NCBI GenBank assembly: GCA_951804945.1
Contig: OX638150.1
Location: 37,014,001 to 37,078,000, forward strand
Direction of reading: 5' to 3'
DNA from: Podarcis cretensis
Lineage: Eukaryota
DNA length: 64,000 bases
Below the pieces are notes generated by a model. It did not search any database, had not been told where the DNA came from, and was given only the letters and a program-made list of their open reading frames with translations. Numbering within the stretch: position 1 is the stretch's first letter; each line of letters starts with the position of its first letter. Both the position numbers and the translations under genes were made by a program. This document shows, piece by piece, positions 1 through 64,000 of the stretch.

Positions 1-1488
1 TTGACAGCTATGGGTGGGCACCATCTTTGCACCAAACAGAAGAGAGTACCTTTGCAGAGACATGAAATAACCCAAAGCTTTGCAAGCCAACTCTATCAGT
101 TGATCGCTTCTGGGTCTGCTCTTCAGTGCAGTCCAGTCTTGACTGTGGTTTTCAACTGGGAACATGCAGCTCTCCCTTTTTTGCTTTATACAAAATAAAA
201 TAGTTTGATTAAGTTTTATTTTATTTTATTTTATTTATTCCACAAACACACACTTCCTGCAGAATACAGCTTCCCCACCACACCAAACTTTATCCTCCCA
301 GTAACTCTGTGGAGTAGGTCCCTGATTGTGCAGACAAGTCCATCAGTGAACAGTTCATATGAACATAGCATCTAGTCACATGATCTACCAAACACATCTA
401 CTGCCTTGTGCCACCGCCCCATCCTCCAGCATTCTCCCCCAGCTGCTGGATTCCTGTTGTTACTTCCCAAAAATATATCCTGTGACATTTCAGTGATCAT
501 GGAAATCTACTGAAGTGCATGGCCAAAATGTCACCGGAGAAAACAAGAGATAAAAAGCACATGAACACCTTAAGAGCTATCCATAATAATCAGTAACCTG
601 TAATTTTGGAAGGTTTTTTATCATTCTAAAAATGAAAGCCCAATAGAAGAAGCAAACACAGAGGGACCCCCAACATTGAGAAATTACAGTTTGTTTGAAA
701 ATTGCTTGGATATTTGAAGCTGAATCTTACAAGTGGAGGCTGTATTAGACTTGACTTTGCAAGTAGCAAACCAATAACATTTGTTGAATGCATACTCTAA
801 GGCAATTCAGCTCTAAAGTAATTCAATTTCTTCAACATTTGGGTTTTTAAAAATAATAATAATAATAAAGCTGTTATAGCTCCAGAGAACTAAGATAAGA
901 TTATACTCAGATTTTATGTTTTTAAAAAAGGTTGTGCCAAAGTGAAAATTCTCAATGTTTTAAAGAGTTTCAATTTTTATCTTTAAAAAAAGCATTTTCC
1001 AGGGTTGATGCATTTCATTTTTGTTAATTGCCATCCCTGCCTCATGTAGCCCACTCTACTAGATGTCGGTGTTGTTTAATGAGAAGAAAAATATAAAGTA
1101 TTTCTGGGTTATTCCATTATTAAATCAAAGATGTTATGTAATGGAGGGTGTAAAATATCTCAATGGACTCATTTCTAAAATTAATGTAACTGACTTGTAA
1201 ACTAACGAAGCAGATCTCCTGTGAATTATCAGAAAACGCGCGCTGCAATCGTGGTAGCATATGTGGGAGGACATGTGGCACTTTTTATATTATAAAACCA
1301 TGTGGTGGTAGAAAGTCGAGTATGAGTGCAAAATTCAATGCAGCCCTAGCAAAGAGCCTGTGAGGCTTCTTTCCACAGCCTGTGAGACATCCCATTGGGA
1401 ATGGGGTGTTTGTGTTACTGAGAACAGAGAGGAAATCTCTGGAGAAACCTAATGCAAGTCAAATGCATGGATGTTTGTTTCTTCGCAG

Positions 1489-1619
1489 CTCATACGCCTG
1501 ACAATTCCTTCATGGGTTTTGTGTCTGAGGAGCTCAATGAAACAGAGAAGCAATTCATTAAATCCAACAAGGCTAACAACATGGCAGTGGTATATGGGAA
1601 AGAAGCCAGCATTTGGAAG
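1489..1619 (+). CDS. MGAT5B: MGAT5B internal coding exon (P)HTPDNSFMGFVSEELNETEKQFIKSNKANNMAVVYGKEASIWK
   Basis: Acceptor cttcgcag|CT, donor AAG|gtgggt; 131 nt (2 nt + 43 codons); peptide matches vertebrate GnT-Vb as recalled (HTPDNSFMGFVSEEL...YGKEASIWK). Confidence 0.96.
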
Positions 1620-1816
1620 GTGGGTAGCGAATAAAATAGTGGAACTTTTTAACGGTGTCAAAAGCATTTAATCACTCAACCATGGTCCAAAGTGTGCTAA
1701 ATGCTCTGTGGCTGCAATCTTATGCAAACTTATTTGGGAATACATCCAACTGAACTCTGTGGGACTTCTTTCAAGTAATTAGGTGTGGAGTGCATCTCTT
1801 ACAACATTTAACAAAT

Positions 1817-2030
1817 GGATGAGGAACCTGTGCCTCTCCCAATGGTTTTTTTGACTCCATCTCCCATCAGCTCTAGCCAGTGTGGCCAATGGTCAGAAAG
1901 GACTCTATTGTAATGACTGTAGTTTGTTTTAATAGATTTTAGCAGCAGCAGCAGCAGCAGCAGCAACATGATGGTGGTGCTGGTGCGAGTTGTAGTCCAA
2001 TAACAGTGGATGCCACAGGTTCCTCATCCC
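1817..2030. mobile_element. Degenerate hAT-type MITE containing a (CAG)n tract
   Basis: Inverted ends ggatgaggaacctgtg / cacaggttcctcatcc; actccatctcccatc and gagttgtagtcc core shared with 6180-6317. Confidence 0.65.
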
Positions 2031-2683
2031 AGACACAGCAGAGGACCATATGAAGAGTTATAGGTTTCATCCAAATAATTCTTTAACTTTCAGGACCAGT
2101 TTAGGGCTTTGATAGGTATATCCCGATATTTGCCTGGTTGCAAATGCAAAGGATGAGGGGCTTCTCTTTCACATAGAACTACACACACATCAACACACAC
2201 ACATCCTTTGTTTAAATGCCAAGTCCCACAGTGAGAGGACTAAGTGAGTGTTGTCACTCTATGTACTCTATCTACGGACCACTCTATATAAACATAAGCA
2301 TTTGAAAGCTTTTATGAGCTACTTAGCCTGTCCTCTTCATTCATCTCTGCTGCATTATTCCTTGCAGCAGCAAATAGTAATGATGGGCCCAAGAAAGCGT
2401 GGGGAAGGAACCATTGTGTTCATGTCATGCTATTTAAAAAGTGCTTTTAAGAACTTTAAAATGCTTATCATATATGGTTCTTCAACTCCCCTGTTGCCGA
2501 AGCTTCCCCAGTAATCATGATGCTACTCTGAAGTTCTGGGGATTGGATGAATTCGTGGAGGAGGAGGGGACAGGCATGAGCTACTGTCTGTGACAGTTAA
2601 ATGAATACCAGTGGCAGGATAGTTTGGGGTAGTTGAAAACAACCATACAGGAGGCTGAATTGCCTTTATGGCCTGCTTACACT

Positions 2684-2966
2684 GAGAGCCAGTGTGGTGT
2701 AGTGGTTAAGAGCGGTTGACTCGTAATCTGGGGAACCGGGTTCGCGTCTCCACTCCTCCACATGCAACTGCTGGGTGACCTTGGGCCAGTCACACTTCTC
2801 TGAAGTCTCTCAGCCCCACTCACCTCACAGAGTGTTTGTTGTGGGGGAGGAAGGGAAAGGAGAATGTTAGCCGCTTTGAGACTCCTTCGGGTAGTGATAA
2901 AGCAGGATATCAAATCCAAACTCCTCCTCCTCCTCCCCCTCCTCCTCCTCCTCCTCCTCTTCTTCT
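2684..2966 (+). mobile_element. Squam3-type tRNA-derived SINE, full length, (CTC/CTT)n tail
   Basis: GAGAGCCAGTGTGGTGTAGTGG A-box head, GGGTTCGCGTCTCC B-box-like segment, ends ggatatcaaatccaaactcctc... Confidence 0.85.
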
Positions 2967-3176
2967 ATTTGGAAGCACTGGGTTGTGCTCTGTTCAGAAA
3001 TGATGCTTGGCTAAATGAGACCTTGGTACAACCCAACAGAGCTTTCCTGAAGCTCTGTTGGTTCCTGGTTGCTTCAGAGCACTTCTGAGATCTTTTTAGT
3101 ATGTTGCCATTGATACAGAGGAACTAACTCTCATTCCTTCTTCCTTCTCTCTGTGTGCCCACCATGGGATTTCCAG

Positions 3177-3182
3177 CTGCAG
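3177..3182 (+). CDS. MGAT5B: Candidate 6-nt MGAT5B microexon CTGCAG (Leu-Gln)
   Basis: ttccag|CTGCAG|gtaaac; branch-point-like CTAAC at 3124-3128, pyrimidine tract 3129-3152, TGC at 3156-3158; phase 0/0 between ...IWK and GKEK..., where the long GnT-Vb isoform has LQ. Confidence 0.82.
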
Positions 3183-3264
3183 GTAAACAGAAAATCATTT
3201 TTAACTATGTGCTTTTTATGTGTATTATTTAGATTTGAATACCCATTTGCGCTGACAAAATGGA

Positions 3265-3582
3265 ATTTTATTTGAAGACTACATTGCAATGTGTACATGT
3301 ACAAAAACACATACACTAGTGTAAAGTATGCATATCAATGCATATAATCATGAAAATAATGTGGAACATGCAGTATATTAGGGTATATCACCTTGGAGGG
3401 GAAATGCATCTATTGGAGAAAACTGCATATAAAAATGTGCATGTCAGGAGAAGTTACGCTAAATTACTGGTGAATATTCTGAAGCGCTTAAAAAAAATCT
3501 GATATAAAAATGGGGGGAACTGAATTTAAGGTTGGAAAAATGAGAAACTGATAAAAATAAAAATTGACAAATTCACCCATCT
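3265..3582 (+). mobile_element. Unclassified AT-rich lacertid interspersed repeat (partial)
   Basis: Shares aactgaatttaag.ttggaaaaatgagaaactg...attgacaaattcacccatc with 13131-13560, 16633-17375 and 36908-37325. Confidence 0.7.
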
Positions 3583-6179
3583 TTGCCCCCCCCCCCCCCA
3601 CACACATATGGAGCCCACGCCCCCAAGTTCCAGTGTGTGCCTTCAAAGTAGAACACTTGAAACACAACAACTCTCATTTTTGAATCAAACCCAGGTGGTG
3701 AATGGCTTGGCTTCTTTCTTTTGCTGTTTTGTTTTCTTTGCATGTTGTTTCCTCTGCACGCTTCTGTTTTCCAGGGGGAAAGCACGTCAATTACCCCCTG
3801 AGTGTAGAAGCAAATCCTGCCTAGAGAATGCTTCCTCTTGCCCCCCCCCCCCCCCCGCACAGCTTTACTTGATGCAAACATTGTGCATCTCAAGTTATGG
3901 AAATCTCTTGTGCATCAACATGTGATTGTTCATCACACAGATTTCTATTCAGCAAACTGAAATATGTGCCATCAGGAGTGCAGTGGAGGGTTTTTAAATT
4001 ATCGCTTCCGCTAAGCAAGAACTCTATGCAGAAACCATAGGTTTTGTCTGAAGATGATTACAACAATACTCACCCAAACCATATTTGCTGGAACTTGTGA
4101 CACACTGTAGATCTATACAACTTCCTTATTCACTTTAGCATGCAAATGATTTGAAAGAAAGAATTAATGTACTATAAACACAAAAGCAATATCAAGTGGA
4201 TGTTCTCCAATGTAGCATCTGCTTGTGCAACATGGCTCCTCTTTTCTCTCCTCCCCTTCATACCCCCAAAATCAGCTCCAGACAACTGATGTGGGGCATT
4301 CAGGAAGGTGGTGGAGGGAGTAGAGAAATGTGACGTCCCATTGCACAATGTGCTTTCCATTGCAAAAGCAGGCAGACATCATATCCATCTATCCACACTA
4401 TGCATATCTCCCATTATTTTAACAAATGCTGTCTGTAATATTCATATCCATTCTAAGAAACTCACACACTCCATTTTATTCCTCTAAGTATAAACCCTGT
4501 TTTGTATTGCAAATGATTGCTTCAATGCGCTTATCTATCTGCCTTTAAAAAGTATAGCTTTATATATACTGGGCTCAGTAATCATTTGCAATACGAACCA
4601 CTTGCTGACAGCTCAAAGGTCACTTGCAGACTTACGTCCTTTGGCCACAGTTCCTCTACATAACCTTGTCTCATACATCCCACAGACTCTTACATGAGAG
4701 ACCGTACAGAAATAAGACGATTCCAAGCCCTCATGGAGGGCACTGGATGCTTCCAATTGGCACACTCAAAATGAATTTGCCCCTTTTGTTGATTTGCACA
4801 ATTTTTGTTTTGCTTGTGAGCTGGTGCACAATTTTTATTCTTTATTGTTTCCATCAGTTTCTGAAAACACCCTTGGACATGACTGTGCATTCCTTCCAGT
4901 CTCTGGTGTATTGTACATGAGCCCAAGTCATGATGTGACATGCCAGAGGCCTCCCACTATACAGGGCAAGACTTGGCACAGCCCAGATCTGTATGACAAG
5001 GCAAAGCAACTCTGTGCTTACATGAGGGGGTCCCATGTGAAGGTCCATTTTAAAGCCTGGCATTCCCATAATGGAATCTAAAACAGAAGCATCAGCAGAA
5101 TTCAGACTTGGATACTGGGCTTTATGAAAAATGTTCCCTACCCACATGAGCCAACTCAGTTTTGTTCCATCAAACATCTGACTGATCAACACAGCAGTTG
5201 GTGTGTGATGTTTGGCATGTGCAGAAAGTGCTGCACACTTCTTAGTGGTTTTACGCTTCAGCCACAATACCAAATGTGGTGGAAGAATTGAAACAGATCT
5301 TTAAGTGTATCAGCATCCCCCAGTGGCAGCAAAAGTTGCATCACTTCTCTAAGTGCTTGAGGCAGGTGTCTGCTGCAGACAGCACAGGGAGGATAAGCGA
5401 GAGCAAGGCTTGGCCATTAAAGTTCCCAGCCTTCTTTGTCTACTAAACCAGAGACCATACAGTAATTTCTGTGGCTGGGAAGAGCTTCCTCTTTAGGCTG
5501 GACTTCAATGAAGCCCAGGTCTCAATTGCTGTTTGTACATCTGCTCTCATCCCCAAGTTTAATTTGGTTGGTTTGTGTCTTCTAATGTTGAAAAGTGTGG
5601 AGAAATTGGGGGAAGAAGGGAGAACATTAAGCAGTCTGTTCTGCAAAGGACAATGCTGACCACAGCTGAATTCGAAGGGGAAGTTACTTCTCTTGTGCAG
5701 AATTTATGCTGGCAGGGAAAAGAGATCCATGCTTGGAAACATTGTGTGACATGTATTGATCTGCTAGCCTACTCATTTGATAGAGTGATAATGAAGTCCT
5801 TACCAGCTACGTGCAATTCTTAAAAGGCAACATCAAATGAGCTTCAGAGTTAATCAACCTAATGCGGGGCTCATTCCCAAAAGGAAACATGCCGGGAAGC
5901 TGCAAGATAACACCTAAAATATATGTGGAGAACCTTGGCCCAGTTTCATGCATGTGGGGGAGTCTGGAGGGAGAGAAGGAGCTCTCTACAAACCATCAGT
6001 TCAGCTCTTAGGCAACATCTCTTTTTCCCAGGAAAAAGAAGTTTCCCCACCTCTGATAGGACAACTAGTACCTGCTTCTAAAAATAGCATGCCAACCACA
6101 TAATTTGATCAGACAATAATCTTATTCCAAAGAGCAGGACCTCCCTTTAAGAACAGGATACCTTTTGAATGCTCTAAGG

Positions 6180-6317
6180 CAGTGGTTCTCAACCTGTGTG
6201 TCCCCAGATGTTGTTGGACTACAACTCCCATCATCCCTGAGCTCTGGCCTTGCTAGCTAGGGGTGATGGGAGTTGTAGTTCAACAGCATCTGGGGACCCA
6301 CAGGTTGAGAAAGGCTG
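6180..6317. mobile_element. hAT-type MITE (palindromic), 8-bp TSD CTCTAAGG
   Basis: TSD at 6172-6179 and 6318-6325; ends cagtggttctcaacctgtg / cacaggttgagaaaggctg. Confidence 0.92.
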
Positions 6318-6403
6318 CTCTAAGGGCATGGTAACATAATGTACTGGCATCACATTTTTTTTCTAACTGCTCAATGCACTTCATTTTAGATTGCTACTTA
6401 CAA

Positions 6404-6589
6404 CATAGGAGCCAACTCCTAGGGGCCGAGGTCCCTTCACCCCCCCAATAAAATATTTGAGGGGCCGTCCCTCCCCCATTTTGATGGGCATTGCCATTCA
6501 AATGATGTGCATGTGCCGCGTCTTGTGATCAGTTATGTGGAGCAGGGCTTACCTGCCCCCTCCATATTTTATTCAAGTTGGAACCCCTG
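6404..6589. mobile_element. hAT-type MITE, 8-bp TSD ACTTACAA
   Basis: TSD at 6396-6403 and 6590-6597; imperfect TIRs cataggagccaact / agttggaacccctg. Confidence 0.85.
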
Positions 6590-6735
6590 ACTTACAATAA
6601 CCTGTTTAGGTAGGCCAGTATTATCTCCATATTATAGAGGTGGTGGCTGAGACTGAGAGATGGAGCAGCTTGCCTAAGGCACACCCAGTATACTCATGCT
6701 TGGAGTGTGAATTTAAATCAGGCACATATCAGATA
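6590..6735 (-). mobile_element. Old CORE/MIR-like SINE fragment
   Basis: cttacaataacctg...aggtagg...attatctccat...ctgagactgagaga...ttgcctaaggcacaccca. Confidence 0.55.
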
Positions 6736-6933
6736 CCCTAATCATTATACTAGCTGATCTCCCATTGTCTCTGTCGGGGTACATTTTTATTTGCTTGCTT
6801 AATTGGGGAAAGGTTACCATCTGGATGAGCCATGACAAAATGTATGCAGCTGGACGGAATTTTATATGTCCTCACGAATTCTGAACTTTGTGACTGGCAA
6901 TCACGGATGAATTTCTTTCCTTTCTTTTCTCAG

Positions 6934-7089
6934 GGCAAAGAGAAGTTTCTAGCCATCCTGAACAAGTACATGGAGATCCACGGCACTGTTTATTACGAAA
7001 CACAGCGCCCGCCTGAAGTCCCAGCTTTTGTGAAGAATCATGGTCTCTTGCCACAACATGAGTTCCAGCAACTCCTTAGAAAAGCCAAG
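6934..7089 (+). CDS. MGAT5B: MGAT5B coding exon GKEKFLAILNKYMEIHGTVYYETQRPPEVPAFVKNHGLLPQHEFQQLLRKAK
   Basis: Acceptor tttcttttctcag|GGC, donor AAG|gtattt; 156 nt, 52 codons; GnT-V family peptide. Confidence 0.97.
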
Positions 7090-7320
7090 GTATTTGCCAC
7101 AGGCAGAAAGAAAGAGGGTTGCGACCAAATGAAACTCTGGCAATAAGAAATTCTCCAGTTGTGGGATTGTTTTTTAAGAGTTATGTGCCAATGTGCTACA
7201 AGGCAAAGGTCTTGGAGCATGCAATGGAAATATTGTGGCAATAAAGATGTGGGAATCCACATGGGACAAAACCCTTAGGCAGTGCTCCAGGGCTGGTAAT
7301 GGTGGTTGGCTGTTTCTTTC

Positions 7321-7354
<34 letters not shown>

Positions 7355-7425
7355 ATCTATCTACCTCCCAGAGTGGCTGGGGAAACTCAGCCAGATGGGC
7401 GGGGTATAAATAATAAATTATTATA

Positions 7426-7665
7426 NNNNNNNNNNNNNNNNNNNNNNNNNNNNNNNNNNNNNNNNNNNNNNNNNNNNNNNNNNNNNNNNNNNNNNNNNNN
7501 NNNNNNNNNNNNNNNNNNNNNNNNNNNNNNNNNNNNNNNNNNNNNNNNNNNNNNNNNNNNNNNNNNNNNNNNNNNNNNNNNNNNNNNNNNNNNNNNNNNN
7601 NNNNNNNNNNNNNNNNNNNNNNNNNNNNNNNNNNNNNNNNNNNNNNNNNNNNNNNNNNNNNNNNN
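7426..7665. other. Assembly gap (240 N)
   Basis: N run, flanked by an L2 tail and simple repeats. Confidence 1.
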
Positions 7666-7723
7666 AGGGGGGGAGGGAAGTTGATGTTTAATGTTTTGCT
7701 TTGTATATGTGATTATGGAAAAA

Positions 7724-7777
<54 letters not shown>

Positions 7778-7831
7778 CAAAATAAAAGGGGGAAATTAGA
7801 ATAAGCAGCAGTAAGGAGTGGTTTCTGGCAT

Positions 7832-8308
7832 TTTAATTTTTTTTATTGGAGTTTTATTTACAACATAACACAAACCCCCCACCCCCCAATACACAAATCC
7901 ACCCTCATTAAAAGTGAACAAAACATACAGTGAGCATAACATACAACAATACAAACAACCAAATAAAAGACTTCTTTTATCCTGTATCTGGCCTCCTTAT
8001 TTTCTTCTTATAAACGGTTTCCTTTATGAATAATTATTAAGATTTTTCTAATTATAACTTAAATATTCACAAAGTCTCCTGCAGACATTAATCGAAACAA
8101 GTCCAGGTATGTATTTTAGGGCACTGTTTTGTGAAGTATTCTCTGCATTTTCCCCATGCTTTTTGAAACTCTTGTCTAGTGTGATCTCTAATTGCCTCTG
8201 TTAATCTAGCCAGTTCAATATACTCTTAACAGTTTATCTTGCCATTCCTTTTTTGTTGGCACAGTTTCTTTTCCCCCAGTTTTTAGCAATTAGGATCCTT
8301 GCCGCTCC
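7832..8308 (-). mobile_element. L1-clade LINE 3' fragment (ORF2 C-terminus, 3'UTR, polyA)
   Basis: Minus strand reads AARILIAKNW...TVPTKKEWQDKLL/EYIELARLTEAIRDHTRQEFQKAWGKC with frameshifts; T-rich end with tttatt. Confidence 0.8.
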
Positions 8309-9467
8309 TGTGGCATAGAGGAATATTTTCTGATCTTCTCTTGCTATACACTTTACATCCTGTGCCTCTTGGCATAAGGTACCCTGCAAAAAATGATAAT
8401 ATTGTTGCAAGTGGCCAAATCACGGAAATGAAATTCCGCTGTGAAACCATTTCTCAGTTCAGATCTTATGGGATGTTTCTGTCATAAAAGAATGATAATG
8501 TCTGTTTTAAAGTTGGATTTACTTATTCCCTTTATTTTTTAACCAATTACATAAAAATTGAAATTTAGTTAAAGATGGATTTAGAGGTCTCTCATAACCA
8601 GAGGCCCTAAACTGTAGGTTCCTTAGCACTGGTAGGAGTACAGGCTTACAACACAAAACTAGTCAAGTCTACTCAGACGTAAAGCCTATTGAATTCAATT
8701 GGCCTTACTCCCAGTTACTAGGGAGTAGCATTGCAGCCTTAGTCACATGGCTTCTCCAGGGTCCTTGCTCTCTTATCTCAGTGGGCCATAGGACATGTTC
8801 AAACTAGAGCTCTTTGCCTGGAGTTGGTGGGGAAACTTTCTTTCTTTCTCTTTTTGCCAGTTCATTCCACAGTGTGTTGCTGAATAATTTCTCCCCTCTC
8901 CTGATCTGATCACTCCGTAAGCCTGCTAATGGTTCACCTCCACAGCTGGTAATGCAAGGCTGATGAAGCCACTGCTTGTATGAAAATGGCATAATAGAAT
9001 TAGAAGGGCAAAGTAGCGCAGAGCGGAAATGGTTTGGGAAAAGTTTAATCTCATTACGGGAAGAGATAGCTGAAGATCTTACAGATGGATCTTCTTCATA
9101 ATTATAGAGTCAGGAGTTCCTGCAATCCTTTAGCTATCTCGCTAGTGCTTCTAAAGAATTCACTGAAGCATATAATTGCAACAAAGAATTTATTAGGTTC
9201 GTCCTCCATTTTCTGTCCATGAACATTTAAAAGTCTCAGGTGTCTACACATAATTTTCTGTGACTTGATCATGTCTTTAGCGACTTCAGAATGGTTTTTA
9301 CTTTCAGTGTAGGAATAGAGCTTGAATCCCACCTCCAAATCCTTTGACAAACCTCCACCCATTTCCCTCCTCACACCCCGCAGTGATCTAAATTGGGCAC
9401 AATCCAGTCAAAGTTCACCACTCACTTGAAAGACCTTGACTAAAGCTCTCTTCTGTGTACCCCAACC

Positions 9468-9802
9468 CAGGGGCAGAGGAAGGGGGTGCAGTGGGGTGGT
9501 TCACTCCGGGTGTCACCACTGAGGGGGGTGACAAAATGCCGGGCCTGCAGTGCGCCTGAGCACATGTCTCTCCTGGGAGTGACATGGTGCCTTGGGCGCC
9601 CGCAGGCTCCGCAGTGCCCCAAATGGTCTGGTCGCCAACTTCCCTCCAGTTGTAGGGCGGCTGAGTGGGAGGAGGCAGACAAATTCCTCAGAGGCCCTGC
9701 GGAGCATCCTGCCCCAGCTCTCCCTGCCCCATGGGCAGCTGACCCTGCCCCTGGGTGCAGGGCATGTGTGCCACCCAGGTGCCCGATTGGCTTGCTCCAC
9801 TG
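9468..9802. mobile_element. GC-rich non-autonomous DNA transposon-like element
   Basis: Abrupt GC-rich block starting caggggcagaggaagg with internal palindrome tgtcaccactgaggggggtgaca; source of several spurious ORFs. Confidence 0.5.
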
Positions 9803-10665
9803 CATGTGGATGACACCCCATGTGGATACAGAGATTTATTGTATTTATTTTACCAGTGGAGCAACTGGGGCACTGCCTGTCTACTCTCAACCAGCCCCTC
9901 AGCTGTCCACTTTCTAATTTACAACAGCCAGTCGAGTGGCTAGCCCTGCCTGTCAGTTTCCTCCTCCTTAGTCTCAGAGTTGATTCTTTGTAGACCTCAG
10001 CAGGGAGGAGGATGGGAACAAGGCAAGAATGAGTTGGCTCTGCCTGCCATTGGCTCTGGTGCCACCTACTGCTAGTCCTCCTGCCTTCCACCCTACCAGT
10101 CCCAGTTGGCATCAGCCACTTTAATGTATTTTACAAAATGACAGGAACATGCTAAAGGATAAGAGACAAGCCCAATCCCAAATTCACCAATTTCAACTCC
10201 TATGACTGTCTAAATTAAAAATAATAAAAAAAAGGTTTTTAGCTCCACCCCTAGTTTCCTGGGCTAATTCAAATATTTTCATACAAAGGCAACAATATTT
10301 CTGAATAAAGAATATTGTTAAGTAGAAGAATGAAACTGCAACATGCTCAAAGACTATCGTTTGATATCTGCCATGTTCATTAAAATTATATGCAAATTGT
10401 TAATTAGTGACTACTGAAACATGCAAATGAGTAGAAGCTGTCTGGGCCACGTGTCCATTCAACTGTTGTCCTCTTAAAGGACACAGGTTGTTGGTACTGG
10501 ACTAATTGCGGGACTTTCAACCAACAGGTTAAAATGCCAAGCAAAGGACTGGTAGACCATTAACTCCCATGGCAAAGAACTGAAGGGTTAAACAAATAAC
10601 TGAAATAGCTTTAAAATAACGTGGTTGCCAAAGATGCCTGAAATATCTGAATTTTCTCTTTGCAG

Positions 10666-10812
10666 CTCTTCATTGGGTTTGGTTTCCCCTATGAGGGCCC
10701 CGCCCCCTTGGAAGCAATAGCCAATGGGTGTGTTTTCCTGCAGGCTCGTTTCAACCCACCCCACAGTTCACTCAATCATGAATTCTTCAGAGGGAAGCCT
10801 ACATCGAGAGAG
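10666..10812 (+). CDS. MGAT5B: MGAT5B coding exon LFIGFGFPYEGPAPLEAIANGCVFLQARFNPPHSSLNHEFFRGKPTSRE
   Basis: Acceptor tctctttgcag|CTC, donor GAG|gtaagt; 147 nt; conserved GT18 motif GFPYEGPAPLEAIANG; absent from the ORF track. Confidence 0.97.
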
Positions 10813-10882
10813 GTAAGTCTGTTCTGAAATTATGCAGCGAAGATCTTAGACCTGAGCCTAATTGATCTGGGTATGTCTAAAG

Positions 10883-10989
10883 CAGGGATGGGCAGCCTAT
10901 GGCCCTCCAGATGTTGCTAGACAGGTCAGGGGTGATGGGAGTTGTAGTCCAGCAGCAGTGTCTGGAAAGCCACAAGTTCACCATCTCTG
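10883..10989. mobile_element. Degenerate hAT-type MITE
   Basis: cagggatggg...ccctccagatgttg...gatgggagttgtagtcc...ccatctctg; same family as 6180-6317. Confidence 0.7.
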
Positions 10990-11020
10990 ATATACTTGCA
11001 GCTTCATCACTGCTCTAATA

Positions 11021-11443
11021 GTGGGGTAGGAGAGCTGGAAAAAGTTCACATCTGGCAAGCAATATGCCCCTTGGGTTTCAGATAGTACATGGGTTGATGA
11101 GTCTAAAAGGTCCGGGACACAAATTTTCACAGCCCTCTTGCTGCTACAGTGGCTGATTTACCAGAAGTATAGTATTTAGCATTAACTCTGGAAGTGTATA
11201 CTCAATTCTGAATAAACTAAACCCCCCAGAGCAAAATATACATCAGAAGGCTTAGTGTGGTCAGAACTGAGTATACACTTCCATACATACATTATTTCTG
11301 GCAAATGAGCCACCATAGCTGCCAAAGGGCTGTGAAAATGTGTGTTCCAGGCTTCTTAGACTTGTCTACCCATGTATTTTCTGAAACCAAAGGGTCACAT
11401 TGCTTGCCAGATGTGAAATATATTGGCATTGTTTTCAGCTCTC
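11021..11443. repeat. Long fold-back (inverted-repeat) element; the tip of its right arm resumes at 11802-11813 after a SINE
   Basis: 11045-11169 is the reverse complement of 11293-11417 (~80% by eye); 11189-11223 pairs with 11249-11283. Confidence 0.9.
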
Positions 11444-11795
11444 GTAAAGGTAAAGGGACCCCTGACCATTAGGTCCAGTCGTGGCAGACTCTGGGGTTGC
11501 AGTGCTCATCTCGCTTTATTGGCCGAGGGAGCTGGCGTACAGCTTCCGGGTCATGTGGCCAGCATGACTAAGCCACTTCTGGCAAACCAGAGCACTGCAT
11601 GGAAACGCCGTTTACCTTCCCGCCGGAGCGGTACCTATTTATCTACTTGCACTTTGACATGCTTTCGAACTGCTAGGTTGGCAGGAGCAAGGACCGAGCA
11701 ACGGGAGCTCACCCCGTCGCGGGGATTCGAACCGCCGACCTTTTGATCGACAAGTCCTAGGCTCTGTGGTTTAACCACAGCGCCACCCGCATCCC
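11444..11795 (-). mobile_element. Sauria SINE (Squam1), full length
   Basis: Reverse complement of GGGATGCGGGTGGCGCTGTGG...GGTTCGAATCC...GGGGTCCCTTTACCTTTAC. Confidence 0.95.
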
Positions 11796-12516
11796 CCACT
11801 GTACCCCACTGTAAATGTACCAGCCTTTCAGAGAACCAGTGTGTTCTAGGGAGTAGGATTATGACCTTTGATTTGGGACAGGAGTACATTGGGTGGGATT
11901 CAACCTAGTGCTAAGTCCCTCATTCCATCAGTGTGAAGATTTCACCATGGTCAACAAAACATTATCTCCACCTCTTCCCCCCCCCTTCCCCAGTTCATGC
12001 CCCCTAAATCTGTTCTAAGATTTTCTCCAACCCTCTGGGGTAGATTTGTGTAGGGCATGTGCCTCGGGGGGAAAGAGGGGAGGAGGCCCCTGTTGCTCAA
12101 GAAATCCTTGCACTGATGGGATGTAGTAGTTCATAATGTCTGTTGTTCTCTTCCAGCCTCAGTTCCCTCATTTGTAAAAATATTAGAGGAAGGGACCTGT
12201 ACAGGTGAGCTGTTGTGAGGATGAAGGAGAGCTGCTTCAAATGTCACTTTGCCATGATAAAATTATAATAAGAAAAAGTGCATACCTTGTAATATGTATA
12301 TAGGTGCAGGAGGGAAGGGTGAGGCAGTTAGCCACATCATGTACAGGGATCTGAGAAGATGCTTCTACCTGAATTAGTACATGTCTGAAAATGAACATTT
12401 CTTCCATGGCTTAAAGAAGTTTGTAGTATATATAAGCTCCACTCAGTTTCCTTTATTTCCTTATTGCCATTTCTGATCCTCGCGCTTTGCTTTGTTTTCT
12501 GAAATGCTTGCAGCCA

Positions 12517-12534
12517 CAGTGCCCCCTGCAGGAA
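12517..12534 (-). promoter_or_regulatory. CTCF-like motif
   Basis: Minus strand TTCCTGCAGGGGGCACTG resembles the CTCF core CCASYAGRKGGCRS; motif match only. Confidence 0.4.
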
Positions 12535-12561
12535 GTATTATGTTTCCTCTCTGTATTTTAG

Positions 12562-12678
12562 GTACCCTCTCAGCATCCCTATGCAGAGGATTTTATAGGG
12601 AAACCCCATGTGTGGACAGTGGACTACAATAATTCAGAGGAATTTGAAGCTGCTATCAAAGTCATTATGAGGACCAAG
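12562..12678 (+). CDS. MGAT5B: MGAT5B coding exon VPSQHPYAEDFIGKPHVWTVDYNNSEEFEAAIKVIMRTK
   Basis: Acceptor tctgtattttag|GTA, donor AAG|gtaact; 117 nt; SQHPYAE-FIG-PHVWTVD motif. Confidence 0.97.
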
Positions 12679-13130
12679 GTAACTGCCAGCCAAGCCTCCT
12701 GAAACATTATTAGTCATAGAAATTGAGCCTTTTATTTCAATATTTTGCCTTAAAAATACCCAAGTGGGTGGATTCAACAAGGACAATGTCAGGTTGAGAA
12801 TGTGAGAATTTGCAGTCCATCTCAGGAAAATAAAGAAAAACATGACCTATTTCAGGTGTATTCTATCCCTGCCCCTACAAACTGTAGGACAGAAAGTCAG
12901 GCCATCTGGATTAGAAGGTGTTAATAAGTGAGTGAGCTATGTTTTGCTTTTACTTTCTTAACTTCTCCTTAAAGTTTCATTTTTAAAAATGTCACTTTCA
13001 ACAAACACAGTTAAAAATAAAAGCTTGGCATTTAGAATCTCAAGACATGGGAGTGTGTCCCTTATGTGACTCCCAAAACACTCTTGAGTGTTTCATGACT
13101 GTTTCCAACTTTATTTTAAGATGTACATAG

Positions 13131-13560
13131 AGGTGGGGGAGAAATTTGATTCAGTTCACATTTAAAGGCAAGTTTACTTGATCTGCACTTTCTGAAGCAA
13201 TGTGAGCCACAAAGACCTGTCCTTTGAAATTTTCACTTCTCTGAATTTTGCAATGCAGTTTCTCAGCCTATCCATATACAAAAACCCATATACTGTGGGA
13301 AAGTGTGCACAAAATTTGCACATATTCATGAAAATAACATGCAAGTATGCATTATATTAGGGGGAATTGCACTGCAGAAAAGGTGTCTGTTAGGCAAAAT
13401 TGCATACAAATATGTATATGTTCAGATAAATTTGCAAAAGAAAAGAAAAGAGGGCTTTTCGTGAAGACTTTAAAAAAAAGAAAACACATATGGGAGAACT
13501 GAAGACTGGAAAAAAATGAGAAGTGAAGACGAAACAGAACTGACAGATCCACCCATCCCT
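13131..13560 (+). mobile_element. Unclassified AT-rich lacertid interspersed repeat (near complete)
   Basis: gggggagaaatttgattcagttcacattt...ctgaattttgcaatgcag...tgacagatccacccatccct; multiple copies in this window. Confidence 0.75.
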
Positions 13561-13897
13561 TCATGTACATAAACATAACATAGGACAGGCACACACATTC
13601 AACTATTTCATAGCAATGACCAACATATGGCAAACTCAATGCTGGCATTTCTGCTCCTGGTTTTACTGAGTATACATCTTTGCAGTTAAAAGCAAAACTA
13701 AACTTACATTTGAAAGAAATGCTTCTAAAGTGACTTTTGCAAGCATTCAAAGACCAAATGAGACATTGCAGTTAATATCTGGCTGCTGCAAAAAAACGGT
13801 TGCCACACATTTTGTTCTCATTCTTCCCTGTGGAATATTGAGGGAGAATTTATACCTTGTGACTTGAGTGACATCAGAATGTTCAACAAGTTCTTAA

Positions 13898-14048
13898 GGA
13901 TAGCTCAGTCGGGAGAACATGAGCCTCTTAAGAGACTCTTCATCTCAAGATCGTGGGTTTGAGTCCCACATTGCACAAAAATTTCTTGCGCTGCAGGAAC
14001 TTGGACTAGATGTCCCTCATGGTTCCTTCAAACTCTGCAATTCTATGA
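13898..14048 (+). mobile_element. SINE with tRNA-Lys-like head and CR1-derived tail
   Basis: ggatagctcagtcgggagaacatgag...ctcaagatcgtgggtttgagtcccacattg followed by ctgcaggaacttggactagatg...ccttcaaactctgcaattctatga. Confidence 0.75.
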
Positions 14049-15161
14049 ATATAATTCTACAAAATAAACAGATGACCAGGCCTGCTGTCCGCACTGAGGT
14101 CTGCTCACGAGGGTGAAACACACATGTCATGAGTGACCCAAGGTTGCCTTTGGTAGTTAATACAGAAGAGGAAGGGGAAACCAGATGTATTTCCTGCACT
14201 TTTTTGAAAACTGTCACACCTTTGCCACTGTTAACATCTAGTTTAGCCCTAAGATATGAGTTTTAAGATTGCATGTACAGAAAGAAGTAACATCAGCCCC
14301 AGGCCTCAGCATTTATACCTTTGTTTTCAGATAAATCTTTTCCAGCTTCTGGGCAATTTCTCAAAGATTGCTCTGCAGAGCCTCTCCTGTATCAGGAGAT
14401 ATTAACACAACTTGCCTGCTGTTCATTCCTACCATGCAAGTGCTATAAAAGCTCAGGATAATTTATCTTCTTTGATTTAATTATTCATTATTAGTATATT
14501 AGCAGTATTTGTATTAAGCCAGCCAACAATAAGAGGAAGAGCCTCAAGTGCTACCTCTTAAATATGAGCATTGTAGAGACACACACACACACACACACAC
14601 TTTTTTGAGAGAAAAAAATGACTGGGAAGTAAGGAAAAGGACCTTCTGAAAAATGCAGCACCTGCTGTGTGATGCGGTTTCTCAAAGACTTTTAAAATGT
14701 ATCTGTCATGAATATTTACTTCTCCCACAGCAGAAGCCTTTCAAGTTGTCCAGATCATTAAAGTCAGTTCTCCTGGAGGGAGAAAATGTGCTGATCTCCA
14801 TTTTGCTCACAATTTGCTTTGGGTGGGGGAGATGGGTGTCTCTGTTGTTTGAAAAGACAATGCGCTGCAAAATGGTGCCTCTCTTAATACCCAAGTCTGA
14901 CTCAGAAGGTTGGCAGGAATCAGGGAACTCAAATCAACTGAGTGATGATTAAAAGGGATTTTTTTTTAGGAACCAGTGATTGCTGCTTCACACGTTACGT
15001 AGTAGCAACTCCAAGCTTGTCTCCAAGTGAACACAGGCCAGGAAGCTATCACCAGTCCCAGCTCCCCAATCAGTATACCTGGATCACCCAATCCATAGAG
15101 GGAGCCATATTGGTCTGTAGCAAAAGAAAACACAAAGAGTCTGGTGGCTTCTTAAAGACTA

Positions 15162-15409
15162 CAATGGTACCTTGGTTTGCAACCATAATCCGTTCTGGAG
15201 GTCTGTTTGTAAACCAAAACAGGTTTGTAACCCAAGGCGTGCTTTCGCCAATGGGGCCTCCAAAAATGTTTTGTTCTTAATCCCCCAAAAAATGGGTTGT
15301 AATCCAAAAAAAGGTTGCAAACCGGGACACGACACACACTTCCGGGTTTGACGTGTTTGTAATCCAAAACGTATGCAAACCAATACGTATGCAAACCAAG
15401 GTACCACTG
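15162..15409. mobile_element. Tc1/mariner (Tigger-like) MITE nested in a Penelope-like remnant
   Basis: TIRs caatggtaccttggtttgc / gcaaaccaaggtaccactg, TA at left; flanks join as acaaagagtctggtggcttcttaaagacta...ctagatttatt. Confidence 0.8.
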
Positions 15410-16632
15410 CACTAGATTTATTTTTTTCATTACAGTTTCATAGACTGTAAAGGAAACAGCCACAATATATATTCCTTCCTTAAGGTGACACAAGACTCTT
15501 TTGTTTCTGTATGACATGAAGGTTTGCTACCTTGTTTAGACTGCTGGGCGTGAGAGATGGGGCCTTTTTAGTGGTGGCTCTGCCCTTGTGGAGTTCTGTT
15601 CCAGTTGAGATTCAAATCACCCTACCATCCCAGGTGGAAGTTAAAGACCTATCTGTTCTGAAATTTTTCTTCCTACCCTTGCAAGTATACTATACTTCTG
15701 CTGCTGTGTTTGGTGCCTCTAGTTTCATCAGATGTTGTGGTTTTATATTTTATGTTAGTATGAAGTAAGCAGCTTTGTGAAGTCTTGGCCCTGAAACAAA
15801 TAAATTAATATCCTTCCCCTCCACCACCATTAAGTTCAATTAATCAAATTTAGACCGCTCAAACTAGCAACCAGGTAATAGGAAGCAATAACAACTCTCC
15901 AGCATCTGAGTAGCTAGTCTGATGTGGGGGGGGGGTCTGATTTCCATATCTCCAAAATTTAGAGAAATACCCTGAGAAACATAACTATTCTCTGAGCATG
16001 TAAACAAGAGAAAATAGGGTAAATGGGAGGTTTCTTAATGTATTTGACTGAAGAGGCAACAGCAGATAGCATGATTAAAAGCAGGTGGGGCATGTCTCCT
16101 CACAAACAGGCTCCATTGTCAGCCTTCTGCTATAGAAGCTGTGTATCTACTCTAAAACCACTTTGCTCCAACTGTGGGCCTATATTTGGGTCAAGTTCAA
16201 AATTGGTCCATAATGATGTAGGGCAAGATTTCCCTGTTGTTGGAGAACTGTATGAGATGAAAGCCTCCAAAGGGGGTCAAGTTGGGTCAGGCCTCACATT
16301 TCAAAAGAACGCAGTCAGGAAGCTAAAATAAGACCTTCAGAGCCTTCTTTTCTTTAACAAGTGTTAAACAGATTGAACTGCTTTCAATGAAGAGCAGAAG
16401 AGTGGCAATGAGACCTCTCCCCACCCATGCAGTAGACACACTTCAAACGGAGGACCAAGTTAGGTGCTCATCTTCCAACTATGAATTCTGGTCTCTTATT
16501 GACTTGCTTTGAAAACCCAGAGCAATGTCGCTATATGAATCCTTAGGTTTTGTCATTCGTATAAATGACAGGAGCTGTTTGTTCAACTCCTCGGTCTCAG
16601 ACAGAAAGGTGGGGCTGCATCAGCAAGAAATT

Positions 16633-17375
16633 AGTGTTGGGGGGGATTGGTTTTGTTCACATTTCAGTCTGCACTTCTCAAACCAATATGCAAACTGACA
16701 CATGATTATCCTTCAAAATTCACACTCCCCTGAATTTTGTAGTACAGTTCTCCGAACAAATGATGTTTACAAAAATGCTTCTGCTAGGGGAAAGGGTGCA
16801 GAATAATACTGGCTGTTGTGGCAATGCTGGGCCAGGTAGCAGGAGTCCTCTTTGGCTGATGAAGTGGAGGCCTCTGATAAGGAAGTCAAAGGGCTTGCTC
16901 CAGAAGTGTTGCTACCTGACAAACCTGCAGTACCTGTGTCCCACCTAACCGGAGGGTGTAGCACTGCCATCCTCAAACTCAGAGGACTCCACGGGGGACT
17001 CAATGAAATCAGAGACTCCCCCACTCTGGGACAGTAAGAGACCAATGAAGAGAGCCGGACTCCTTTCAGCAAAGCAGCACTTTCCAGTATGGGCGAGACT
17101 CACCATCAGGAGGCAGTAGTGTTACTATCATACAGGGCTGAGGTTGTTCCCTGCTGAAGCAACAGAGGAGCTTTTCTGTATGTAGAGCACAGGTTGAGCC
17201 CCTGGCTTCCAGCTGAACCATTCTCCATCTATTCTTGCAAATTTGCACTAAAATACTGATTAATTTTCAAGAGAACTTTTTTTTTTAGAAAAAGCAAAAA
17301 TGTGGAAATGTGAAGAACTGAAGACTGGAAAATGAGAAACCAGAGGAAACAAAAATTAACATATTTGCCCAATCA
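16633..17375 (+). mobile_element. AT-rich lacertid repeat interrupted by a ~430-bp insertion (about 16810-17235)
   Basis: 5' part (cttcaaaattcacactcccctgaattttg) and 3' part (gaagaactgaagactggaaaatgagaaac) are colinear with 13131-13560. Confidence 0.65.
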
Positions 17376-19408
17376 GCAGACAGGTGGGTGGGCAAGGTCA
17401 ACCCACAAACAGCAGGGATACCAAGAAGGATGTGATGCAGCTGCCCTCAAGGGCGGAACCAGAAGTGGTAGTGATCACACATGGGGTAGAAGCAAACAGA
17501 GTCAGGGGCTCCAGGTTCTAGCTTAACAGCTCCTGATCCCACTGACAACAATGGAGTTTGGATCCACCCTTCATTTTAGTTTAAGATGTAAGAAAACTTG
17601 GATACCACAATGCAACTGAAATGTGCTGTGAAACTCTGAGAGAAAATGGTTGGCTGGCGTACCCTCTCAACCCTGTCCTACCCTCAGTTCCCATTCCGGA
17701 ACGCATCTTCCTCATCTTCCCTCAACACATTAGAGCTGCTTTCAGAAATATGTTCTGTAAACCACCCGGAAAGCGGTAGAGAATAGAAAGCGATTTGCAG
17801 CCACTTTGCTCCTTTTTATTTTTAAAGGGCTGGGATATTAGAGATGCTGTCAAGGCAATTAGGCCTAAAAACTGACCTACCTTAAAAGCTTGAAAGCCTT
17901 ATTATAGTCTTTTTGCTGTTGGGTTCCCCTGATATTTTGTCTTTGAAACACTGTTCTGCTGCAGCAGGAAATGTACAAAGAAAAAACAACAACGGCGAGG
18001 TTGAGGAGGAGACTGGGTGGCTTAGAATGGACGTTCTCAACAGGCTGTCTATGTCCTGAAGTTTTATTCCCCTGCCTCCAATCTGACTAGAATGGGAATC
18101 TTTGAATTTGTGAGTAATACAGAGGTAGTCAACATGGCATCCTCCAGATGTTTCTGAACTACAGCTCCCATTATCTCCAAGCATGGGCCATGCTGGTTAG
18201 ACCCGATTAGCCAAACAGCATCTGGAAGCCACCACATTGGCTACCCCTACAGTAGATAGTCTAAGTGTGCAGAGCTCCTTCTCTTGTTGAGCTGAATGAA
18301 GAGCATTGCTTGTTACTAAAGCTTCTGCAAGCTTCTCTGTGCTGGGTTTATGTCTGCACAGTTTGTGGACCCACCAGCCAAACACAGCTGAGCTAGAAGC
18401 TCAAGAGCCCCCCCTCAGAGGTTGTGCTGGCCTAGTTTATGCGCTCATGTTTTTGGTCCAGCTATCCAACATAAGTTATGGTTCCTGGAGATAATTACAG
18501 CAAGAGCTTACCTTTTTTTCCCTTGCAACACTCAGCATCTCATAGCATAAGGAGAGGAGACTACAGAGCAGCTGCATGAAGCCAAGAGAGCATGTGAGAC
18601 AAAAAAGACAAATTGCAGCCCACGGGGAAAGGTGACACTGGGAGCATTGTCCCTGTGATGAATTACAGCTCTTAGCAGAGAGGTTAAAGGCGACAGGCAG
18701 AGACGGGGTGGCTTTCCTTTGAGGTCACTTCCTTGAACTTCAGCTTCTACATTTTCAAAGAAAAAACCACGGTTCTTACACAAGCAATTTAATACAGCCA
18801 ATATTCTGGTGTAGTGAAGGGAGAAGCCTTCATTATATTAAAGTCAAATGTACAGGAATATAATGGAAAATTATATATTTCAGGCTATGCTTGGGAGAGT
18901 AGCATATTAAGCATTGCTGTGAAAATAGCTGGTTAAAATATCCCCAGGCTGCTGCTACACACTGTTAGGCAATTGCATTATTTTCTATTTATTTGGCTGA
19001 TAACATTTAGGTTGGGCTTTCTCCCCGCTACCTTCCTCCCACAATTTTGTTTGAGAAGGATTCATTATTCTTCTCGGAGCTGTGATTCCTGTTGGAGACC
19101 CAGATTCCTGTGGAGAAATCATATATTTGAATCTATTCCTGGGTTGTGAGTATGTTTGCTTGCTACCCATTATTTGAATGGAGGCGCCCTCTTTTAAGAG
19201 ACTGTATTTATCATGGTACATTGGTACTGCTGCAATAAAGCCAACTTCCAGAGCACCTCTACAAAAATGTGGCTCAGCTGACATGCCTAGAGACTGAGAG
19301 GAAGCTCACATCTAGGTGAGATGACCTGTTACTATGTTAGCCACCCTGAGTGGCTGGAGCAACACAGTCAGATGGTATTACTACTACTACTACTACTACT
19401 ACTACTGG

Positions 19409-20038
19409 CCATTGTTACTACCAACCTTACAATATGTTTGTGAAACATGGACAACTTATAAACGCCATCTCCAACTCCTCAAAAGATTCCATCAATGGTG
19501 TCTCTGAAAAATTTTACACATCACATGGGAAGACAGACGAACTAATATCAGTGTACTGGCAGAAGCAAAGATCACGAGTGTTGAAGCAACATCAACTTTG
19601 TTGGACCAGTCACGTTGTGCGGATGCCTGGTGATCCTCTTCCAAAACAACTACTCTATTCTGAACTTTAAAATGGAAAGCTTAATGCTGGTGGTCAACAA
19701 AAGAGGTTTAAAGACAGTCTCAAGGCAAACTTAGTAGTATAAACACCGTCAACTGGGAAACACTGGCCTGTGAGCGCTCCAGTTGGAGAACAGCCTTTAC
19801 CAAAGGTATCATGGGCTTTGAAGACAGGACTCAGGACGCAAGGGAGAAATGTGCTAAGAGGAAGGCACGCTTGGCAAATCCACACCATGATCAACTCCCG
19901 CCCGGAAACCAAAGTTCCCACTGTGGAAGGATGTGTGAATCCAGAATTGGCCTCCACCCTCACTTACGGACTCATTGTTAAAACCCTGTTTATGGAAGAC
20001 AATCTTACTCGGCTATGAGTGATCACCAAAGAAGAAAG
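19409..20038 (+). mobile_element. RTE-clade LINE 3' fragment
   Basis: Decayed CETWTTYKRHLQLL...WTSHVVRMPGDPLPKQLLYSEL, terminal zinc-finger remnant, (GAA) tail; homologous to 53978-54340. Confidence 0.9.
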
Positions 20039-23000
20039 ATTGTTCTCCATACAGCAACTGAGTCTTTATACCTGTTTCCCAACCAAGAAGGAAATATTAG
20101 ATTTATTCAAGGGAATGTTCCTTGTTACAGAATATCAATGGTATGCTGGCTGTTTGGCCGAAATAATAAATTTTCATTCATTCAGAGTATCAATGGGACT
20201 CCCCCTTTAATGACACCTTGGTATTACTGAGTTCCTCACACCTGAACTCTCCAAGTGGTGCAGTTATGAACATCACATTAGCACAGACATCTGTCTGAAG
20301 CTGCTATTTGCATTTCAAGGGAAGCTTCCATTGCTGCCAATGGAATTGTGGCAGGGAGAGAAAAAGTTAACCATTCTCTTCCTAAGGCTGCTCCAGTTAT
20401 CCCTTGGCTGCTATTTACATAACCAAAAACAACAACAATAGCACTCATGCAATTAATGCCAGGTCCAGTTTGGGCCTTGGTGAGGAAGGGTTTCTCACAG
20501 AGACTGCTGCTCCAGAATAGCATGTGATATCTGGGCCTATTTTAAAAGAAAGGTACACATCTGCTTCTTTGAGTTATTTCTTCCTCTCAGTGCTGCTAAT
20601 AGCCTCACAATGTCCAAAGGGGCCTACTGAACAAACATTGTGTTTATGCCATGGATGTCAAAGAGAATACATACTGTGAAGTGTCTTCTGACATGACTTT
20701 CTCTCCCCCACCCACCCATTTCCCATTTTACCCACCTTATGCCTATTCAGCTAGATAAACCTGAACATAATTAAGAAAACCTTGTTACTTCTTTGCTTCT
20801 TATGCAGGCTGTCAGGGCTACACATGCTGGTGGTTTTTGATGGCTCCTGTTGTGAGGATGGCATCTGTTTCCTTCCTGGCACCAGAGTGCAAAGGGAGTC
20901 TTTGATGGATGAGAGAAACGTGGTTTCCCAGCCCCTCTGGAATCTCCCCCTCCTCCACTGTGGCTCTCATTCAAATCACTCTCCCTGCCTTCCCTTGGGC
21001 ACAACCACTTTCCTCATTATCTTGTCTTTTCTGCATTCTTCCTCCTGCCCTTGTCCCTGTAATCGAAGCACTCATCTTCGCTACACTATTTCTGATGACC
21101 CATCTGTTCACCACGGTGCCAAGAGCACCTCTCGCATTATCTCTTTCTTTTCTTCCTTCTGTTTATACATTCAGATTGTGCAGTCAAGGCCACAGCAAAG
21201 TGCCAATTCCTCCAAAATAATTGTTTAATTAAAATCCGACACTTCCTACCTCCTGTTGGTCACTGCGGTGTTTTGAGACCTTTCCAGAACACCATCTATC
21301 ATAAGAGCGGCGGTCTCCCTCTGCGGGAGAAAGAGGATACAAACACGCTCCGTTTGAGGCCAGATTCCATTTTACATTGTACCCAGGTAGACCTACTGAA
21401 CTTAGCACAAAATGCCAAAATGTAATTTAGTAGAACATTAGCTCTGATGGTGCCAGGTTCTGGCCTTGGAACTGAGGGGAAGCCAAAACCTAATTGAGAG
21501 GTGAAGCATTGTACCAGAGCCAAGTCTGCTTACTTATTCTTTGAGGGCTGTGCAATTTAGCTGCGGGATGACTCTGCTGGTATTAGACTCTCTAGAGTAA
21601 ATTAAATAAAAATTATTCTTTGCGGCCACTAAGTGTGGCATTGTGCCATTGTGTGTTTCATGTGATGATTGCATTTGTCTTATGATGCCTTGGTTGTTTT
21701 AAGCCTTAGTTGCCTTTATGCAATCCTAAGGAGTACTTTTTATCTCCTTCAAGCAGTGCCCATCTGATGGGTAGGAAAGAGTTTACTCATGATCAGATGC
21801 CATGGTGATAATGATCGAAGGAACCACTCCTCCAGAGTGAAACAAGCTCACTCCAAGGAAAAGCGTGATGATGAAGTGGTACTTAGTCAGCTTCAGGCCA
21901 AGAGCATGACATATGCTGACACTCAACTTGCTCAAGACCAGTTATTTTGATGGATTTTGATCAAAAGGTTTTTTATATGTGTTCTTAAGTTCAGAGAATT
22001 AGGCCACCACAATCTGTCTTAATACAGTGATTTGTTCTGCTCCTTCTTGGGGAGCCAGACAAGCTAAAGTCTCACCACAAACCTGGTATTCTGCAAGTAA
22101 TGGCTTCACAGTTTTTAGGCCCTTCTGCCTTCATTTGGAGCTTTTGTTCCTTTGTAGGTTGAGGCATCAATCCTATGCACGATAACCTGGGAGTAAGGCT
22201 TATTTATTTAATCATTCCCTTTATTTCCCACCTTGACTACCTGGAGCCCAGGATGGGGTAGTATGTGACTCTCTCCTTTCTCCATATAGCTTTCAATGAG
22301 GTAGGTTAAACCAGGTGCACTGCATCCCATTTTGTTGCTTGAGGTAAAACAGGAAGTGCCGCCCTGCCACCAGCTGTGCCACCTGCCACACTGCCTCCAC
22401 CATCCATTTCCATCAAGATCTCACCTAAACCTCATGAGATCCCATGCACTCCATGAGGTCTTTCAAGATTTCAGTGAGATCTCACCAGAAATCATTGCCG
22501 ATGCCAGCAGCAGAGGAAATGAGCGAGTGGGGGCTCCGTGGGTGTTTCCCCACCTCGGGGGCTTCACCCTGCCTCATGGGTGCTCCAGGCCTGGGTTAAG
22601 CTGAGACTTGGTCTTTACAGCGGAGTAGAGAGATGAACTCTGATCTCCCAGATCCTAGTCCAACACTCTAACCACCACACCACACCACACAGGCTCTCAT
22701 TATATACTACACTCTGGCTCTGAGTAGATGTACGTAGGACTGCACTGTAAGGATTGTTCCATAGGTACCAGCTGTTTTCTAGTACTTGTTTTTTTATTAA
22801 TCATCTTCCCAATTTTACATTTGATGGATGCTTAAAAACAAATCTGTTAATCTGTGCATATGTGCACTAGACTCTTCACATACGCACGCAGCCTTTGTAG
22901 AGAGTAAATATTGCTGAATGTGCTTGAGTTGCAACTGTTCTGTAATAAGCCCAATGAGATCCATTCTGAAACAGCTAGAAATGAGGAGTTAACAAATAAA

Positions 23001-23399
23001 ACTGCAAACACACACTGCTTAAAAAGCCAGTGCAAGTCAGTCTCTCGTGCAGTAAATAAATTTAGTGACTTGCTAGTTGCGATGGTGCTATTGTGAGCAT
23101 TTCGAAATGGTGTTTGTGGGCATTCTGTAGACCTTCTCTTTGCCTTCTCCTCCATCTCCGTTGCCTGTGTCAGAGCCACAGTTACTTTATTTATGTACTA
23201 CCTTCTCATATCTTCAAAGCATTTTGCACCATGTGGTGTCCATTGAGAAGGCACCTACCATCCATGCCTTTTGTAGTCTATTACTGTTGAGTCCATCCAT
23301 CATGGCCATCCATCAGTGGTGCTCTTGCAGCCTTCCTTGTGCCATTTGTTTGAAAAGAACCCAGCAGAGCAGAAGGCCATTGCTGACATATGCATGAAA

Positions 23400-23720
23400 C
23401 TGCCCATATGAAACCAGGTGCAGTTTGAGGTGTTGATTCTAGCATTTGAAGCGCTAAACAACTTGAGACCGTGTTCCCTAAGGGACCACCTCATCCCATT
23501 TTCTCCTGCCCATCAACTGTGCTGCTTGGATGGGGCACAGCTGAGAGTATAACATGCCCCAGAGGTGCACTTAGCTTGTACCAGAAGCTGGGCTTTTAGT
23601 GTTGCAGCTCCAGCGCTCTGGAATTAGCAGCTGAAATTCAGTAGGTGCCTAGCATCTTGATATTTAGGTGCTGAATGTATTTAGTTACTGAATGTATTTT
23701 TTACTAAGAAAGCTTTTCCT
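23400..23720 (+). mobile_element. Old L2-clade LINE 3' fragment
   Basis: Decayed LP...QFEVLILAFEALNNL...LRDHL and AFSVAAPALWN motifs. Confidence 0.7.
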
Positions 23721-25660
23721 TGTGTGGTCCTATCGAATGTTAACTATATAGTTGTAGAAATGGTTGTATTGTTTTTAGAGTCTGTGTCTTTTTTTCATTT
23801 CACCTCATTTCATCTTAGCTTCTGGTTGTGAAGCATTTTTTAAATCTGCCAAATAAATAAATAAGCTGGTGAAATGCAACATTGACACCACCAGTACCAC
23901 AAAAGCAGATTTCTCTTTTTTCTTTTTCTTGCTTTTAGAATTAAAGTAGGACAATTCTGTCTTATAGAAATCTATTTTATGTGTGAACAATGAAGTACAA
24001 TGCTAGGAGAGTCGAGTAGGCAATCTGTGCTACGACAAGCTAGACACTTCTATTTAAGGAACTCACAGAAGCGCCCATCACTTTCCTGTCTGAAGGTTCC
24101 CGAATCAAACCAGGACAAGTTCAATAATTCATAGGCAGTATCAACTCCTGTCATTATGTCGAAACTGATTACCGTTTGCACCTGTAATTAGATATAATGG
24201 GTACAATCTCCAGCCTTGCTGAACTCTCATCTGAGATATTTATGGCAGAAGGTTGCTTAGCAGTGTCTCCTCCAGCCTTTGGAGTTATTCATACAACAGA
24301 AGAGAAGAAGTAACTCCATTTAGCACATATGTGACTGGAACAGTAGACAGAAGATGGGTCATAAACTGAGAGAGAGCCCTTGGCTTGTGACTCATTTGCT
24401 GCTCATTGCCTGCTGAGATGCTACTAGGACAGTGACATTATCATAGCATCCTAGAGCTTTAGGATTAGCATGGTTCTGAACATCGACTAGCTAGAGCACA
24501 GGGATCCAATGTGATGCCTTCCAGAAACTGCTGGACTACAACACCCATAATCCCTACCATTAGCCATGCTAGCTGAGGCTGATGGGAACTGTAGTCTGGA
24601 AACACCTGGATGGCATCATGTTTTCTGCCCCTGATCTAGATGTTGTGTATCCCTTGTGGACAAGTCCCACTGTAGTGGTGGAGTTCTAGTCAGTCTTCTG
24701 TGGCTCCATCACCATGTGAGAAGTGTTCTGAACATAAGGATTCTTCCTTTTGGAATAGTTTCATGACAAATGGTGAAGCAGTATAACAGGGGGAAAAATA
24801 TACAGGATATTAACAACAGAGAAAAAAAGTATCCAATGTCAACCTCGTTTTGGCTGTTTTGTTAAGTTTTTTCCCCATTTGTTTCCATTTTTCAAAGGCA
24901 GCTGCAATTTGTGAAGCTTACATTAACAGAGAATACTTTATATGGCTGGATGATTTGAATCTGAAAAGTTTGTTAGACATGAACTTCAGTGAGATAATTC
25001 TTCCATCAGCTTTAGCTACCTGAACAATCTTCACATTATTGTGCTGGACCACAAAGTTTGGGAGGTGTCCAGATGCCAGCTAGATGAATGCTGAAAGATA
25101 CTTTTGAGATATGGCTCTCCTCCCATTGGCAGTCTGCTGCCAAAAAGCAAAGGCATGCGGAACAAAGTAAGAATAGAGGTGTTCCATAATCCATTCCTAA
25201 AATGTACTATCCATTTGAATGATAAAGGCAAAGGAGATCACATAGTGTGTATAAATAGCAGCCAGAACATGAGAAATCACAGCAATTCGGAGCTGCTACA
25301 CCTTATCTCTGCGTGCATCCAAATGTGTCTCTTTTGTCTACAGCCTCGTACACTCTACCAGAATTGATCTCAAAATACCAAGATTGTAGAAACTTGTCTT
25401 TGTTGCAGACAAGAATCTGAGCACAGATTGTCTCAGTTACTTTACTTGATTAATGCTTGGTTTTTGTGCATAGATGCAACCTATTCATACTGAGCTTTCA
25501 GCTGAAATTTGGAATCCTATTAAAGGAGTCACTGAGTGTCCAACCATAATTTAAGGCCCCCAAGTTATTGAATCCCTCCTACCTCCCATCTTACTACTGC
25601 TTCAGCTTCCATAATTATGGTAATGCTGGAAAACACACATAGTTTTGAATTTAGGGATGG

Positions 25661-25751
25661 TGTTGTTGTTCTTTAGTCATCTGGTCGTGTCAGACTCTTC
25701 GTGACCCCATGGACCGGAGCACTCCAGGCACTCCTGTCTTCCACTGCCTCC
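25661..25751 (-). mobile_element. Bov-B LINE 3' terminal fragment
   Basis: tgttgttgtt...gtcgtgtcagactcttcgtgaccccatggacc...ccaggcactcctgtcttccactgcctcc, the Bov-B 3' end with (CAA)n tail in reverse. Confidence 0.8.
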
Positions 25752-25991
25752 AAAAGGAGAAATAATGTGATGGTCACTTGAGTATGATTGCAGGAGGTTC
25801 TGTACAGATGAAAAGTTTGTTTATACCTTTATTAACATCATTTATGCACATTGGGCCCCCACAAGGGAGCTGTGATTGATCTGAGATGAGGCAGCTTTGA
25901 TTCCCGGGGCTAACAGTGGAGTCTCATGATGCACAATACTTTTCCTTACTGGGGTTCATTATAGTTAGACCTGTTTAAAAAAAGGGACATA

Positions 25992-26221
25992 CAGTGGTAC
26001 CTCGGGTTAAGAACTTAATTCATTCTGGAGGTCCGTTCTTAACCTGAAACTGTTCTTAACCTGAGGTACCACTTTAGCTAATGGGGCCTCCCGCTGCGCC
26101 GCACGATTTCTGTTCTCATCCTGAAGCAAAGTTCTTAACCCGAGGTACTATTTCTGGGTTAGCGGAGTCTGTAACCTGAAGTGTCTGTAACCTGAAGCAT
26201 CTGTAACCCAAGGTACCACTA
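25992..26221. mobile_element. Tc1/mariner (Tigger-like) MITE with TA TSD
   Basis: TA|cagtggtacctcgggtta ... taacccaaggtaccacta|TA; internal taacctgaag repeats. Confidence 0.9.
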
Positions 26222-28918
26222 TACAACCACCCTTTTGGTGAGTAATGGGAAAACAACTAAGCTGGTCCCGGTCTCTATGAAATTCAGAACCTTCATTGTG
26301 GAAGGCAGACAGCAAGCTGGGCACTCCCAAATAGGAATTTGGCTATAGTGGGCTTCTATGCAGATTTGTACAGGATGTTTTGTGTTCTCAAGTGCCCTAA
26401 CATTTAGAGTCTCTCCTTCTTCCCTCCACTCCAATGTTCTTTCCATAGGCCTGCTGGATTTAGTAGCTAATCATATCCCTCATTTAAATGCTAATCTCTC
26501 TCAGCAGCAGGGACCCATTTTACATACAGCTTGACTTTTCTGGTGCAGTAAAGCTTAAGCTCAAAATGTAAAATATCCAATGAGATTCCTCAGGGCTTTT
26601 TCTTCTTCTTTGGGGATAGTGGGGGGTGGGATAGGAAATAAAAGAATGATGATAGATGGAGAGATGAAACATTGCCTGTAAAGCTGGGAAATGGCCATTT
26701 ACTTCCTTTGTCTTTTTATTATTATCATTGGGGCAAGGGGAATAAGACTTCCGTTCAATCCCAGGCCAGAAGTAACCTTTTGTGCTGCCTGTCAGGGCCA
26801 GCCCAAGTCATTTTGCTGCCTGAAACAAAGGACAAATGCCACATACAGAAGCTGGTTGGACTGGTTGTTGAATCTTACTTCAGCAATGCAATGCAATAGG
26901 CAGGCAAGTTTACGGGGCACATGCATCTTGGTTCTCCAACAGAGGGGCATGACTAGGGGATGCGGGAGGAAAAACCAGAAGGGCCACTGCTGCTGTACCA
27001 CAACACTCCACCTCAGCACCTACCATCTGAGGCAATTGCTTCATTCTGCCTCATGGCAGGGCTGGCCACCATGCCTATCTGGGACTTCAGCTAAAAACTG
27101 CAGGAAATACTGCTCCAGGGTTGTGCAAGTAAAGGTAGGGGCCTTTACAAGCCACACTTCCAACTTCACCCTCACCCCAAATTTAATCTAAATCATTGGC
27201 TCCCCATAACCTTCTATAAACAGCACCTGGCAAGGGTCTGCCACAAGAAATGAGGGGACCGGGCTCTGTCCCCATTTAATCTGAGCACTGGGAATTTTGC
27301 ATATTATTTCCCCTTGTTGATTGTGCTGACTGCCAGGAAGCTTAATTCTTCCTCCTGCGGCCAGAACATTTGAAGCAAGGCCTCCTAGGCTCAACAGGCC
27401 AAAGGGGGCCCAGCTCAACATCCTGACATCACCCGTGTGATGTTGCATGATGTCTGGACATCATGAGAAGCCAGGGGGTGGAGCCAAACACCCTCTGAAC
27501 ATTGAGGGGACCTGGCCTCCTCAAAAAAACAACCCATGGGGGGCTGAAAGTATCTCGGCCCCTAGGGGCCGGCACCTATGCTCACAGGCCAATGTGTTTA
27601 GGAATACAGCCTAAGTCTATGCTGCATCTGAGAAAGAATGAATGTGAAAAATCAGCACAGTTCTTAGCCAGCTTCTAGAGATCAAATCCAGAAAAGCCCA
27701 ACATGGACATGCCTGTGTTCACAGTCTTAGTATCAAATGGGAAAAGAACAGGTGAGAGGGTGAAAGGAAGATGTAAGATCAGATACTTCTTAACTTCAAA
27801 GGAAATCTATCCTGTTGTCATCAGTCACTGCTAAGCTGCTTAAAAACCAAACTCCCTTAGTGTGATGGGTTTTATAGTTATTTCTTTGCTCTTCAGAAGA
27901 AGAACAGGCCTATCTAGAGCATACAGGGGTCTTTTGCTGGAAGCAGAGAAGATGCCATGCACTTTTAATCACTGAGCTTTAGTTTGATTCTTAATTGGCA
28001 TATTTTTAACCAACTTTGATCTTTTTTAAAAAAAGAGGGAGAGGGGAAAGAGAAAGGGAAGGCGGAAGCTCATTAGGAGCCACTTGTCCTGGTGAGCCCA
28101 TCTGTTGTTGGGTCTCTTTCCTTTCAAGATGAGGCTTCATCCACCTGTCTCCTGGTAGCAGATGGAGGCAGGCATCTGCTGGCATTGCCTGTTGTGAGTG
28201 TTTCTGACAGATCCATCAGGATGCTTGCCAGCATTCCTAAGGAGGAGAGGCTCATACACAAGGAAAGCTTTGCCGAGGAGCAAGCCTGAAGCCAAGTCAT
28301 GTGCGCACAGGCAGGCCCAGCTGAACAAGCCAGCAGTCTTGCGCACTTCAACAGCTTTGCACCAGAAAACAATTCTGGAGGGGTGAATTCATTCTGGTTG
28401 AAGTGATCTGAAGAATATTTGCATCCTTCTTTGTAACTCTTAATGGCAGGTGATGGCCTGCAGTTCTGGGGTTTTGGGGATTTAAAAATCTGATAACTGT
28501 CAGATTACTGACCACCTTGCCACTAGATTTCTAGATTTCCTATTGGAGGAAAAAAATGAATGGCTTTTCAGCTATCAAATCATGTGTTATCTGAATGGAT
28601 ATTCCCATGCTCTGGAGGTTAAATATTTGTTCATTGCACATTTTCCTTCCTTCTGGCATCTTAGTCCCCCCACATATGGTTTGCTGAGCTCTTCTGTCTT
28701 CCCAGATCCTTGCCAATAATTCAGAAGCCTGCAAAACTTGAGGAAGGCTGCAAATTAAGGACGTGTGATCAAATTTACAAATTTGCCTCTTTCTTCCAAT
28801 GCAACATGTTAGGCATGCAGATTACAAGATATTGGGTTTTTCACTCGACAGAAAGTGGTGATGGGGATAGCCTTCTTGCACTGATCCATGCCTATGCTGT
28901 GCTTTTCCCTTTCTCCAG

Positions 28919-28993
28919 GTTGATCCTTACCTGCCCTATGAATACACCTCTGAAGGGATGCTGGAGCGAATTCATGCCTACATTCAGTACCAG
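28919..28993 (+). CDS. MGAT5B: MGAT5B coding exon VDPYLPYEYTSEGMLERIHAYIQYQ
   Basis: Acceptor ttttccctttctccag|GTT, donor CAG|gtagtt; 75 nt, 25 codons. Confidence 0.96.
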
Positions 28994-29134
28994 GTAGTTG
29001 ATTTGCATCTTCTTCTACAGCTCTTTGTGATTAAGTCTAGGAGGCAAGTGGTTTCCTGCCCCGAAGGTGGTAATGAATGGCACAATAACCACTCACTTTG
29101 GTTGTATGAGTTAAATTTTTACCAGTGTCTAGAG

Positions 29135-29269
29135 CAGCCTTTCTCAATCTGTGGGTCCCCAGATGTTGAACTACAACTCCCATCACCCCTAGCTAGCAAG
29201 GCCAGAGCTCAGGGATGATGGGAGTTGTAGTCCAACAACATGTGGGGACCCACAGGTTGAGAACCACTG
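29135..29269. mobile_element. hAT-type MITE, 8-bp TSD GTCTAGAG
   Basis: TSD at 29127-29134 and 29270-29277; near-identical reverse copy of 6180-6317. Confidence 0.92.
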
Positions 29270-29589
29270 GTCTAGAGAGTTATGTCTTGGAGTGGGGGTT
29301 GGGAAGTCAGCGGAAATTGGGGAGATGTAGCTCTTCTGATATCTTTTTCCAAGGATTAGCAAAATTGAATTAATTATATGGTTATTTATTTCTGAGCTCC
29401 CCGCCCCCAGAAGTACAAGTTTCATCTATTTCTGAGCTTTTTTCCTCATGGTTCTGACAGTTTCTATTTTCAGCATTTATTATGTGTGATGTTTCCCACA
29501 CACACACACACACCGCCTCGCATTTGCTAACTGGCAAAACGCTACACTTTGGGATCTTAGGACACATCAGCTTGTAGCTCCATTTTTAA

Positions 29590-31700
29590 AAATAATATTT
29601 ATTGCTTTTAAACCTTACAAACAAGAAGAAAAAGAAAAGGAGAAAAAAGAAGAAAAAACAAAAGAAAGAAAAAACAATACAATGCAATATATAAACAATA
29701 CACCACACAACATTAACGCATTAAACTAAACAAAACAGAACAAAAACAATTTAAAAAACATACATCATACCATTTCAATGCCTTATCTTTCATTCCCTTT
29801 TTTCATTGACTTCCTCTCACCTCCCTTTTTGTATTCCACTTCTATTAATTGTTTCAGCAATTCCTTTCCATCTTTCACTATTTTCTGTCATATAAATATC
29901 TTAACTTATTTTAACCTTTTTTCCATTAATACTATAATACTTATTTATGCTTAACTCCTTATAACACTTCTACTAAAGCCATATAATTTCATTCCAACAT
30001 TTTTCTAGCACTCATTAATTTTACCATATTTCTATAAATAAGCTTTAAACTTTTTCCAATCTTCTTCCACCGTCTCTTCTCCCTGGTCTCGGATTCTGCC
30101 AGTCATTTCCGTCAATTCCATATAGTCCATCAACCTGGTGATCTTCTGTCCGAGGCTCTTAACTCTTTTCCAGGTCCCTTCTGCAAGTCCTCTTCGTATT
30201 TATACATACACTTTACTTTGTCTTCTGCTGATCTTGTTCTTAATTTCCTTTCTTTGATGCTGAAGAGTAGGTCTCGGGGGAGCTCCAACCTAGCAATGTT
30301 TTTATTCCTTCTCGACATGTCATCCACATCTCCGTGGTTAAAACTAAAATCCAAAAGATATTTCAGGACGTGTTTCAAAATCCCTCCAAATCTGAAGGTC
30401 CCCACAACTCCCATTTCCTTCTGACCCAGGTCCAGATCCCAAAGGTCAATAAATCCCTGCATGAGATGATCTATCCAACTTTCCTTCTCCAGTCCAAGCA
30501 GGGTTCCAATCTGACTTTCTCTGAATTCAATCATAGAGGGCAACAACTTGTAGTCATCAAATTGCCTCTGTAAGGCTGGGGCTCTCTCCCTCTCCACTTG
30601 TATTACTTTAGGTTCAGCAACCACAACTTTCTCCCTCACTTTCTCCATCATTTGGCATGTCAGAGTAGATTCCTGTATCGGTTCCTGAATAGTTTGTGTG
30701 TAGATGTTCACTTTTTGTCCCAAAATATCAATTTTAATATTCATCACATCCGTCTTCTTATGGAGCTGTTCCAATGACTGACTTATCTTGCATAGTGCAA
30801 TCACTAAGGCTTCTTCTGTCGACATTCTCAAGCAATCCAAGGTCAATCTCATGGTTTTCTCTTGTAGCTGGAGATTCCACCAGCCCAACTCTTGTAACAA
30901 TTTCAAAGGCTCCCTCTAGAGGGAAACAATTTCTGTTTGTATCAATCCTTTTAAGCACAGTTCAAGCAGTAAAATTAGTTTCAATTTTCAGCTACTTTTA
31001 CTCCTTTTTAAACGCAGAAGGAGACAATGGAAACAATGTATTTCTCTTATTTAACTACCTGTCACAGTCAATGAACTTTCCCAAAAACGTCAATCTTACT
31101 AGCAGTCCATTTCCAGGTTCAGAGCGGTGGTGATCCAACTTTCTTCACTCTCTCCTGCAGGCTTACACGATCCAAAATTTCCCCCCTCTTCTCCTGCCTC
31201 CAAGGGGGGTTTAATGATTTTAGCTGATGGAAGTTGAATCCTTTACATAGGACTTTCCAAGACTCTTTGCTTCAATCTATTTACAAAAGGGGAAGGCGGA
31301 CTTCCTGTTTGAAACCTCCCCATTTTGGTGCCAAATTAAGACGTTTAAAAATCCAATTTTCCGTTCTACTCATGGGTAGTTGTTTAGAATCAAATTGTCC
31401 ACAGGAAAAAGTCAGCGCTCTCCGGCAGCAGCAATGCGGCTTCACTCCGTGAAAGAAGCAGTCAATTCGAAGCACCGCACCGCTCACCCCACATCGCTCC
31501 GGATCCCTGAAACTGGGTCTCCCCGTGAGTAGGGGAGGCGCAAAAGGTGCCAGCCGAATCCCACGTTCACAGGCTTCTCCCGCCTGCGATTTTTAGTGGG
31601 TCTCCGCCTTTGCCGTGGCGGCCAGACCCTGAATTCCACGGAGCAAGTTCCTCCCGATCAGAGGAATTCTGCCATTGCCGGAGGCGCTAACCCGGAAGTC
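29590..31700 (-). mobile_element. Complete non-autonomous L1-derived (HAL1-like) retroelement, ~2.1 kb
   Basis: Direct repeat GTAGCTCCATTTTTAA at 29574-29589 and 31701-31716 (minus strand TT|AAAAA L1 endonuclease site); CpG-rich 5' end GACTTCCGG; one long ORF; ORF2 C-terminal remnant; AATAAA at the 3' end. Confidence 0.88.
30130..30852 (-). CDS. Open ORF of the HAL1-like element (240 aa from ATG 30852, 231 aa from ATG 30825); putative divergent L1 ORF1-like protein
   Basis: Longest ORF in the window; N-terminal heptad-like segment (ISQSLEQLHKKTDVMNIKIDILGQKV); ORF1 homology is inferred, not searched. Confidence 0.5.
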   Translation of the reverse strand: MRLTLDCLRMSTEEALVIALCKISQSLEQLHKKTDVMNIKIDILGQKVNIYTQTIQEPIQESTLTCQMMEKVREKVVVAEPKVIQVERERAPALQRQFDDYKLLPSMIEFRESQIGTLLGLEKESWIDHLMQGFIDLWDLDLGQKEMGVVGTFRFGGILKHVLKYLLDFSFNHGDVDDMSRRNKNIARLELPRDLLFSIKERKLRTRSAEDKVKCMYKYEEDLQKGPGKELRASDRRSPG

Positions 31701-32007
31701 GTAGCTCCATTTTTAAGCCTGTGCACAAATATAATTAATTTTCTGAATAAAACTTGAAAGTGTGACCCAACGCCTTATGCATATGGACAGACATCAGCCT
31801 CTAAACATCTCATCTCACTCCAAGATTTACACCACGGAATTGCCTTGTAGATATACCTGGTTTCCCAAGACATACAGTATATCTGTGGTTTTAAAAAATT
31901 CATGTAGCTATGAAACTGCCTCATTCCAAATGATATACTGTATGTAGAGAAATACATTGGTAGGCAGGTAGATGGAACAATGTAACTGAGAAGCTACAAT
32001 ATAATGC

Positions 32008-32576
32008 TATAGGGACTGGGTGGGCAATGAGGAGTGGTGAGAGGTGTCATGTGAAGTGGCTCCAGCCAGAGAACCCCATAGGGAAGACTCAGAAGAGGAA
32101 GGCACAGAGCCAGGGGAGTGGTGGTCAGAGGAGGTGGGGGGAGAATACTTGGATGCTGAACAAGCAACAGGCTTGAGTGAGAGAAGAGAAGAGGCAGAAA
32201 ACACCACAGATGTAGAACAGGCAGCTGAGGAGAAGGTGGGGGCTGAGGCAAGAACAGATTCACAGGAGCCTGCCAGTCCTCCCAGCTTGTCTCCAAGGGC
32301 TCAAAGAGTTTTGCAGGTAGTGGAGCAATGAGCACAGAAAGTGCAGCGGGGGGGGGGGGCTACTGTCAGGGCTTAAGACTGTGGGGAAAACAGCCGGATA
32401 GGGAAGAGACTTAGGGGGAAGTGGGAGGCCCAGATTGTCAATTCTGGCAACTCATTTACAGAGGCTAGTCTTGCTGTAGGTTTCTTTGTTTGTATTCTGT
32501 TTCCTTGAATAAAGAATCAACTTTACTGCTCGCCTCTGAGTCTCCATGCTGACCTGCAGCTGAACCAGCCCTGACA
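32008..32576 (+). mobile_element. Probable solo LTR
   Basis: Ends ...ccctgaCA, AATAAA at 32508-32513, near-TSD aatgc (32003-32007) / aatgt (32577-32581); purine-rich U3-like interior. Confidence 0.6.
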
Positions 32577-33269
32577 AATGTAATGCAACGTCAAACAAAT
32601 AAGCAATGAAATAAATAATAAAACCCAACTAGAACAACATAGCAGCATAATTTGAAGCATTTTTAGAGCCTCCCTTTTGTCAAGGCACATCCTGACTGAC
32701 AAAATACAGCGCTCGCCCCTCTAACATGTAGACATCACACCCAAATTCTGCCTTACATCTATGCAAATCATACAGTACCTCCTGCTCATTCAGTATCACT
32801 CATTGCAATTTATTCCCACACCTCACATAAGCATCCACTGGTACACACAAACACATCACCCACCCAATCACTCCAATCTCTCCCACTCATTCACCTTCCA
32901 CTATCACCAGTCACTGCTCCCACTCAACAAAAACATACTGCAAAGACAATGAAAGCTTTCACTGACAGAACGGTATATATAACCGTACAAATTGCCACCC
33001 ATACCTAAATCACACAAATGAGCTGTTCTCAACAGCGCTCACCCAGGTTTCTGTCTTCCACCCAAGACTCTCATGCACCAATGATGCTCTCACACACATG
33101 ATATGCCTTCATTTCACCAAGGAGTGTCCTGTTGCCACAGTGGCCAACCAGACACTTATGAGAAGCCCACAAGCAGGAACTGAGTCCAGCAGCACTCTCC
33201 CCATTTGTCATTCCCAGGAACTGGCGTTCAGAGCCATACTGCATCATCTCCTCACCTGGAATGGCTCCA

Positions 33270-33452
33270 TCCCCTTGATCATTTGGGTTGTCCTTTTCTG
33301 AACCTTTTCCAACTCAACAATACACTTTTTGAGATGAGGCAACCCAAAGTGTACACGATATCCCAAGTATGATTGCACTAAAGATTAGCATGATGATGTT
33401 ATGATATTGGCAATTTGATTTTCAGTTCCTTTCCTAATGAACTCTAGCATGG
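33270..33452 (-). mobile_element. CR1 LINE internal fragment
   Basis: ccttgatcattt...tgtccttttctgaaccttttcca...gtgtacacgatatcccaagt; similar fragment at 37770-37930. Confidence 0.65.
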
Positions 33453-33564
33453 GATTCTATGGACTCCAGCAGGATTACCTAGGAGTCAGGCCCCTATTGA
33501 ACTCGGTGGGACTAGCTCCTGTTCATGCCTTTTGAAAAATTCTGTCTCTTTTCTTCTCGGATAG

Positions 33565-33833
33565 GATTTCTGTGCCACCGCTGCTATGCCAGAGAAGTCC
33601 AGCAGCCACACTATGCAAAGCTCTGCAAGCCCCTTCAGCCTGCAGCCCAATTCCACGTACCTGGCCTGGTCTCACAATTCCAGCAGCAGCCCCCGTGCCT
33701 GGCCTCCAGTCAACTCCATGCAGGTGTGGATATCAGACGCTGGGCAGGCCTGCACCAGCACTTGTCAGCAGCATGGTTTGGTCTGTGAGCCCGAGTTCTT
33801 CAAGTTCATCAACAAGAAAGGAGTGTTTCAGCA
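33565..33833 (+). CDS. MGAT5B: MGAT5B coding exon DFCATAAMPEK...AWPPVNSMQVWISDAGQACTSTCQQHGLVCEPEFFKFINKKGVFQ(Q)
   Basis: Acceptor cttttcttctcggatag|GAT, donor CA|gtaagt; 269 nt, ends in phase 2; DFC...WPP and C-x3-C-x6-CEP pattern. Confidence 0.95.
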
Positions 33834-33892
33834 GTAAGTCTCTTCTCTCTCCCATCTTACCCTCATACACCCTGGAATCTCTTCTCTTCCTT

Positions 33893-34000
33893 GTGCTGTT
33901 TTTCTAGAAAAAGAGGTGCCGGAACTCACCCTGAACATCTCCCTTGTTCTCTTGGCAATGGTGCCCACCTGAAAGGTGCCGGAACTGAAAATAAGTCCCA
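33893..34000. mobile_element. Short hAT-like MITE with gaggtgccggaact repeats
   Basis: Two aggtgccggaact units; same family as the host element at 43290-43690. Confidence 0.7.
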
Positions 34001-35340
34001 TCTCTTCCCCTTTGCATAGCACACTAACAAGTGCCAGATAGCAACCCAGGCACTTTGTATTTTAAAGCTGTTGGGCAAAACTGTAAAGTTCATGCTTTGT
34101 TTTGAGTTTTGATATTGATGCAATTGGAAAGTGGCATTTTTGTGCCATGAATGCTGCAAAGATGGAGTTGGAAGAGTGCTGAGCTCTTCGTGAAAACACG
34201 ATAATTGCTTGCAAAACTCACTTTTCAACTTCTAAATCTGAATATTACAGCCAGGTTTTGTTTCCTTGGAGGCTGGTGCTTTGCAGGAACTGTTTATTAA
34301 AAAAAACACCTTGAGTTTGAATTGAATTTTGACATTTTAATTGCATATCAGAACTACTTGAGGACCCCAAGAAAGAGCAATATCCCACCATACAAAAGTC
34401 GGCCTAGATACCCCTTATTAATTAAAGGCCCTTTTGCTCCTCAGGCCCATTAAGCCTCTCCCAAAGTCTCAAGAATTGCTAGAGACCTTCATTCATGCTG
34501 AGAAAGTGAATCCTTTCATAGATGCCTCCCTGACATTTGTTCAGTGCCCTTTGCACACAACACAGCAAACTAAAAATATTTGGACAGACCTTCTGGTTGC
34601 ATTGTGTGTGGGAATGGCTTTCTGTAGTTGAAAAGGGGTTTCTAGACACCGTTGTTCTCTTGTCTCCCTCCTTCCCCCTTTATCCCTCTGTCTGTAAGCA
34701 TACATTTGGAACACACAGGCACTGACATTTTAATAGAACATAAATCTGCCACCCAGCTCCATACATAGCTCTGGACAATTAAAATGGGCGCATTATCATT
34801 TCTGTCACGGCGGCCAGGCAGGCAATTTGAGTCCAAGTGACATTTTTATATGATAAATTAGAGGCAGAGCTCAGATTCTACTTGCTAAGCTCCTTTAGCT
34901 CCTTAAAACCCAACCATTTTCAAGAAATTGCTGGTTCAGAATCACTAGTTCACATCAGTGTTTATTAAAGAGATGCCGGGGAGTTTACTGAGTGGCTGGA
35001 GAAGGAAAGGCTATAGCATCGCCTACAGGTACATGGTTGACTTCTTTCACTAAGGTTTGTTTGAGAAGAGGCATATCTGCCTCAGCCTTTGCCAACCAGG
35101 TGCCCTCCAGATGTTTAGGTCTATGATTCCCATCAGCTCCAGCCAGCACAGCCTTGGCCCATGTAGGGATCCCACCAGGAGGCCAGCTCAGCACCCACCT
35201 CACCTGCACTTCCTCATGCAACATCTAGAAATCTCATCACGGATCTTCTGCAAAACGTATAATTAGGCCCTTCCTGTATGCCTAACAAACGATAAAAGTG
35301 GGAATGCAAACATTAGAACCAGTGTTTGAAAAGACCTCTG

Positions 35341-35376
35341 TTTGTTTGTTTGTTTGTTTGTTTGTTTGTTTGTTTG
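35341..35376 (+). repeat. (TTTG)9 microsatellite forming the pyrimidine tract of the last exon acceptor
   Basis: Nine perfect TTTG units immediately before cttccaag|. Confidence 0.95.
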
Positions 35377-35384
35377 CTTCCAAG

Positions 35385-35583
35385 GCTCAACATTGTCTGT
35401 GACAGCACAGAGTCAGAGATGAATCACCTCTACCCAGCTGTGGCTGAAAATGTCCAGGAGTGCTACCTCCAGAAGGAACCTCTCTTATTCAGCTGTGCAG
35501 GATGCAATACCAAGTACCAGCGCCTCTGCCCCTGCCGCAACTACCGCAAAGGACAAGTGGCACTGTGTGGGGACTGCTTGTGA
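35385..35583 (+). CDS. MGAT5B: MGAT5B last coding exon LNIVCDSTESEMNHLYPAVAENVQECYLQKEPLLFSCAGCNTKYQRLCPCRNYRKGQVALCGDCL*
   Basis: Acceptor cttccaag|G completes the CA+G codon; LLFSCAG...RLCPCR...GQVALC..CL C-terminus; TGA at 35581-35583. Confidence 0.97.
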
Positions 35584-35623
35584 TTCCACTGGGGCATGTG
35601 TGCTGTAGCGTGCCACACATGCA

Positions 35624-35629
35624 AATAAA
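35624..35629 (+). terminator. Candidate proximal polyadenylation signal AATAAA
   Basis: AATAAA 40 nt after the stop, followed by a U-rich tract; alternatives are ATTAAA at 35946 and AATAAA at 36341. Confidence 0.35.
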
Positions 35630-36907
35630 TAACTTTCTTTTTTTCCATAAAAGGCTTCTGCAATACTCAAGAAGGTTCCAAATGGAATAATCTTCTTGGA
35701 GACTTTTTGGATGTCAGTGAGATTCCATTGGTTGTTTTGTCTCCCAGTCAAGGGCCAAGGACCCGTTTCCAACATTTCTTTACTTCTTAAAGCATATCTC
35801 CTCCTGCATCCAAGACCACTGGAGACTTCAAAGCGGCTTAGAAGGGCCGCATTGAAAATCCTTCTGAAGGACAACAAGGCAGCCTCTTTAGGATTTCATC
35901 TTCCTTAAACATCTTGATCTATTTATTTTTTATTGGGAAATTGAAATTAAAGCAGGAAAATCGACAAACAGCCCTTGAGGAATGTGTTCTGTTTCAAATG
36001 CTTTCTTCAGAAAGAGAATCCTTTCGGAAGGGAATGAAAAGAAAAGAGGTGTTGAAAGGCTTGTAGAGGGATGCAGGCATAATATGGTGCTACTGAATGT
36101 TTTGCATTGCAAAACAGAGAGGCATTGTGGCTGCAAATAAGAGGCTATGGGGACTGTTGGAAAGTTGAAGAAAATAGGAACCTGGCTGACATGCAGCCTG
36201 TATTTGCATGTCATGGTAAGCCATAAACCATGGCTTGCTGTGCATGAGCCAATCACATCTGATTTGCTCCTTTGCACTACCGCTGGGAAGAAACAATGAT
36301 CTTTAGCTTTCCAAACATGGGGAGGGGGGCATTGGACCAAAATAAATAATGATCCTTGGTTCAGACACAATGCTAAGCCAGAGACCACAGTTTGTTTCCT
36401 CTGTGCACTCACAAGGCGCAGTCAAAGAGTCCAGGTAGGAACATTAGCATCTCCCCAAAGGGGAACTCCAAGGTACAGCCAGTTCCAGCAGGCTTGAAGT
36501 CAGTGCACATTACCTGATAGGCACCGACTTCAATCCCTGTTTTCATCAGGGTTGGTTGCCCTGTAGTATTCCTGATGGGGGGGCTATAGCCAATCCCAGC
36601 AGGCTTGCTGTCATTGCTGGTCAGCTGATTGGCAGTGGCAGCAGGTCTTCCTTGTCATGGAACAATTGCCTACACACTTTAAAGCTCCGGATTGTTCGTT
36701 GGTAGCCACATCTCTGCTTGTCCCTCACCTGATGTCACGAGTGATGTCAGCTGTGGGTGGTTTTGGGAAACAGCCTCAAAGACCAGTTTGGAACCCATGC
36801 CAAGACTAATTAGGTCTGGATGCCAGATGTCCCTCACATCTCCATTAGCAATTGTTTATTATGGCATGCAAACTGGGCTGCTGACTTGCATATGCCACTA
36901 CAGGCAA

Positions 36908-37325
36908 ATAGGAATGGAAGGAGCTGTCCATTTCAGTTTCTCTTACTTTCTCAATTTCTGAATCTTAAATTCAGTTCCTCACATTTCTGCATCAGCTTGT
37001 GTCTTTGTTTTTTAAAGTCCTCATGAAAATTCACCAGCATTTGAATGTGAATTTCTCCTAACACATTTTTGTATGCAGTTTTGACTACTGCACACATTTT
37101 TTTTGCAAGAAATATCCCTTAATATAATGCATTTTAAATGTTATTTTTACTAATATCTTCATTTTTTTACAGACACTTACCCCCAATATATACATTTTTG
37201 CATTGCAAAAATTCAGCTAAGTGTGAATTTTGAAGGATGGCTGTGCTTAAGTTCTTGCATCATCATCATCATTATGGAAATGGTGAACTTGATAGAGTGG
37301 TTCTCAAATTTCTCCTCTTTCCCTA
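36908..37325 (-). mobile_element. AT-rich lacertid interspersed repeat (reverse copy)
   Basis: Reverse complement of the 13131-13560 family (tcttaaattcagttc...aattttgaaggatggctgtg). Confidence 0.75.
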
Positions 37326-38251
37326 CAAGCAGCACACAGTGTTATGTGAGTAGTGTGTTCATGGGAAACCATATGGTGATCTGGTGGTGGTATGCTGTGA
37401 CTGGGTGCTGAATTACACATATCTTATGCCTTGTCATGGCAACATGGTTACTCTGGGAGAGAAATTTCTTGGGCTGGGGCTGGCACAAAGTTCTGCTATC
37501 AGCAGGTGCCTGGCCATGGATCCATCCAGGATGCTAAATATGCTCCTCTGCTGTGCTGCCCTGTCCCTACTCATGACTGCTCTATTTTAGCCATTCCATG
37601 GGATATTTTCTGAAGTGGAACAGCTCAGGTGGTGTAGAATGTTCTACTGGCATATATCGCTGTCATGATGCTGGTGGCATCTCTCACTTTCTGCTACCTA
37701 ATCCTAAAGCCCTTCATCCATAACTCCTTTTACAGGACTGAACCCTGTAAAAGCCCAAGTGCTTTAGTGTTTTATCATAGGGAAGAGATGCTCTTCAAAC
37801 TCCTCGATCATCTTGCTTGTCCTTTTCTGTGTTGGTTCCTAGCATTACAGTAACCTTTAAAAAATATCAATGAGGCAAATGATACATAATGTTCCAAATG
37901 TGGGCATACCGCAGATTTATAACAAGGGTTCGCAATTTTGGGGGGCTTGGGGGCACATTTTGAAATCTAAGCAATTTGTGGGCTCCACGAAATACCTATT
38001 TCACAGGAGGAAAACTGGTGATGCAAAGAACACATGCACACAGACAGACAAAACACTTACATCCCCCAAACAAACAAAAGACAAACAAACGTAGCAGGCA
38101 ACACCCCCACTAAAAGGCACCATCTCCGCCAAATAACAAAAAAGTCCAAAAATTCCATCTTTAAAGACAATTGGGATTGGCCTTGATGTGCTCTAGCAGT
38201 GGTATCTAAGGGTACTGTGGTGCCCCCACATGCCATGTTGTGGACTAAATA

Positions 38252-38438
38252 GGGACACAGGTGGTCTAAACCATTGAGCCTCCTGGGCTTGCTGATCAGA
38301 AGGTCGGCAGTTTGAATTCAGGGTGAGCTCCCATTGCTCTGTCCCAGCTCCTGCCAACCTAGCAGTTTGAAAGCACACCAGTGCAAGTAGATAAATAGGT
38401 ACCACTGTAAAGGTAAACGACATTTCCATGAGCTCTGG
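38252..38438 (+). mobile_element. Sauria SINE, diverged 5' half
   Basis: gggacacaggtgg...gatcagaaggtcggcagtttgaat...ctgccaacctagcagtttgaaagcac...gtagataaataggtacc. Confidence 0.85.
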
Positions 38439-38959
38439 CTTTGGAACCCAGCTATAAGGCATCATGGTACAAAAGGTTTAATTTTCTGTCATTTTTCCAG
38501 TCATTCCCAGCATGAAATCCCCTCTTTTCCTGACACCGCATTCTGCCTTGGTTTTCTTCTTGAGCGATCCACTGTGACCCAAATATCTTTTTCATGCTTA
38601 GCTACTGCCAAGTAACTGCCATGCATGCTGCCTTTTGTTCCATGCAGGAAGGGTGCTGTACAAATATGGGAAGTGAACTACATAAAAACTTGCAAACCTA
38701 GTTTGCTAGAGGCAGTACTGGGCTGAGTATACAAATGCCAAAGGTGACTCACACTAGTCTGCTGAGGAAACGCTCCTTTACTTTATCCCCATTCCTTGCA
38801 AAAGCATTTCAGAAGTGCACAGAGCAGGTTCAGTGAGGGCTGGGTGATATGCCGGCATTTCAAAACTGATTTTATTCTGTCACTATATCTCTCCACACAG
38901 TGGAATTTCTGTTGGATATGGAAGAGCCTTGGTCAAAAAAGAGCTGGTTAACCTATGTG

Positions 38960-39240
38960 TGTGGCCATCGACTGGGGTGACTTTCAAAGGCATTTTGGTA
39001 AATTTGTGGAAGATAAGCTCACCAGTGGCTACTCTGATGGCTATGTGCCACCTCCACTGGCAGAGACAATACGCCTCTGTAGACCAGTTGCTGAAAATCA
39101 CAAGTGGGGAAGAGTGCTGTTGGCATTCAGGTCCTGCTTCTGGGCTTCCCATGGCCCCCTGGTTGTCCACTGCAAGAACAGAATGCTAGAGTCGGTGGAC
39201 CTTTGGCCTGATCCAGTTGGGCTCTTCGCATGTTCTGATG
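38960..39240 (+). mobile_element. CR1 LINE 3' end
   Basis: ...gaacagaatgctagagtcggtggacctttggcctgatccagttgggctcttcgcatgttct, resembling the squamate CR1 3'UTR. Confidence 0.7.
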
Positions 39241-40063
39241 ATGTCAAAGATATATGCTTAGCTGCAATTCACAAATCTCTTGAACCAGCATCTTGCCATT
39301 AAGTGGAGATTGGGAGAATATAAAAGAAAGAACACATAGTATTTTTTTTCTCCATAGCTTTGGAGTTTAGTTTTATACCTTGTTGCCTATTGTGATGGCA
39401 ACCTGTTCTGTGAATTCAAAGTAAGCACAATAAAATTCAGATAAATGAAAGCTGGTGAGAGCGGGATGTCAGTTTAAATGCAAGTAAGTGCACTATCCTG
39501 CCAGAAGTGATTTGTGAATTGTACCGTCTTATCTCACTGCAATGGTGTCATGCCAAGAAGACACTTTCCAGAGCAGACTTGATGGACAGCCAATTTATAT
39601 CTGGATTGGAAGTAACAGACTTCGTCGAATGCTGACCACAAGCCAACACAAGGCAGATGGAACCAACCTGGTCAGTCTGCTCTCTGTTTCCACTGGCTCT
39701 CATCCATTTAACATTTACTTCCATGGCCAGTACAACTGCCTCCTACCTACATAATAAATAGCTCCAAAGCCCAAAATTGTACCTCTTGCTTCAGATCCTG
39801 GTCTTCTTAACCAAGAACTGTAGTTAGGGAACAGAAGCAGATTTAGAAATCTGAACTGACATTGTTCTGTTAGTAAAATGTGCTCTCTATAATATCTGCT
39901 TTCTGAAAAAATCCTGATAATTTGTTTGCTGGCTTGTGGGTTTTTTCAGCATGTTTCTAGATCTCATGATAGTGAAGATAAACTTGACAAACATGCCTAT
40001 GTTCATTCTAATGGTTCATATACTAAGCACAAGAATGAGGATGGGTCAGTGTGAAAGGATTTA

Positions 40064-40547
40064 CCGTATTTTTCACCCCATAGGATGCACTTTTTCCCCT
40101 CCAAAAATGAAGGGGGAATGTGTGTGCATCCTATGGGGCGAATGCAGGCTTTCGCTGAAGCTTGGAGAGCGAGAGGCATCGGTGCGCACCGACCCCTCTC
40201 GCTCTCCAGGCTTCAGGAAGCTATCCACAAGCCTTGCAAGCCCGGCGGGAGTTCCCGCGGGCTCACAAGGCTTGTGAGCAGCAGCCTGCAGCCCCGGCGA
40301 GTGTCCGCAAGCCTTGCGCGCCTGGTGGGAGGTCCCGCCGGATGCGCGAGGCTTGGGGCGGCAGCCTGCAGCCCGAAGCATGCGGAGCCCTCCAGAGGGT
40401 GCCCCGTGCTTCGGGCAGGTGTGCGCAAGGCTTGGGGCGGCAGCCGCGGCTGGGGGGGGAAATATTTTTTTAAAATTCATTCCCCCCCCCAAAAAAAAAC
40501 GAGGTGCGTCCTATGGTCCGGTGCGCCCTATAGGACGAAAAATACGG
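40064..40547. mobile_element. Tc1/mariner (Tigger/pogo-like) MITE, CpG-rich, TA TSD
   Basis: TA|ccgtatttttcaccccataggatgcac ... gtgcgccctataggacgaaaaatacgg|TA; degenerate aagccttgc/gcaaggcttg internal repeats. Confidence 0.92.
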
Positions 40548-41742
40548 TAAGTGAATGAATTTGTCAAATGAAGGGTCTTTTGAGAAAACCAAGTGCAAAA
40601 AAAAAAAAATGCTGAATGTGTGTTCACAGTCAGGATGGTACAAAATTGAAAGCATAATGGATATAAGAGTGAATTCTTCAATTGTTTGGGTCTAGATTTT
40701 CAGAAGCGTCAAACCCATTCTCCCTGGACTAGACTTTCTATCAGCTGAACTTCTGGCTCAGTCCTTCAGAGCTGCTGTGTTGTTGATGGGCTGCTTTCAT
40801 TTTATTTTCCTGACTGAGAAATTGTATTGAACAGATCCTATCTCTCCTGAGAAAATATTGATCTGAAGTTTAAATGGCTTCCCATTAACACGCTACAATG
40901 CGTGTCATTGGAGATTACTTTTTGATCTCATTACAAAGGGAGGACTCAGATGCTCTGCTTCAAGAGAGCCCCCTCCCCATTCAAAGTCTCTTCCCTTTGT
41001 ACATAAAAAGAAGAACTATTTATCTGTGCTTTTCACTCAAGGCATCTGAGAACAAAAAATTAAGTTATTACTGCTTTTCAAACCTCCTCCGCTTTGCTAG
41101 AGGGGGGAAGTCAGGCAGTATTCAATATGCCCGTTCCTTTGCAGAATAATTTGGGGTGAGGGTGCTGTGCCGCCATGTGAAATGAGGCCCGAATTGTTTT
41201 AAAGTATTGCAAAGACGCAAAGTGGGTCACCTTTCTGTTCTAGCAACCCAGGGCATTTTGGCCTGCAAAGAGATCCATCTCCAAGGGAAATGGCAGCGAC
41301 CAATCACTGCGCTTCTCTTTCAAGCACAAGGATGGGGTGCTGTGCCCAGTTATGCACCCCAGATCCCTGCAATGATTGCAATACATTACACAGATTAGAG
41401 TCGTTCACATGTTTTATTCAGTATTGTGCAATGCTTAAGCTGCCTACATATCTCTGTGTGCAGAGGCTGTATCTGCATGTGCGCTTAACTGTTTTGATTT
41501 CAGGGCATTGGGAGTGGGTAAAATATCAAGGAAATGCATTGGAGGGGGGGGACGTAAATGGGGGTAAGAAGACAGGTACTATGACAAACATACCACATTT
41601 ACTCAAGTCTATTTCACCAATGAATCTAATACACACCTCGATTTTCAGAACCTTGAAACCAACAAAAGTATTTGCTGGCAAATGTAAATGTGCCATCAAA
41701 TCTAATGCACCCCAACGTAATTTGGCCAAAAAAGGTGAGCAT

Positions 41743-42058
41743 TAAAGGTAAAGGTAAAGGTACCCCTGCCCGTACGGGCCAGTCTTGACAGACTCTGGGG
41801 TTGTGCGCCCATCTCACTTAAGAGGCCAGGGGCCAGCGCTGTCCGGAGACACTTCCGGGTCACGTGGCCAGCGTGACATCGCTGCTCTGGCCAGAGCCAG
41901 AGCCAGAGCCGCACACGGAAACGCCGTTTACCTTCCCGCTGGTAAGCGGTCCCTATTTATCTACTTGCACCCGGAGGTGCTTTCGAACTGCTAGGTTGGC
42001 AGGCGCTGGGACCGAGCAGCAGGAGCGCACCCCGCTGCAGGGATTCGAACCGCCGACC
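41743..42058 (-). mobile_element. Sauria SINE of a different subfamily, 5'-truncated
   Basis: (TAAAGG)3 tail, variant 3' part (gtacccctgcccgtacgggccagtc), B-box retained, A-box missing. Confidence 0.9.
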
Positions 42059-42553
42059 GTAGATTGCGTGGGGTGTCTTCCTACTCCAGACATCAACCCG
42101 GGCTAACTTGCCAGAGATCTCTGTAGGAAAATTATTCCATCAGGAATCCATTAGGATTCAAGAGAAGAAGATAAGGGGGAGGAAGAAGCAAGAAAAGGAT
42201 GAGGAATAATACATAGCTGTTATTATCATGTAAATGGGCACTACAAATGACAGGGATAATGGAAAAAGCTAGTAGAAAAATCACCTTCCGATTACAGGGC
42301 AAGCAATATTGCACGTAAGTACATGTAACAGCGTCTAAACATATTTCAAAATGTAAAGTAGCCTCAAGGGGCCATGATTTCGAGTGAAGGGCCAGTGGGG
42401 AGGGTATAGGGGCTACATGACCCTTTGCAAGCTATCTCCCTGCTCAAAAACTCCCCCATGCCTGCAGTTCAGCAAGACCGGCAGGCGAAACTGAGGTTTC
42501 AGTGCTGATGGGAAGAACAGCCTGCTCGGGCCCTCAAAACTCGGAAGGGGGAG

Positions 42554-42598
<45 letters not shown>

Positions 42599-43289
42599 TG
42601 GCACTGCAGTTTTGTAATAGGTAATTGCATTAACATTTAGTGTTCCCCTTCCCCGTGGGGGAAAAAACCAGGTTCTATGTGCAGAGATGGGCAGGGAAAG
42701 AATGCCTTTGCCTGGAAATCGGATGATCTATCATCATTTGCTGCCGGGAGGGAGCTCTCTCTTTTCTTTAGGGAAAAGATCCGAGGATGTGCTTTTGTTT
42801 CCAGGCCAATCAATGCTGAGCACATCTGCCCCTATCAGTTCGTGAGCGAGGAGACTGCATGTGCCGGTATCTCCTGCTGCCGCCATGTCCTCTGAGCAGA
42901 CCCTTTAGAGCCAACATGGTCAGCAGCTGCTCTGCCTGGGGGTGCAACAAACAGAGCAGGAGGCCAAGCAATTAGAGGAGGCATGACAGATTTCCAGCAT
43001 TTTGGGGGGGGGCAGGGGATTCATTATGGAATCTCAGGAAGCTGCCTTATACCAAGCCGATGGTCCACCTAGCTCACTGCGGTCAGCACTGACTGGTAGC
43101 ACCCCTCTTGAATTTCAGGCAGGAGTCTCTTCCAGTCCTATTGTGGGAAATGTAAAGTGCAGTCAAAACCAACAACTCATGTTTTGCTAAACAGGCACAT
43201 GACAGGAGCTGAAGCTCAGTGCTCTCACAGGGAACTCTGCGAGAGATATTCCCATTGTGTCCTGACAGGAAGAGAGCATAGATATATAC

Positions 43290-43690
43290 AGTGCCATTTT
43301 TCTAGGAAAAGAGGTGCCAGAACTCACCATGAACGCCTCCCTTGTTCTCTTATACAGTGGTACCTCATGTTAAGTACTTAATTCATTCCAGAGGTCCGTA
43401 CTTAACCTGAAACTGTTCTTAACCTGAAGCACCACTTTAGCTAATGGGGCCTCCTGCTGCCGCCACGCTGCCAGAGCACGATTTCTGTTCTCATCCTGAA
43501 GCAAAGTTCTTAACCCTAGGTACTTTTTCTGGGTTAATCTGTAACCTGAAGCGTATGTAACCTGAAGCGTCTGTAGCCCACCTGAGAGGTGCCGGAACTG
43601 AGTTCCCGTGGGGGGGGGAGCTCTGGCTTTTTTTTAACCTGCCTGGGCACATCCTCTTTTTGGCCACTTTCCTTCGAGCCAGCACTGTGA
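43290..43690. mobile_element. hAT-like MITE with nested Tigger-like MITE (43355-43578)
   Basis: Host ...ccttgttctctta is interrupted by TA|cagtggtacctc and resumes at ccacctgagaggtgccggaact. Confidence 0.8.
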
Positions 43691-44399
43691 GGACACCTGA
43701 ATGTCTGAGCTCCAATGTTCAGGCACCAATTTAAGCTAGACTTAAGTATGTCCATGTAACTGAATTACCATTTTAAGCCTGCCTGAACAAACCTGCTATA
43801 TCTGTTACTGTTCAACAAGTGTTCTGAGTGAGTCAATGATTTTTTTTACCTTTTGCAAGACTGTTTGTGTGATTGTTGTTTTAAGGTGGAGGAAAGGGGG
43901 TAATACCTGGAGGATCCAGTCTGCCTTAAAGCATCCTGGATTACTTAAACCAAAAGATTGCTTTTAAGCTGCAAAGGGACGCTGAACTCACAAACATGAG
44001 GAAGGAAGGGTAAGATCTCATAAATATATCCTCTTCTAGCATCTATTCACTTCCCTACACCTACCTGGAGATGCTAGGGATGGAACTGGAACCCACATAT
44101 GAAGCAGAATATAAGAAATAACTCGGATCCACAGCCCACAGAAGGAATGCTACCTTGCAATGGTAGTGCTCATACTTTGAGCGTAGGCATAGGATCTCAG
44201 TTTCTCTAAACCTCTGCATGAGACCTTGGAGAGCTGCTGATGGTCCAAGAAGGTGCAGAAGGAAATGTGGCCCTCTGGCTAAAAAGGGTTATTCTTCCCC
44301 CCTCATTGTAGGTAGTATGAAAGGGGCAATGTGATCCATATTGTCTCCTAGTGGTGCAGCAATAACACTACAAGCACATTTGCAAAGCTAAGCAGTGTC

Positions 44400-44512
44400 T
44401 GGTATGGTTTCAAATTGGATGGGGGCCCACATGTTGAGATTCCTGCATTGCAGGGGGTTGGGGTAGATTGACCCTCTCTGGGTCCCTTCCAACTCTATGA
44501 GCCTATGATTCT
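44400..44512 (+). mobile_element. CR1-tail SINE 3' fragment
   Basis: gattcctgcattgcagggggttgg...gggtcccttccaactctatgagcctatgattct. Confidence 0.7.
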
Positions 44513-46333
44513 CTTTGAAATGGTTCTTTGACCAGAGACAGCAAGGTAGATAGATATATAAAATGTGTGCATATACATAGCAGGCAACAATGCCTCTTAT
44601 GAGTGAGGGAGAGGAAATGTTTGTGTATACAGGGAGGAGCATGGTTAGAAGTTTCAATGGTAATGGCAGCTAGTAAAAGTAAGGAAAAATATAATGGGAA
44701 GTTGATATAAAGCTTTGCAGCACAATCAGATGCATGCCTACTCACAAGTATGCACCATCAAGTTCAATGGGATTTACTCCTGGGTGAGTATGCAGCCCTA
44801 ATACAGGAGTGAGATGTGTAATGAAGTATGCAACGTGATCAGTGTAATGAACATAAATCATTATTTTGGTGGAGGCATTCTCAATTGATTGGAATGGAGG
44901 TATGCTGGGAAAGCATTGGGGGAAAGATTACAGTAATCAAGACAGGAAATGACTAGAACATAAATGAGAAATTTTAGCCATAGAGACAAGAGCTGAAATG
45001 AATTTGGGAGGAGGAAATCTCCAAGCCCATTTTTCCGAATCTGATTTTTTTGGTTTTTTGTTATGTATTCTCCCAATTCAGTTCTCTTCCACATTATTTC
45101 AACATTCTCAATTATGGAATTACCAAATGAGCAGAGTCTTTCTAAGGCTGAAATCCTGGGGCCAAGTGTCATTGAACTCAACAGGGGTTACTTCTGAGTA
45201 GATGTGTGTAGGATTGCACTCTAATCTAATTTGTGTACAATGAGTATTTCGATAATCAATAAATGAAGCCCATGTTTCCACACAGCTAGAAGAAGCCATT
45301 TTTCTTGCATGCAAAATCCATTAGCGTCTTCTCTGTTTCTGCAATTTTCAGAAATGTGATTATCAGCACTTGCTGACATCCAGTATCTGACTAAAACAAT
45401 TTCTGTTGTCATCCATAGATTTTACAGAGCTCATCCCACTTGATCATGCATTGCTGCTTCCAAACAGTCTATTAGCATTGTTAAAGGTCAAAGTTCACTC
45501 TCCATCCTGTCATTTGAAATGCCTTCTCGGTTATCTGTAGCTAATCATTTGGACTTTGGCACAGCCACCAAAGGCAGCGAAACTATATTCTCGGGGGGGG
45601 GAGCATTTCCCGTTTTTTAACATATTTGTGTTACAGATCCTGTGCTATCTACTTGGAGATACCCCCAACATAATAAATTAAACTGGGATTCTTTTAATGG
45701 TAAGAAAAGGGAAAGATGATATGAATCAAATATTCTGCTCTAAGCCAGGTCTACCAAAGGCAGCATATCCCAAGTCTCTAGCCTGATATGCTTAAAAGAA
45801 TAATCTGCCGCTTCTAAACTTAATAGCATTTTATATAACTGTGACAACACTTCTCAGTACTTGGTTTCTTGGGATAAATTTAGAAATAAATTAAGTCTGG
45901 GACTTCCTCCTTTATCCTCTGCTTCTCAGAATCATACATTTAACTTGAAGAATGGATGTAGAGATTTGTCACTTTAGGGGGGGAAATAGGTCTGTGGATT
46001 TAAAGACCTTGTTATTGGCAGAAAGCTTGTTTCTAGTAATGAAATTAGACTGAAATGTCAGAGTTGGGCACCATCTTGCCTTTAATACCTGCAGGGGATC
46101 TGTATGTCATCAGCCAGCCAGGATGATGAAGCTGAGTGAGCATTTCCTGTTAAATTCTAGCCTTCATTCTGCCTGTCCTGTGCTAGTATCTGGAACAGAA
46201 AACTCTCTATTTACACATTCTGGATTCAAATTTGGTTCGCCTGCCTAGTTCAGGGGCCACCAGCGAGATGCCAAATGTGCCCACTGGCCCTAGAATCATT
46301 CCAAATAAGTAAACGTGTGTCCACTTATATATT

Positions 46334-46465
46334 NNNNNNNNNNNNNNNNNNNNNNNNNNNNNNNNNNNNNNNNNNNNNNNNNNNNNNNNNNNNNNNNNNN
46401 NNNNNNNNNNNNNNNNNNNNNNNNNNNNNNNNNNNNNNNNNNNNNNNNNNNNNNNNNNNNNNNNN
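46334..46465. other. Assembly gap (132 N)
   Basis: N run. Confidence 1.
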
Positions 46466-47416
46466 CTGCATGGAAAATGAAGCAATACATATATTGCTTC
46501 ATTTTCCATGCAGCCCCCATTGTGTCCACCTTTACTCTGCTAGCCAGAGGAGTAAGAAGGAGCATTGCCACGTAACACTGAAGCCCTTGACTGCAGCAAA
46601 TTCTGCTGAACCCCCATTAAAATGGCCATGCATTTCAAAGCATTTCTCCACAGGCAAAAGGACTAGAACCATTTGCTTTCAAAAGAGAAAAGTGGCATTT
46701 GCCAGGATGCTGTTTGTGTTCCCAGTTTGCAATGTCCCATTTCCTGGGTCAACAGCCAAAGTATCAAATGCACACAGAGCCCTGGGTATAACCACTTTTT
46801 ATAGTGCTGGATTTGACAAAGAGGATTGCTGGTGAAGTCGCTGGAGGACATATAGGCCTATGCATATTTTGTCAGAAGTAAACCCGCTGTATGCACACGA
46901 CTGAAGCTTTAAGGATGCTTCACTGGTTTCTGCCGACTTCTAAAGCACTTTTCTGCTTTGGCTTATCCGCTACTGAGAAAGTCCGTATCCATCCCTAAAG
47001 CTCTGGCATTTGTATTCCAAAGTTCTCCTCTCTGAACCTTTAGCTTGCCTGCCCTTCTCCTCTGGAGCACGCACCCTGTGTTGATTCTCTACTGATACAG
47101 TTCTGCCATGATTGTGAAGGCAGATCCCCACGAGGTATTTGCTGTTTCTCCAACTGAACAAAACACATTTATATGTTTATTTATTGCCCTTCTGATAGGA
47201 GAGGGGGAAACAGGCTCTTAAAAAATGACACATGGTAGATGCAGATTTATTTTATTGTGCTGATGAGGATTTTTCAAGCTAAACACCGCAGGAGAGAGAA
47301 AATCCTGCCAGGTCCTTGATATTTTACTTCCATTTCCACACAATGTTTCCCATCTCCTTCGGGCTTCAGACAAAATGCCACCAAAATATAGTCAAGCTGG
47401 AATAAGCCAAACCCTT

Positions 47417-47420
<4 letters not shown>

Positions 47421-47455
<35 letters not shown>

Positions 47456-47801
47456 TATTTATTTATACCCCGCCCATCTGGCTGGGCTTCCCCAGCCACT
47501 CTGGGTGGCTTCCAACAAAATATTAAAATACAGTAATCCATCAAACATTAAAAGCTTCCCTAAACAGGGCTGCCTTCAGATGTCTTCTAAAAGTCAGATA
47601 GTTGTTTATTTCCTTGACATCTGATGGGAGGACGTTCCACAGAGTCAGTGCCACTACCAAGAAGGCCCTCTGCCTGGTTCCCTGTAACTTAGCTTCTCGC
47701 AGTGAGGGGACTGCCAGAAGGTCCTCGGTGCTGGACCTCAGTGTCTGGGTAGAAAGATGGGGGTGGAGACGCTCCTTCTGGTATACTTGACCAAGGCCAT
47801 T
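47421..47801 (-). mobile_element. L2-clade LINE 3' end with (AAT)n
   Basis: Minus ORF contains TLRSSTEDLLAVP...RAFLVVALTLWNVLPSDVK...FRRHLKAALFREAF; 3'UTR cccagagtggctgggg. Confidence 0.9.
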
Positions 47802-48020
47802 TCTAGAATAAAAAGACCTTCTGAGACAGAGCAATAAGGAGAACAGTTGTGCAACAGGATTGCTTAGGCCCTTCCTATAGCAATACTTCATCATGGGGGC
47901 CATAATTGCCCACATTCAGCTCCATTTCCTGCAGCAGCTTCGCTGTCTACTTCAGGGGAAGGAAAAACTCTGGTGCAGAAATAGGTGGCTATGCACACCC
48001 GTCCACTGTACTGAATGGGT

Positions 48021-48258
48021 GTACCTCGGGTTGCATCCGCTTCAGGTTACATCCGCTTCAGGGTACACACTCAGCTAACCCAGAAATAGTGCTTCAGGTT
48101 AAGAACTTTGCTTCAGGATGAGAACAGCAATCGTGCTCTGGCAGCACGGCGGTAGCAGGAGGTTCCATTAGCTAAAGTGGTGCTTCACGTTAAGAACGGT
48201 TTCAGGTTAAGTACGGATCTCCAGAATGAATTAAGTACTTTAACTCAAGGTACCACTG
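48021..48258. mobile_element. Tigger-like MITE (reverse copy of 25992-26221)
   Basis: gtacctcgggtt...ttcaggttaagaactttgcttcaggatgagaacag...aaggtaccactg|TA. Confidence 0.88.
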
Positions 48259-48756
48259 TATATGCCCTGGTAAAATCCTAAAGAAAGCTCTTCAGCTTCA
48301 ATCCTAAAGAAAGTTCAACAACTTTGGGGTAAAATTGTAAAAAAAAACTCAACAACTTTGGTCGGCCCCCATGCATGTTCACTTCATCAAATCTGGCCCT
48401 CTTTGAAAAAAGTATGGGCACCCCTGTTCTATAATATTGGTGTATCCCACTGCTGTTAAAGGCTGCAGGAAAGGACAGTAAAAGAAAAAAGAAAAAAGAT
48501 GGCAGCCTGCTCATACACAAAATTCAGGCCATGTTGGACAGTTGCTTGTTTAGATTATATATGCCAGAGATACTGCCTCTGGAAAGCTCCCTACCTTAAA
48601 GAGGTACAGCTGCAAGTCAGTGATAAGGAAAAAGCATGGTGGCCGTATACCCTGAAGTGCATTTGATGAGGAACATCTGTGTTTAAAAATGTAAGAGAGA
48701 GAGTACACTTCCAGTTCTGCAATCTCTGAATGCTTGTTAAGGAGCAGGTAAACAAA

Positions 48757-48954
48757 CCCTTCTCGGTAGTGGCGCCCGCCCTGTGGAACACCTTCCCATC
48801 AGATGTCAAGGAAATAAGTAGCTATCTTATTTTTAAAACTCATCTGAAGGCAGCCCTGTTTAGGGAAGTTTTTAATATTTAATACTGTATTGTTTTTAAC
48901 ACTCGATTGGGAGCTGCCCAGAGTGGCTGGGGAAACTCAGCCAGATAGGTGGGG

Positions 48955-49008
<54 letters not shown>

Positions 49009-49020
49009 TTATTATTATTC
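48757..49020 (+). mobile_element. L2-clade LINE 3' end with (TTC)n(TTA)n tail
   Basis: ccttctcggtagtggcgcccgccctgtggaac...ctgaaggcagccctgtttagggaag; inverted relative to 47421-47801. Confidence 0.9.
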
Positions 49021-52000
49021 TCCAGCAGCTCACAGTGCATTGCACATTATTTCTGCTTGAGGGTATCTGAGCTATGTTCACCCTTCTGGGGATCTGATAG
49101 AGATCAGAGGTGGGCACAAATCCCACAATACACTAAGGGGGAAAGCAGAATTAACAGGAGCTGTTGTACCAGGTCAGGCCAGTGGTCTTTGTCAGGGGGT
49201 GCTCTCCACCCTGATTTGACACATTGGTCTCTCAGGCAATGTGTCTATACCTTTTTATACTCTCTGGTATAAAAAGGTATACACACATTGGTCTCTCAGG
49301 CAGATGCCTTCTCAGAGAGAAACCTGAATCACATCAGATAATAACAGTGACATTCAGAAGCCATGACAGTGGTAGTAGTGGCGGTAGCGGCGGCGGCAGC
49401 AGCAGCTGGAGAAGGGGAGTCTAAAGCTTTTTTATTGCCAGAAATTGAACCCACAACCTTAATGAACTTTGCTCTGCCCCTGAGCTAGTTGTCCCCCTTT
49501 CCAGAATCCAGACCCCTTGAGTGCCCTGATTTAATTGGGACGTCCCAAATTTACATAAGCTGCCCTGGCTTCTGATCCCAATCCAGGATGCCCGATTTTC
49601 CCAGAGGCTGCTCCAGGCACACAGTGTCTCAGACGCCGCATCTCATGAGCAGGGGACCGAAGACAGGAAAGGTAAGAGATGGGAGGGAAGGAAGGGGTAA
49701 GCAGATGGGAGAGGAAGGGGTCAGCAGCAGGGAGAGGGGGCGAGAGACGGAGACGGGGGATGGTGAGGGTGTGCCCCAAATTTTCCTCCCAAAATATTGG
49801 AGGATATGAGAGTCAGCAGGTACGTTTGCAGCCGGGAGCAGCCCGTGTTTAGTCAGCAGCAGAGGGAGATCAGGTAACATTCAGACAGACAGCAGCAAGG
49901 TCAGCAGATAAGAGACAATGGCGGAGAGCCTCTAAATTAAGACTGCTTTCATTAATCCCCTCTTAGAAGTGAATAATAAGAGTGGCAGGCTTTTCTCAGC
50001 TAGTCAAAATCCCTGTAGAAAACCACTCTCTGAAAGTGGAGTGTGGCAAAGCTGCTAGTTTTGGTGTGAGTTGCTGCCCCCCTGCCATCATTTGCTGTTG
50101 GGTAGGGGTGGGGTATTGCCTAACCAGCCATCCGGCTCCTTCCCTCCCAACCCTCAGCTTTACTCACTTTTTGTCCGAGCTTAATGCAGCACTTACACAA
50201 AACGTAACCTTGCGGCGCACTTTAAATTTTTAATGCTTCAATAAAATTGTGATTACAAATACCCCAATTCAACGTTAAAGTAAAAAACGTATTAATTTCC
50301 TGCAGTTTAATTATTCAGCAGAACTGTGCTGCACCAAGGATAGATTTGGTGTCTAAGCAGTAGAGAAAGATCTGCCTGAATGGCTTCACTGGGTGGCAGC
50401 GGGGAGAGAGTTGCCTGTCCCAAAACCATAATCCTTCATGCTTTCAGACTTCAGGCCTTGCAGCCACTAAAGACAAACTTTGGCAGCAGGTACTGAAAGG
50501 TCTTACTCTGGGATGAGGAATCCAGGTCTTGTTAACCTCCCATCACCCCAACCAGCACAGCCAACGGGCAGGGATGATGAGAGTTGTAGTACAGAAACAT
50601 CTGGAGGGCCACAGATTAGCATTCCTATTCAAGCTGCATCCATTCATGTTTTATAAGATAGGGAGCTAGAGTGGGGAAGGGCTCCAGAGCAAGTAAAGCA
50701 GCCTGATTTCGGCCATTTTCTTGAATGAATTGCATGCACTGTGTAGATCAGGATGGGGAACATCAGACTTGTGGGCCCACCAATCCTACACCTGGCATCA
50801 TCTCTGACATCAGGTGTGGAACTGGTAAAGGTGAGGCTTGGCAAAAGAGACTTCACCTTTAGGCAGTGCCTGCTGGTTGTTGGGCCTTTGGGAAACCCAG
50901 CGCTTCCCACGTTGGAACAAGCACCTATCAATCATAATGATGGCAGGTGACTGACACTTGTCAAAATCTGTTCCACAGTGTCCAAAGGACCCACAAGGCA
51001 GCTGGTTGAAGGGCGCTGCACTAAGGGGCTTTACCAGCCCCACACTCAGTGCTTGAGAATCATCAAGAACAGGGCTTGCAAAGCACTTTGTACAACACTT
51101 TCTGAATGCTTCGCAGCAATCTGGGAAGCAAAGCACTTTGGAAACCCAGTACTAAGTGCTTCTCAAGCACCAAGCCCAGCCCCTTGCACAGCGCCCGGCA
51201 GCTGGATGTCAAGCACTTTAGAAGTGTGACACAATGTACTTTGACAGGTGTCGATCCTGATGACATCAGGTGATTGACAGGTGGGTGCCGATACTCCCAG
51301 TTGTTACAGTAAGTGCTGCACTTTTAACATTGGGGGGGGAGGTGCTGGTACTGTATACCCTCAAGTACCCCCAGACGAAGCGCTGTTCCTAATCAGCTCA
51401 CGAAACTGCTGGTGAACATCTGGGCAAAGACAGCCTTTAGCAACTGGTAAAGCACAAAGCTTGACAGTCGTGTATTTCATGAGAAACATCAAGTTGCTGT
51501 TGTTAATAGTTATGGCTGCATTAAAATGCTAACCAGACATTTAGCCAAGAACATCTGGCCTGAAAGTAGTGAAGCAGGGTTCCCAATAATATTAGGAGAA
51601 CTGCTTAACAGGGACTAGTATAATAACTCGATGTGTGACAAAGAAGCAAAAGGACCATCAGGCTTATTTAAAAGCATTGTAAAAATGACTGCTCAGTTGA
51701 TTAGTGGTGTGGTTCTTTTTTTAAAAAAAGAAGTGACTTCATTTGCAATGGAAATGAAATTATCCCACAGTTAATTTGCAGTTCTTCCACTTCTGATTAG
51801 TTGCTTTGGAAAGTGTCCTCTTGTTTGAGACACAAAGGTCTTAGATCCTACCTTGTGGGGCTTGTCTGTTGAACTGCTAAGGTTCTATACAGCTGAACTC
51901 ATATTGCACCTTAGCCAACACTGACGCTTTCTCAGAAGGAAGATGAATAGGATGCTCGATACTGAGTAAACATGGCCTAAAGCTGCTTTCCCCAACCTCG

Positions 52001-53977
52001 TATCCTCTGTTTTGGACTGTGATTCCCATCAGCTCTGTGCTGGCTGGGACTGATGGGAATTATAGTCCAAAAGAAGATGAAGGGCAGCAGGTTGTGGGAA
52101 TGTGTTGAGCCAAAGGTGAGCAGTTTCGGAAGACCTGCAAACACCATCTTGGTAGTCAAGATAGCCATTCATTGGTAGTTGTTGCAAGAACGAGCTCATA
52201 TATAGTATGCTTATATTCACTTGCTTTGATATATATGCTCCTTGGCTTGCTTTGATGCTCTGCTTATCTGTGGTTCCTGGGATGCTGGGCTCTCAGCCCA
52301 GAGAGGGGAGCTACCTGCAAGCTTTGGATAGTTGCCACCTATGGCTCACAGGTCAGGAGGACTGATGGGAGGTTCTGGCCATATTGACACATGCTGTCTT
52401 TTGTATAAGTAATGTATACACATTTGCCTGGGTGCAGACAAGTCATGGCGGTTGCTTGCTGCTGCAGTGTTGGACCTGCATAAGTTTACACCTTTATTTA
52501 ATAAAGCACTAGAAATGGCCAGTCGAATGTTTTTGATATCATTCTTTGGTATCCCTGCATCAAACCACCCCCACAAGCCCTTCTTTGAGCCTGTGGTTCA
52601 GAACAGGAAGGCTGGCTGAAAGATATACATAAAGGCCAGTAATTGTGCACCCTTCACATCTAAAGCTTCCTTGAGATACTTTCCCAGCCGCCTCTTCAAA
52701 ATAAAAGAGGACATTTGACAACTTCACTGTGTCACTTAATCCAAGATTCTGCTCTTCTTATAGTTTGGATGTGTTTGTTGTGCACGCCACACATTTAAAG
52801 CACAGATCACCACCCCAAAGAATCATGGGAACTGCAGTTTACCCCCTCACAGAGCTACAATTCCCAGTAAGCTGCAGTCCCTGGGATTCAAGGCAAGGGG
52901 AGGAAAATGAACTTTATGGTGCATGTTCCTCAATCAAGCCCTGGGATCTCTAGTTGTGGAGAAGTGGTCTCATGCTCACAAAACTGCAGTTCCTAAAATT
53001 CATTGGGATGCTCGTTGAATACATAAATATGACACAGCCAGTTCTACACACCTTGGGTGGCAGATTCTGGGGTACCATGAAAGGGCAGCAAATAGTTAAT
53101 TAATATCTTCCATCATTTGCTACCAGGGTTTTCCCCCTAAAACACTAAAATGTACTGGGCCTTCATGGCATGATGAGCAGTCCCATGTTAGAATGTGCCA
53201 ACAACATGGCAGAGTTCAGCCCAGTGGATTTAAAAATAAATAAATAAAAATAGTATCACAGTCCTTGAGACAGTGGAAATGCCAATACTTATTTGTAATT
53301 CAGATTAAACTGGTTAGTTGCACACCGAAATTCTATTGGCATATATTGCAGGTCTCTCGTGCATCCAAAGTGTCACTGACCTTGCCTTTGTACAAATAAA
53401 ACAGAGTGGAGAGCAAAGAAGGCTGGACTTGTATCTTGTTTGAAATCCAGACTTCCAAATCATGCGTAAGTGTCACCTTCATGTCCAGAAACTCTTTGCT
53501 CCTTTCATGCCTGCCCAATGAATTCTGTTTTAAACACACTACCTGGGAAGCGTATCCGCCCATTACAGGCTTTTCTCTGTATTATAGATTTTTGAGGGGG
53601 TAGGAAGTGAGAGAGAGAACTGTAAATGGCAGGTAATGACTGCTTCTCTGATTAGATGCTACTCAAGGAAGTTCTAACTGACTGTTTGAACTGAACAGGA
53701 AGCTTTTAAATATGCAATCCTGTCTCCAGAATGACTGGCAAAGAACAATAACATACAACCCAGGTAAAGTTGTTCATGTTTAGATTCACTGCAGACAAGA
53801 GGGAGCTCAGAGTATTAATTCCAGATGTTTGGAAGTGATGTAAGAAGGGTTAACTGCTGATACTTTCTGATCTCTGAGTACCAAATTATGAGGTGAGATA
53901 GTTCAGTATGACCAGAAGGGACCCATATTAAAAGAGGACAACAGAGTTTGATCTAAGTGGAATGATTTCCTAGAAGG

Positions 53978-54340
53978 CTGGTCAACAAAAGAGGTTTAAA
54001 GACTGTCTCAAGGCAAATTTTTAAAAAATGTAGTATAAACACCAACAACTGGGAAACACTTGTCTGTGAGCGCTCCAATTGGAGAACAGCCTTTACCAAA
54101 GGTGTTATGGGCTTTGAAGACACTCAAACTCAGGACGCAAGAGAGAAATGTGCTAAGAGGAAGGCACACTTGGCAAATCCACACAGTGATCAACTCCCAC
54201 CCAGAAACTAATGTCCCCACTGTGGAAGGACATATGGATCCAGAATTGGCCTCCACAGTCACTTACGGACTCATGGTTAAAACCGTGTTTATGGAAGACA
54301 ATCTTACTCAGCTACAAGTGATCAAAGAAAAAGAAGAAGA
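53978..54340 (+). mobile_element. RTE-clade LINE 3' fragment
   Basis: Encodes terminal C2H2-like CPHCGRTYGSRIGLHSHLRTHG*; (GAA)n tail; homologous to 19690-20038. Confidence 0.9.
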
Positions 54341-54375
54341 CATTTGGGAGGAAGGCTTGAGTTGACCTTCCATTT

Positions 54376-54528
54376 CTCTCCCCCCACAACACCTTGTGAG
54401 GTAGGTGAGACTGAGAGACAGTGGCTGGCCTAAAGTCACCCAGTGAGCTTCATGGCTGAGTGGGGTTTCAAACCCTGGTCTCCCAGGGTCCAAGCCCAAC
54501 ACTCTAACCGTTACACACAAGCAGCCTA
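54376..54528 (-). mobile_element. tRNA/CORE-type SINE (Squam3-related or older)
   Basis: cacaacaccttgtgaggtagg...aaagtcacccagtgagcttcatggctgagtggggtttcaaaccctggtctccc...acactctaacc. Confidence 0.75.
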
Positions 54529-55566
54529 GTTAGGATTTGATGAGGTGAGTAAGCACTTTTCATTCTATCCCAGTGTACACCCTACCTCAAAAAGAAAGAA
54601 AGAAAGAAAGAAAGAAAGAGAACGCTAGACTTGGAAAGTTCCTGTTTCTCTGAGCAAATGAACATGCCTCATTGAGAAAGTAACTCAGATGGAGAAACAT
54701 GTGGATGGAGGCATCACACAGCCGCCTTCTTCTTCTTCTTCTTCTTCTTCTTCTTCTTCTTCTTCTTCTTCACATTACTACTGCTATGGTTATTATTATT
54801 TAGCAGGACTACTAGTTAGAAGGAAGATATATAAGTATCCTTCTTTTATGACTGCATCATGAGTCTTTGGTTTGGCCTAAACAATATATATAACCAGCTG
54901 CCCTGTGTGTTACACAAAGAGAGAGAGAGAGAGAACCAGCAGCAGCATCTTCATGAATTGTGCTGCTCTCTGGGAGGAGAAGGAGAAGGAGGAGGAGCTG
55001 CTCCAGGATGCCCCCGCTGAGAAGCCATCAATCTCTTCATGAAAGAATCAATTTTTATACGCTTGTAGCTGTGGAGATTACTATTGACCTTGGGAAATCA
55101 TAAATAGAAAGGTTACATTGGCAGACTCTGTTCCTTTACTCTTCCTTTTCCTTTCTCCTATTGCAATTTTTGGCTTTCTTTTTCGCCACAAGCAGTTGGG
55201 GCTTGAAGCAGGCTGAGCAGAATCCCCCTTGTGGTGCATTTCAGACAGTGTTGTGGTGTCAATGGGCTTCCCCTAGTGAGACCAGGGTTTGGAATTCCTT
55301 ACCCAGCCACAAAGAGTCTTGTGGCACTTTAAAGATGGTGACTGATAGCACAAAGGCCTTTGAGGCGCCACAAGGTTGCATCTCGTCCTTGCAGGTGTCT
55401 GGTAGATATCTAATTTTAAGTGAGGATACCTTATTTTAAAGGAATGTTCCTGATTCAAAAGAGGGCAGCAATCGTCCATGAAAGCTGGCCAGCCCAAGTC
55501 TGAACCCAAAATTACTGTGGGGCTTGTGGCAAATACAGTCATGCAATTCATATAAGCATCAATAAC

Positions 55567-55709
55567 TCATAGAATTGTAGAGTTGGAAGAGACCATGAGA
55601 ATTATCTAGTCCAACTCCTGCAATGCAGGAGTATGTAGTTGTCCCATATGGGGATCAAACCTGCAACCTTGACATTATCAGCACCACACTCTAACCAACT
55701 GAGCTATCC
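55567..55709 (-). mobile_element. SINE with tRNA-Ile-like head and CR1-derived tail
   Basis: Minus strand ggatagctcagttggttagagtgtggtgctgataatgtcaaggttgcaggtttgatccccatatgggac, then the tgcattgcaggagttggactagat...ttccaactctacaattctatga tail. Confidence 0.8.
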
Positions 55710-56708
55710 ATGTCTCGTGCCACCTTTGTTGTATTTTGTTGCTGCTGTTTAATGCCTTTCATTGTTTTTAATAGTGCATTGTAGATTTTTTTTTTTATGT
55801 ACACTGTCCTTAAAAATTTTGGGCAAAGATGAGCTACATAAATTATTTCGCTTCGTTCTCTTTTGCCTGTAGCCAAGAACTTTAGCTGCCACTCTGACAA
55901 CCCTGGATTTCCCAGGCTATTTCTTGTTTCATCCCTCCCTTGTTACTGAGGAGCATTGCTACTTTGTGGTGAGTCCAGTGCAATAAATTGATAGACAAAT
56001 CTTCAGATTCTCATCAGAGGCCACTGCCCTGCCTGGGCTAATGAGATGCTGCTATTTGTGAAAACGCACAGATCTCTCCAAGATAGCAGACACTGGGGAG
56101 CTAGTACTTTTCAGAATGCCAGGCCAGGCAACACCAACAGAGGAATTGCTTTGCTGGGTCAGAATAAAAATCCATTTAGGGCAGTGCTCTCTGTCTAGTT
56201 GCAGCCAGCCAGGTGCCTCTGGAAATTCACTAGCAAGCCTTGAAGAAAAGAGGTAGCCCCCTCTCATCATTCCACCCACCTGCCCCTCTCAAAGCTGCTG
56301 TTCAGAGGTAAACTCTGCATGTGGATCTTCCGTTTAGCTATTATGGCTAGCAGCTTTAATTATCCCATTTTTCATTAATCTGCCTGTCATAGTTGTCAAC
56401 CTTCCCTCTTTTTTTTTTTTTTTTGCAGGAAATTCCCTTATTCCAGCGCCATTTCCGGCTGCTTCCTGCTGCTATCCCAGATTGTTAGCTACCCCGTAGA
56501 CTGTCCCCAGGATAGGTAAGGCTGCTGGTCCCTTATTTTCAAATCTGAAAGTTGACAGCTATGCTGCCTGTTCCTTTGAAAGCAAGGGTGGGGAAGTGGG
56601 TGGCCTCCCCACATGGCTGAATTCCAGTGCCCATCAACCCCAGACAGCATTGTCAACTGCAAGACTGTGTGCTCTGCCATGTTTATGTTTGCCTCACTGC
56701 TAAGAGCA

Positions 56709-57067
56709 GGACGTGGGTGGTGCTGTGGGTTAAACCACAGAGCCTAGGACTTGCCGATCAGAAGGTTGGCGGTTCGAATCCCCGCGACGGGGTGAGCTCC
56801 CGTTGCTCGGTCCCTGCTCCTGCCAACCTAGCAGTTCGAAAGCACGTCAAAGTGCAAGTAGATAAATAGGTACCGCTCCAGCGGGAAGGTAAATGGCATT
56901 TCCGTGTGCTGCTCTGGTTCGCCAGAAACAGCTTAGTCATGTTGGCCACATGGCCCAAAAGCTGTATGCTGGCTCCCTCGGCCAATAAAGCGAGATGAGC
57001 ACTGCAACCCCAGAGTCGGCCACAACTGGACCTAATGGTCAGGGGTCCCTTTACCCTTTACCTTTAC
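56709..57067 (+). mobile_element. Sauria SINE, full length, 14-bp TSD
   Basis: TSD CACTGCTAAGAGCA (56695-56708) / CACTGCTAGGAGCA (57068-57081); A/B boxes; CTTTAC tail. Confidence 0.96.
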
Positions 57068-58841
57068 CACTGCTAGGAGCACTCCATGGGTGGGTGGGGG
57101 AACTCCTGCAAGCCTAATAAGGCCCAGCAGACTGTTTTCAGCAAACCATGGCCATGTTTCTCATGCCTTACATCAGATACGATGATCATTTATTAAGTCA
57201 GGGGCAAGAAACTTCAAGCTGTAGCTAAAATGAAGATTTGGGAGTGCACTCCTTATATTTACTTGGACTCAAAAAGTCAGTGCCTTTTGAATTTTTGAGA
57301 AAAAGGCACCGACCTTTCTGATACAAAGGAAGCACAGCTTCAAGAGTGCTCTTGATTCTTCCATTGAATCACCAACTTGAAGTCAATAGAACAATGAGGA
57401 GGATCCTCCTCTGCAGGTGCAGCTCAAGACACAACCACCAAAGAAGGAAGATGCTCCTGATGTCACTGTGGTGCCAGGTGATTGACAGGTGGGCAGCCAC
57501 ACTCAACTGTGAAATTGGCCCACTGAGTGACTCTTGTCCTCTATCCCTGGGCACTTAATGGATAGCACAGTTACCATTGCTTGTCTATTGAAATATGTCT
57601 TTTTTAAAAAAAAAGTAATCATAAAAAGGAAGCCTCATTCTGTCCTGTCTCCTCTGAAGCCAGCCAGGTGGGAACCCTGTTTTGGCATCAAAATATGCTC
57701 TGGATTGTCCAGAGGGCTTGAGGCAGAAGTTTGTAGGATGCAAGTAGTTCTGAAAACAACTGACAGTGTTATTTGTGGCAATATACAATTTCCAAGTTGC
57801 ATTAGCATGCAAACTTCTCCTGCCCAGAAAACGTGCACACCCGACCTTTTTGCTAGTCAACAACGCAGCTCAACCACTCTCCATTATCTTTAAATGCTGA
57901 GATTCTTAGCTGAAGAGGGAAATGTTATGCATTGTTATTGAGGAGGATTGGTTTGGCTGGTTCCTTGGGCCCACAGAGCTCAGTAGAAACGCAGAGGGTT
58001 CAAAAGGTCAATACTAAAATGAGTCGTCAGAAATGTGTAAGGTGGGGAAATAACCAGAAATGAAAATTGCAGAAGTGTGGAAGGTCAGGACTGAGGCAGC
58101 TTCGCAGAAAGCAATCAATAAAAAACCAGTATTTTAGAAAGCCATTATGCTGTTCTACTCTGATCATAAGAAAATATCATTTCCCTGGTGGACAAAAGAG
58201 CAAACATGGATTACTGGTAATATTAATTCATCAAAAGCAGAAGCAAAATAATATTTCATGCAAGTATGTTCTACTTCATGGTTGGGGAACATGTGGCCTT
58301 CCAGATGTTGTTGACCTGCAACTTCCATCATCCCTGACTATTGGCTGTGGCTGTGGCTGTGGCTGTGGCTATTGTCCATAAAAAATAGGATGTCTGCGAG
58401 CTCCTTACCCTCTGTGCTGCTGTAACTCAGCCTGTAGCTAGAGATCCACACCATACATTCAAAACACTCTTATACCCCTTGATCAGTCATGGACAATCCT
58501 AGGAATTTTAGTTTGTCTGGGATGCTGGGAATTACAGGTTTGTGGGACCAGGACCCTTAACAAACTACAGCTTTGGTGAGTTCCAGCTGAAAAAAGGCCA
58601 GCATGAATGCATGTGTGTTTGAGGAATCATCCACTATTTTCCAGTGTTTCTCATTTTTACCTCTCAAATGAATATAATCTTTAAAATACATTTTAAGGTT
58701 TGGGTTTTTTTGGATTTTTTTGTGAAATCCCTTGTTTTCTTACTGCTCCTGCTTTTTACTGCAACATAGAGGGAAAGAGGATGAGAGGGATAAGGGGTGA
58801 ATTCTGAGACCCTGGTGCTGTGGGTTCTTGAAGCAATAAAT

Positions 58842-58977
58842 CAGGTGTGGGGAATCCTTGGCCCTCCAGGTGTTGCCAGGTGCAATTCCCATCAGCCCCA
58901 GCATGCACGACCAATTGCCAGGGATGATGGGAGTTGTAGTTCAGCAACATCTGGAGGGCCAAAGGTCTCCCCACCTG
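58842..58977. mobile_element. hAT-type MITE
   Basis: caggtgtggggaatcc...ccctccagg...gatgggagttgtagttcagcaacatctggaggg...tccccacctg. Confidence 0.8.
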
Positions 58978-59051
58978 CGGTGAATAAAAACCATGTGGTA
59001 CAATACGCAAAGGCTATGTCATGATTTGAGGCACCCTACTAGAAACATTAA

Positions 59052-59434
59052 GGGACGTGGGTGGCGCTGTGGGTTAAACCACAGAGCCTAGGACTTGCCG
59101 ATCAGAAGGTTCGAATCCCCGCAACGGGGTGAGCTACCGTTGCTCGGTCCCTGCTCCTGCCAACCTAGCAGTTCGAAAGCACGTCAAAGTGCAAGTAGAT
59201 AAATACCTTCCGGCGGGAAGGTAAACGGCGTTTCCGTGTGCTGCTCTGGTTCACAAGAAGCTGTACACCGGCTCCCTCGGCCAATAAAGCGAGATGAGTG
59301 CAACCCCAGAGTCAGTCACAACTGGACCTAATGGTCAGGGGTCCCTTTACCTTTACCTTTACCTTTACCTTTACCTTTACCTTTACCTTTACCTTTACCT
59401 TTACCTTTACCTTTACCTTTACCTTTACCTTTAC
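59052..59434 (+). mobile_element. Sauria SINE with internal deletions and (CTTTAC)15 tail
   Basis: Perfect TSD TACTAGAAACATTA (59037-59050 / 59432-59445); tail 59345-59434. Confidence 0.96.
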
Positions 59435-61519
59435 TAGAAACATTAGACAGTAAAGTGAGGCTCCTTACTGATTTATGATATATGAGTAGCTAAACTTGGG
59501 AATGTTTTAATCAAAGAAAATACTAAAGTCTGACCCACCTCCCTGAGCTACCCACTCCCATTGCGTCATAACGGATCTATAACAGAAGTGCCATTTAGGG
59601 ACGCTAAGGAGTGGTACTGACTCTCCCTCCCTCCCGCCTCTCCATTTTTCAGACATGTATGGCTATTCCACAGGAACACCCACATTTCCTGGTTGTACAC
59701 AAGAAAAGGCTATTATAGTATACAATTAAATGGTGCTGTGTTCCGATTACGCACACCAAAGGCACAAATCCCAGTGGCGTTTATATATCCCATTAGTTGC
59801 ACCTTACGAGGTATTTTTTTAAAAAAAAACAAACCCGAGTACAAATTATCTCAAAGCGCACAGATATTAATTTTAAATGCATTCAAGGGGAGACATTTAA
59901 ATCATACTAATTCCAGCGCAAATAAACACACTCGCACACCCCTTTGCAAAATATTCACACACAAGCCCGAAATAGATCTCAGAATATAGCTCCTGGCTAA
60001 AAGCAAAGCATTTGGAAGTCATAAGAATGCATGACAGTAAAAACTGCCACGCTGGGTTAGATCAGCAGTCCATCTCGCTTGGAATTTCAAACTAGATGGA
60101 CGAAAGGTCTCACTCAGCATGGTGGTGCTTATTGTCATAAGTTCTTATGTGCCTGTCAAACACTTTGCTTGCACCCACCAAATGCCATGGAAAAATTCAC
60201 AAGAAAGGCCTGGTGGTAATATCTACCCTTCCCCCCCCCTTGTTTTACTTTAATATGAATGTTTTCCTCCCTAGCATTCCTCCTTAATCTCTCTAGGAGG
60301 GGCATCAGAATGTTTTTTCCCAGTCCTCTGCTAACAAGCTGCCTTCTTCATCTATCATCACCAAGGACATCTTTATTTAGTACCCAAAGAAATGGGAGGA
60401 AATGGCCTACATCTTCGTGATAATGTGAGTCCATCAATAAGCCGTTAGTGGCTAAAAGGTCAGATGAGAGCAAACAGAGATAAATGAAGCCTTCACTTAA
60501 TGCCATCAGAATCTCAATCCCAAACAGAAGGGAAAGGTCCATCTCCTGGTGGCACGGCCAGGGACCAAGCAAACATCTCTGTGACCTGGGAAGGTGTCAG
60601 GGGCTCTAGAGCTGTCAACATGCCCCAGATGCCCCCTGTAGACTATATTCCCAAGTGGGTCAGCTCCCAGTTTTTACCCTGCAGCACAAGCAACGGGATG
60701 GCATCAGTCAGAACTTAGCCTAGAAGGCTGTTCTGAATGTGGAGAGGAAGAAAGTGGCTAGCCATTGCAACTCTGCCCCACTTTGAGACATAAATACATA
60801 ATTCAGGTTTGCACAATGGTATAATACGCAACATGCATTGTATTCGTTCCAAGTTAATATGCATTTCAGCTCCATAAACCACATGGTGCAAATAGCGACT
60901 GTTCCGGGTAAGATTTCAAGCGACGTGCAAATAGCAATTTTGGGAATGATTTCAGACTCCCTTGAGATTGGCATTTGACACATTATTCAGCTCACATACA
61001 CCCAGGGATGTTATATTGGCCGCTTAGTAAAAGGGGGCTTTGTTTAAATTGCACACTATTAATTTTTTGCACTGAGGTCAGGTTTTGTTTTCACGGTCAT
61101 TGGATTTCAGCCGCTGCATCTGAAAACGTTGCTGAATTTTGGTTTGAGCTCCAAAGAATGGTTCAGAGTTTATAGCTTTAGATTTTTCTTTATAAAGCAC
61201 AATGCATTTGCTTTGTAAAACATTTGACTTACCTACTTCTTAGTTCTCTCATTCTCACTCTCTCTTGTGTACACACATAATATACATTGCTGGAGAGAAG
61301 ACAATGGAGTAGCAACAGTTGCTGACAATTACATCCAGCTATGTCTCATCTCCTTCCACTAAGTGAGCTGCTGTATTAAAAACAGGATAATTAGGCAGCC
61401 TCACTGGACGGTTTCTTTTGTGGATACATATACAGTAGTATGAAATTTGTCTTGGAGGTTGGCTATATCTGACAGGTTTGTTTCTTTAAAAAAACCCAAG
61501 TCATGATTATACTGCAACA

Positions 61520-61573
61520 AACAGTGGTGGTCGGATATCTACACTGAACAGTGGTGGTCGGATATCTACACTG
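61520..61573. repeat. Perfect 27-bp tandem duplication
   Basis: AACAGTGGTGGTCGGATATCTACACTG x2. Confidence 0.95.
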
Positions 61574-61870
61574 AGTCAGCATCCAGACAGCCATGCATTC
61601 AGATGCAAAGTTTGCCATCATCATTCAAGGGCAACCCTGGGTGACTAAGCAATCAGCTTAATGGGAGAGCAGGAATCTGAAGTCAGGTGCCCAACCAATA
61701 TCCAACAACCTCACCTTTCCAACACTTTCTCTAGCTTGGTGTTAGACTAGGACCTGAGAGACTTGAGTTCAAATCAGAGTCATAGCCAGGGGCAGGGGGC
61801 TAGCCAGGGGTTTTGTCCCAAGCGAAGCCTCCAGAGGGGAGCTATTGAAGCTCCCAGCCTCTATGTCTAT

Positions 61871-61906
<36 letters not shown>

Positions 61907-62067
61907 ACAAATGCTCATGGAAGGGTGCCAAACTGGGTCTTTAACCCAGGTAAAATAAAGCCTAGTTTCACCCCTGGTTCAAACCCCCACTCAGCCTAGC
62001 CTCCTTGTTTTGAGGATAAAGTGAAGAAAGAGAGGGAAAGCTATGGATACCACCTTGAGATCTTTGG

Positions 62068-62223
62068 NNNNNNNNNNNNNNNNNNNNNNNNNNNNNNNNN
62101 NNNNNNNNNNNNNNNNNNNNNNNNNNNNNNNNNNNNNNNNNNNNNNNNNNNNNNNNNNNNNNNNNNNNNNNNNNNNNNNNNNNNNNNNNNNNNNNNNNNN
62201 NNNNNNNNNNNNNNNNNNNNNNN
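62068..62223. other. Assembly gap (156 N)
   Basis: N run. Confidence 1.
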
Positions 62224-63175
62224 CAATTCCTGATGCTGCCCCACAATCAGAACTGCTTAGTTCCTGGGCTCTGGCATCCCGGAAAAGTAGCAAAGAGAGA
62301 AGGACACTTTCCCCAGATTCCAAGCTGTGCCTAAATCTCACCTTTTTAGCAGCTATTAGCAAGAGCATAGCTCACAAACTCCAGTGCCATTTGTCCTGTT
62401 TCCCCTGGCAGATGGCACTGGCAAGAGTCAAAAGACGGCAGGCTGCCCTGTCAGCATGTCATTGCCACTCGGATGCACATGAAAAATAAAGAGATTATTT
62501 TACTGCCAGACCCTGGCTGTGAAATGTTGGTGTGTTTCCTTGCGATGAGTTTCCACGGACCAGTGCCTCTCTGTAAATTGTTCAGAGTTGTTCTGCAGTG
62601 AGGGCCATCTTGTGACACCGACACATCAGGAGCATTGTAGCCCCTCTTTGCTTTGGCTGATTCCCATGTGTATAAGAGGGAAGCCCTGGAGTTACATCTT
62701 CTGTCTTATATGTTCTCTATCCTATATCCAGAGACAGTCTTTGGAGGATTGGAGGAGATGAGAGTGCTCGTAAGGTGAAGACAGCATCACACTATGGGAT
62801 TGTTCTCATAGGTGCAGTCCTTGAAGAACAAATCCTGTTGGATTCAGTGGGCTGAACTTCCGGGTGCAGGATGCATAGGAACAGCCAGCAAGAAACACAA
62901 CGTAGCTTTCAGCAGGCTTCTTGCTTTCATGGTCACACACTAAAACACCTCACACCAGTCATCTCTCATAAAGGCCCAGACTAATCTGGATTTTCATTAC
63001 GCACTTAATTTAGGCTCCTCATGGTCCCCAGGCTGAATATACTCATTTTTCCAAGGTCCATTGAGTTTCCTGCTCTTCCATTACCTAAGATAATGCAAAC
63101 CACTCTGTCTTCTTTGTCCTCTGTGACCTGGCCTCTTGCTTAACTGAACTCTCCCACTGTAGAAATACTCAACAT

Positions 63176-63261
63176 ATATAAATATACTGGCACAACCTCG
63201 CTGTAGGGTATCACATATAAATATACTGGCACAACCTCGCTGTAGGGTATCACATATAAAT
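63176..63261. repeat. Perfect 39-bp tandem duplication with ATATAAAT microhomology
   Basis: ATATAAATATACTGGCACAACCTCGCTGTAGGGTATCAC x2, then ATATAAAT. Confidence 0.95.
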
Positions 63262-63272
63262 GAACGGCTTTC

Positions 63273-63411
63273 TCACAGAATCCTAGGGTTGGAATGGACC
63301 CTGAGGAACATCTAGTTCAACCCGCAGAAATGCAGGAATATGCAGCTGTCCCTTATGGAGATCAAACCTGCAACCCTGGCATTGTTAGCACCACTCTCTA
63401 ACCAACTGAGC
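63273..63411 (-). mobile_element. SINE with tRNA-Ile-like head and CR1-derived tail
   Basis: Colinear with 55567-55709 (ttggaatggacc...atctagttcaacc...aatgcagga...atcaaacctgcaacc...ctctaaccaactgagc). Confidence 0.8.
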
Positions 63412-64000
63412 ATATGTAACTCTGAAACGGGCATAAGAAACTGTGGCACTACATATATTTGTTGAACTACAACTCCCATCAGCCCCTGCTAACATGGCCG
63501 ATAGTCAGGATGATGGGAGTTGAAGTCCAGCAACATTTGAAGACCCTGGAGGTTATCCATCCCCGTTCTGAAACACCTAAGAATGGCATGATGGCTTGCA
63601 AGGAACCAAATGGTTGCTTCAATGAGAGGATGCAACTTATGCGTTATAGCAGGGCAAGGCCATTGGACACACGCTGCCCTCCCTCTCACACATTCCTTGG
63701 ACGGTCAGGCTGTTGCTGTTCTTCTACAGATGCAGAATGTTTATATTCAGTAGCACTACTCTGACACTCCAAGATAGACAGCTAACAGGATTAGCTGCCA
63801 TGTAAAGGCGAGTGGGTGGAGTGGAATGTTTCTTTGATACCTTTTGGGCTTTTACAGTGAGAATTGTGTGAGAGATTCTTTCTGGCACTATCTTGCAGCC
63901 AATTATTTCGGAAGAACTAAATACACAAGCATTGTTAAAATGTAATGTTTTCTCTGAATGCATATATTTGGGGGAAATATATTCATTTAATCTGCTTTCC

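What the first reader, a model, noticed from the sequence alone, without database searches (positions are those of the whole stretch)
3121..3190. Stand-alone 6-nt neural-type microexon (Leu-Gln) in MGAT5B
Seen: inside the 5.3-kb intron between ...ASIWK and GKEKF..., the sequence runs CTAAC (3124) - long CT tract - TGC (3156) - ttccag|CTGCAG|gtaaac, a frame-preserving 6-nt exon encoding LQ. TGCATG motifs lie downstream (3438, 3739). The six bases before the next exon's acceptor are TCTCAG (SQ) with no AG ahead of them, and the upstream donor is followed by GTGGGT, so LQ cannot arise here from an alternative splice site on either neighbour. Established (from memory): mammalian GnT-Vb has two isoforms differing by LQ at exactly IWK-LQ-GKEK; a UGC between the pyrimidine tract and the AG is the SRRM3/4 (nSR100) signature; TGCATG is the RBFOX site. 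Inference: an amniote-conserved, neurally regulated 2-residue switch next to the YGK motif of the catalytic domain. It is invisible to ORF and gene finders, and is preserved between two younger TE insertions (Squam3 ending ~210 nt upstream, AT-rich repeat ~80 nt downstream).
Basis: partly seen in the sequence, partly recalled or inferred. Interest (0 to 1): 0.8.

Follow-up and report, generated by a model that had tools for sequence, protein, structure and literature searches.

The report
Conserved 6-base MGAT5B microexon (Leu-Gln)
The six bases CTGCAG at 3177-3182 are very probably a real alternative mini-exon that adds Leu-Gln to the brain glycosyltransferase MGAT5B, but protein models from fish to mammals, lizards included, already carry it, so it is a correct reading and not a new discovery.

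Summary
In the 5,314-bp phase-0 intron between the MGAT5B exons 1491-1619 (...ASIWK) and 6934-7089 (GKEKF...) lies CTAAC, then a CT tract, then TGC, then ttccag|CTGCAG|gtaaac.

- **Not chance.** It is the only AG-N6-GT site in 128 kb (both strands) with a 40-nt AG-free, pyrimidine-rich upstream zone and a donor matching at least 7 of 9 positions. It is the only one of 21 such sites in the intron that codes LQ.
- **Protein level.** IWK-LQ-GKEK occurs in 49 of 120 full-length MGAT5B cluster representatives, from teleosts and frogs to turtles, squamates, birds and mammals. Nine RefSeq isoform pairs differ by LQ alone: four lizards, a gecko, a snake, two turtles and a tinamou.
- **DNA level.** A bird-like contig (L001) carries ttccag|CTGCAG|gta 1,955 nt upstream of the same exon, with CTAAT, an AG-free tract and TGC at the same distance. 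Snake 813-aa isoforms translate the orthologous upstream intron (...DFQ-LQ).

So this is a real exon, conserved more widely than amniotes, and already annotated in related species.

SRRM3/4 control is an inference that fits the architecture but was not tested. The RBFOX part is weak: L001 has no GCATG, and one window site lies in a repeat. No RNA evidence for this species could be obtained.

The parts
1491..1619 (+). MGAT5B exon ending ...NMAVVYGKEASIWK, with donor AAG|GTGGGT
   Evidence: Pfam PF15024, E=4e-14. The frame and acceptor ttcgcag|CT were read. tblastn of lizard MGAT5B proteins confirms the exon.
3124..3128 (+). Branch-point-like CTAAC. The putative branch A is 3127, 49 nt before the AG.
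   Evidence: Sequence. The aligned element in L001 is CTAAT at 603-607. This is a consensus match only, with no experimental mapping.
3129..3152 (+). CT-rich polypyrimidine tract at the start of an AG-free zone that runs to 3174
   Evidence: 78% pyrimidines over 3129-3174 and no AG between 3121 and 3175. TRF finds a TTCCTTC repeat at 3134-3148.
3156..3158 (+). TGC (UGC in the RNA), lying between the pyrimidine tract and the 3' splice site, 17 nt before the AG
   Evidence: L001 has TGC at 650-652, 18 nt before its AG. Snakes have a Cys codon (TGY) at the same in-frame position. Searches give the literature on the motif's role.
3171..3176 (+). 3' splice site ttccag
   Evidence: It is identical in L001 667-672 and is implied by the snake residues ...F-Q before LQ.
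3177..3182 (+). 6-nt microexon CTGCAG, coding Leu-Gln between IWK and GKEK
   Evidence: the unique site. Searches show LQ in orthologous proteins and in isoform pairs. One search shows the same hexamer in L001.
3183..3188 (+). 5' splice site CAG|gtaaac. Positions -3 to +4 match the consensus; +5 and +6 do not.
   Evidence: L001 has gtactg, so only GTA is shared.
6934..7089 (+). MGAT5B exon GKEKFLAILNKYMEIHGTVYYETQ...RKAK, with acceptor ttttctcag and donor AAG|gtattt
   Evidence: Pfam PF15024, E=3.9e-17. It aligns to human GnT-V structures and is 100% identical to squamate MGAT5B.
3438..3443 (+). TGCATG, 256 nt downstream of the microexon donor. It lies inside a repeated element, so an RBFOX role is doubtful.
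   Evidence: The surrounding 3297-3570 has diverged copies at 37163-36925 and 13273-13421. L001 has no GCATG.
3739..3744 (+). Second TGCATG, 557 nt downstream of the donor
   Evidence: The window-wide density is 0.44 per kb, so about 0.26 are expected in 600 nt.
2684..2959 (.). High-copy interspersed repeat (2684-2910) followed by a (CTC)13 microsatellite (2921-2959). It ends about 215 nt upstream of the microexon.
   Evidence: Depths of 12,000-255,000 in contigs of four other lizard runs. TRF result.

Best explanation
CTGCAG at 3177-3182 is the lizard copy of an old alternative 6-nt cassette exon of MGAT5B (GnT-IX/GnT-Vb).

Shown:
- When included, it adds Leu-Gln between ...YGKEASIWK and GKEKF.... 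When skipped, the frame is unchanged.
- The exon has its own 3' and 5' splice sites in the middle of a 5.3-kb intron.
- The same hexamer, with the same acceptor and a similar upstream block, is present in another sauropsid.
- Forms with and without LQ are both recorded in many vertebrates.

Inferred:
- Inclusion is probably helped by SRRM3/4 binding the UGC that sits between a distant branch point and pyrimidine tract and the AG. This is the usual way such tiny exons are recognised in neurons.
- The two residues lengthen the loop between the invariant strand MAVVYGK and the following helix KEKFLAILNKY in the second Rossmann-like domain, which is the donor-binding half of the GT-B fold. The effect on enzyme activity is unknown.
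For: - **Sequence and uniqueness:**
- **Gene identity:**
- **LQ at this exact junction:** 49 of 120 full-length representatives, from teleosts to mammals.
- **Isoform pairs:** nine RefSeq pairs from single genes are identical except for LQ: lizards P0361/P0363, P0370/P0367, P0372/P0353 and P0371/P0287; gecko P0347/P0352; snake P0270/P0335; turtles P0378/P0381 and P0377/P0387; tinamou P0285/P0419.
- **Spliced transcript contigs outside any annotation also carry LQ:** P0309 (Logan, 626 aa on a 2,293-nt contig) and P0223 (JGI, 737 aa on a 3,588-nt contig).
- **LQ does not come from the neighbouring exons in other lineages either:** donor read-through gives V[GSR] and acceptor read-through gives [FPSL]Q, while annotated LQ stays constant. 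For example, macaque has FQ in one model and LQ in the NCBI isoforms.
- **Orthologous DNA:** L001 has CTAAT, an AG-free tract, TGC, then ttccag|CTGCAG|gta, 1,955 nt upstream of the identical GKEKF exon. Snake 813-aa isoforms read ...SLCANMDFQ-LQ, against the window's in-frame ...SVCPPWDFQ-LQ.
- **Architecture matches published SRRM3/4 microexon features:** a UGC lies between the branch point and the AG in 74-79% of dependent microexons, and the branch point to 3' splice site distance has a median of 45-47 nt against 34 nt.
- **Protein context:** strand 460-466, loop 467-475 containing L473 and Q474, helix 476-486. Y464, G465, K466, W471, K472, G475 and K476 are invariant. GnT-V domain 2 spans G425-Y605.
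Against: - **No RNA evidence from this species.** The four runs laid covered only repeats and gave zero depth on both flanking exons.
- **This species' own protein was not retrieved.** The nearest proteins, from lacertids, differ at 31-35 of about 406 residues.
- **The donor is only moderate.** It is GTAAAC here and weaker (GTACTG) in L001.
- **Statistical support from DNA alone is modest.** By blastn the 15-nt shared block has E=0.04 on its own.
- **A UGC in a 46-nt stretch is expected by chance about half the time.** Only its conserved position adds weight.
- **The structural model has low confidence** (mean pLDDT 48; residues 466-473 are below 50).
Confidence: 0.85

Rival explanations
1. 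The exon is real but is not an SRRM3/4- or RBFOX-controlled neural switch. It is included at some fixed or otherwise regulated level wherever MGAT5B is expressed, and its UGC and distant branch point are only general aids to recognising a tiny exon.
For: - No expression data could be obtained.
- GCATG is absent from the whole 3.3-kb L001 contig, and the nearer window site lies in a repeat.
- UGC is not strictly required for SRRM4 response, and a sizeable share of dynamic brain microexons lack it.
- MGAT5B did not appear in the supplements of two microexon studies that could be searched.
Against: - The exon has the full published architecture of SRRM3/4-dependent microexons: 6 nt, frame-preserving, UGC 17-18 nt before the AG at a conserved position, a 49-67 nt AG-free zone between branch point and AG, and deep conservation.
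- The gene is expressed almost only in brain.
Confidence: 0.35
2. The hexamer is a chance splice-like motif (a pseudo-exon) that this species does not use. The LQ form is either absent here or encoded elsewhere.
For: No RNA evidence from this species. The donor deviates from consensus at +5 and +6. blastn E is only 0.04 for the shared 15-mer.
Against: - It is the only LQ-coding AG-N6-GT site in the intron and the only one with a strong acceptor context in 128 kb.
- The identical hexamer and acceptor occur at the orthologous place in L001. About 0.03 LQ-coding AG-N6-GT sites are expected by chance in 2.6 kb.
- The snake isoforms end in the same DFQ-LQ.
- Related lizards have RefSeq pairs with and without LQ.
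Confidence: 0.05
3. LQ arises from an alternative 5' or 3' splice site of a neighbouring exon and not from a separate exon.
For: In some other species the 6 nt before the GKEKF exon happen to read LQ, because a pyrimidine tract is followed by CAG (for example ...LLLLQ|GKEKF in P0009-P0016).
Against: - In this window the 6 nt after the donor are GTGGGT (VG) followed by AG. The 6 nt before the acceptor are TCTCAG (SQ) preceded by TT.
- Deposited models that extend a neighbouring exon give VG, VS, FQ, PQ or SQ, not LQ.
Confidence: 0.01

Closest known systems
The annotated alternative LQ exon of vertebrate MGAT5B (GnT-IX/GnT-Vb). Examples are the RefSeq isoform pairs XP_034963850.2/XP_034963851.2, XP_028572875.1/XP_028572876.1 (Podarcis muralis) and XP_044309821.1/XP_044309822.1 (Varanus).
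   Same: Same gene, same junction (IWK|GKEK) and same two residues. The flanking exons are 95-100% identical at the protein level.
   Different: Nothing of substance. The window is simply another squamate's copy.
SRRM4/nSR100-dependent neuronal microexons, for example the 6-nt TAF1 microexon 34' (PMC6948980)
   Same: A 6-nt frame-preserving exon, deeply conserved, with a UGC between the pyrimidine tract and the AG and a long distance from branch point to AG.
   Different: Dependence on SRRM4 and neuron-specific inclusion are demonstrated for TAF1 and are only inferred here. No paper found names an MGAT5B microexon.
Human GnT-V (MGAT5), crystal structures 5ZIB, 5ZIC and 6YJQ-6YJV
   Same: GT18 family with a GT-B fold. 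The exon after the microexon aligns to GnT-V chain positions 347-395 of 5ZIB, inside middle domain 2 (G425-Y605).
   Different: GnT-V reads ...YGKVDSFWK-NKKIYL with no two-residue insert (P0130). Whether MGAT5 has any equivalent exon was not examined.

Membership tests
MGAT5B (GT18 beta-1,6-GlcNAc transferase B) | Glyco_transf_18 domain | tested here: met
   PF15024 with E=4e-14 and 3.9e-17 on the two flanking exons, above the curated cut-off.
MGAT5B (GT18 beta-1,6-GlcNAc transferase B) | Orthology to MGAT5B and not to MGAT5 | tested here: met
   The exons are 95-100% identical to proteins named MGAT5B in squamates, against about 50% identity to human GnT-V.
SRRM3/4-dependent neural microexon | Length 3-27 nt, frame-preserving | tested here: met
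   6 nt, in a phase-0 intron, coding LQ with no stop.
SRRM3/4-dependent neural microexon | UGC between the branch point or pyrimidine tract and the AG | tested here: met
   TGC at 3156-3158, 17 nt before the AG. L001 has TGC 18 nt before its AG. Criterion taken.
SRRM3/4-dependent neural microexon | Long distance from branch point to AG, with an AG-free zone | tested here: inconclusive
   The AG-free zone is shown: 3121-3174 in the window and 603-670 in L001. The branch point is only a consensus match (CTAAC or CTAAT), 49 nt and 66 nt from the AG. No mapping was done.
SRRM3/4-dependent neural microexon | Higher inclusion in neurons, and dependence on SRRM3/4 | not testable with these tools
   The only reads call gave zero depth on the exons. 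No tissue-resolved data were available.
SRRM3/4-dependent neural microexon | Deep conservation of the exon across vertebrates | tested here: met
   LQ is present from teleosts to mammals, and the same hexamer and acceptor are present in L001.
RBFOX-enhanced exon | Conserved (U)GCAUG in the downstream intron | tested here: not met
   The window has TGCATG at +256 (inside a repeat) and at +557. L001 has no GCATG in 3.3 kb. Only one other species was compared.

The most novel reading that the evidence does not exclude
The LQ microexon is a neuron-specific, SRRM3/4-driven switch. By lengthening the loop after the invariant YGK strand of the donor-binding Rossmann domain, it changes GnT-IX kinetics or its preference between O-mannose and N-glycan acceptors. 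Neurons and glia would then run different versions of the brain's O-mannose branching enzyme. No paper in the searchable library addresses this.
Probability: 0.2. Interest if true: 0.45.

Novelty: already known. Interest (0 to 1): 0.2.

Why it matters
The finding itself is ordinary. It is a correct by-eye detection of a microexon that RefSeq already annotates in related lizards, snakes, turtles, birds and mammals.

Its practical value is for annotation quality. Many deposited MGAT5B models mis-place the two residues as VG, VS, FQ, PQ or SQ by stretching a neighbouring exon. One example is the representative of a 462-member bird cluster.

The open biological question is what the LQ insert does to GnT-IX and whether its inclusion is specific to a cell type. 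That appears unstudied in the literature that could be searched, and it is modestly interesting given the enzyme's roles in remyelination, glioma and nodes of Ranvier.

Tried and rejected
- **Reads.** The 'RNA?' runs that held 5-7% of the words turned out to hold only the interspersed repeats at 2684-2910 and 6170-6320.
- **Third word search, with the Gekko fragment P0008.** It returned only a few fragments spanning the junction, all in skip form or genomic read-throughs. It yielded no squamate transcript contigs.
- **Paper searches and supplement searches.** Nothing on an MGAT5B microexon. The Cell 2014 microexon paper is not held.
- **AlphaFold2 model of the LQ isoform.** Mean pLDDT was 48, so it is usable only for local secondary structure.
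- **Origin from an alternative splice site on a neighbour.** Rejected from the sequence.
- **A recursive-splicing site.** Considered and dropped. The intron is short, and the six bases are demonstrably coding in orthologues.
- **RBFOX enhancer.** Not supported by the one cross-species comparison.
- **Joined spliced model.** The exons were searched one by one by reference, and database proteins were used for the junction.
- **Mammalian entries.** Primate and other mammalian protein entries were used only as listed database proteins. No contig taken for human was fetched.

Full report
**1. Observation**

The sequence reads exactly as described:
- CTAAC at 3124-3128
- a CT-rich tract at 3129-3152
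- TGC at 3156-3158
- ttccag at 3171-3176
- CTGCAG at 3177-3182
- gtaaac at 3183-3188
- TGCATG at 3438 and 3739

The flanking exons were located by translation. One ends ...NMAVVYGKEASIWK at 1619 with donor GTGGGT. The next begins GKEKFLAILNKY... at 6934 after ...ttttctcag. The intron 1620-6933 is 5,314 bp and lies between complete codons, so a 6-nt exon coding Leu-Gln preserves the frame.

Neither neighbour can yield LQ:
- The 6 nt after the donor read Val-Gly and are followed by AG, not GT.
- The 6 nt before the acceptor read Ser-Gln and are preceded by TT, not AG.

**2. Chance**

The intron holds 21 AG-N6-GT sites, and only the one at 3177 codes LQ. I then required a 40-nt AG-free zone, at least 70% pyrimidines upstream and a donor matching at least 7 of 9 consensus positions. 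Under those conditions 3177 is the only site in the entire 64-kb window on either strand.

**3. The gene**

Both flanking exons match Pfam Glyco_transf_18 (PF15024) at adjoining profile positions, 245-288 and 289-340. The downstream exon aligns to human GnT-V crystal structures at about 50% identity.

The closest database proteins are named alpha-1,6-mannosylglycoprotein 6-beta-N-acetylglucosaminyltransferase B. Further exons lie at 10663-10815, 12562-12681, 28916-28993, 33565-33915 and 35374-35580.

The window is a squamate. It is closest to lacertid proteins, with 31-35 mismatches in about 406 aligned residues, but is identical to none of those retrieved.

**4. LQ at the protein level**

The full-database search returned a 792-aa mammalian MGAT5B (P0121) with IWK-LQ-GKEK. 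I used that protein to collect full-length orthologues and parsed the junction in each. Of the 120 cluster representatives:

| Junction | Count |
|---|---|
| LQ | 49 |
| no insert | 49 |
| VG, FQ, VQ, PQ, VS, MQ or VR | 20 |
| could not be parsed (other insertions) | 2 |

LQ occurs in placentals, a marsupial, platypus, turtles, snakes, lizards, birds, five frogs and about ten teleosts. The exon is therefore older than amniotes.

Nine RefSeq isoform pairs from single genes are identical apart from LQ:
- lizards P0361/P0363, P0370/P0367 (Podarcis muralis), P0372/P0353 (Varanus) and P0371/P0287 (Rhineura)
- a gecko, P0347/P0352
- the snake Ahaetulla, P0270/P0335
- two turtle pairs, P0378/P0381 and P0377/P0387
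- a tinamou, P0285/P0419

Two spliced contigs from outside any annotation pipeline also carry LQ. These are P0309 (Logan, 626 aa on 2,293 nt) and P0223 (JGI, 737 aa on 3,588 nt).

The odd inserts are best read as annotation artefacts. VG, VS and VR equal read-through of the donor; compare the genomic ORFs ending IWKVS... and IWKVR.... FQ, PQ and SQ equal the six bases before the acceptor; compare the genomic ORFs ...LFQ|GKEKF and ...PPQ|GKERF. In macaque one model has FQ while the NCBI isoforms have LQ. That shows LQ does not come from the acceptor in macaque either.

**5. DNA-level conservation**

(a) *Snake isoforms.* Snake 813-aa isoforms insert EVNLASSCFSLCANMDFQLQ at the junction. This is a 60-nt exon that uses an acceptor 54 nt upstream of the microexon's acceptor and the same donor. 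The window translated in the same frame reads TNSHSFFLLSVCPPWDFQLQ. So gat-ttc-cag-CTG-CAG is shared, and a Cys codon sits where the window has TGC.

(b) *A metagenome contig.* A metagenome scan with the downstream exon returned L001. It is 3,326 nt with 57% GC. It looks avian, which is my inference. Its GKEKF exon at 2634-2789 is 100% identical at the protein level. Exactly one LQ-coding AG-N6-GT site lies upstream of that exon, at 673-678: ttccag|CTGCAG|gtactg. It is preceded by CTAAT at 603-607, an AG-free stretch and TGC at 650-652.

The alignment shares GGA.CTAA.TCTCA.T.CTTC, then GTGC, then a 15-nt exact TTCCAGCTGCAGGTA. Downstream of GTA there is no similarity. By blastn the 15-mer alone reaches only E=0.04, and nothing else in the two introns aligns convincingly. 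The weight comes from the coincidence of position, coding content and splice signals. About 0.03 LQ-coding AG-N6-GT sites are expected by chance in 2.6 kb.

**6. RNA evidence in this species**

None could be obtained. The runs ranked as possible RNA holders shared only interspersed repeats with the window, at 2684-2910 and 6170-6320. Depth on both exons was zero. This says nothing for or against inclusion. The joined exon-exon sequences were not built or searched.

**7. Regulation (inference)**

Published work describes SRRM3/4-dependent microexons as follows:
- A UGC lies between the branch point and the AG in 74-79% of cases, at a position that matters for the response.
- The stretch from branch point to 3' splice site is extended, with a median of 45-47 nt against 34 nt.

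Here the putative branch A at 3127 is 49 nt from the AG, the interval is AG-free and 78% pyrimidine, and UGC sits 17 nt before the AG. In L001 it sits 18 nt before the AG. The architecture therefore fits.

Two cautions apply. A UGC in such a stretch is common by chance, and the cited work shows it is neither necessary nor sufficient.

The RBFOX part is weak:
- TGCATG at +256 lies in an element with diverged copies elsewhere in the window.
- Two sites in 600 nt against 0.26 expected is only mildly unusual.
- L001 has no GCATG at all.

MGAT5B is reported as almost exclusively brain-expressed. Any splicing choice would therefore be between neural cell types.

**8. Protein context**

In an alignment of 52 orthologues, Y464, G465, K466, W471, K472, G475 and K476 are invariant.

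A low-confidence AlphaFold2 model of the lizard LQ isoform (mean pLDDT 48) gives a strand at 460-466 (MAVVYGK), a loop at 467-475 containing L473 and Q474, and a helix at 476-486.

By chain index the junction corresponds to about residue 450-461 of human GnT-V. That lies inside middle domain 2 (G425-Y605), the second Rossmann fold, which carries the donor-binding E526. The numbering offset is my inference from chain lengths.

The insert thus lengthens a strand-to-helix loop in the donor-binding half of the enzyme. No data bear on its effect.

**9. Novelty**

The exon is already annotated in related species, and the LQ isoform difference is on record across vertebrates. What I could not find is any paper on the exon's regulation or function (supplements).

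Its claims of invisibility to gene finders and of conservation limited to amniotes need correcting. Its regulatory reading remains a reasonable, untested hypothesis. Earlier notes of this scan do not mention this exon.

Noticed in passing
window 3111-3182; proteins P0332, P0333, P0334, P0338, P0342: Snakes have a longer version of the exon: 60 nt coding EVNLASSCFSLCANMDFQLQ, in 813-aa isoforms. It uses an acceptor 54 nt upstream of the microexon's acceptor and shares the microexon's donor. In the lizard window the same frame is open back to a TGA at 3111-3113. The only upstream AG (3117-3118) would give a 64-nt, frame-shifting exon, so the long form looks specific to snakes.
   Followed up: partly
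protein junction IWK|GKEK in P0294, P0261, P0256, P0216, P0227, P0293, P0364, P0366 and others: Many deposited MGAT5B models carry two wrong residues at this junction: VG, VS or VR from the donor, and FQ, PQ, VQ or SQ from the acceptor. They seem to arise when homology-based predictors stretch a neighbouring exon to fit a template that contains LQ. The representative of a 462-member bird cluster has VG.
   Followed up: partly
window 2684-2910 and 6170-6320: Two very high-copy interspersed repeats, probably SINE-like, with summed contig depths of 5,000-250,000 in runs of four other lizard species. These repeats, not the gene, explain why those runs shared 5-7% of the words.
   Followed up: partly
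P0122 (UniRef A0AAV2KJG4, 441 aa): A more divergent MGAT5B-like protein has Leu-Glu instead of Leu-Gln at the same junction (MWQ-LE-GKDRF). This may be a variant of the microexon in a fish paralogue. Sturgeon 'B-like' (P0126) and lamprey (P0128) models have no insert.
   Followed up: no
P0374, P0382 (sea turtles, 803 aa); P0269 (dog, 849 aa): Other models extend the GKEKF exon upstream by 27 nt (LIFFAFLPQ) or 171 nt. These are either alternative 3' splice sites or read-through artefacts in the same intron.
   Followed up: no
window 7426-7665, 46334-46465, 62068-62223: Three runs of N (240, 132 and 156 nt). The first lies about 340 nt downstream of the GKEKF exon.
   Followed up: no
L001 3215-3326: The end of the metagenome contig carries a 'cacagaatcccagaat...' type repeat, and the contig is 57% GC. 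From memory this looks like bird DNA. The organism was not identified.
   Followed up: no

Follow-up and report, generated by a model that had tools for sequence, protein, structure and literature searches.

We found that the element in the 64-kb window (i.e., the whole stretch of DNA analyzed here) is one copy of a real non-autonomous L1 family that was copied as a unit, a conclusion well supported by its further copies in the genome, and that this is very probably a family mobilized in trans with its open frame under selection. The long frame of the element reads as a cut-down L1 ORF1, and the parent L1 and intermediate multi-copy families, to judge by their sequences, survive in the same genome and form a ladder of deletions. 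The element and its surroundings comprise the following features:

28916 to 28996, plus strand: exon-like match upstream of the element, from a glycosyltransferase family 18 (MGAT5-type) host gene (PF15024 positions 428-454)
29574 to 29589, plus strand: 3'-side target-site duplication, fused to a very short A tail
29590 to 31700, minus strand: the entire 2111-nt element, a member of family B2 (2.35% from its closest sampled copy)
29590 to 30031, minus strand: remaining ORF2 end and L1 3' UTR, with T-rich tract and AATAAA at 29603-29598
30032 to 30130, minus strand: 32-codon remnant of the ORF2 C-terminus
30130 to 30135, minus strand: ORF1/ORF2 deletion junction (30135/30134), which supplies the stop codon
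30130 to 30825, minus strand: 231-codon ORF1 derivative starting from an internal Met of the parent (MSTEE)
30135 to 30375, minus strand: CTD-derived segment and tail, with parent Arg272 and Trp291 replaced (family-wide)
30376 to 30509, minus strand: RRM remnant, with beta1 shortened and alpha1 and beta2 retained
30510 to 30825, minus strand: coiled-coil remnant, ~106 residues (parent helix 57-168 in the model)
30826 to 31700, minus strand: L1-derived 5' UTR, first 300 nt CpG-rich (~87% identical to the parent L1 5' UTR)
31701 to 31716, plus strand: 5'-side target-site duplication, 14-16 nt, identical to 29574-29589
33520 to 33840, plus strand: exon-like match downstream, from the same glycosyltransferase family 18 host gene (PF15024 positions 439-509)

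The structural outline given by the original prediction held for the most part. The flanking direct repeat, GTAGCTCCATTTTTAA, is perfect over 16 nt and lies at 29574-29589 and 31701-31716 (spacing, 2127); as its opening TT may be the element's own T/A tail, the duplication amounts to 14-16 nt. On the minus strand, the 2111-nt element starts with GACTTCCGG. The predicted CpG-rich 5' region (23 CpG in the first 300 nt versus 20 in the other 1811 nt), the uninterrupted minus-strand ORF of 231-240 aa, and the AATAAA following the 3' UTR are all present, and neither an endonuclease nor an RT frame lies inside the element, as had been stated. An in-frame ATG at 30852 opens a 240-aa ORF (30852-30130) and MSTEE at 30825 opens one of 231 aa; since the codon at 30852 is GTG in 56 of the 71 copies showing it (i.e., the ATG is not conserved), the family start is MSTEE. 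A deletion at the 3' end of the 5' UTR took out the parent start codon together with the 52-residue basic N-terminus. The 5' end of the element is inherited from the parent L1, and its CpG-rich 5' UTR would act as an internal promoter. At the other end of the frame, the deletion at 30135/30134 has removed the tail of ORF1 together with almost the whole of ORF2. The TGATG described as a stop/start overlap does lead into 32 ORF2 codons at 30130-30032, but it loses its meaning as an overlap, because these letters are ORF2's own Leu-Met codons, placed behind ORF1 by the deletion, and therefore a by-product. The likeness claimed between the ORF2 remnant and the L1 fragment at 7832-8308 fared worse: the two share 32% amino-acid identity and no significant DNA match, so that the fragment belongs to a different L1 family. 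The two exon-like matches flank the element on the other strand, which places it within an intron in antisense orientation.

The family is widespread in this genome. A 23-nt pattern across the RRM deletion junction (30385/30384) had 213 exact matches, compared with 0 for the control, which disposes of the proposal that only one copy has this structure, and a search with the ORF gave 7377 candidates, the best 150 of which show 84-100% identity. We inspected 97 of the 213 junction copies (the first 97 of 100 listed, on contigs C1-C6, not selected for an intact frame). The 5' end is present in 73 of these copies, the 3' end in 86, and both ends (i.e., full length) in 68; a flanking repeat of at least 10 nt was found in 61 of the 97. 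Full-length copies of the whole unit, each with its own duplication, are marks of L1-type retrotransposition. Among 39 copies with clean ends, the target-site duplication measures 11-22 nt and is purine-rich after the nick; the strict form TT/AAAA was not borne out (T at -1 in 14/39 copies, AAAA in 6/39), and the insertion target is a loose L1-type site. An open frame is seen in 37 of 72 unselected copies covering the ORF and in the commonest sequence of every family, which answers the earlier question of whether it is preserved. Thus, the description of the element as non-autonomous, multi-copy, and L1-derived, with an ORF1-type frame and no ORF2, is supported.

The only database match of the ORF was a Podarcis gene model that fuses L1 ORF1 and ORF2 pieces. 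Podarcis wall lizards also supply the closest named proteins, which points to a lacertid host. Searching the genome with that model led to the parent L1 copies (6.2 kb in 4 of 6 measured), which have the same 5' UTR and 3' end as the element, an ORF1 of ~390 aa, and endonuclease/RT frames. A profile of the parent ORF1 (134 sequences) matched human ORF1p (2YKP, E=3.6e-27), and the parent ORF1 model (mean pLDDT 78) matched chains of the human trimer (E=3e-11). PF02994 was matched by 26 of the 134 aligned relatives of the parent ORF1; the window protein and the parent protein, searched singly, gave no PF02994 match, a Pfam search of the window ORF found nothing, and the PF02994 profile had no match anywhere in the genome and is hence uninformative. 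Folded alone without an alignment, the window protein yielded no confident model (mean pLDDT 36.5), and a sequence-feature similarity search (best score 0.85) provided a lead only. The ORF diverges from the parent by 20-22%, versus 12-14% for the UTRs, and the differences between family B1 and the parent are spread over codon positions as 49/49/45. The frame, originally called an intact orphan ORF, is thereby revised to an L1 ORF1 derivative from which 52 N-terminal residues and roughly half of the RRM, as well as conserved residues, are gone.

The ladder runs from the ORF2 deletion, through a fixed stop in and then deletion of the basic N-terminus, to heptad-sized indels, a 45-nt and then a 126-nt RRM deletion, and the loss of conserved CTD residues. 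The ORF1/ORF2 junction is common to families D, C, and B (641 exact matches). Family D (2.43 kb) combines the ORF2 deletion with a loss of 45 nt from the RRM; its codon 10, which lies before MSTEE, has become a fixed TAG, so that the long frame of this family begins only at MSTEE. This TAG, present in 20 of 20 copies in which the codon was read (most of them picked for TAG), serves as an internal control, since the frame downstream of it stayed open. In family C (2.25 kb; 199 junction matches), the N-terminus is physically deleted, together with two heptads and one codon. The 126-nt deletion in the RRM is common to B3, B4, B1, and B2, as is a heptad duplicated anew, and B2, the family of the window copy, has lost a further 9 nt of beta1. 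In the tree, the D+C+B and C+B groupings each have a support of 100, and support is lower for the nodes within B, where a junk row (L216) forms a long branch. Family A has a full ORF1 core and a junction 6 nt longer (39 matches), and it groups with L1 copies; it is the ordinary HAL1 form of this genome, and may be either the first step of the ladder or a second origin. The rows for trees/counts numbered 59/97 (B), 22/30 (C), 13 (D), 3 (B3), 3 (B4), 6/7 (A), and 6 (L1), such that three copies represent each of B3 and B4. B rows had a single near-full-length match, with three neighbors dropped as likely segmental duplicates; the samples are biased for C copies, chosen by protein score, and for D copies, chosen mostly by TAG.

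Measured against the parent model, four pieces are missing from the protein of the window family: the basic N-terminus of 52 residues, residues 217-258, a portion of beta1, and the tail at the C-terminal end. More specifically, the parent N-terminal 52 residues contain 9 K/R and 3 D/E, and the new start, MSTEE, is acidic; no basic N-terminal region of the L1 ORF1p type was found in the window family. The 126-nt deletion at 30385/30384 corresponds to parent residues 217-258 (i.e., beta3, alpha2, the hairpin, and half of beta4) and, with the shortened beta1, leaves no intact RRM. Four of five nearly invariant columns are replaced (E180, R272, L282, and W291; L282 by Met only), and the net charge of RRM plus CTD falls from +10 in the parent to -1, with basic stretches retained in the CTD. 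We predict that the window protein no longer binds RNA. Coiled-coil indels are sized 21 nt, equal to heptad units; the window copy has one of the family's two tandem heptads, the other being absent near 30729-30710. Prolines in the coiled coil increase from 1 to 4 and are located in its C-terminal half.

As a neutral yardstick for selection on the frame, we used private changes in B copies, i.e., 206 amino-acid-changing (N), 83 silent (S), and 15 stop changes (304 in total). Lineage-level ORF indels are in frame in 9/9 cases versus 8/28 for private ORF indels (p=0.0002; 8/8 and p=0.0004 when the two heptad deletions are taken as one event). These indels measure (in nt) 45, 21, 21, 3, +21, 126, 9 (B2), 15 (13 B2 copies), and 9 (B3). 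In contrast, only 3 of 20 fixed UTR indels have frame-sized lengths. Stops number 0 in ~212 fixed differences versus 15/304 private changes (P ~2e-5). B1 and B2 differ by 17.5 N : 17.5 S, compared with the private 206 : 83 (ratio 0.40, p=0.013), and pooling with shared variants gave a ratio of 0.46 (p=0.003); for shared variants by themselves the ratio is 0.51, and outside CpG codons the B1-B2 and shared-variant ratios are 0.30 and 0.35, respectively. The step from family C to B1 is neutral-like (66.5 N : 23.5 S, ratio 1.14, p=0.79). Taken along the ladder, relative N/S is 0.19 (parent-A), 0.40 (parent-D), 0.68 (D-C), 0.9-1.2 (C-B), and 0.40 (B1-B2), which suggests that constraint was first relaxed, was absent around the large RRM deletion, and later came back. 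Among region-wise tests, only one had p<0.05 (shared variants in the N-terminal coiled coil, p=0.04). These comparisons show that the ORF1 frame is under selection, of a moderate purifying kind, and that amino-acid change in the youngest families proceeds at ~0.4-0.5 of the neutral rate.

Several other readings were tried and rejected. As DNA, the ORF2 remnant is better conserved than the remaining 3' part (14 of 94 columns variable, against 88 of 322 for the 3' UTR; p=0.014). A conserved re-initiated peptide is not favored, because peptide lengths vary by family (28, 32, 27/48) and B3 is frameshifted, though 35 of 41 B2 copies keep 32 codons; a folded RNA element found no support (z=+0.52). 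One-sided C-to-T editing was dismissed as well: C>T significantly outnumbers G>A in the ORF, though not in the UTRs, and within the ORF T>C likewise exceeds A>G, for which reasons the C>T excess is read as silent third-position change. A mosaic, recombinational origin was set aside because the informative sites (22 for D+C+B, 50 for C+B) are scattered over the element and form no blocks, and splicing as the source of the ORF2 deletion because the left breakpoint has no GT. Contigs X3, X11, and X15 (organisms coded B and C; runs only presumed to be RNA) bridge the RRM junction, which attests its presence, not its transcription.

Candidate helpers exist in this genome. Among the 150 endonuclease matches listed, ~60 fall in frames of >1200 aa (counted by eye), and two younger sister L1 families are intact, with a 1256-aa ORF2 in 12 of 14 fetched and copies 0.4-0.8% apart. 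These intact sister L1s resemble the element in the ORF2-end segment (81-84%) and in little else, and between the window protein and the ORF1p of a currently intact family the identity is 28%. For the parent family, the best 150 ORF2 matches contain no intact frame (longest, 979 aa). Median pairwise distances are 3.4-4.0% for all half-L1 families and 5.9% for the parent; the amplification of the half-L1 families is thus later than that of the sampled parent copies and earlier than that of the present intact families, and they may be quiet now. The element had been called young, which holds only in a relative sense: copies are a median of 4% apart (minimum 2%, n=41), versus 0.4-0.8% for the intact L1s.

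How the family moves can be pictured as follows. Transcription would start from the inherited L1 5' UTR, by analogy with L1 biology, and the shrunken ORF1 is likely translated. Its product would have lost RNA binding, and the coiled-coil remnant would co-assemble with the ORF1p of an intact helper L1; the element RNA would thereby be drawn into the helper's particle and, as L1 biology suggests, be copied by borrowed ORF2p through target-primed reverse transcription in trans. We see an even chance that the shrunken ORF1p is such a coiled-coil adaptor, joining helper L1 ORF1p without binding RNA (a HAL1-type parasite). Falling somewhat short of that is the fuller, stepwise account of a 'quarter-L1', in which an RNA chaperone, ORF1p, would have become a coiled-coil adaptor that does not bind RNA by shedding first the helper-poisoning N-terminus and then the RRM, with the rest entering the intact L1 particle. 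The adaptor is favored because amino-acid constraint persists after loss of the RNA-binding core and because coiled-coil indels keep the heptad unit. When the window coiled coil was modeled together with two coiled coils of the parent, the complex scored 0.52 versus 0.00 for the best control (run-to-run agreement in 66% or more of the contacts, partner pLDDT of 63 or more), which lends weak support: the mark used is reached by 51 of 78 solved pairs and 2 of 108 mismatched pairs, only 5 of the 78 solved pairs reach it with a score at or below 0.60, yet so do all 4 mismatches that passed, and, since a like complex, the human trimer, is already solved, the prediction may only show likeness. Distinct human coiled coils are reported to form heterotrimers when co-expressed (PMC10588031). 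In human cells, ORF1p fragments with the N-terminus are reported to have heterodimerized with full ORF1p and suppressed L1, and a coiled-coil-only construct without the N-terminus to have done neither (PMC5605252). This pattern could account for the N-terminus having been the first part to go; it could instead mean that the mini-ORF1p does not join the helper. Several points count against the adaptor: (i) the neutral-rate change from C to B1 is what would be expected if only the frame mattered; (ii) heptad indels may be favored by the 21-nt tandem repeat itself, and heptads are lost again in several copies; (iii) the proline gain falls in the coiled-coil half described as seeding trimers in human ORF1p (PMC5940361); (iv) identity to the intact-family ORF1p is low, and no intact parent ORF2 appeared among its best 150 matches; and (v) all but one of the region-wise selection tests fell short of p<0.05, and the window protein by itself yielded no confident model.

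The main rival, which we consider unlikely, holds that the act of translation alone matters: the open frame would keep the RNA ribosome-bound and stable, capturing helper ORF2p (and ORF1p), with a largely inert product. It would account for the absence of fixed stops and frameshifts despite the neutral C-to-B amino-acid rate, for the even spread of B1-parent differences over codon positions, for motif losses in every domain, and for the entry of prolines into the coiled coil; it does not account for the reduced amino-acid change between B1 and B2 and among shared variants, nor for coiled-coil indels that hold the heptad register. Less probable again is a re-tooled mini-ORF1p that still homotrimerizes and binds its own RNA via the CTD, i.e., an ordinary HAL1 with a compact ORF1p. 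Coiled coil and CTD do remain in frame, CTD basic stretches persist, and purifying selection resumes after a burst of change; set against this reading are the deleted RRM core, the replaced R272 and W291, and the lost net charge, as well as reports that RNA binding in human ORF1p needs the RRM and CTD jointly (10.1101/721357) and that the basic N-terminus is required in human L1 (PMC5940361). We regard as very improbable a neutral ORF remnant, open by chance in a SINE-like passenger recognized via its 3' end only: about half of the copies are broken and C-to-B change is neutral-like, but frame breakage is expected after insertion anyway, and the in-frame lineage-level indels, the lack of fixed stops, and the reduced amino-acid change speak against it. 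A single full-length L1 that was deleted after insertion would fit the one copy in the window; this explanation is refuted, for practical purposes, by the 213 and 641 exact junction matches on many contigs and by copies with their own flanking repeats.

HAL1 (half-L1) elements of mammals were reportedly described by Smit in 1999 and by Bao and Jurka in 2010. The present element shares their plan (i.e., an L1 internal deletion that keeps both ends, no endonuclease or RT, amplification as a unit with duplications, and a selected ORF1 frame); a complete ORF1p (coiled coil, RRM, and CTD) is absent from the window family and found only in sister family A, and we therefore class the element as a variant of the HAL1 plan. 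HAL1 itself is known; the surprising and testable part is the stepwise dismantling of ORF1p under continued selection on the frame. A literature search found no description of a HAL1-type element in squamates, and in the available text of PMC5381506, on vertebrate L1 with lizards included, the terms HAL1 and non-autonomous are absent; repeat libraries of genome papers might already list the family. The finding extends HAL1-type parasites to squamates and bears on the open questions of why HAL1 keeps ORF1 and what part ORF1p plays in choosing the RNA to be copied, as this lineage dropped parts that human L1 cannot do without, yet has hundreds of copies and an open frame. With all intermediate forms present in one genome, RNA binding, co-assembly, and translation alone can be directly tested against one another; if the proposed reading is true, the ladder D, C, B3, B4, B1, B2 is a natural deletion series that separates ORF1p assembly from RNA binding.

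Compared with human L1 ORF1p (2YKO/2YKP/2LDY/2W7A), the parent shares the coiled coil-RRM-CTD fold and the window protein aligns in all three parts, but the latter cannot form the RRM as modeled and is without the N-terminal charges that human L1 is reported to need (PMC5940361). Studies of truncated or heterologous ORF1p supplied in trans describe coiled-coil-bearing variants that can enter trimers with full ORF1p (PMC5605252, PMC10588031); those variants, which suppress L1, come from laboratory constructs or dead loci, whereas here the protein belongs to an amplified family and is without the N-terminus that suppression needed. For HAL1-type ORF1 proteins, the proposed role is multimerization with the protein of the autonomous partner (PMC5786205). 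Likewise, HeT-A and Ag-Sponge are described as ORF1-only partners of an autonomous LINE and proposed to multimerize with the partner protein (PMC5786205); they belong to other LINE clades (Jockey, CR1), unlike this L1 element. The closest counterpart is the HAL1 of mammals, described (PMC5753468, PMC5786205) as likewise an internal-deletion L1 derivative with both ends, an ORF1-derived frame, no ORF2, and many copies with duplications. In contrast to that system, the present family is found in a squamate, is additionally missing the basic N-terminus, half of its RRM, and conserved residues of the CTD, and is accompanied by its intermediate stages, which survive as separate families.

Along the deletion ladder of half-L1 families (D, C and B), tree path lengths from the shared node at non-CpG sites were ~0.03 for the parent L1, ~0.05 for D, ~0.11 for C and ~0.18 for B2, the family of the element in the window. 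Copy ages were alike across all half-L1 families despite these very unequal path lengths. The rate of change in the B lineage was several times that of its relatives, and serial copying over many rounds would account for such a rate. Sequence comparison also identified two young L1 families in the genome (L231-L242; e.g., the copy at G000:C12:47963400-47970900), which carry an intact putative ORF1 and a 1256-aa ORF2 and lie 12% apart, with distances among copies of 0.4-0.8%. In Podarcis muralis, the terminal part of two TRIM39-like gene models (P0003 and P0004) corresponds to the RRM-CTD of an L1 ORF1 from the clade of the half-L1 element, representing either an annotation artefact or exonised ORF1.

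The ORF2-end segment of the element (window 30130-30032) is conserved at the DNA level among half-L1 families (14 of 94 columns variable), and no stable fold was found in it; ORF2p or host factors may recognise the segment in cis. The L1 fragment at window 7832-8308 shares 32% amino-acid identity with this remnant and has no DNA-level match to it; the fragment is the 3' end of another L1 family.

The matches listed below identify the predicted host of the half-L1 element as a glycosyltransferase family 18 (MGAT5-type) gene.

Exon-like matches to the glycosyltransferase family 18 (MGAT5-type) gene in the window
6928-7095, + strand, exon-like match
10654-10845, + strand, exon-like match
12562-12684, + strand, exon-like match
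28916-28996, + strand, exon-like match
33520-33840, + strand, exon-like match
35377-35535, + strand, exon-like match

Family B sequence was present in public runs from three other coded organisms (B, C and D, labels distinct from the family names), and the family is therefore probably shared among related lizards. Four adjacent B copies (L099-L102; G000:C2:123.16-123.45 Mb) probably represent a segmental duplication, because their ends are similar and all four carry an identical frame break. In five copies (L004, L009, L017, L034 and L043), the 5' part is duplicated, inverted or tandem, resembling the rearranged 5' parts also known from L1 insertions.
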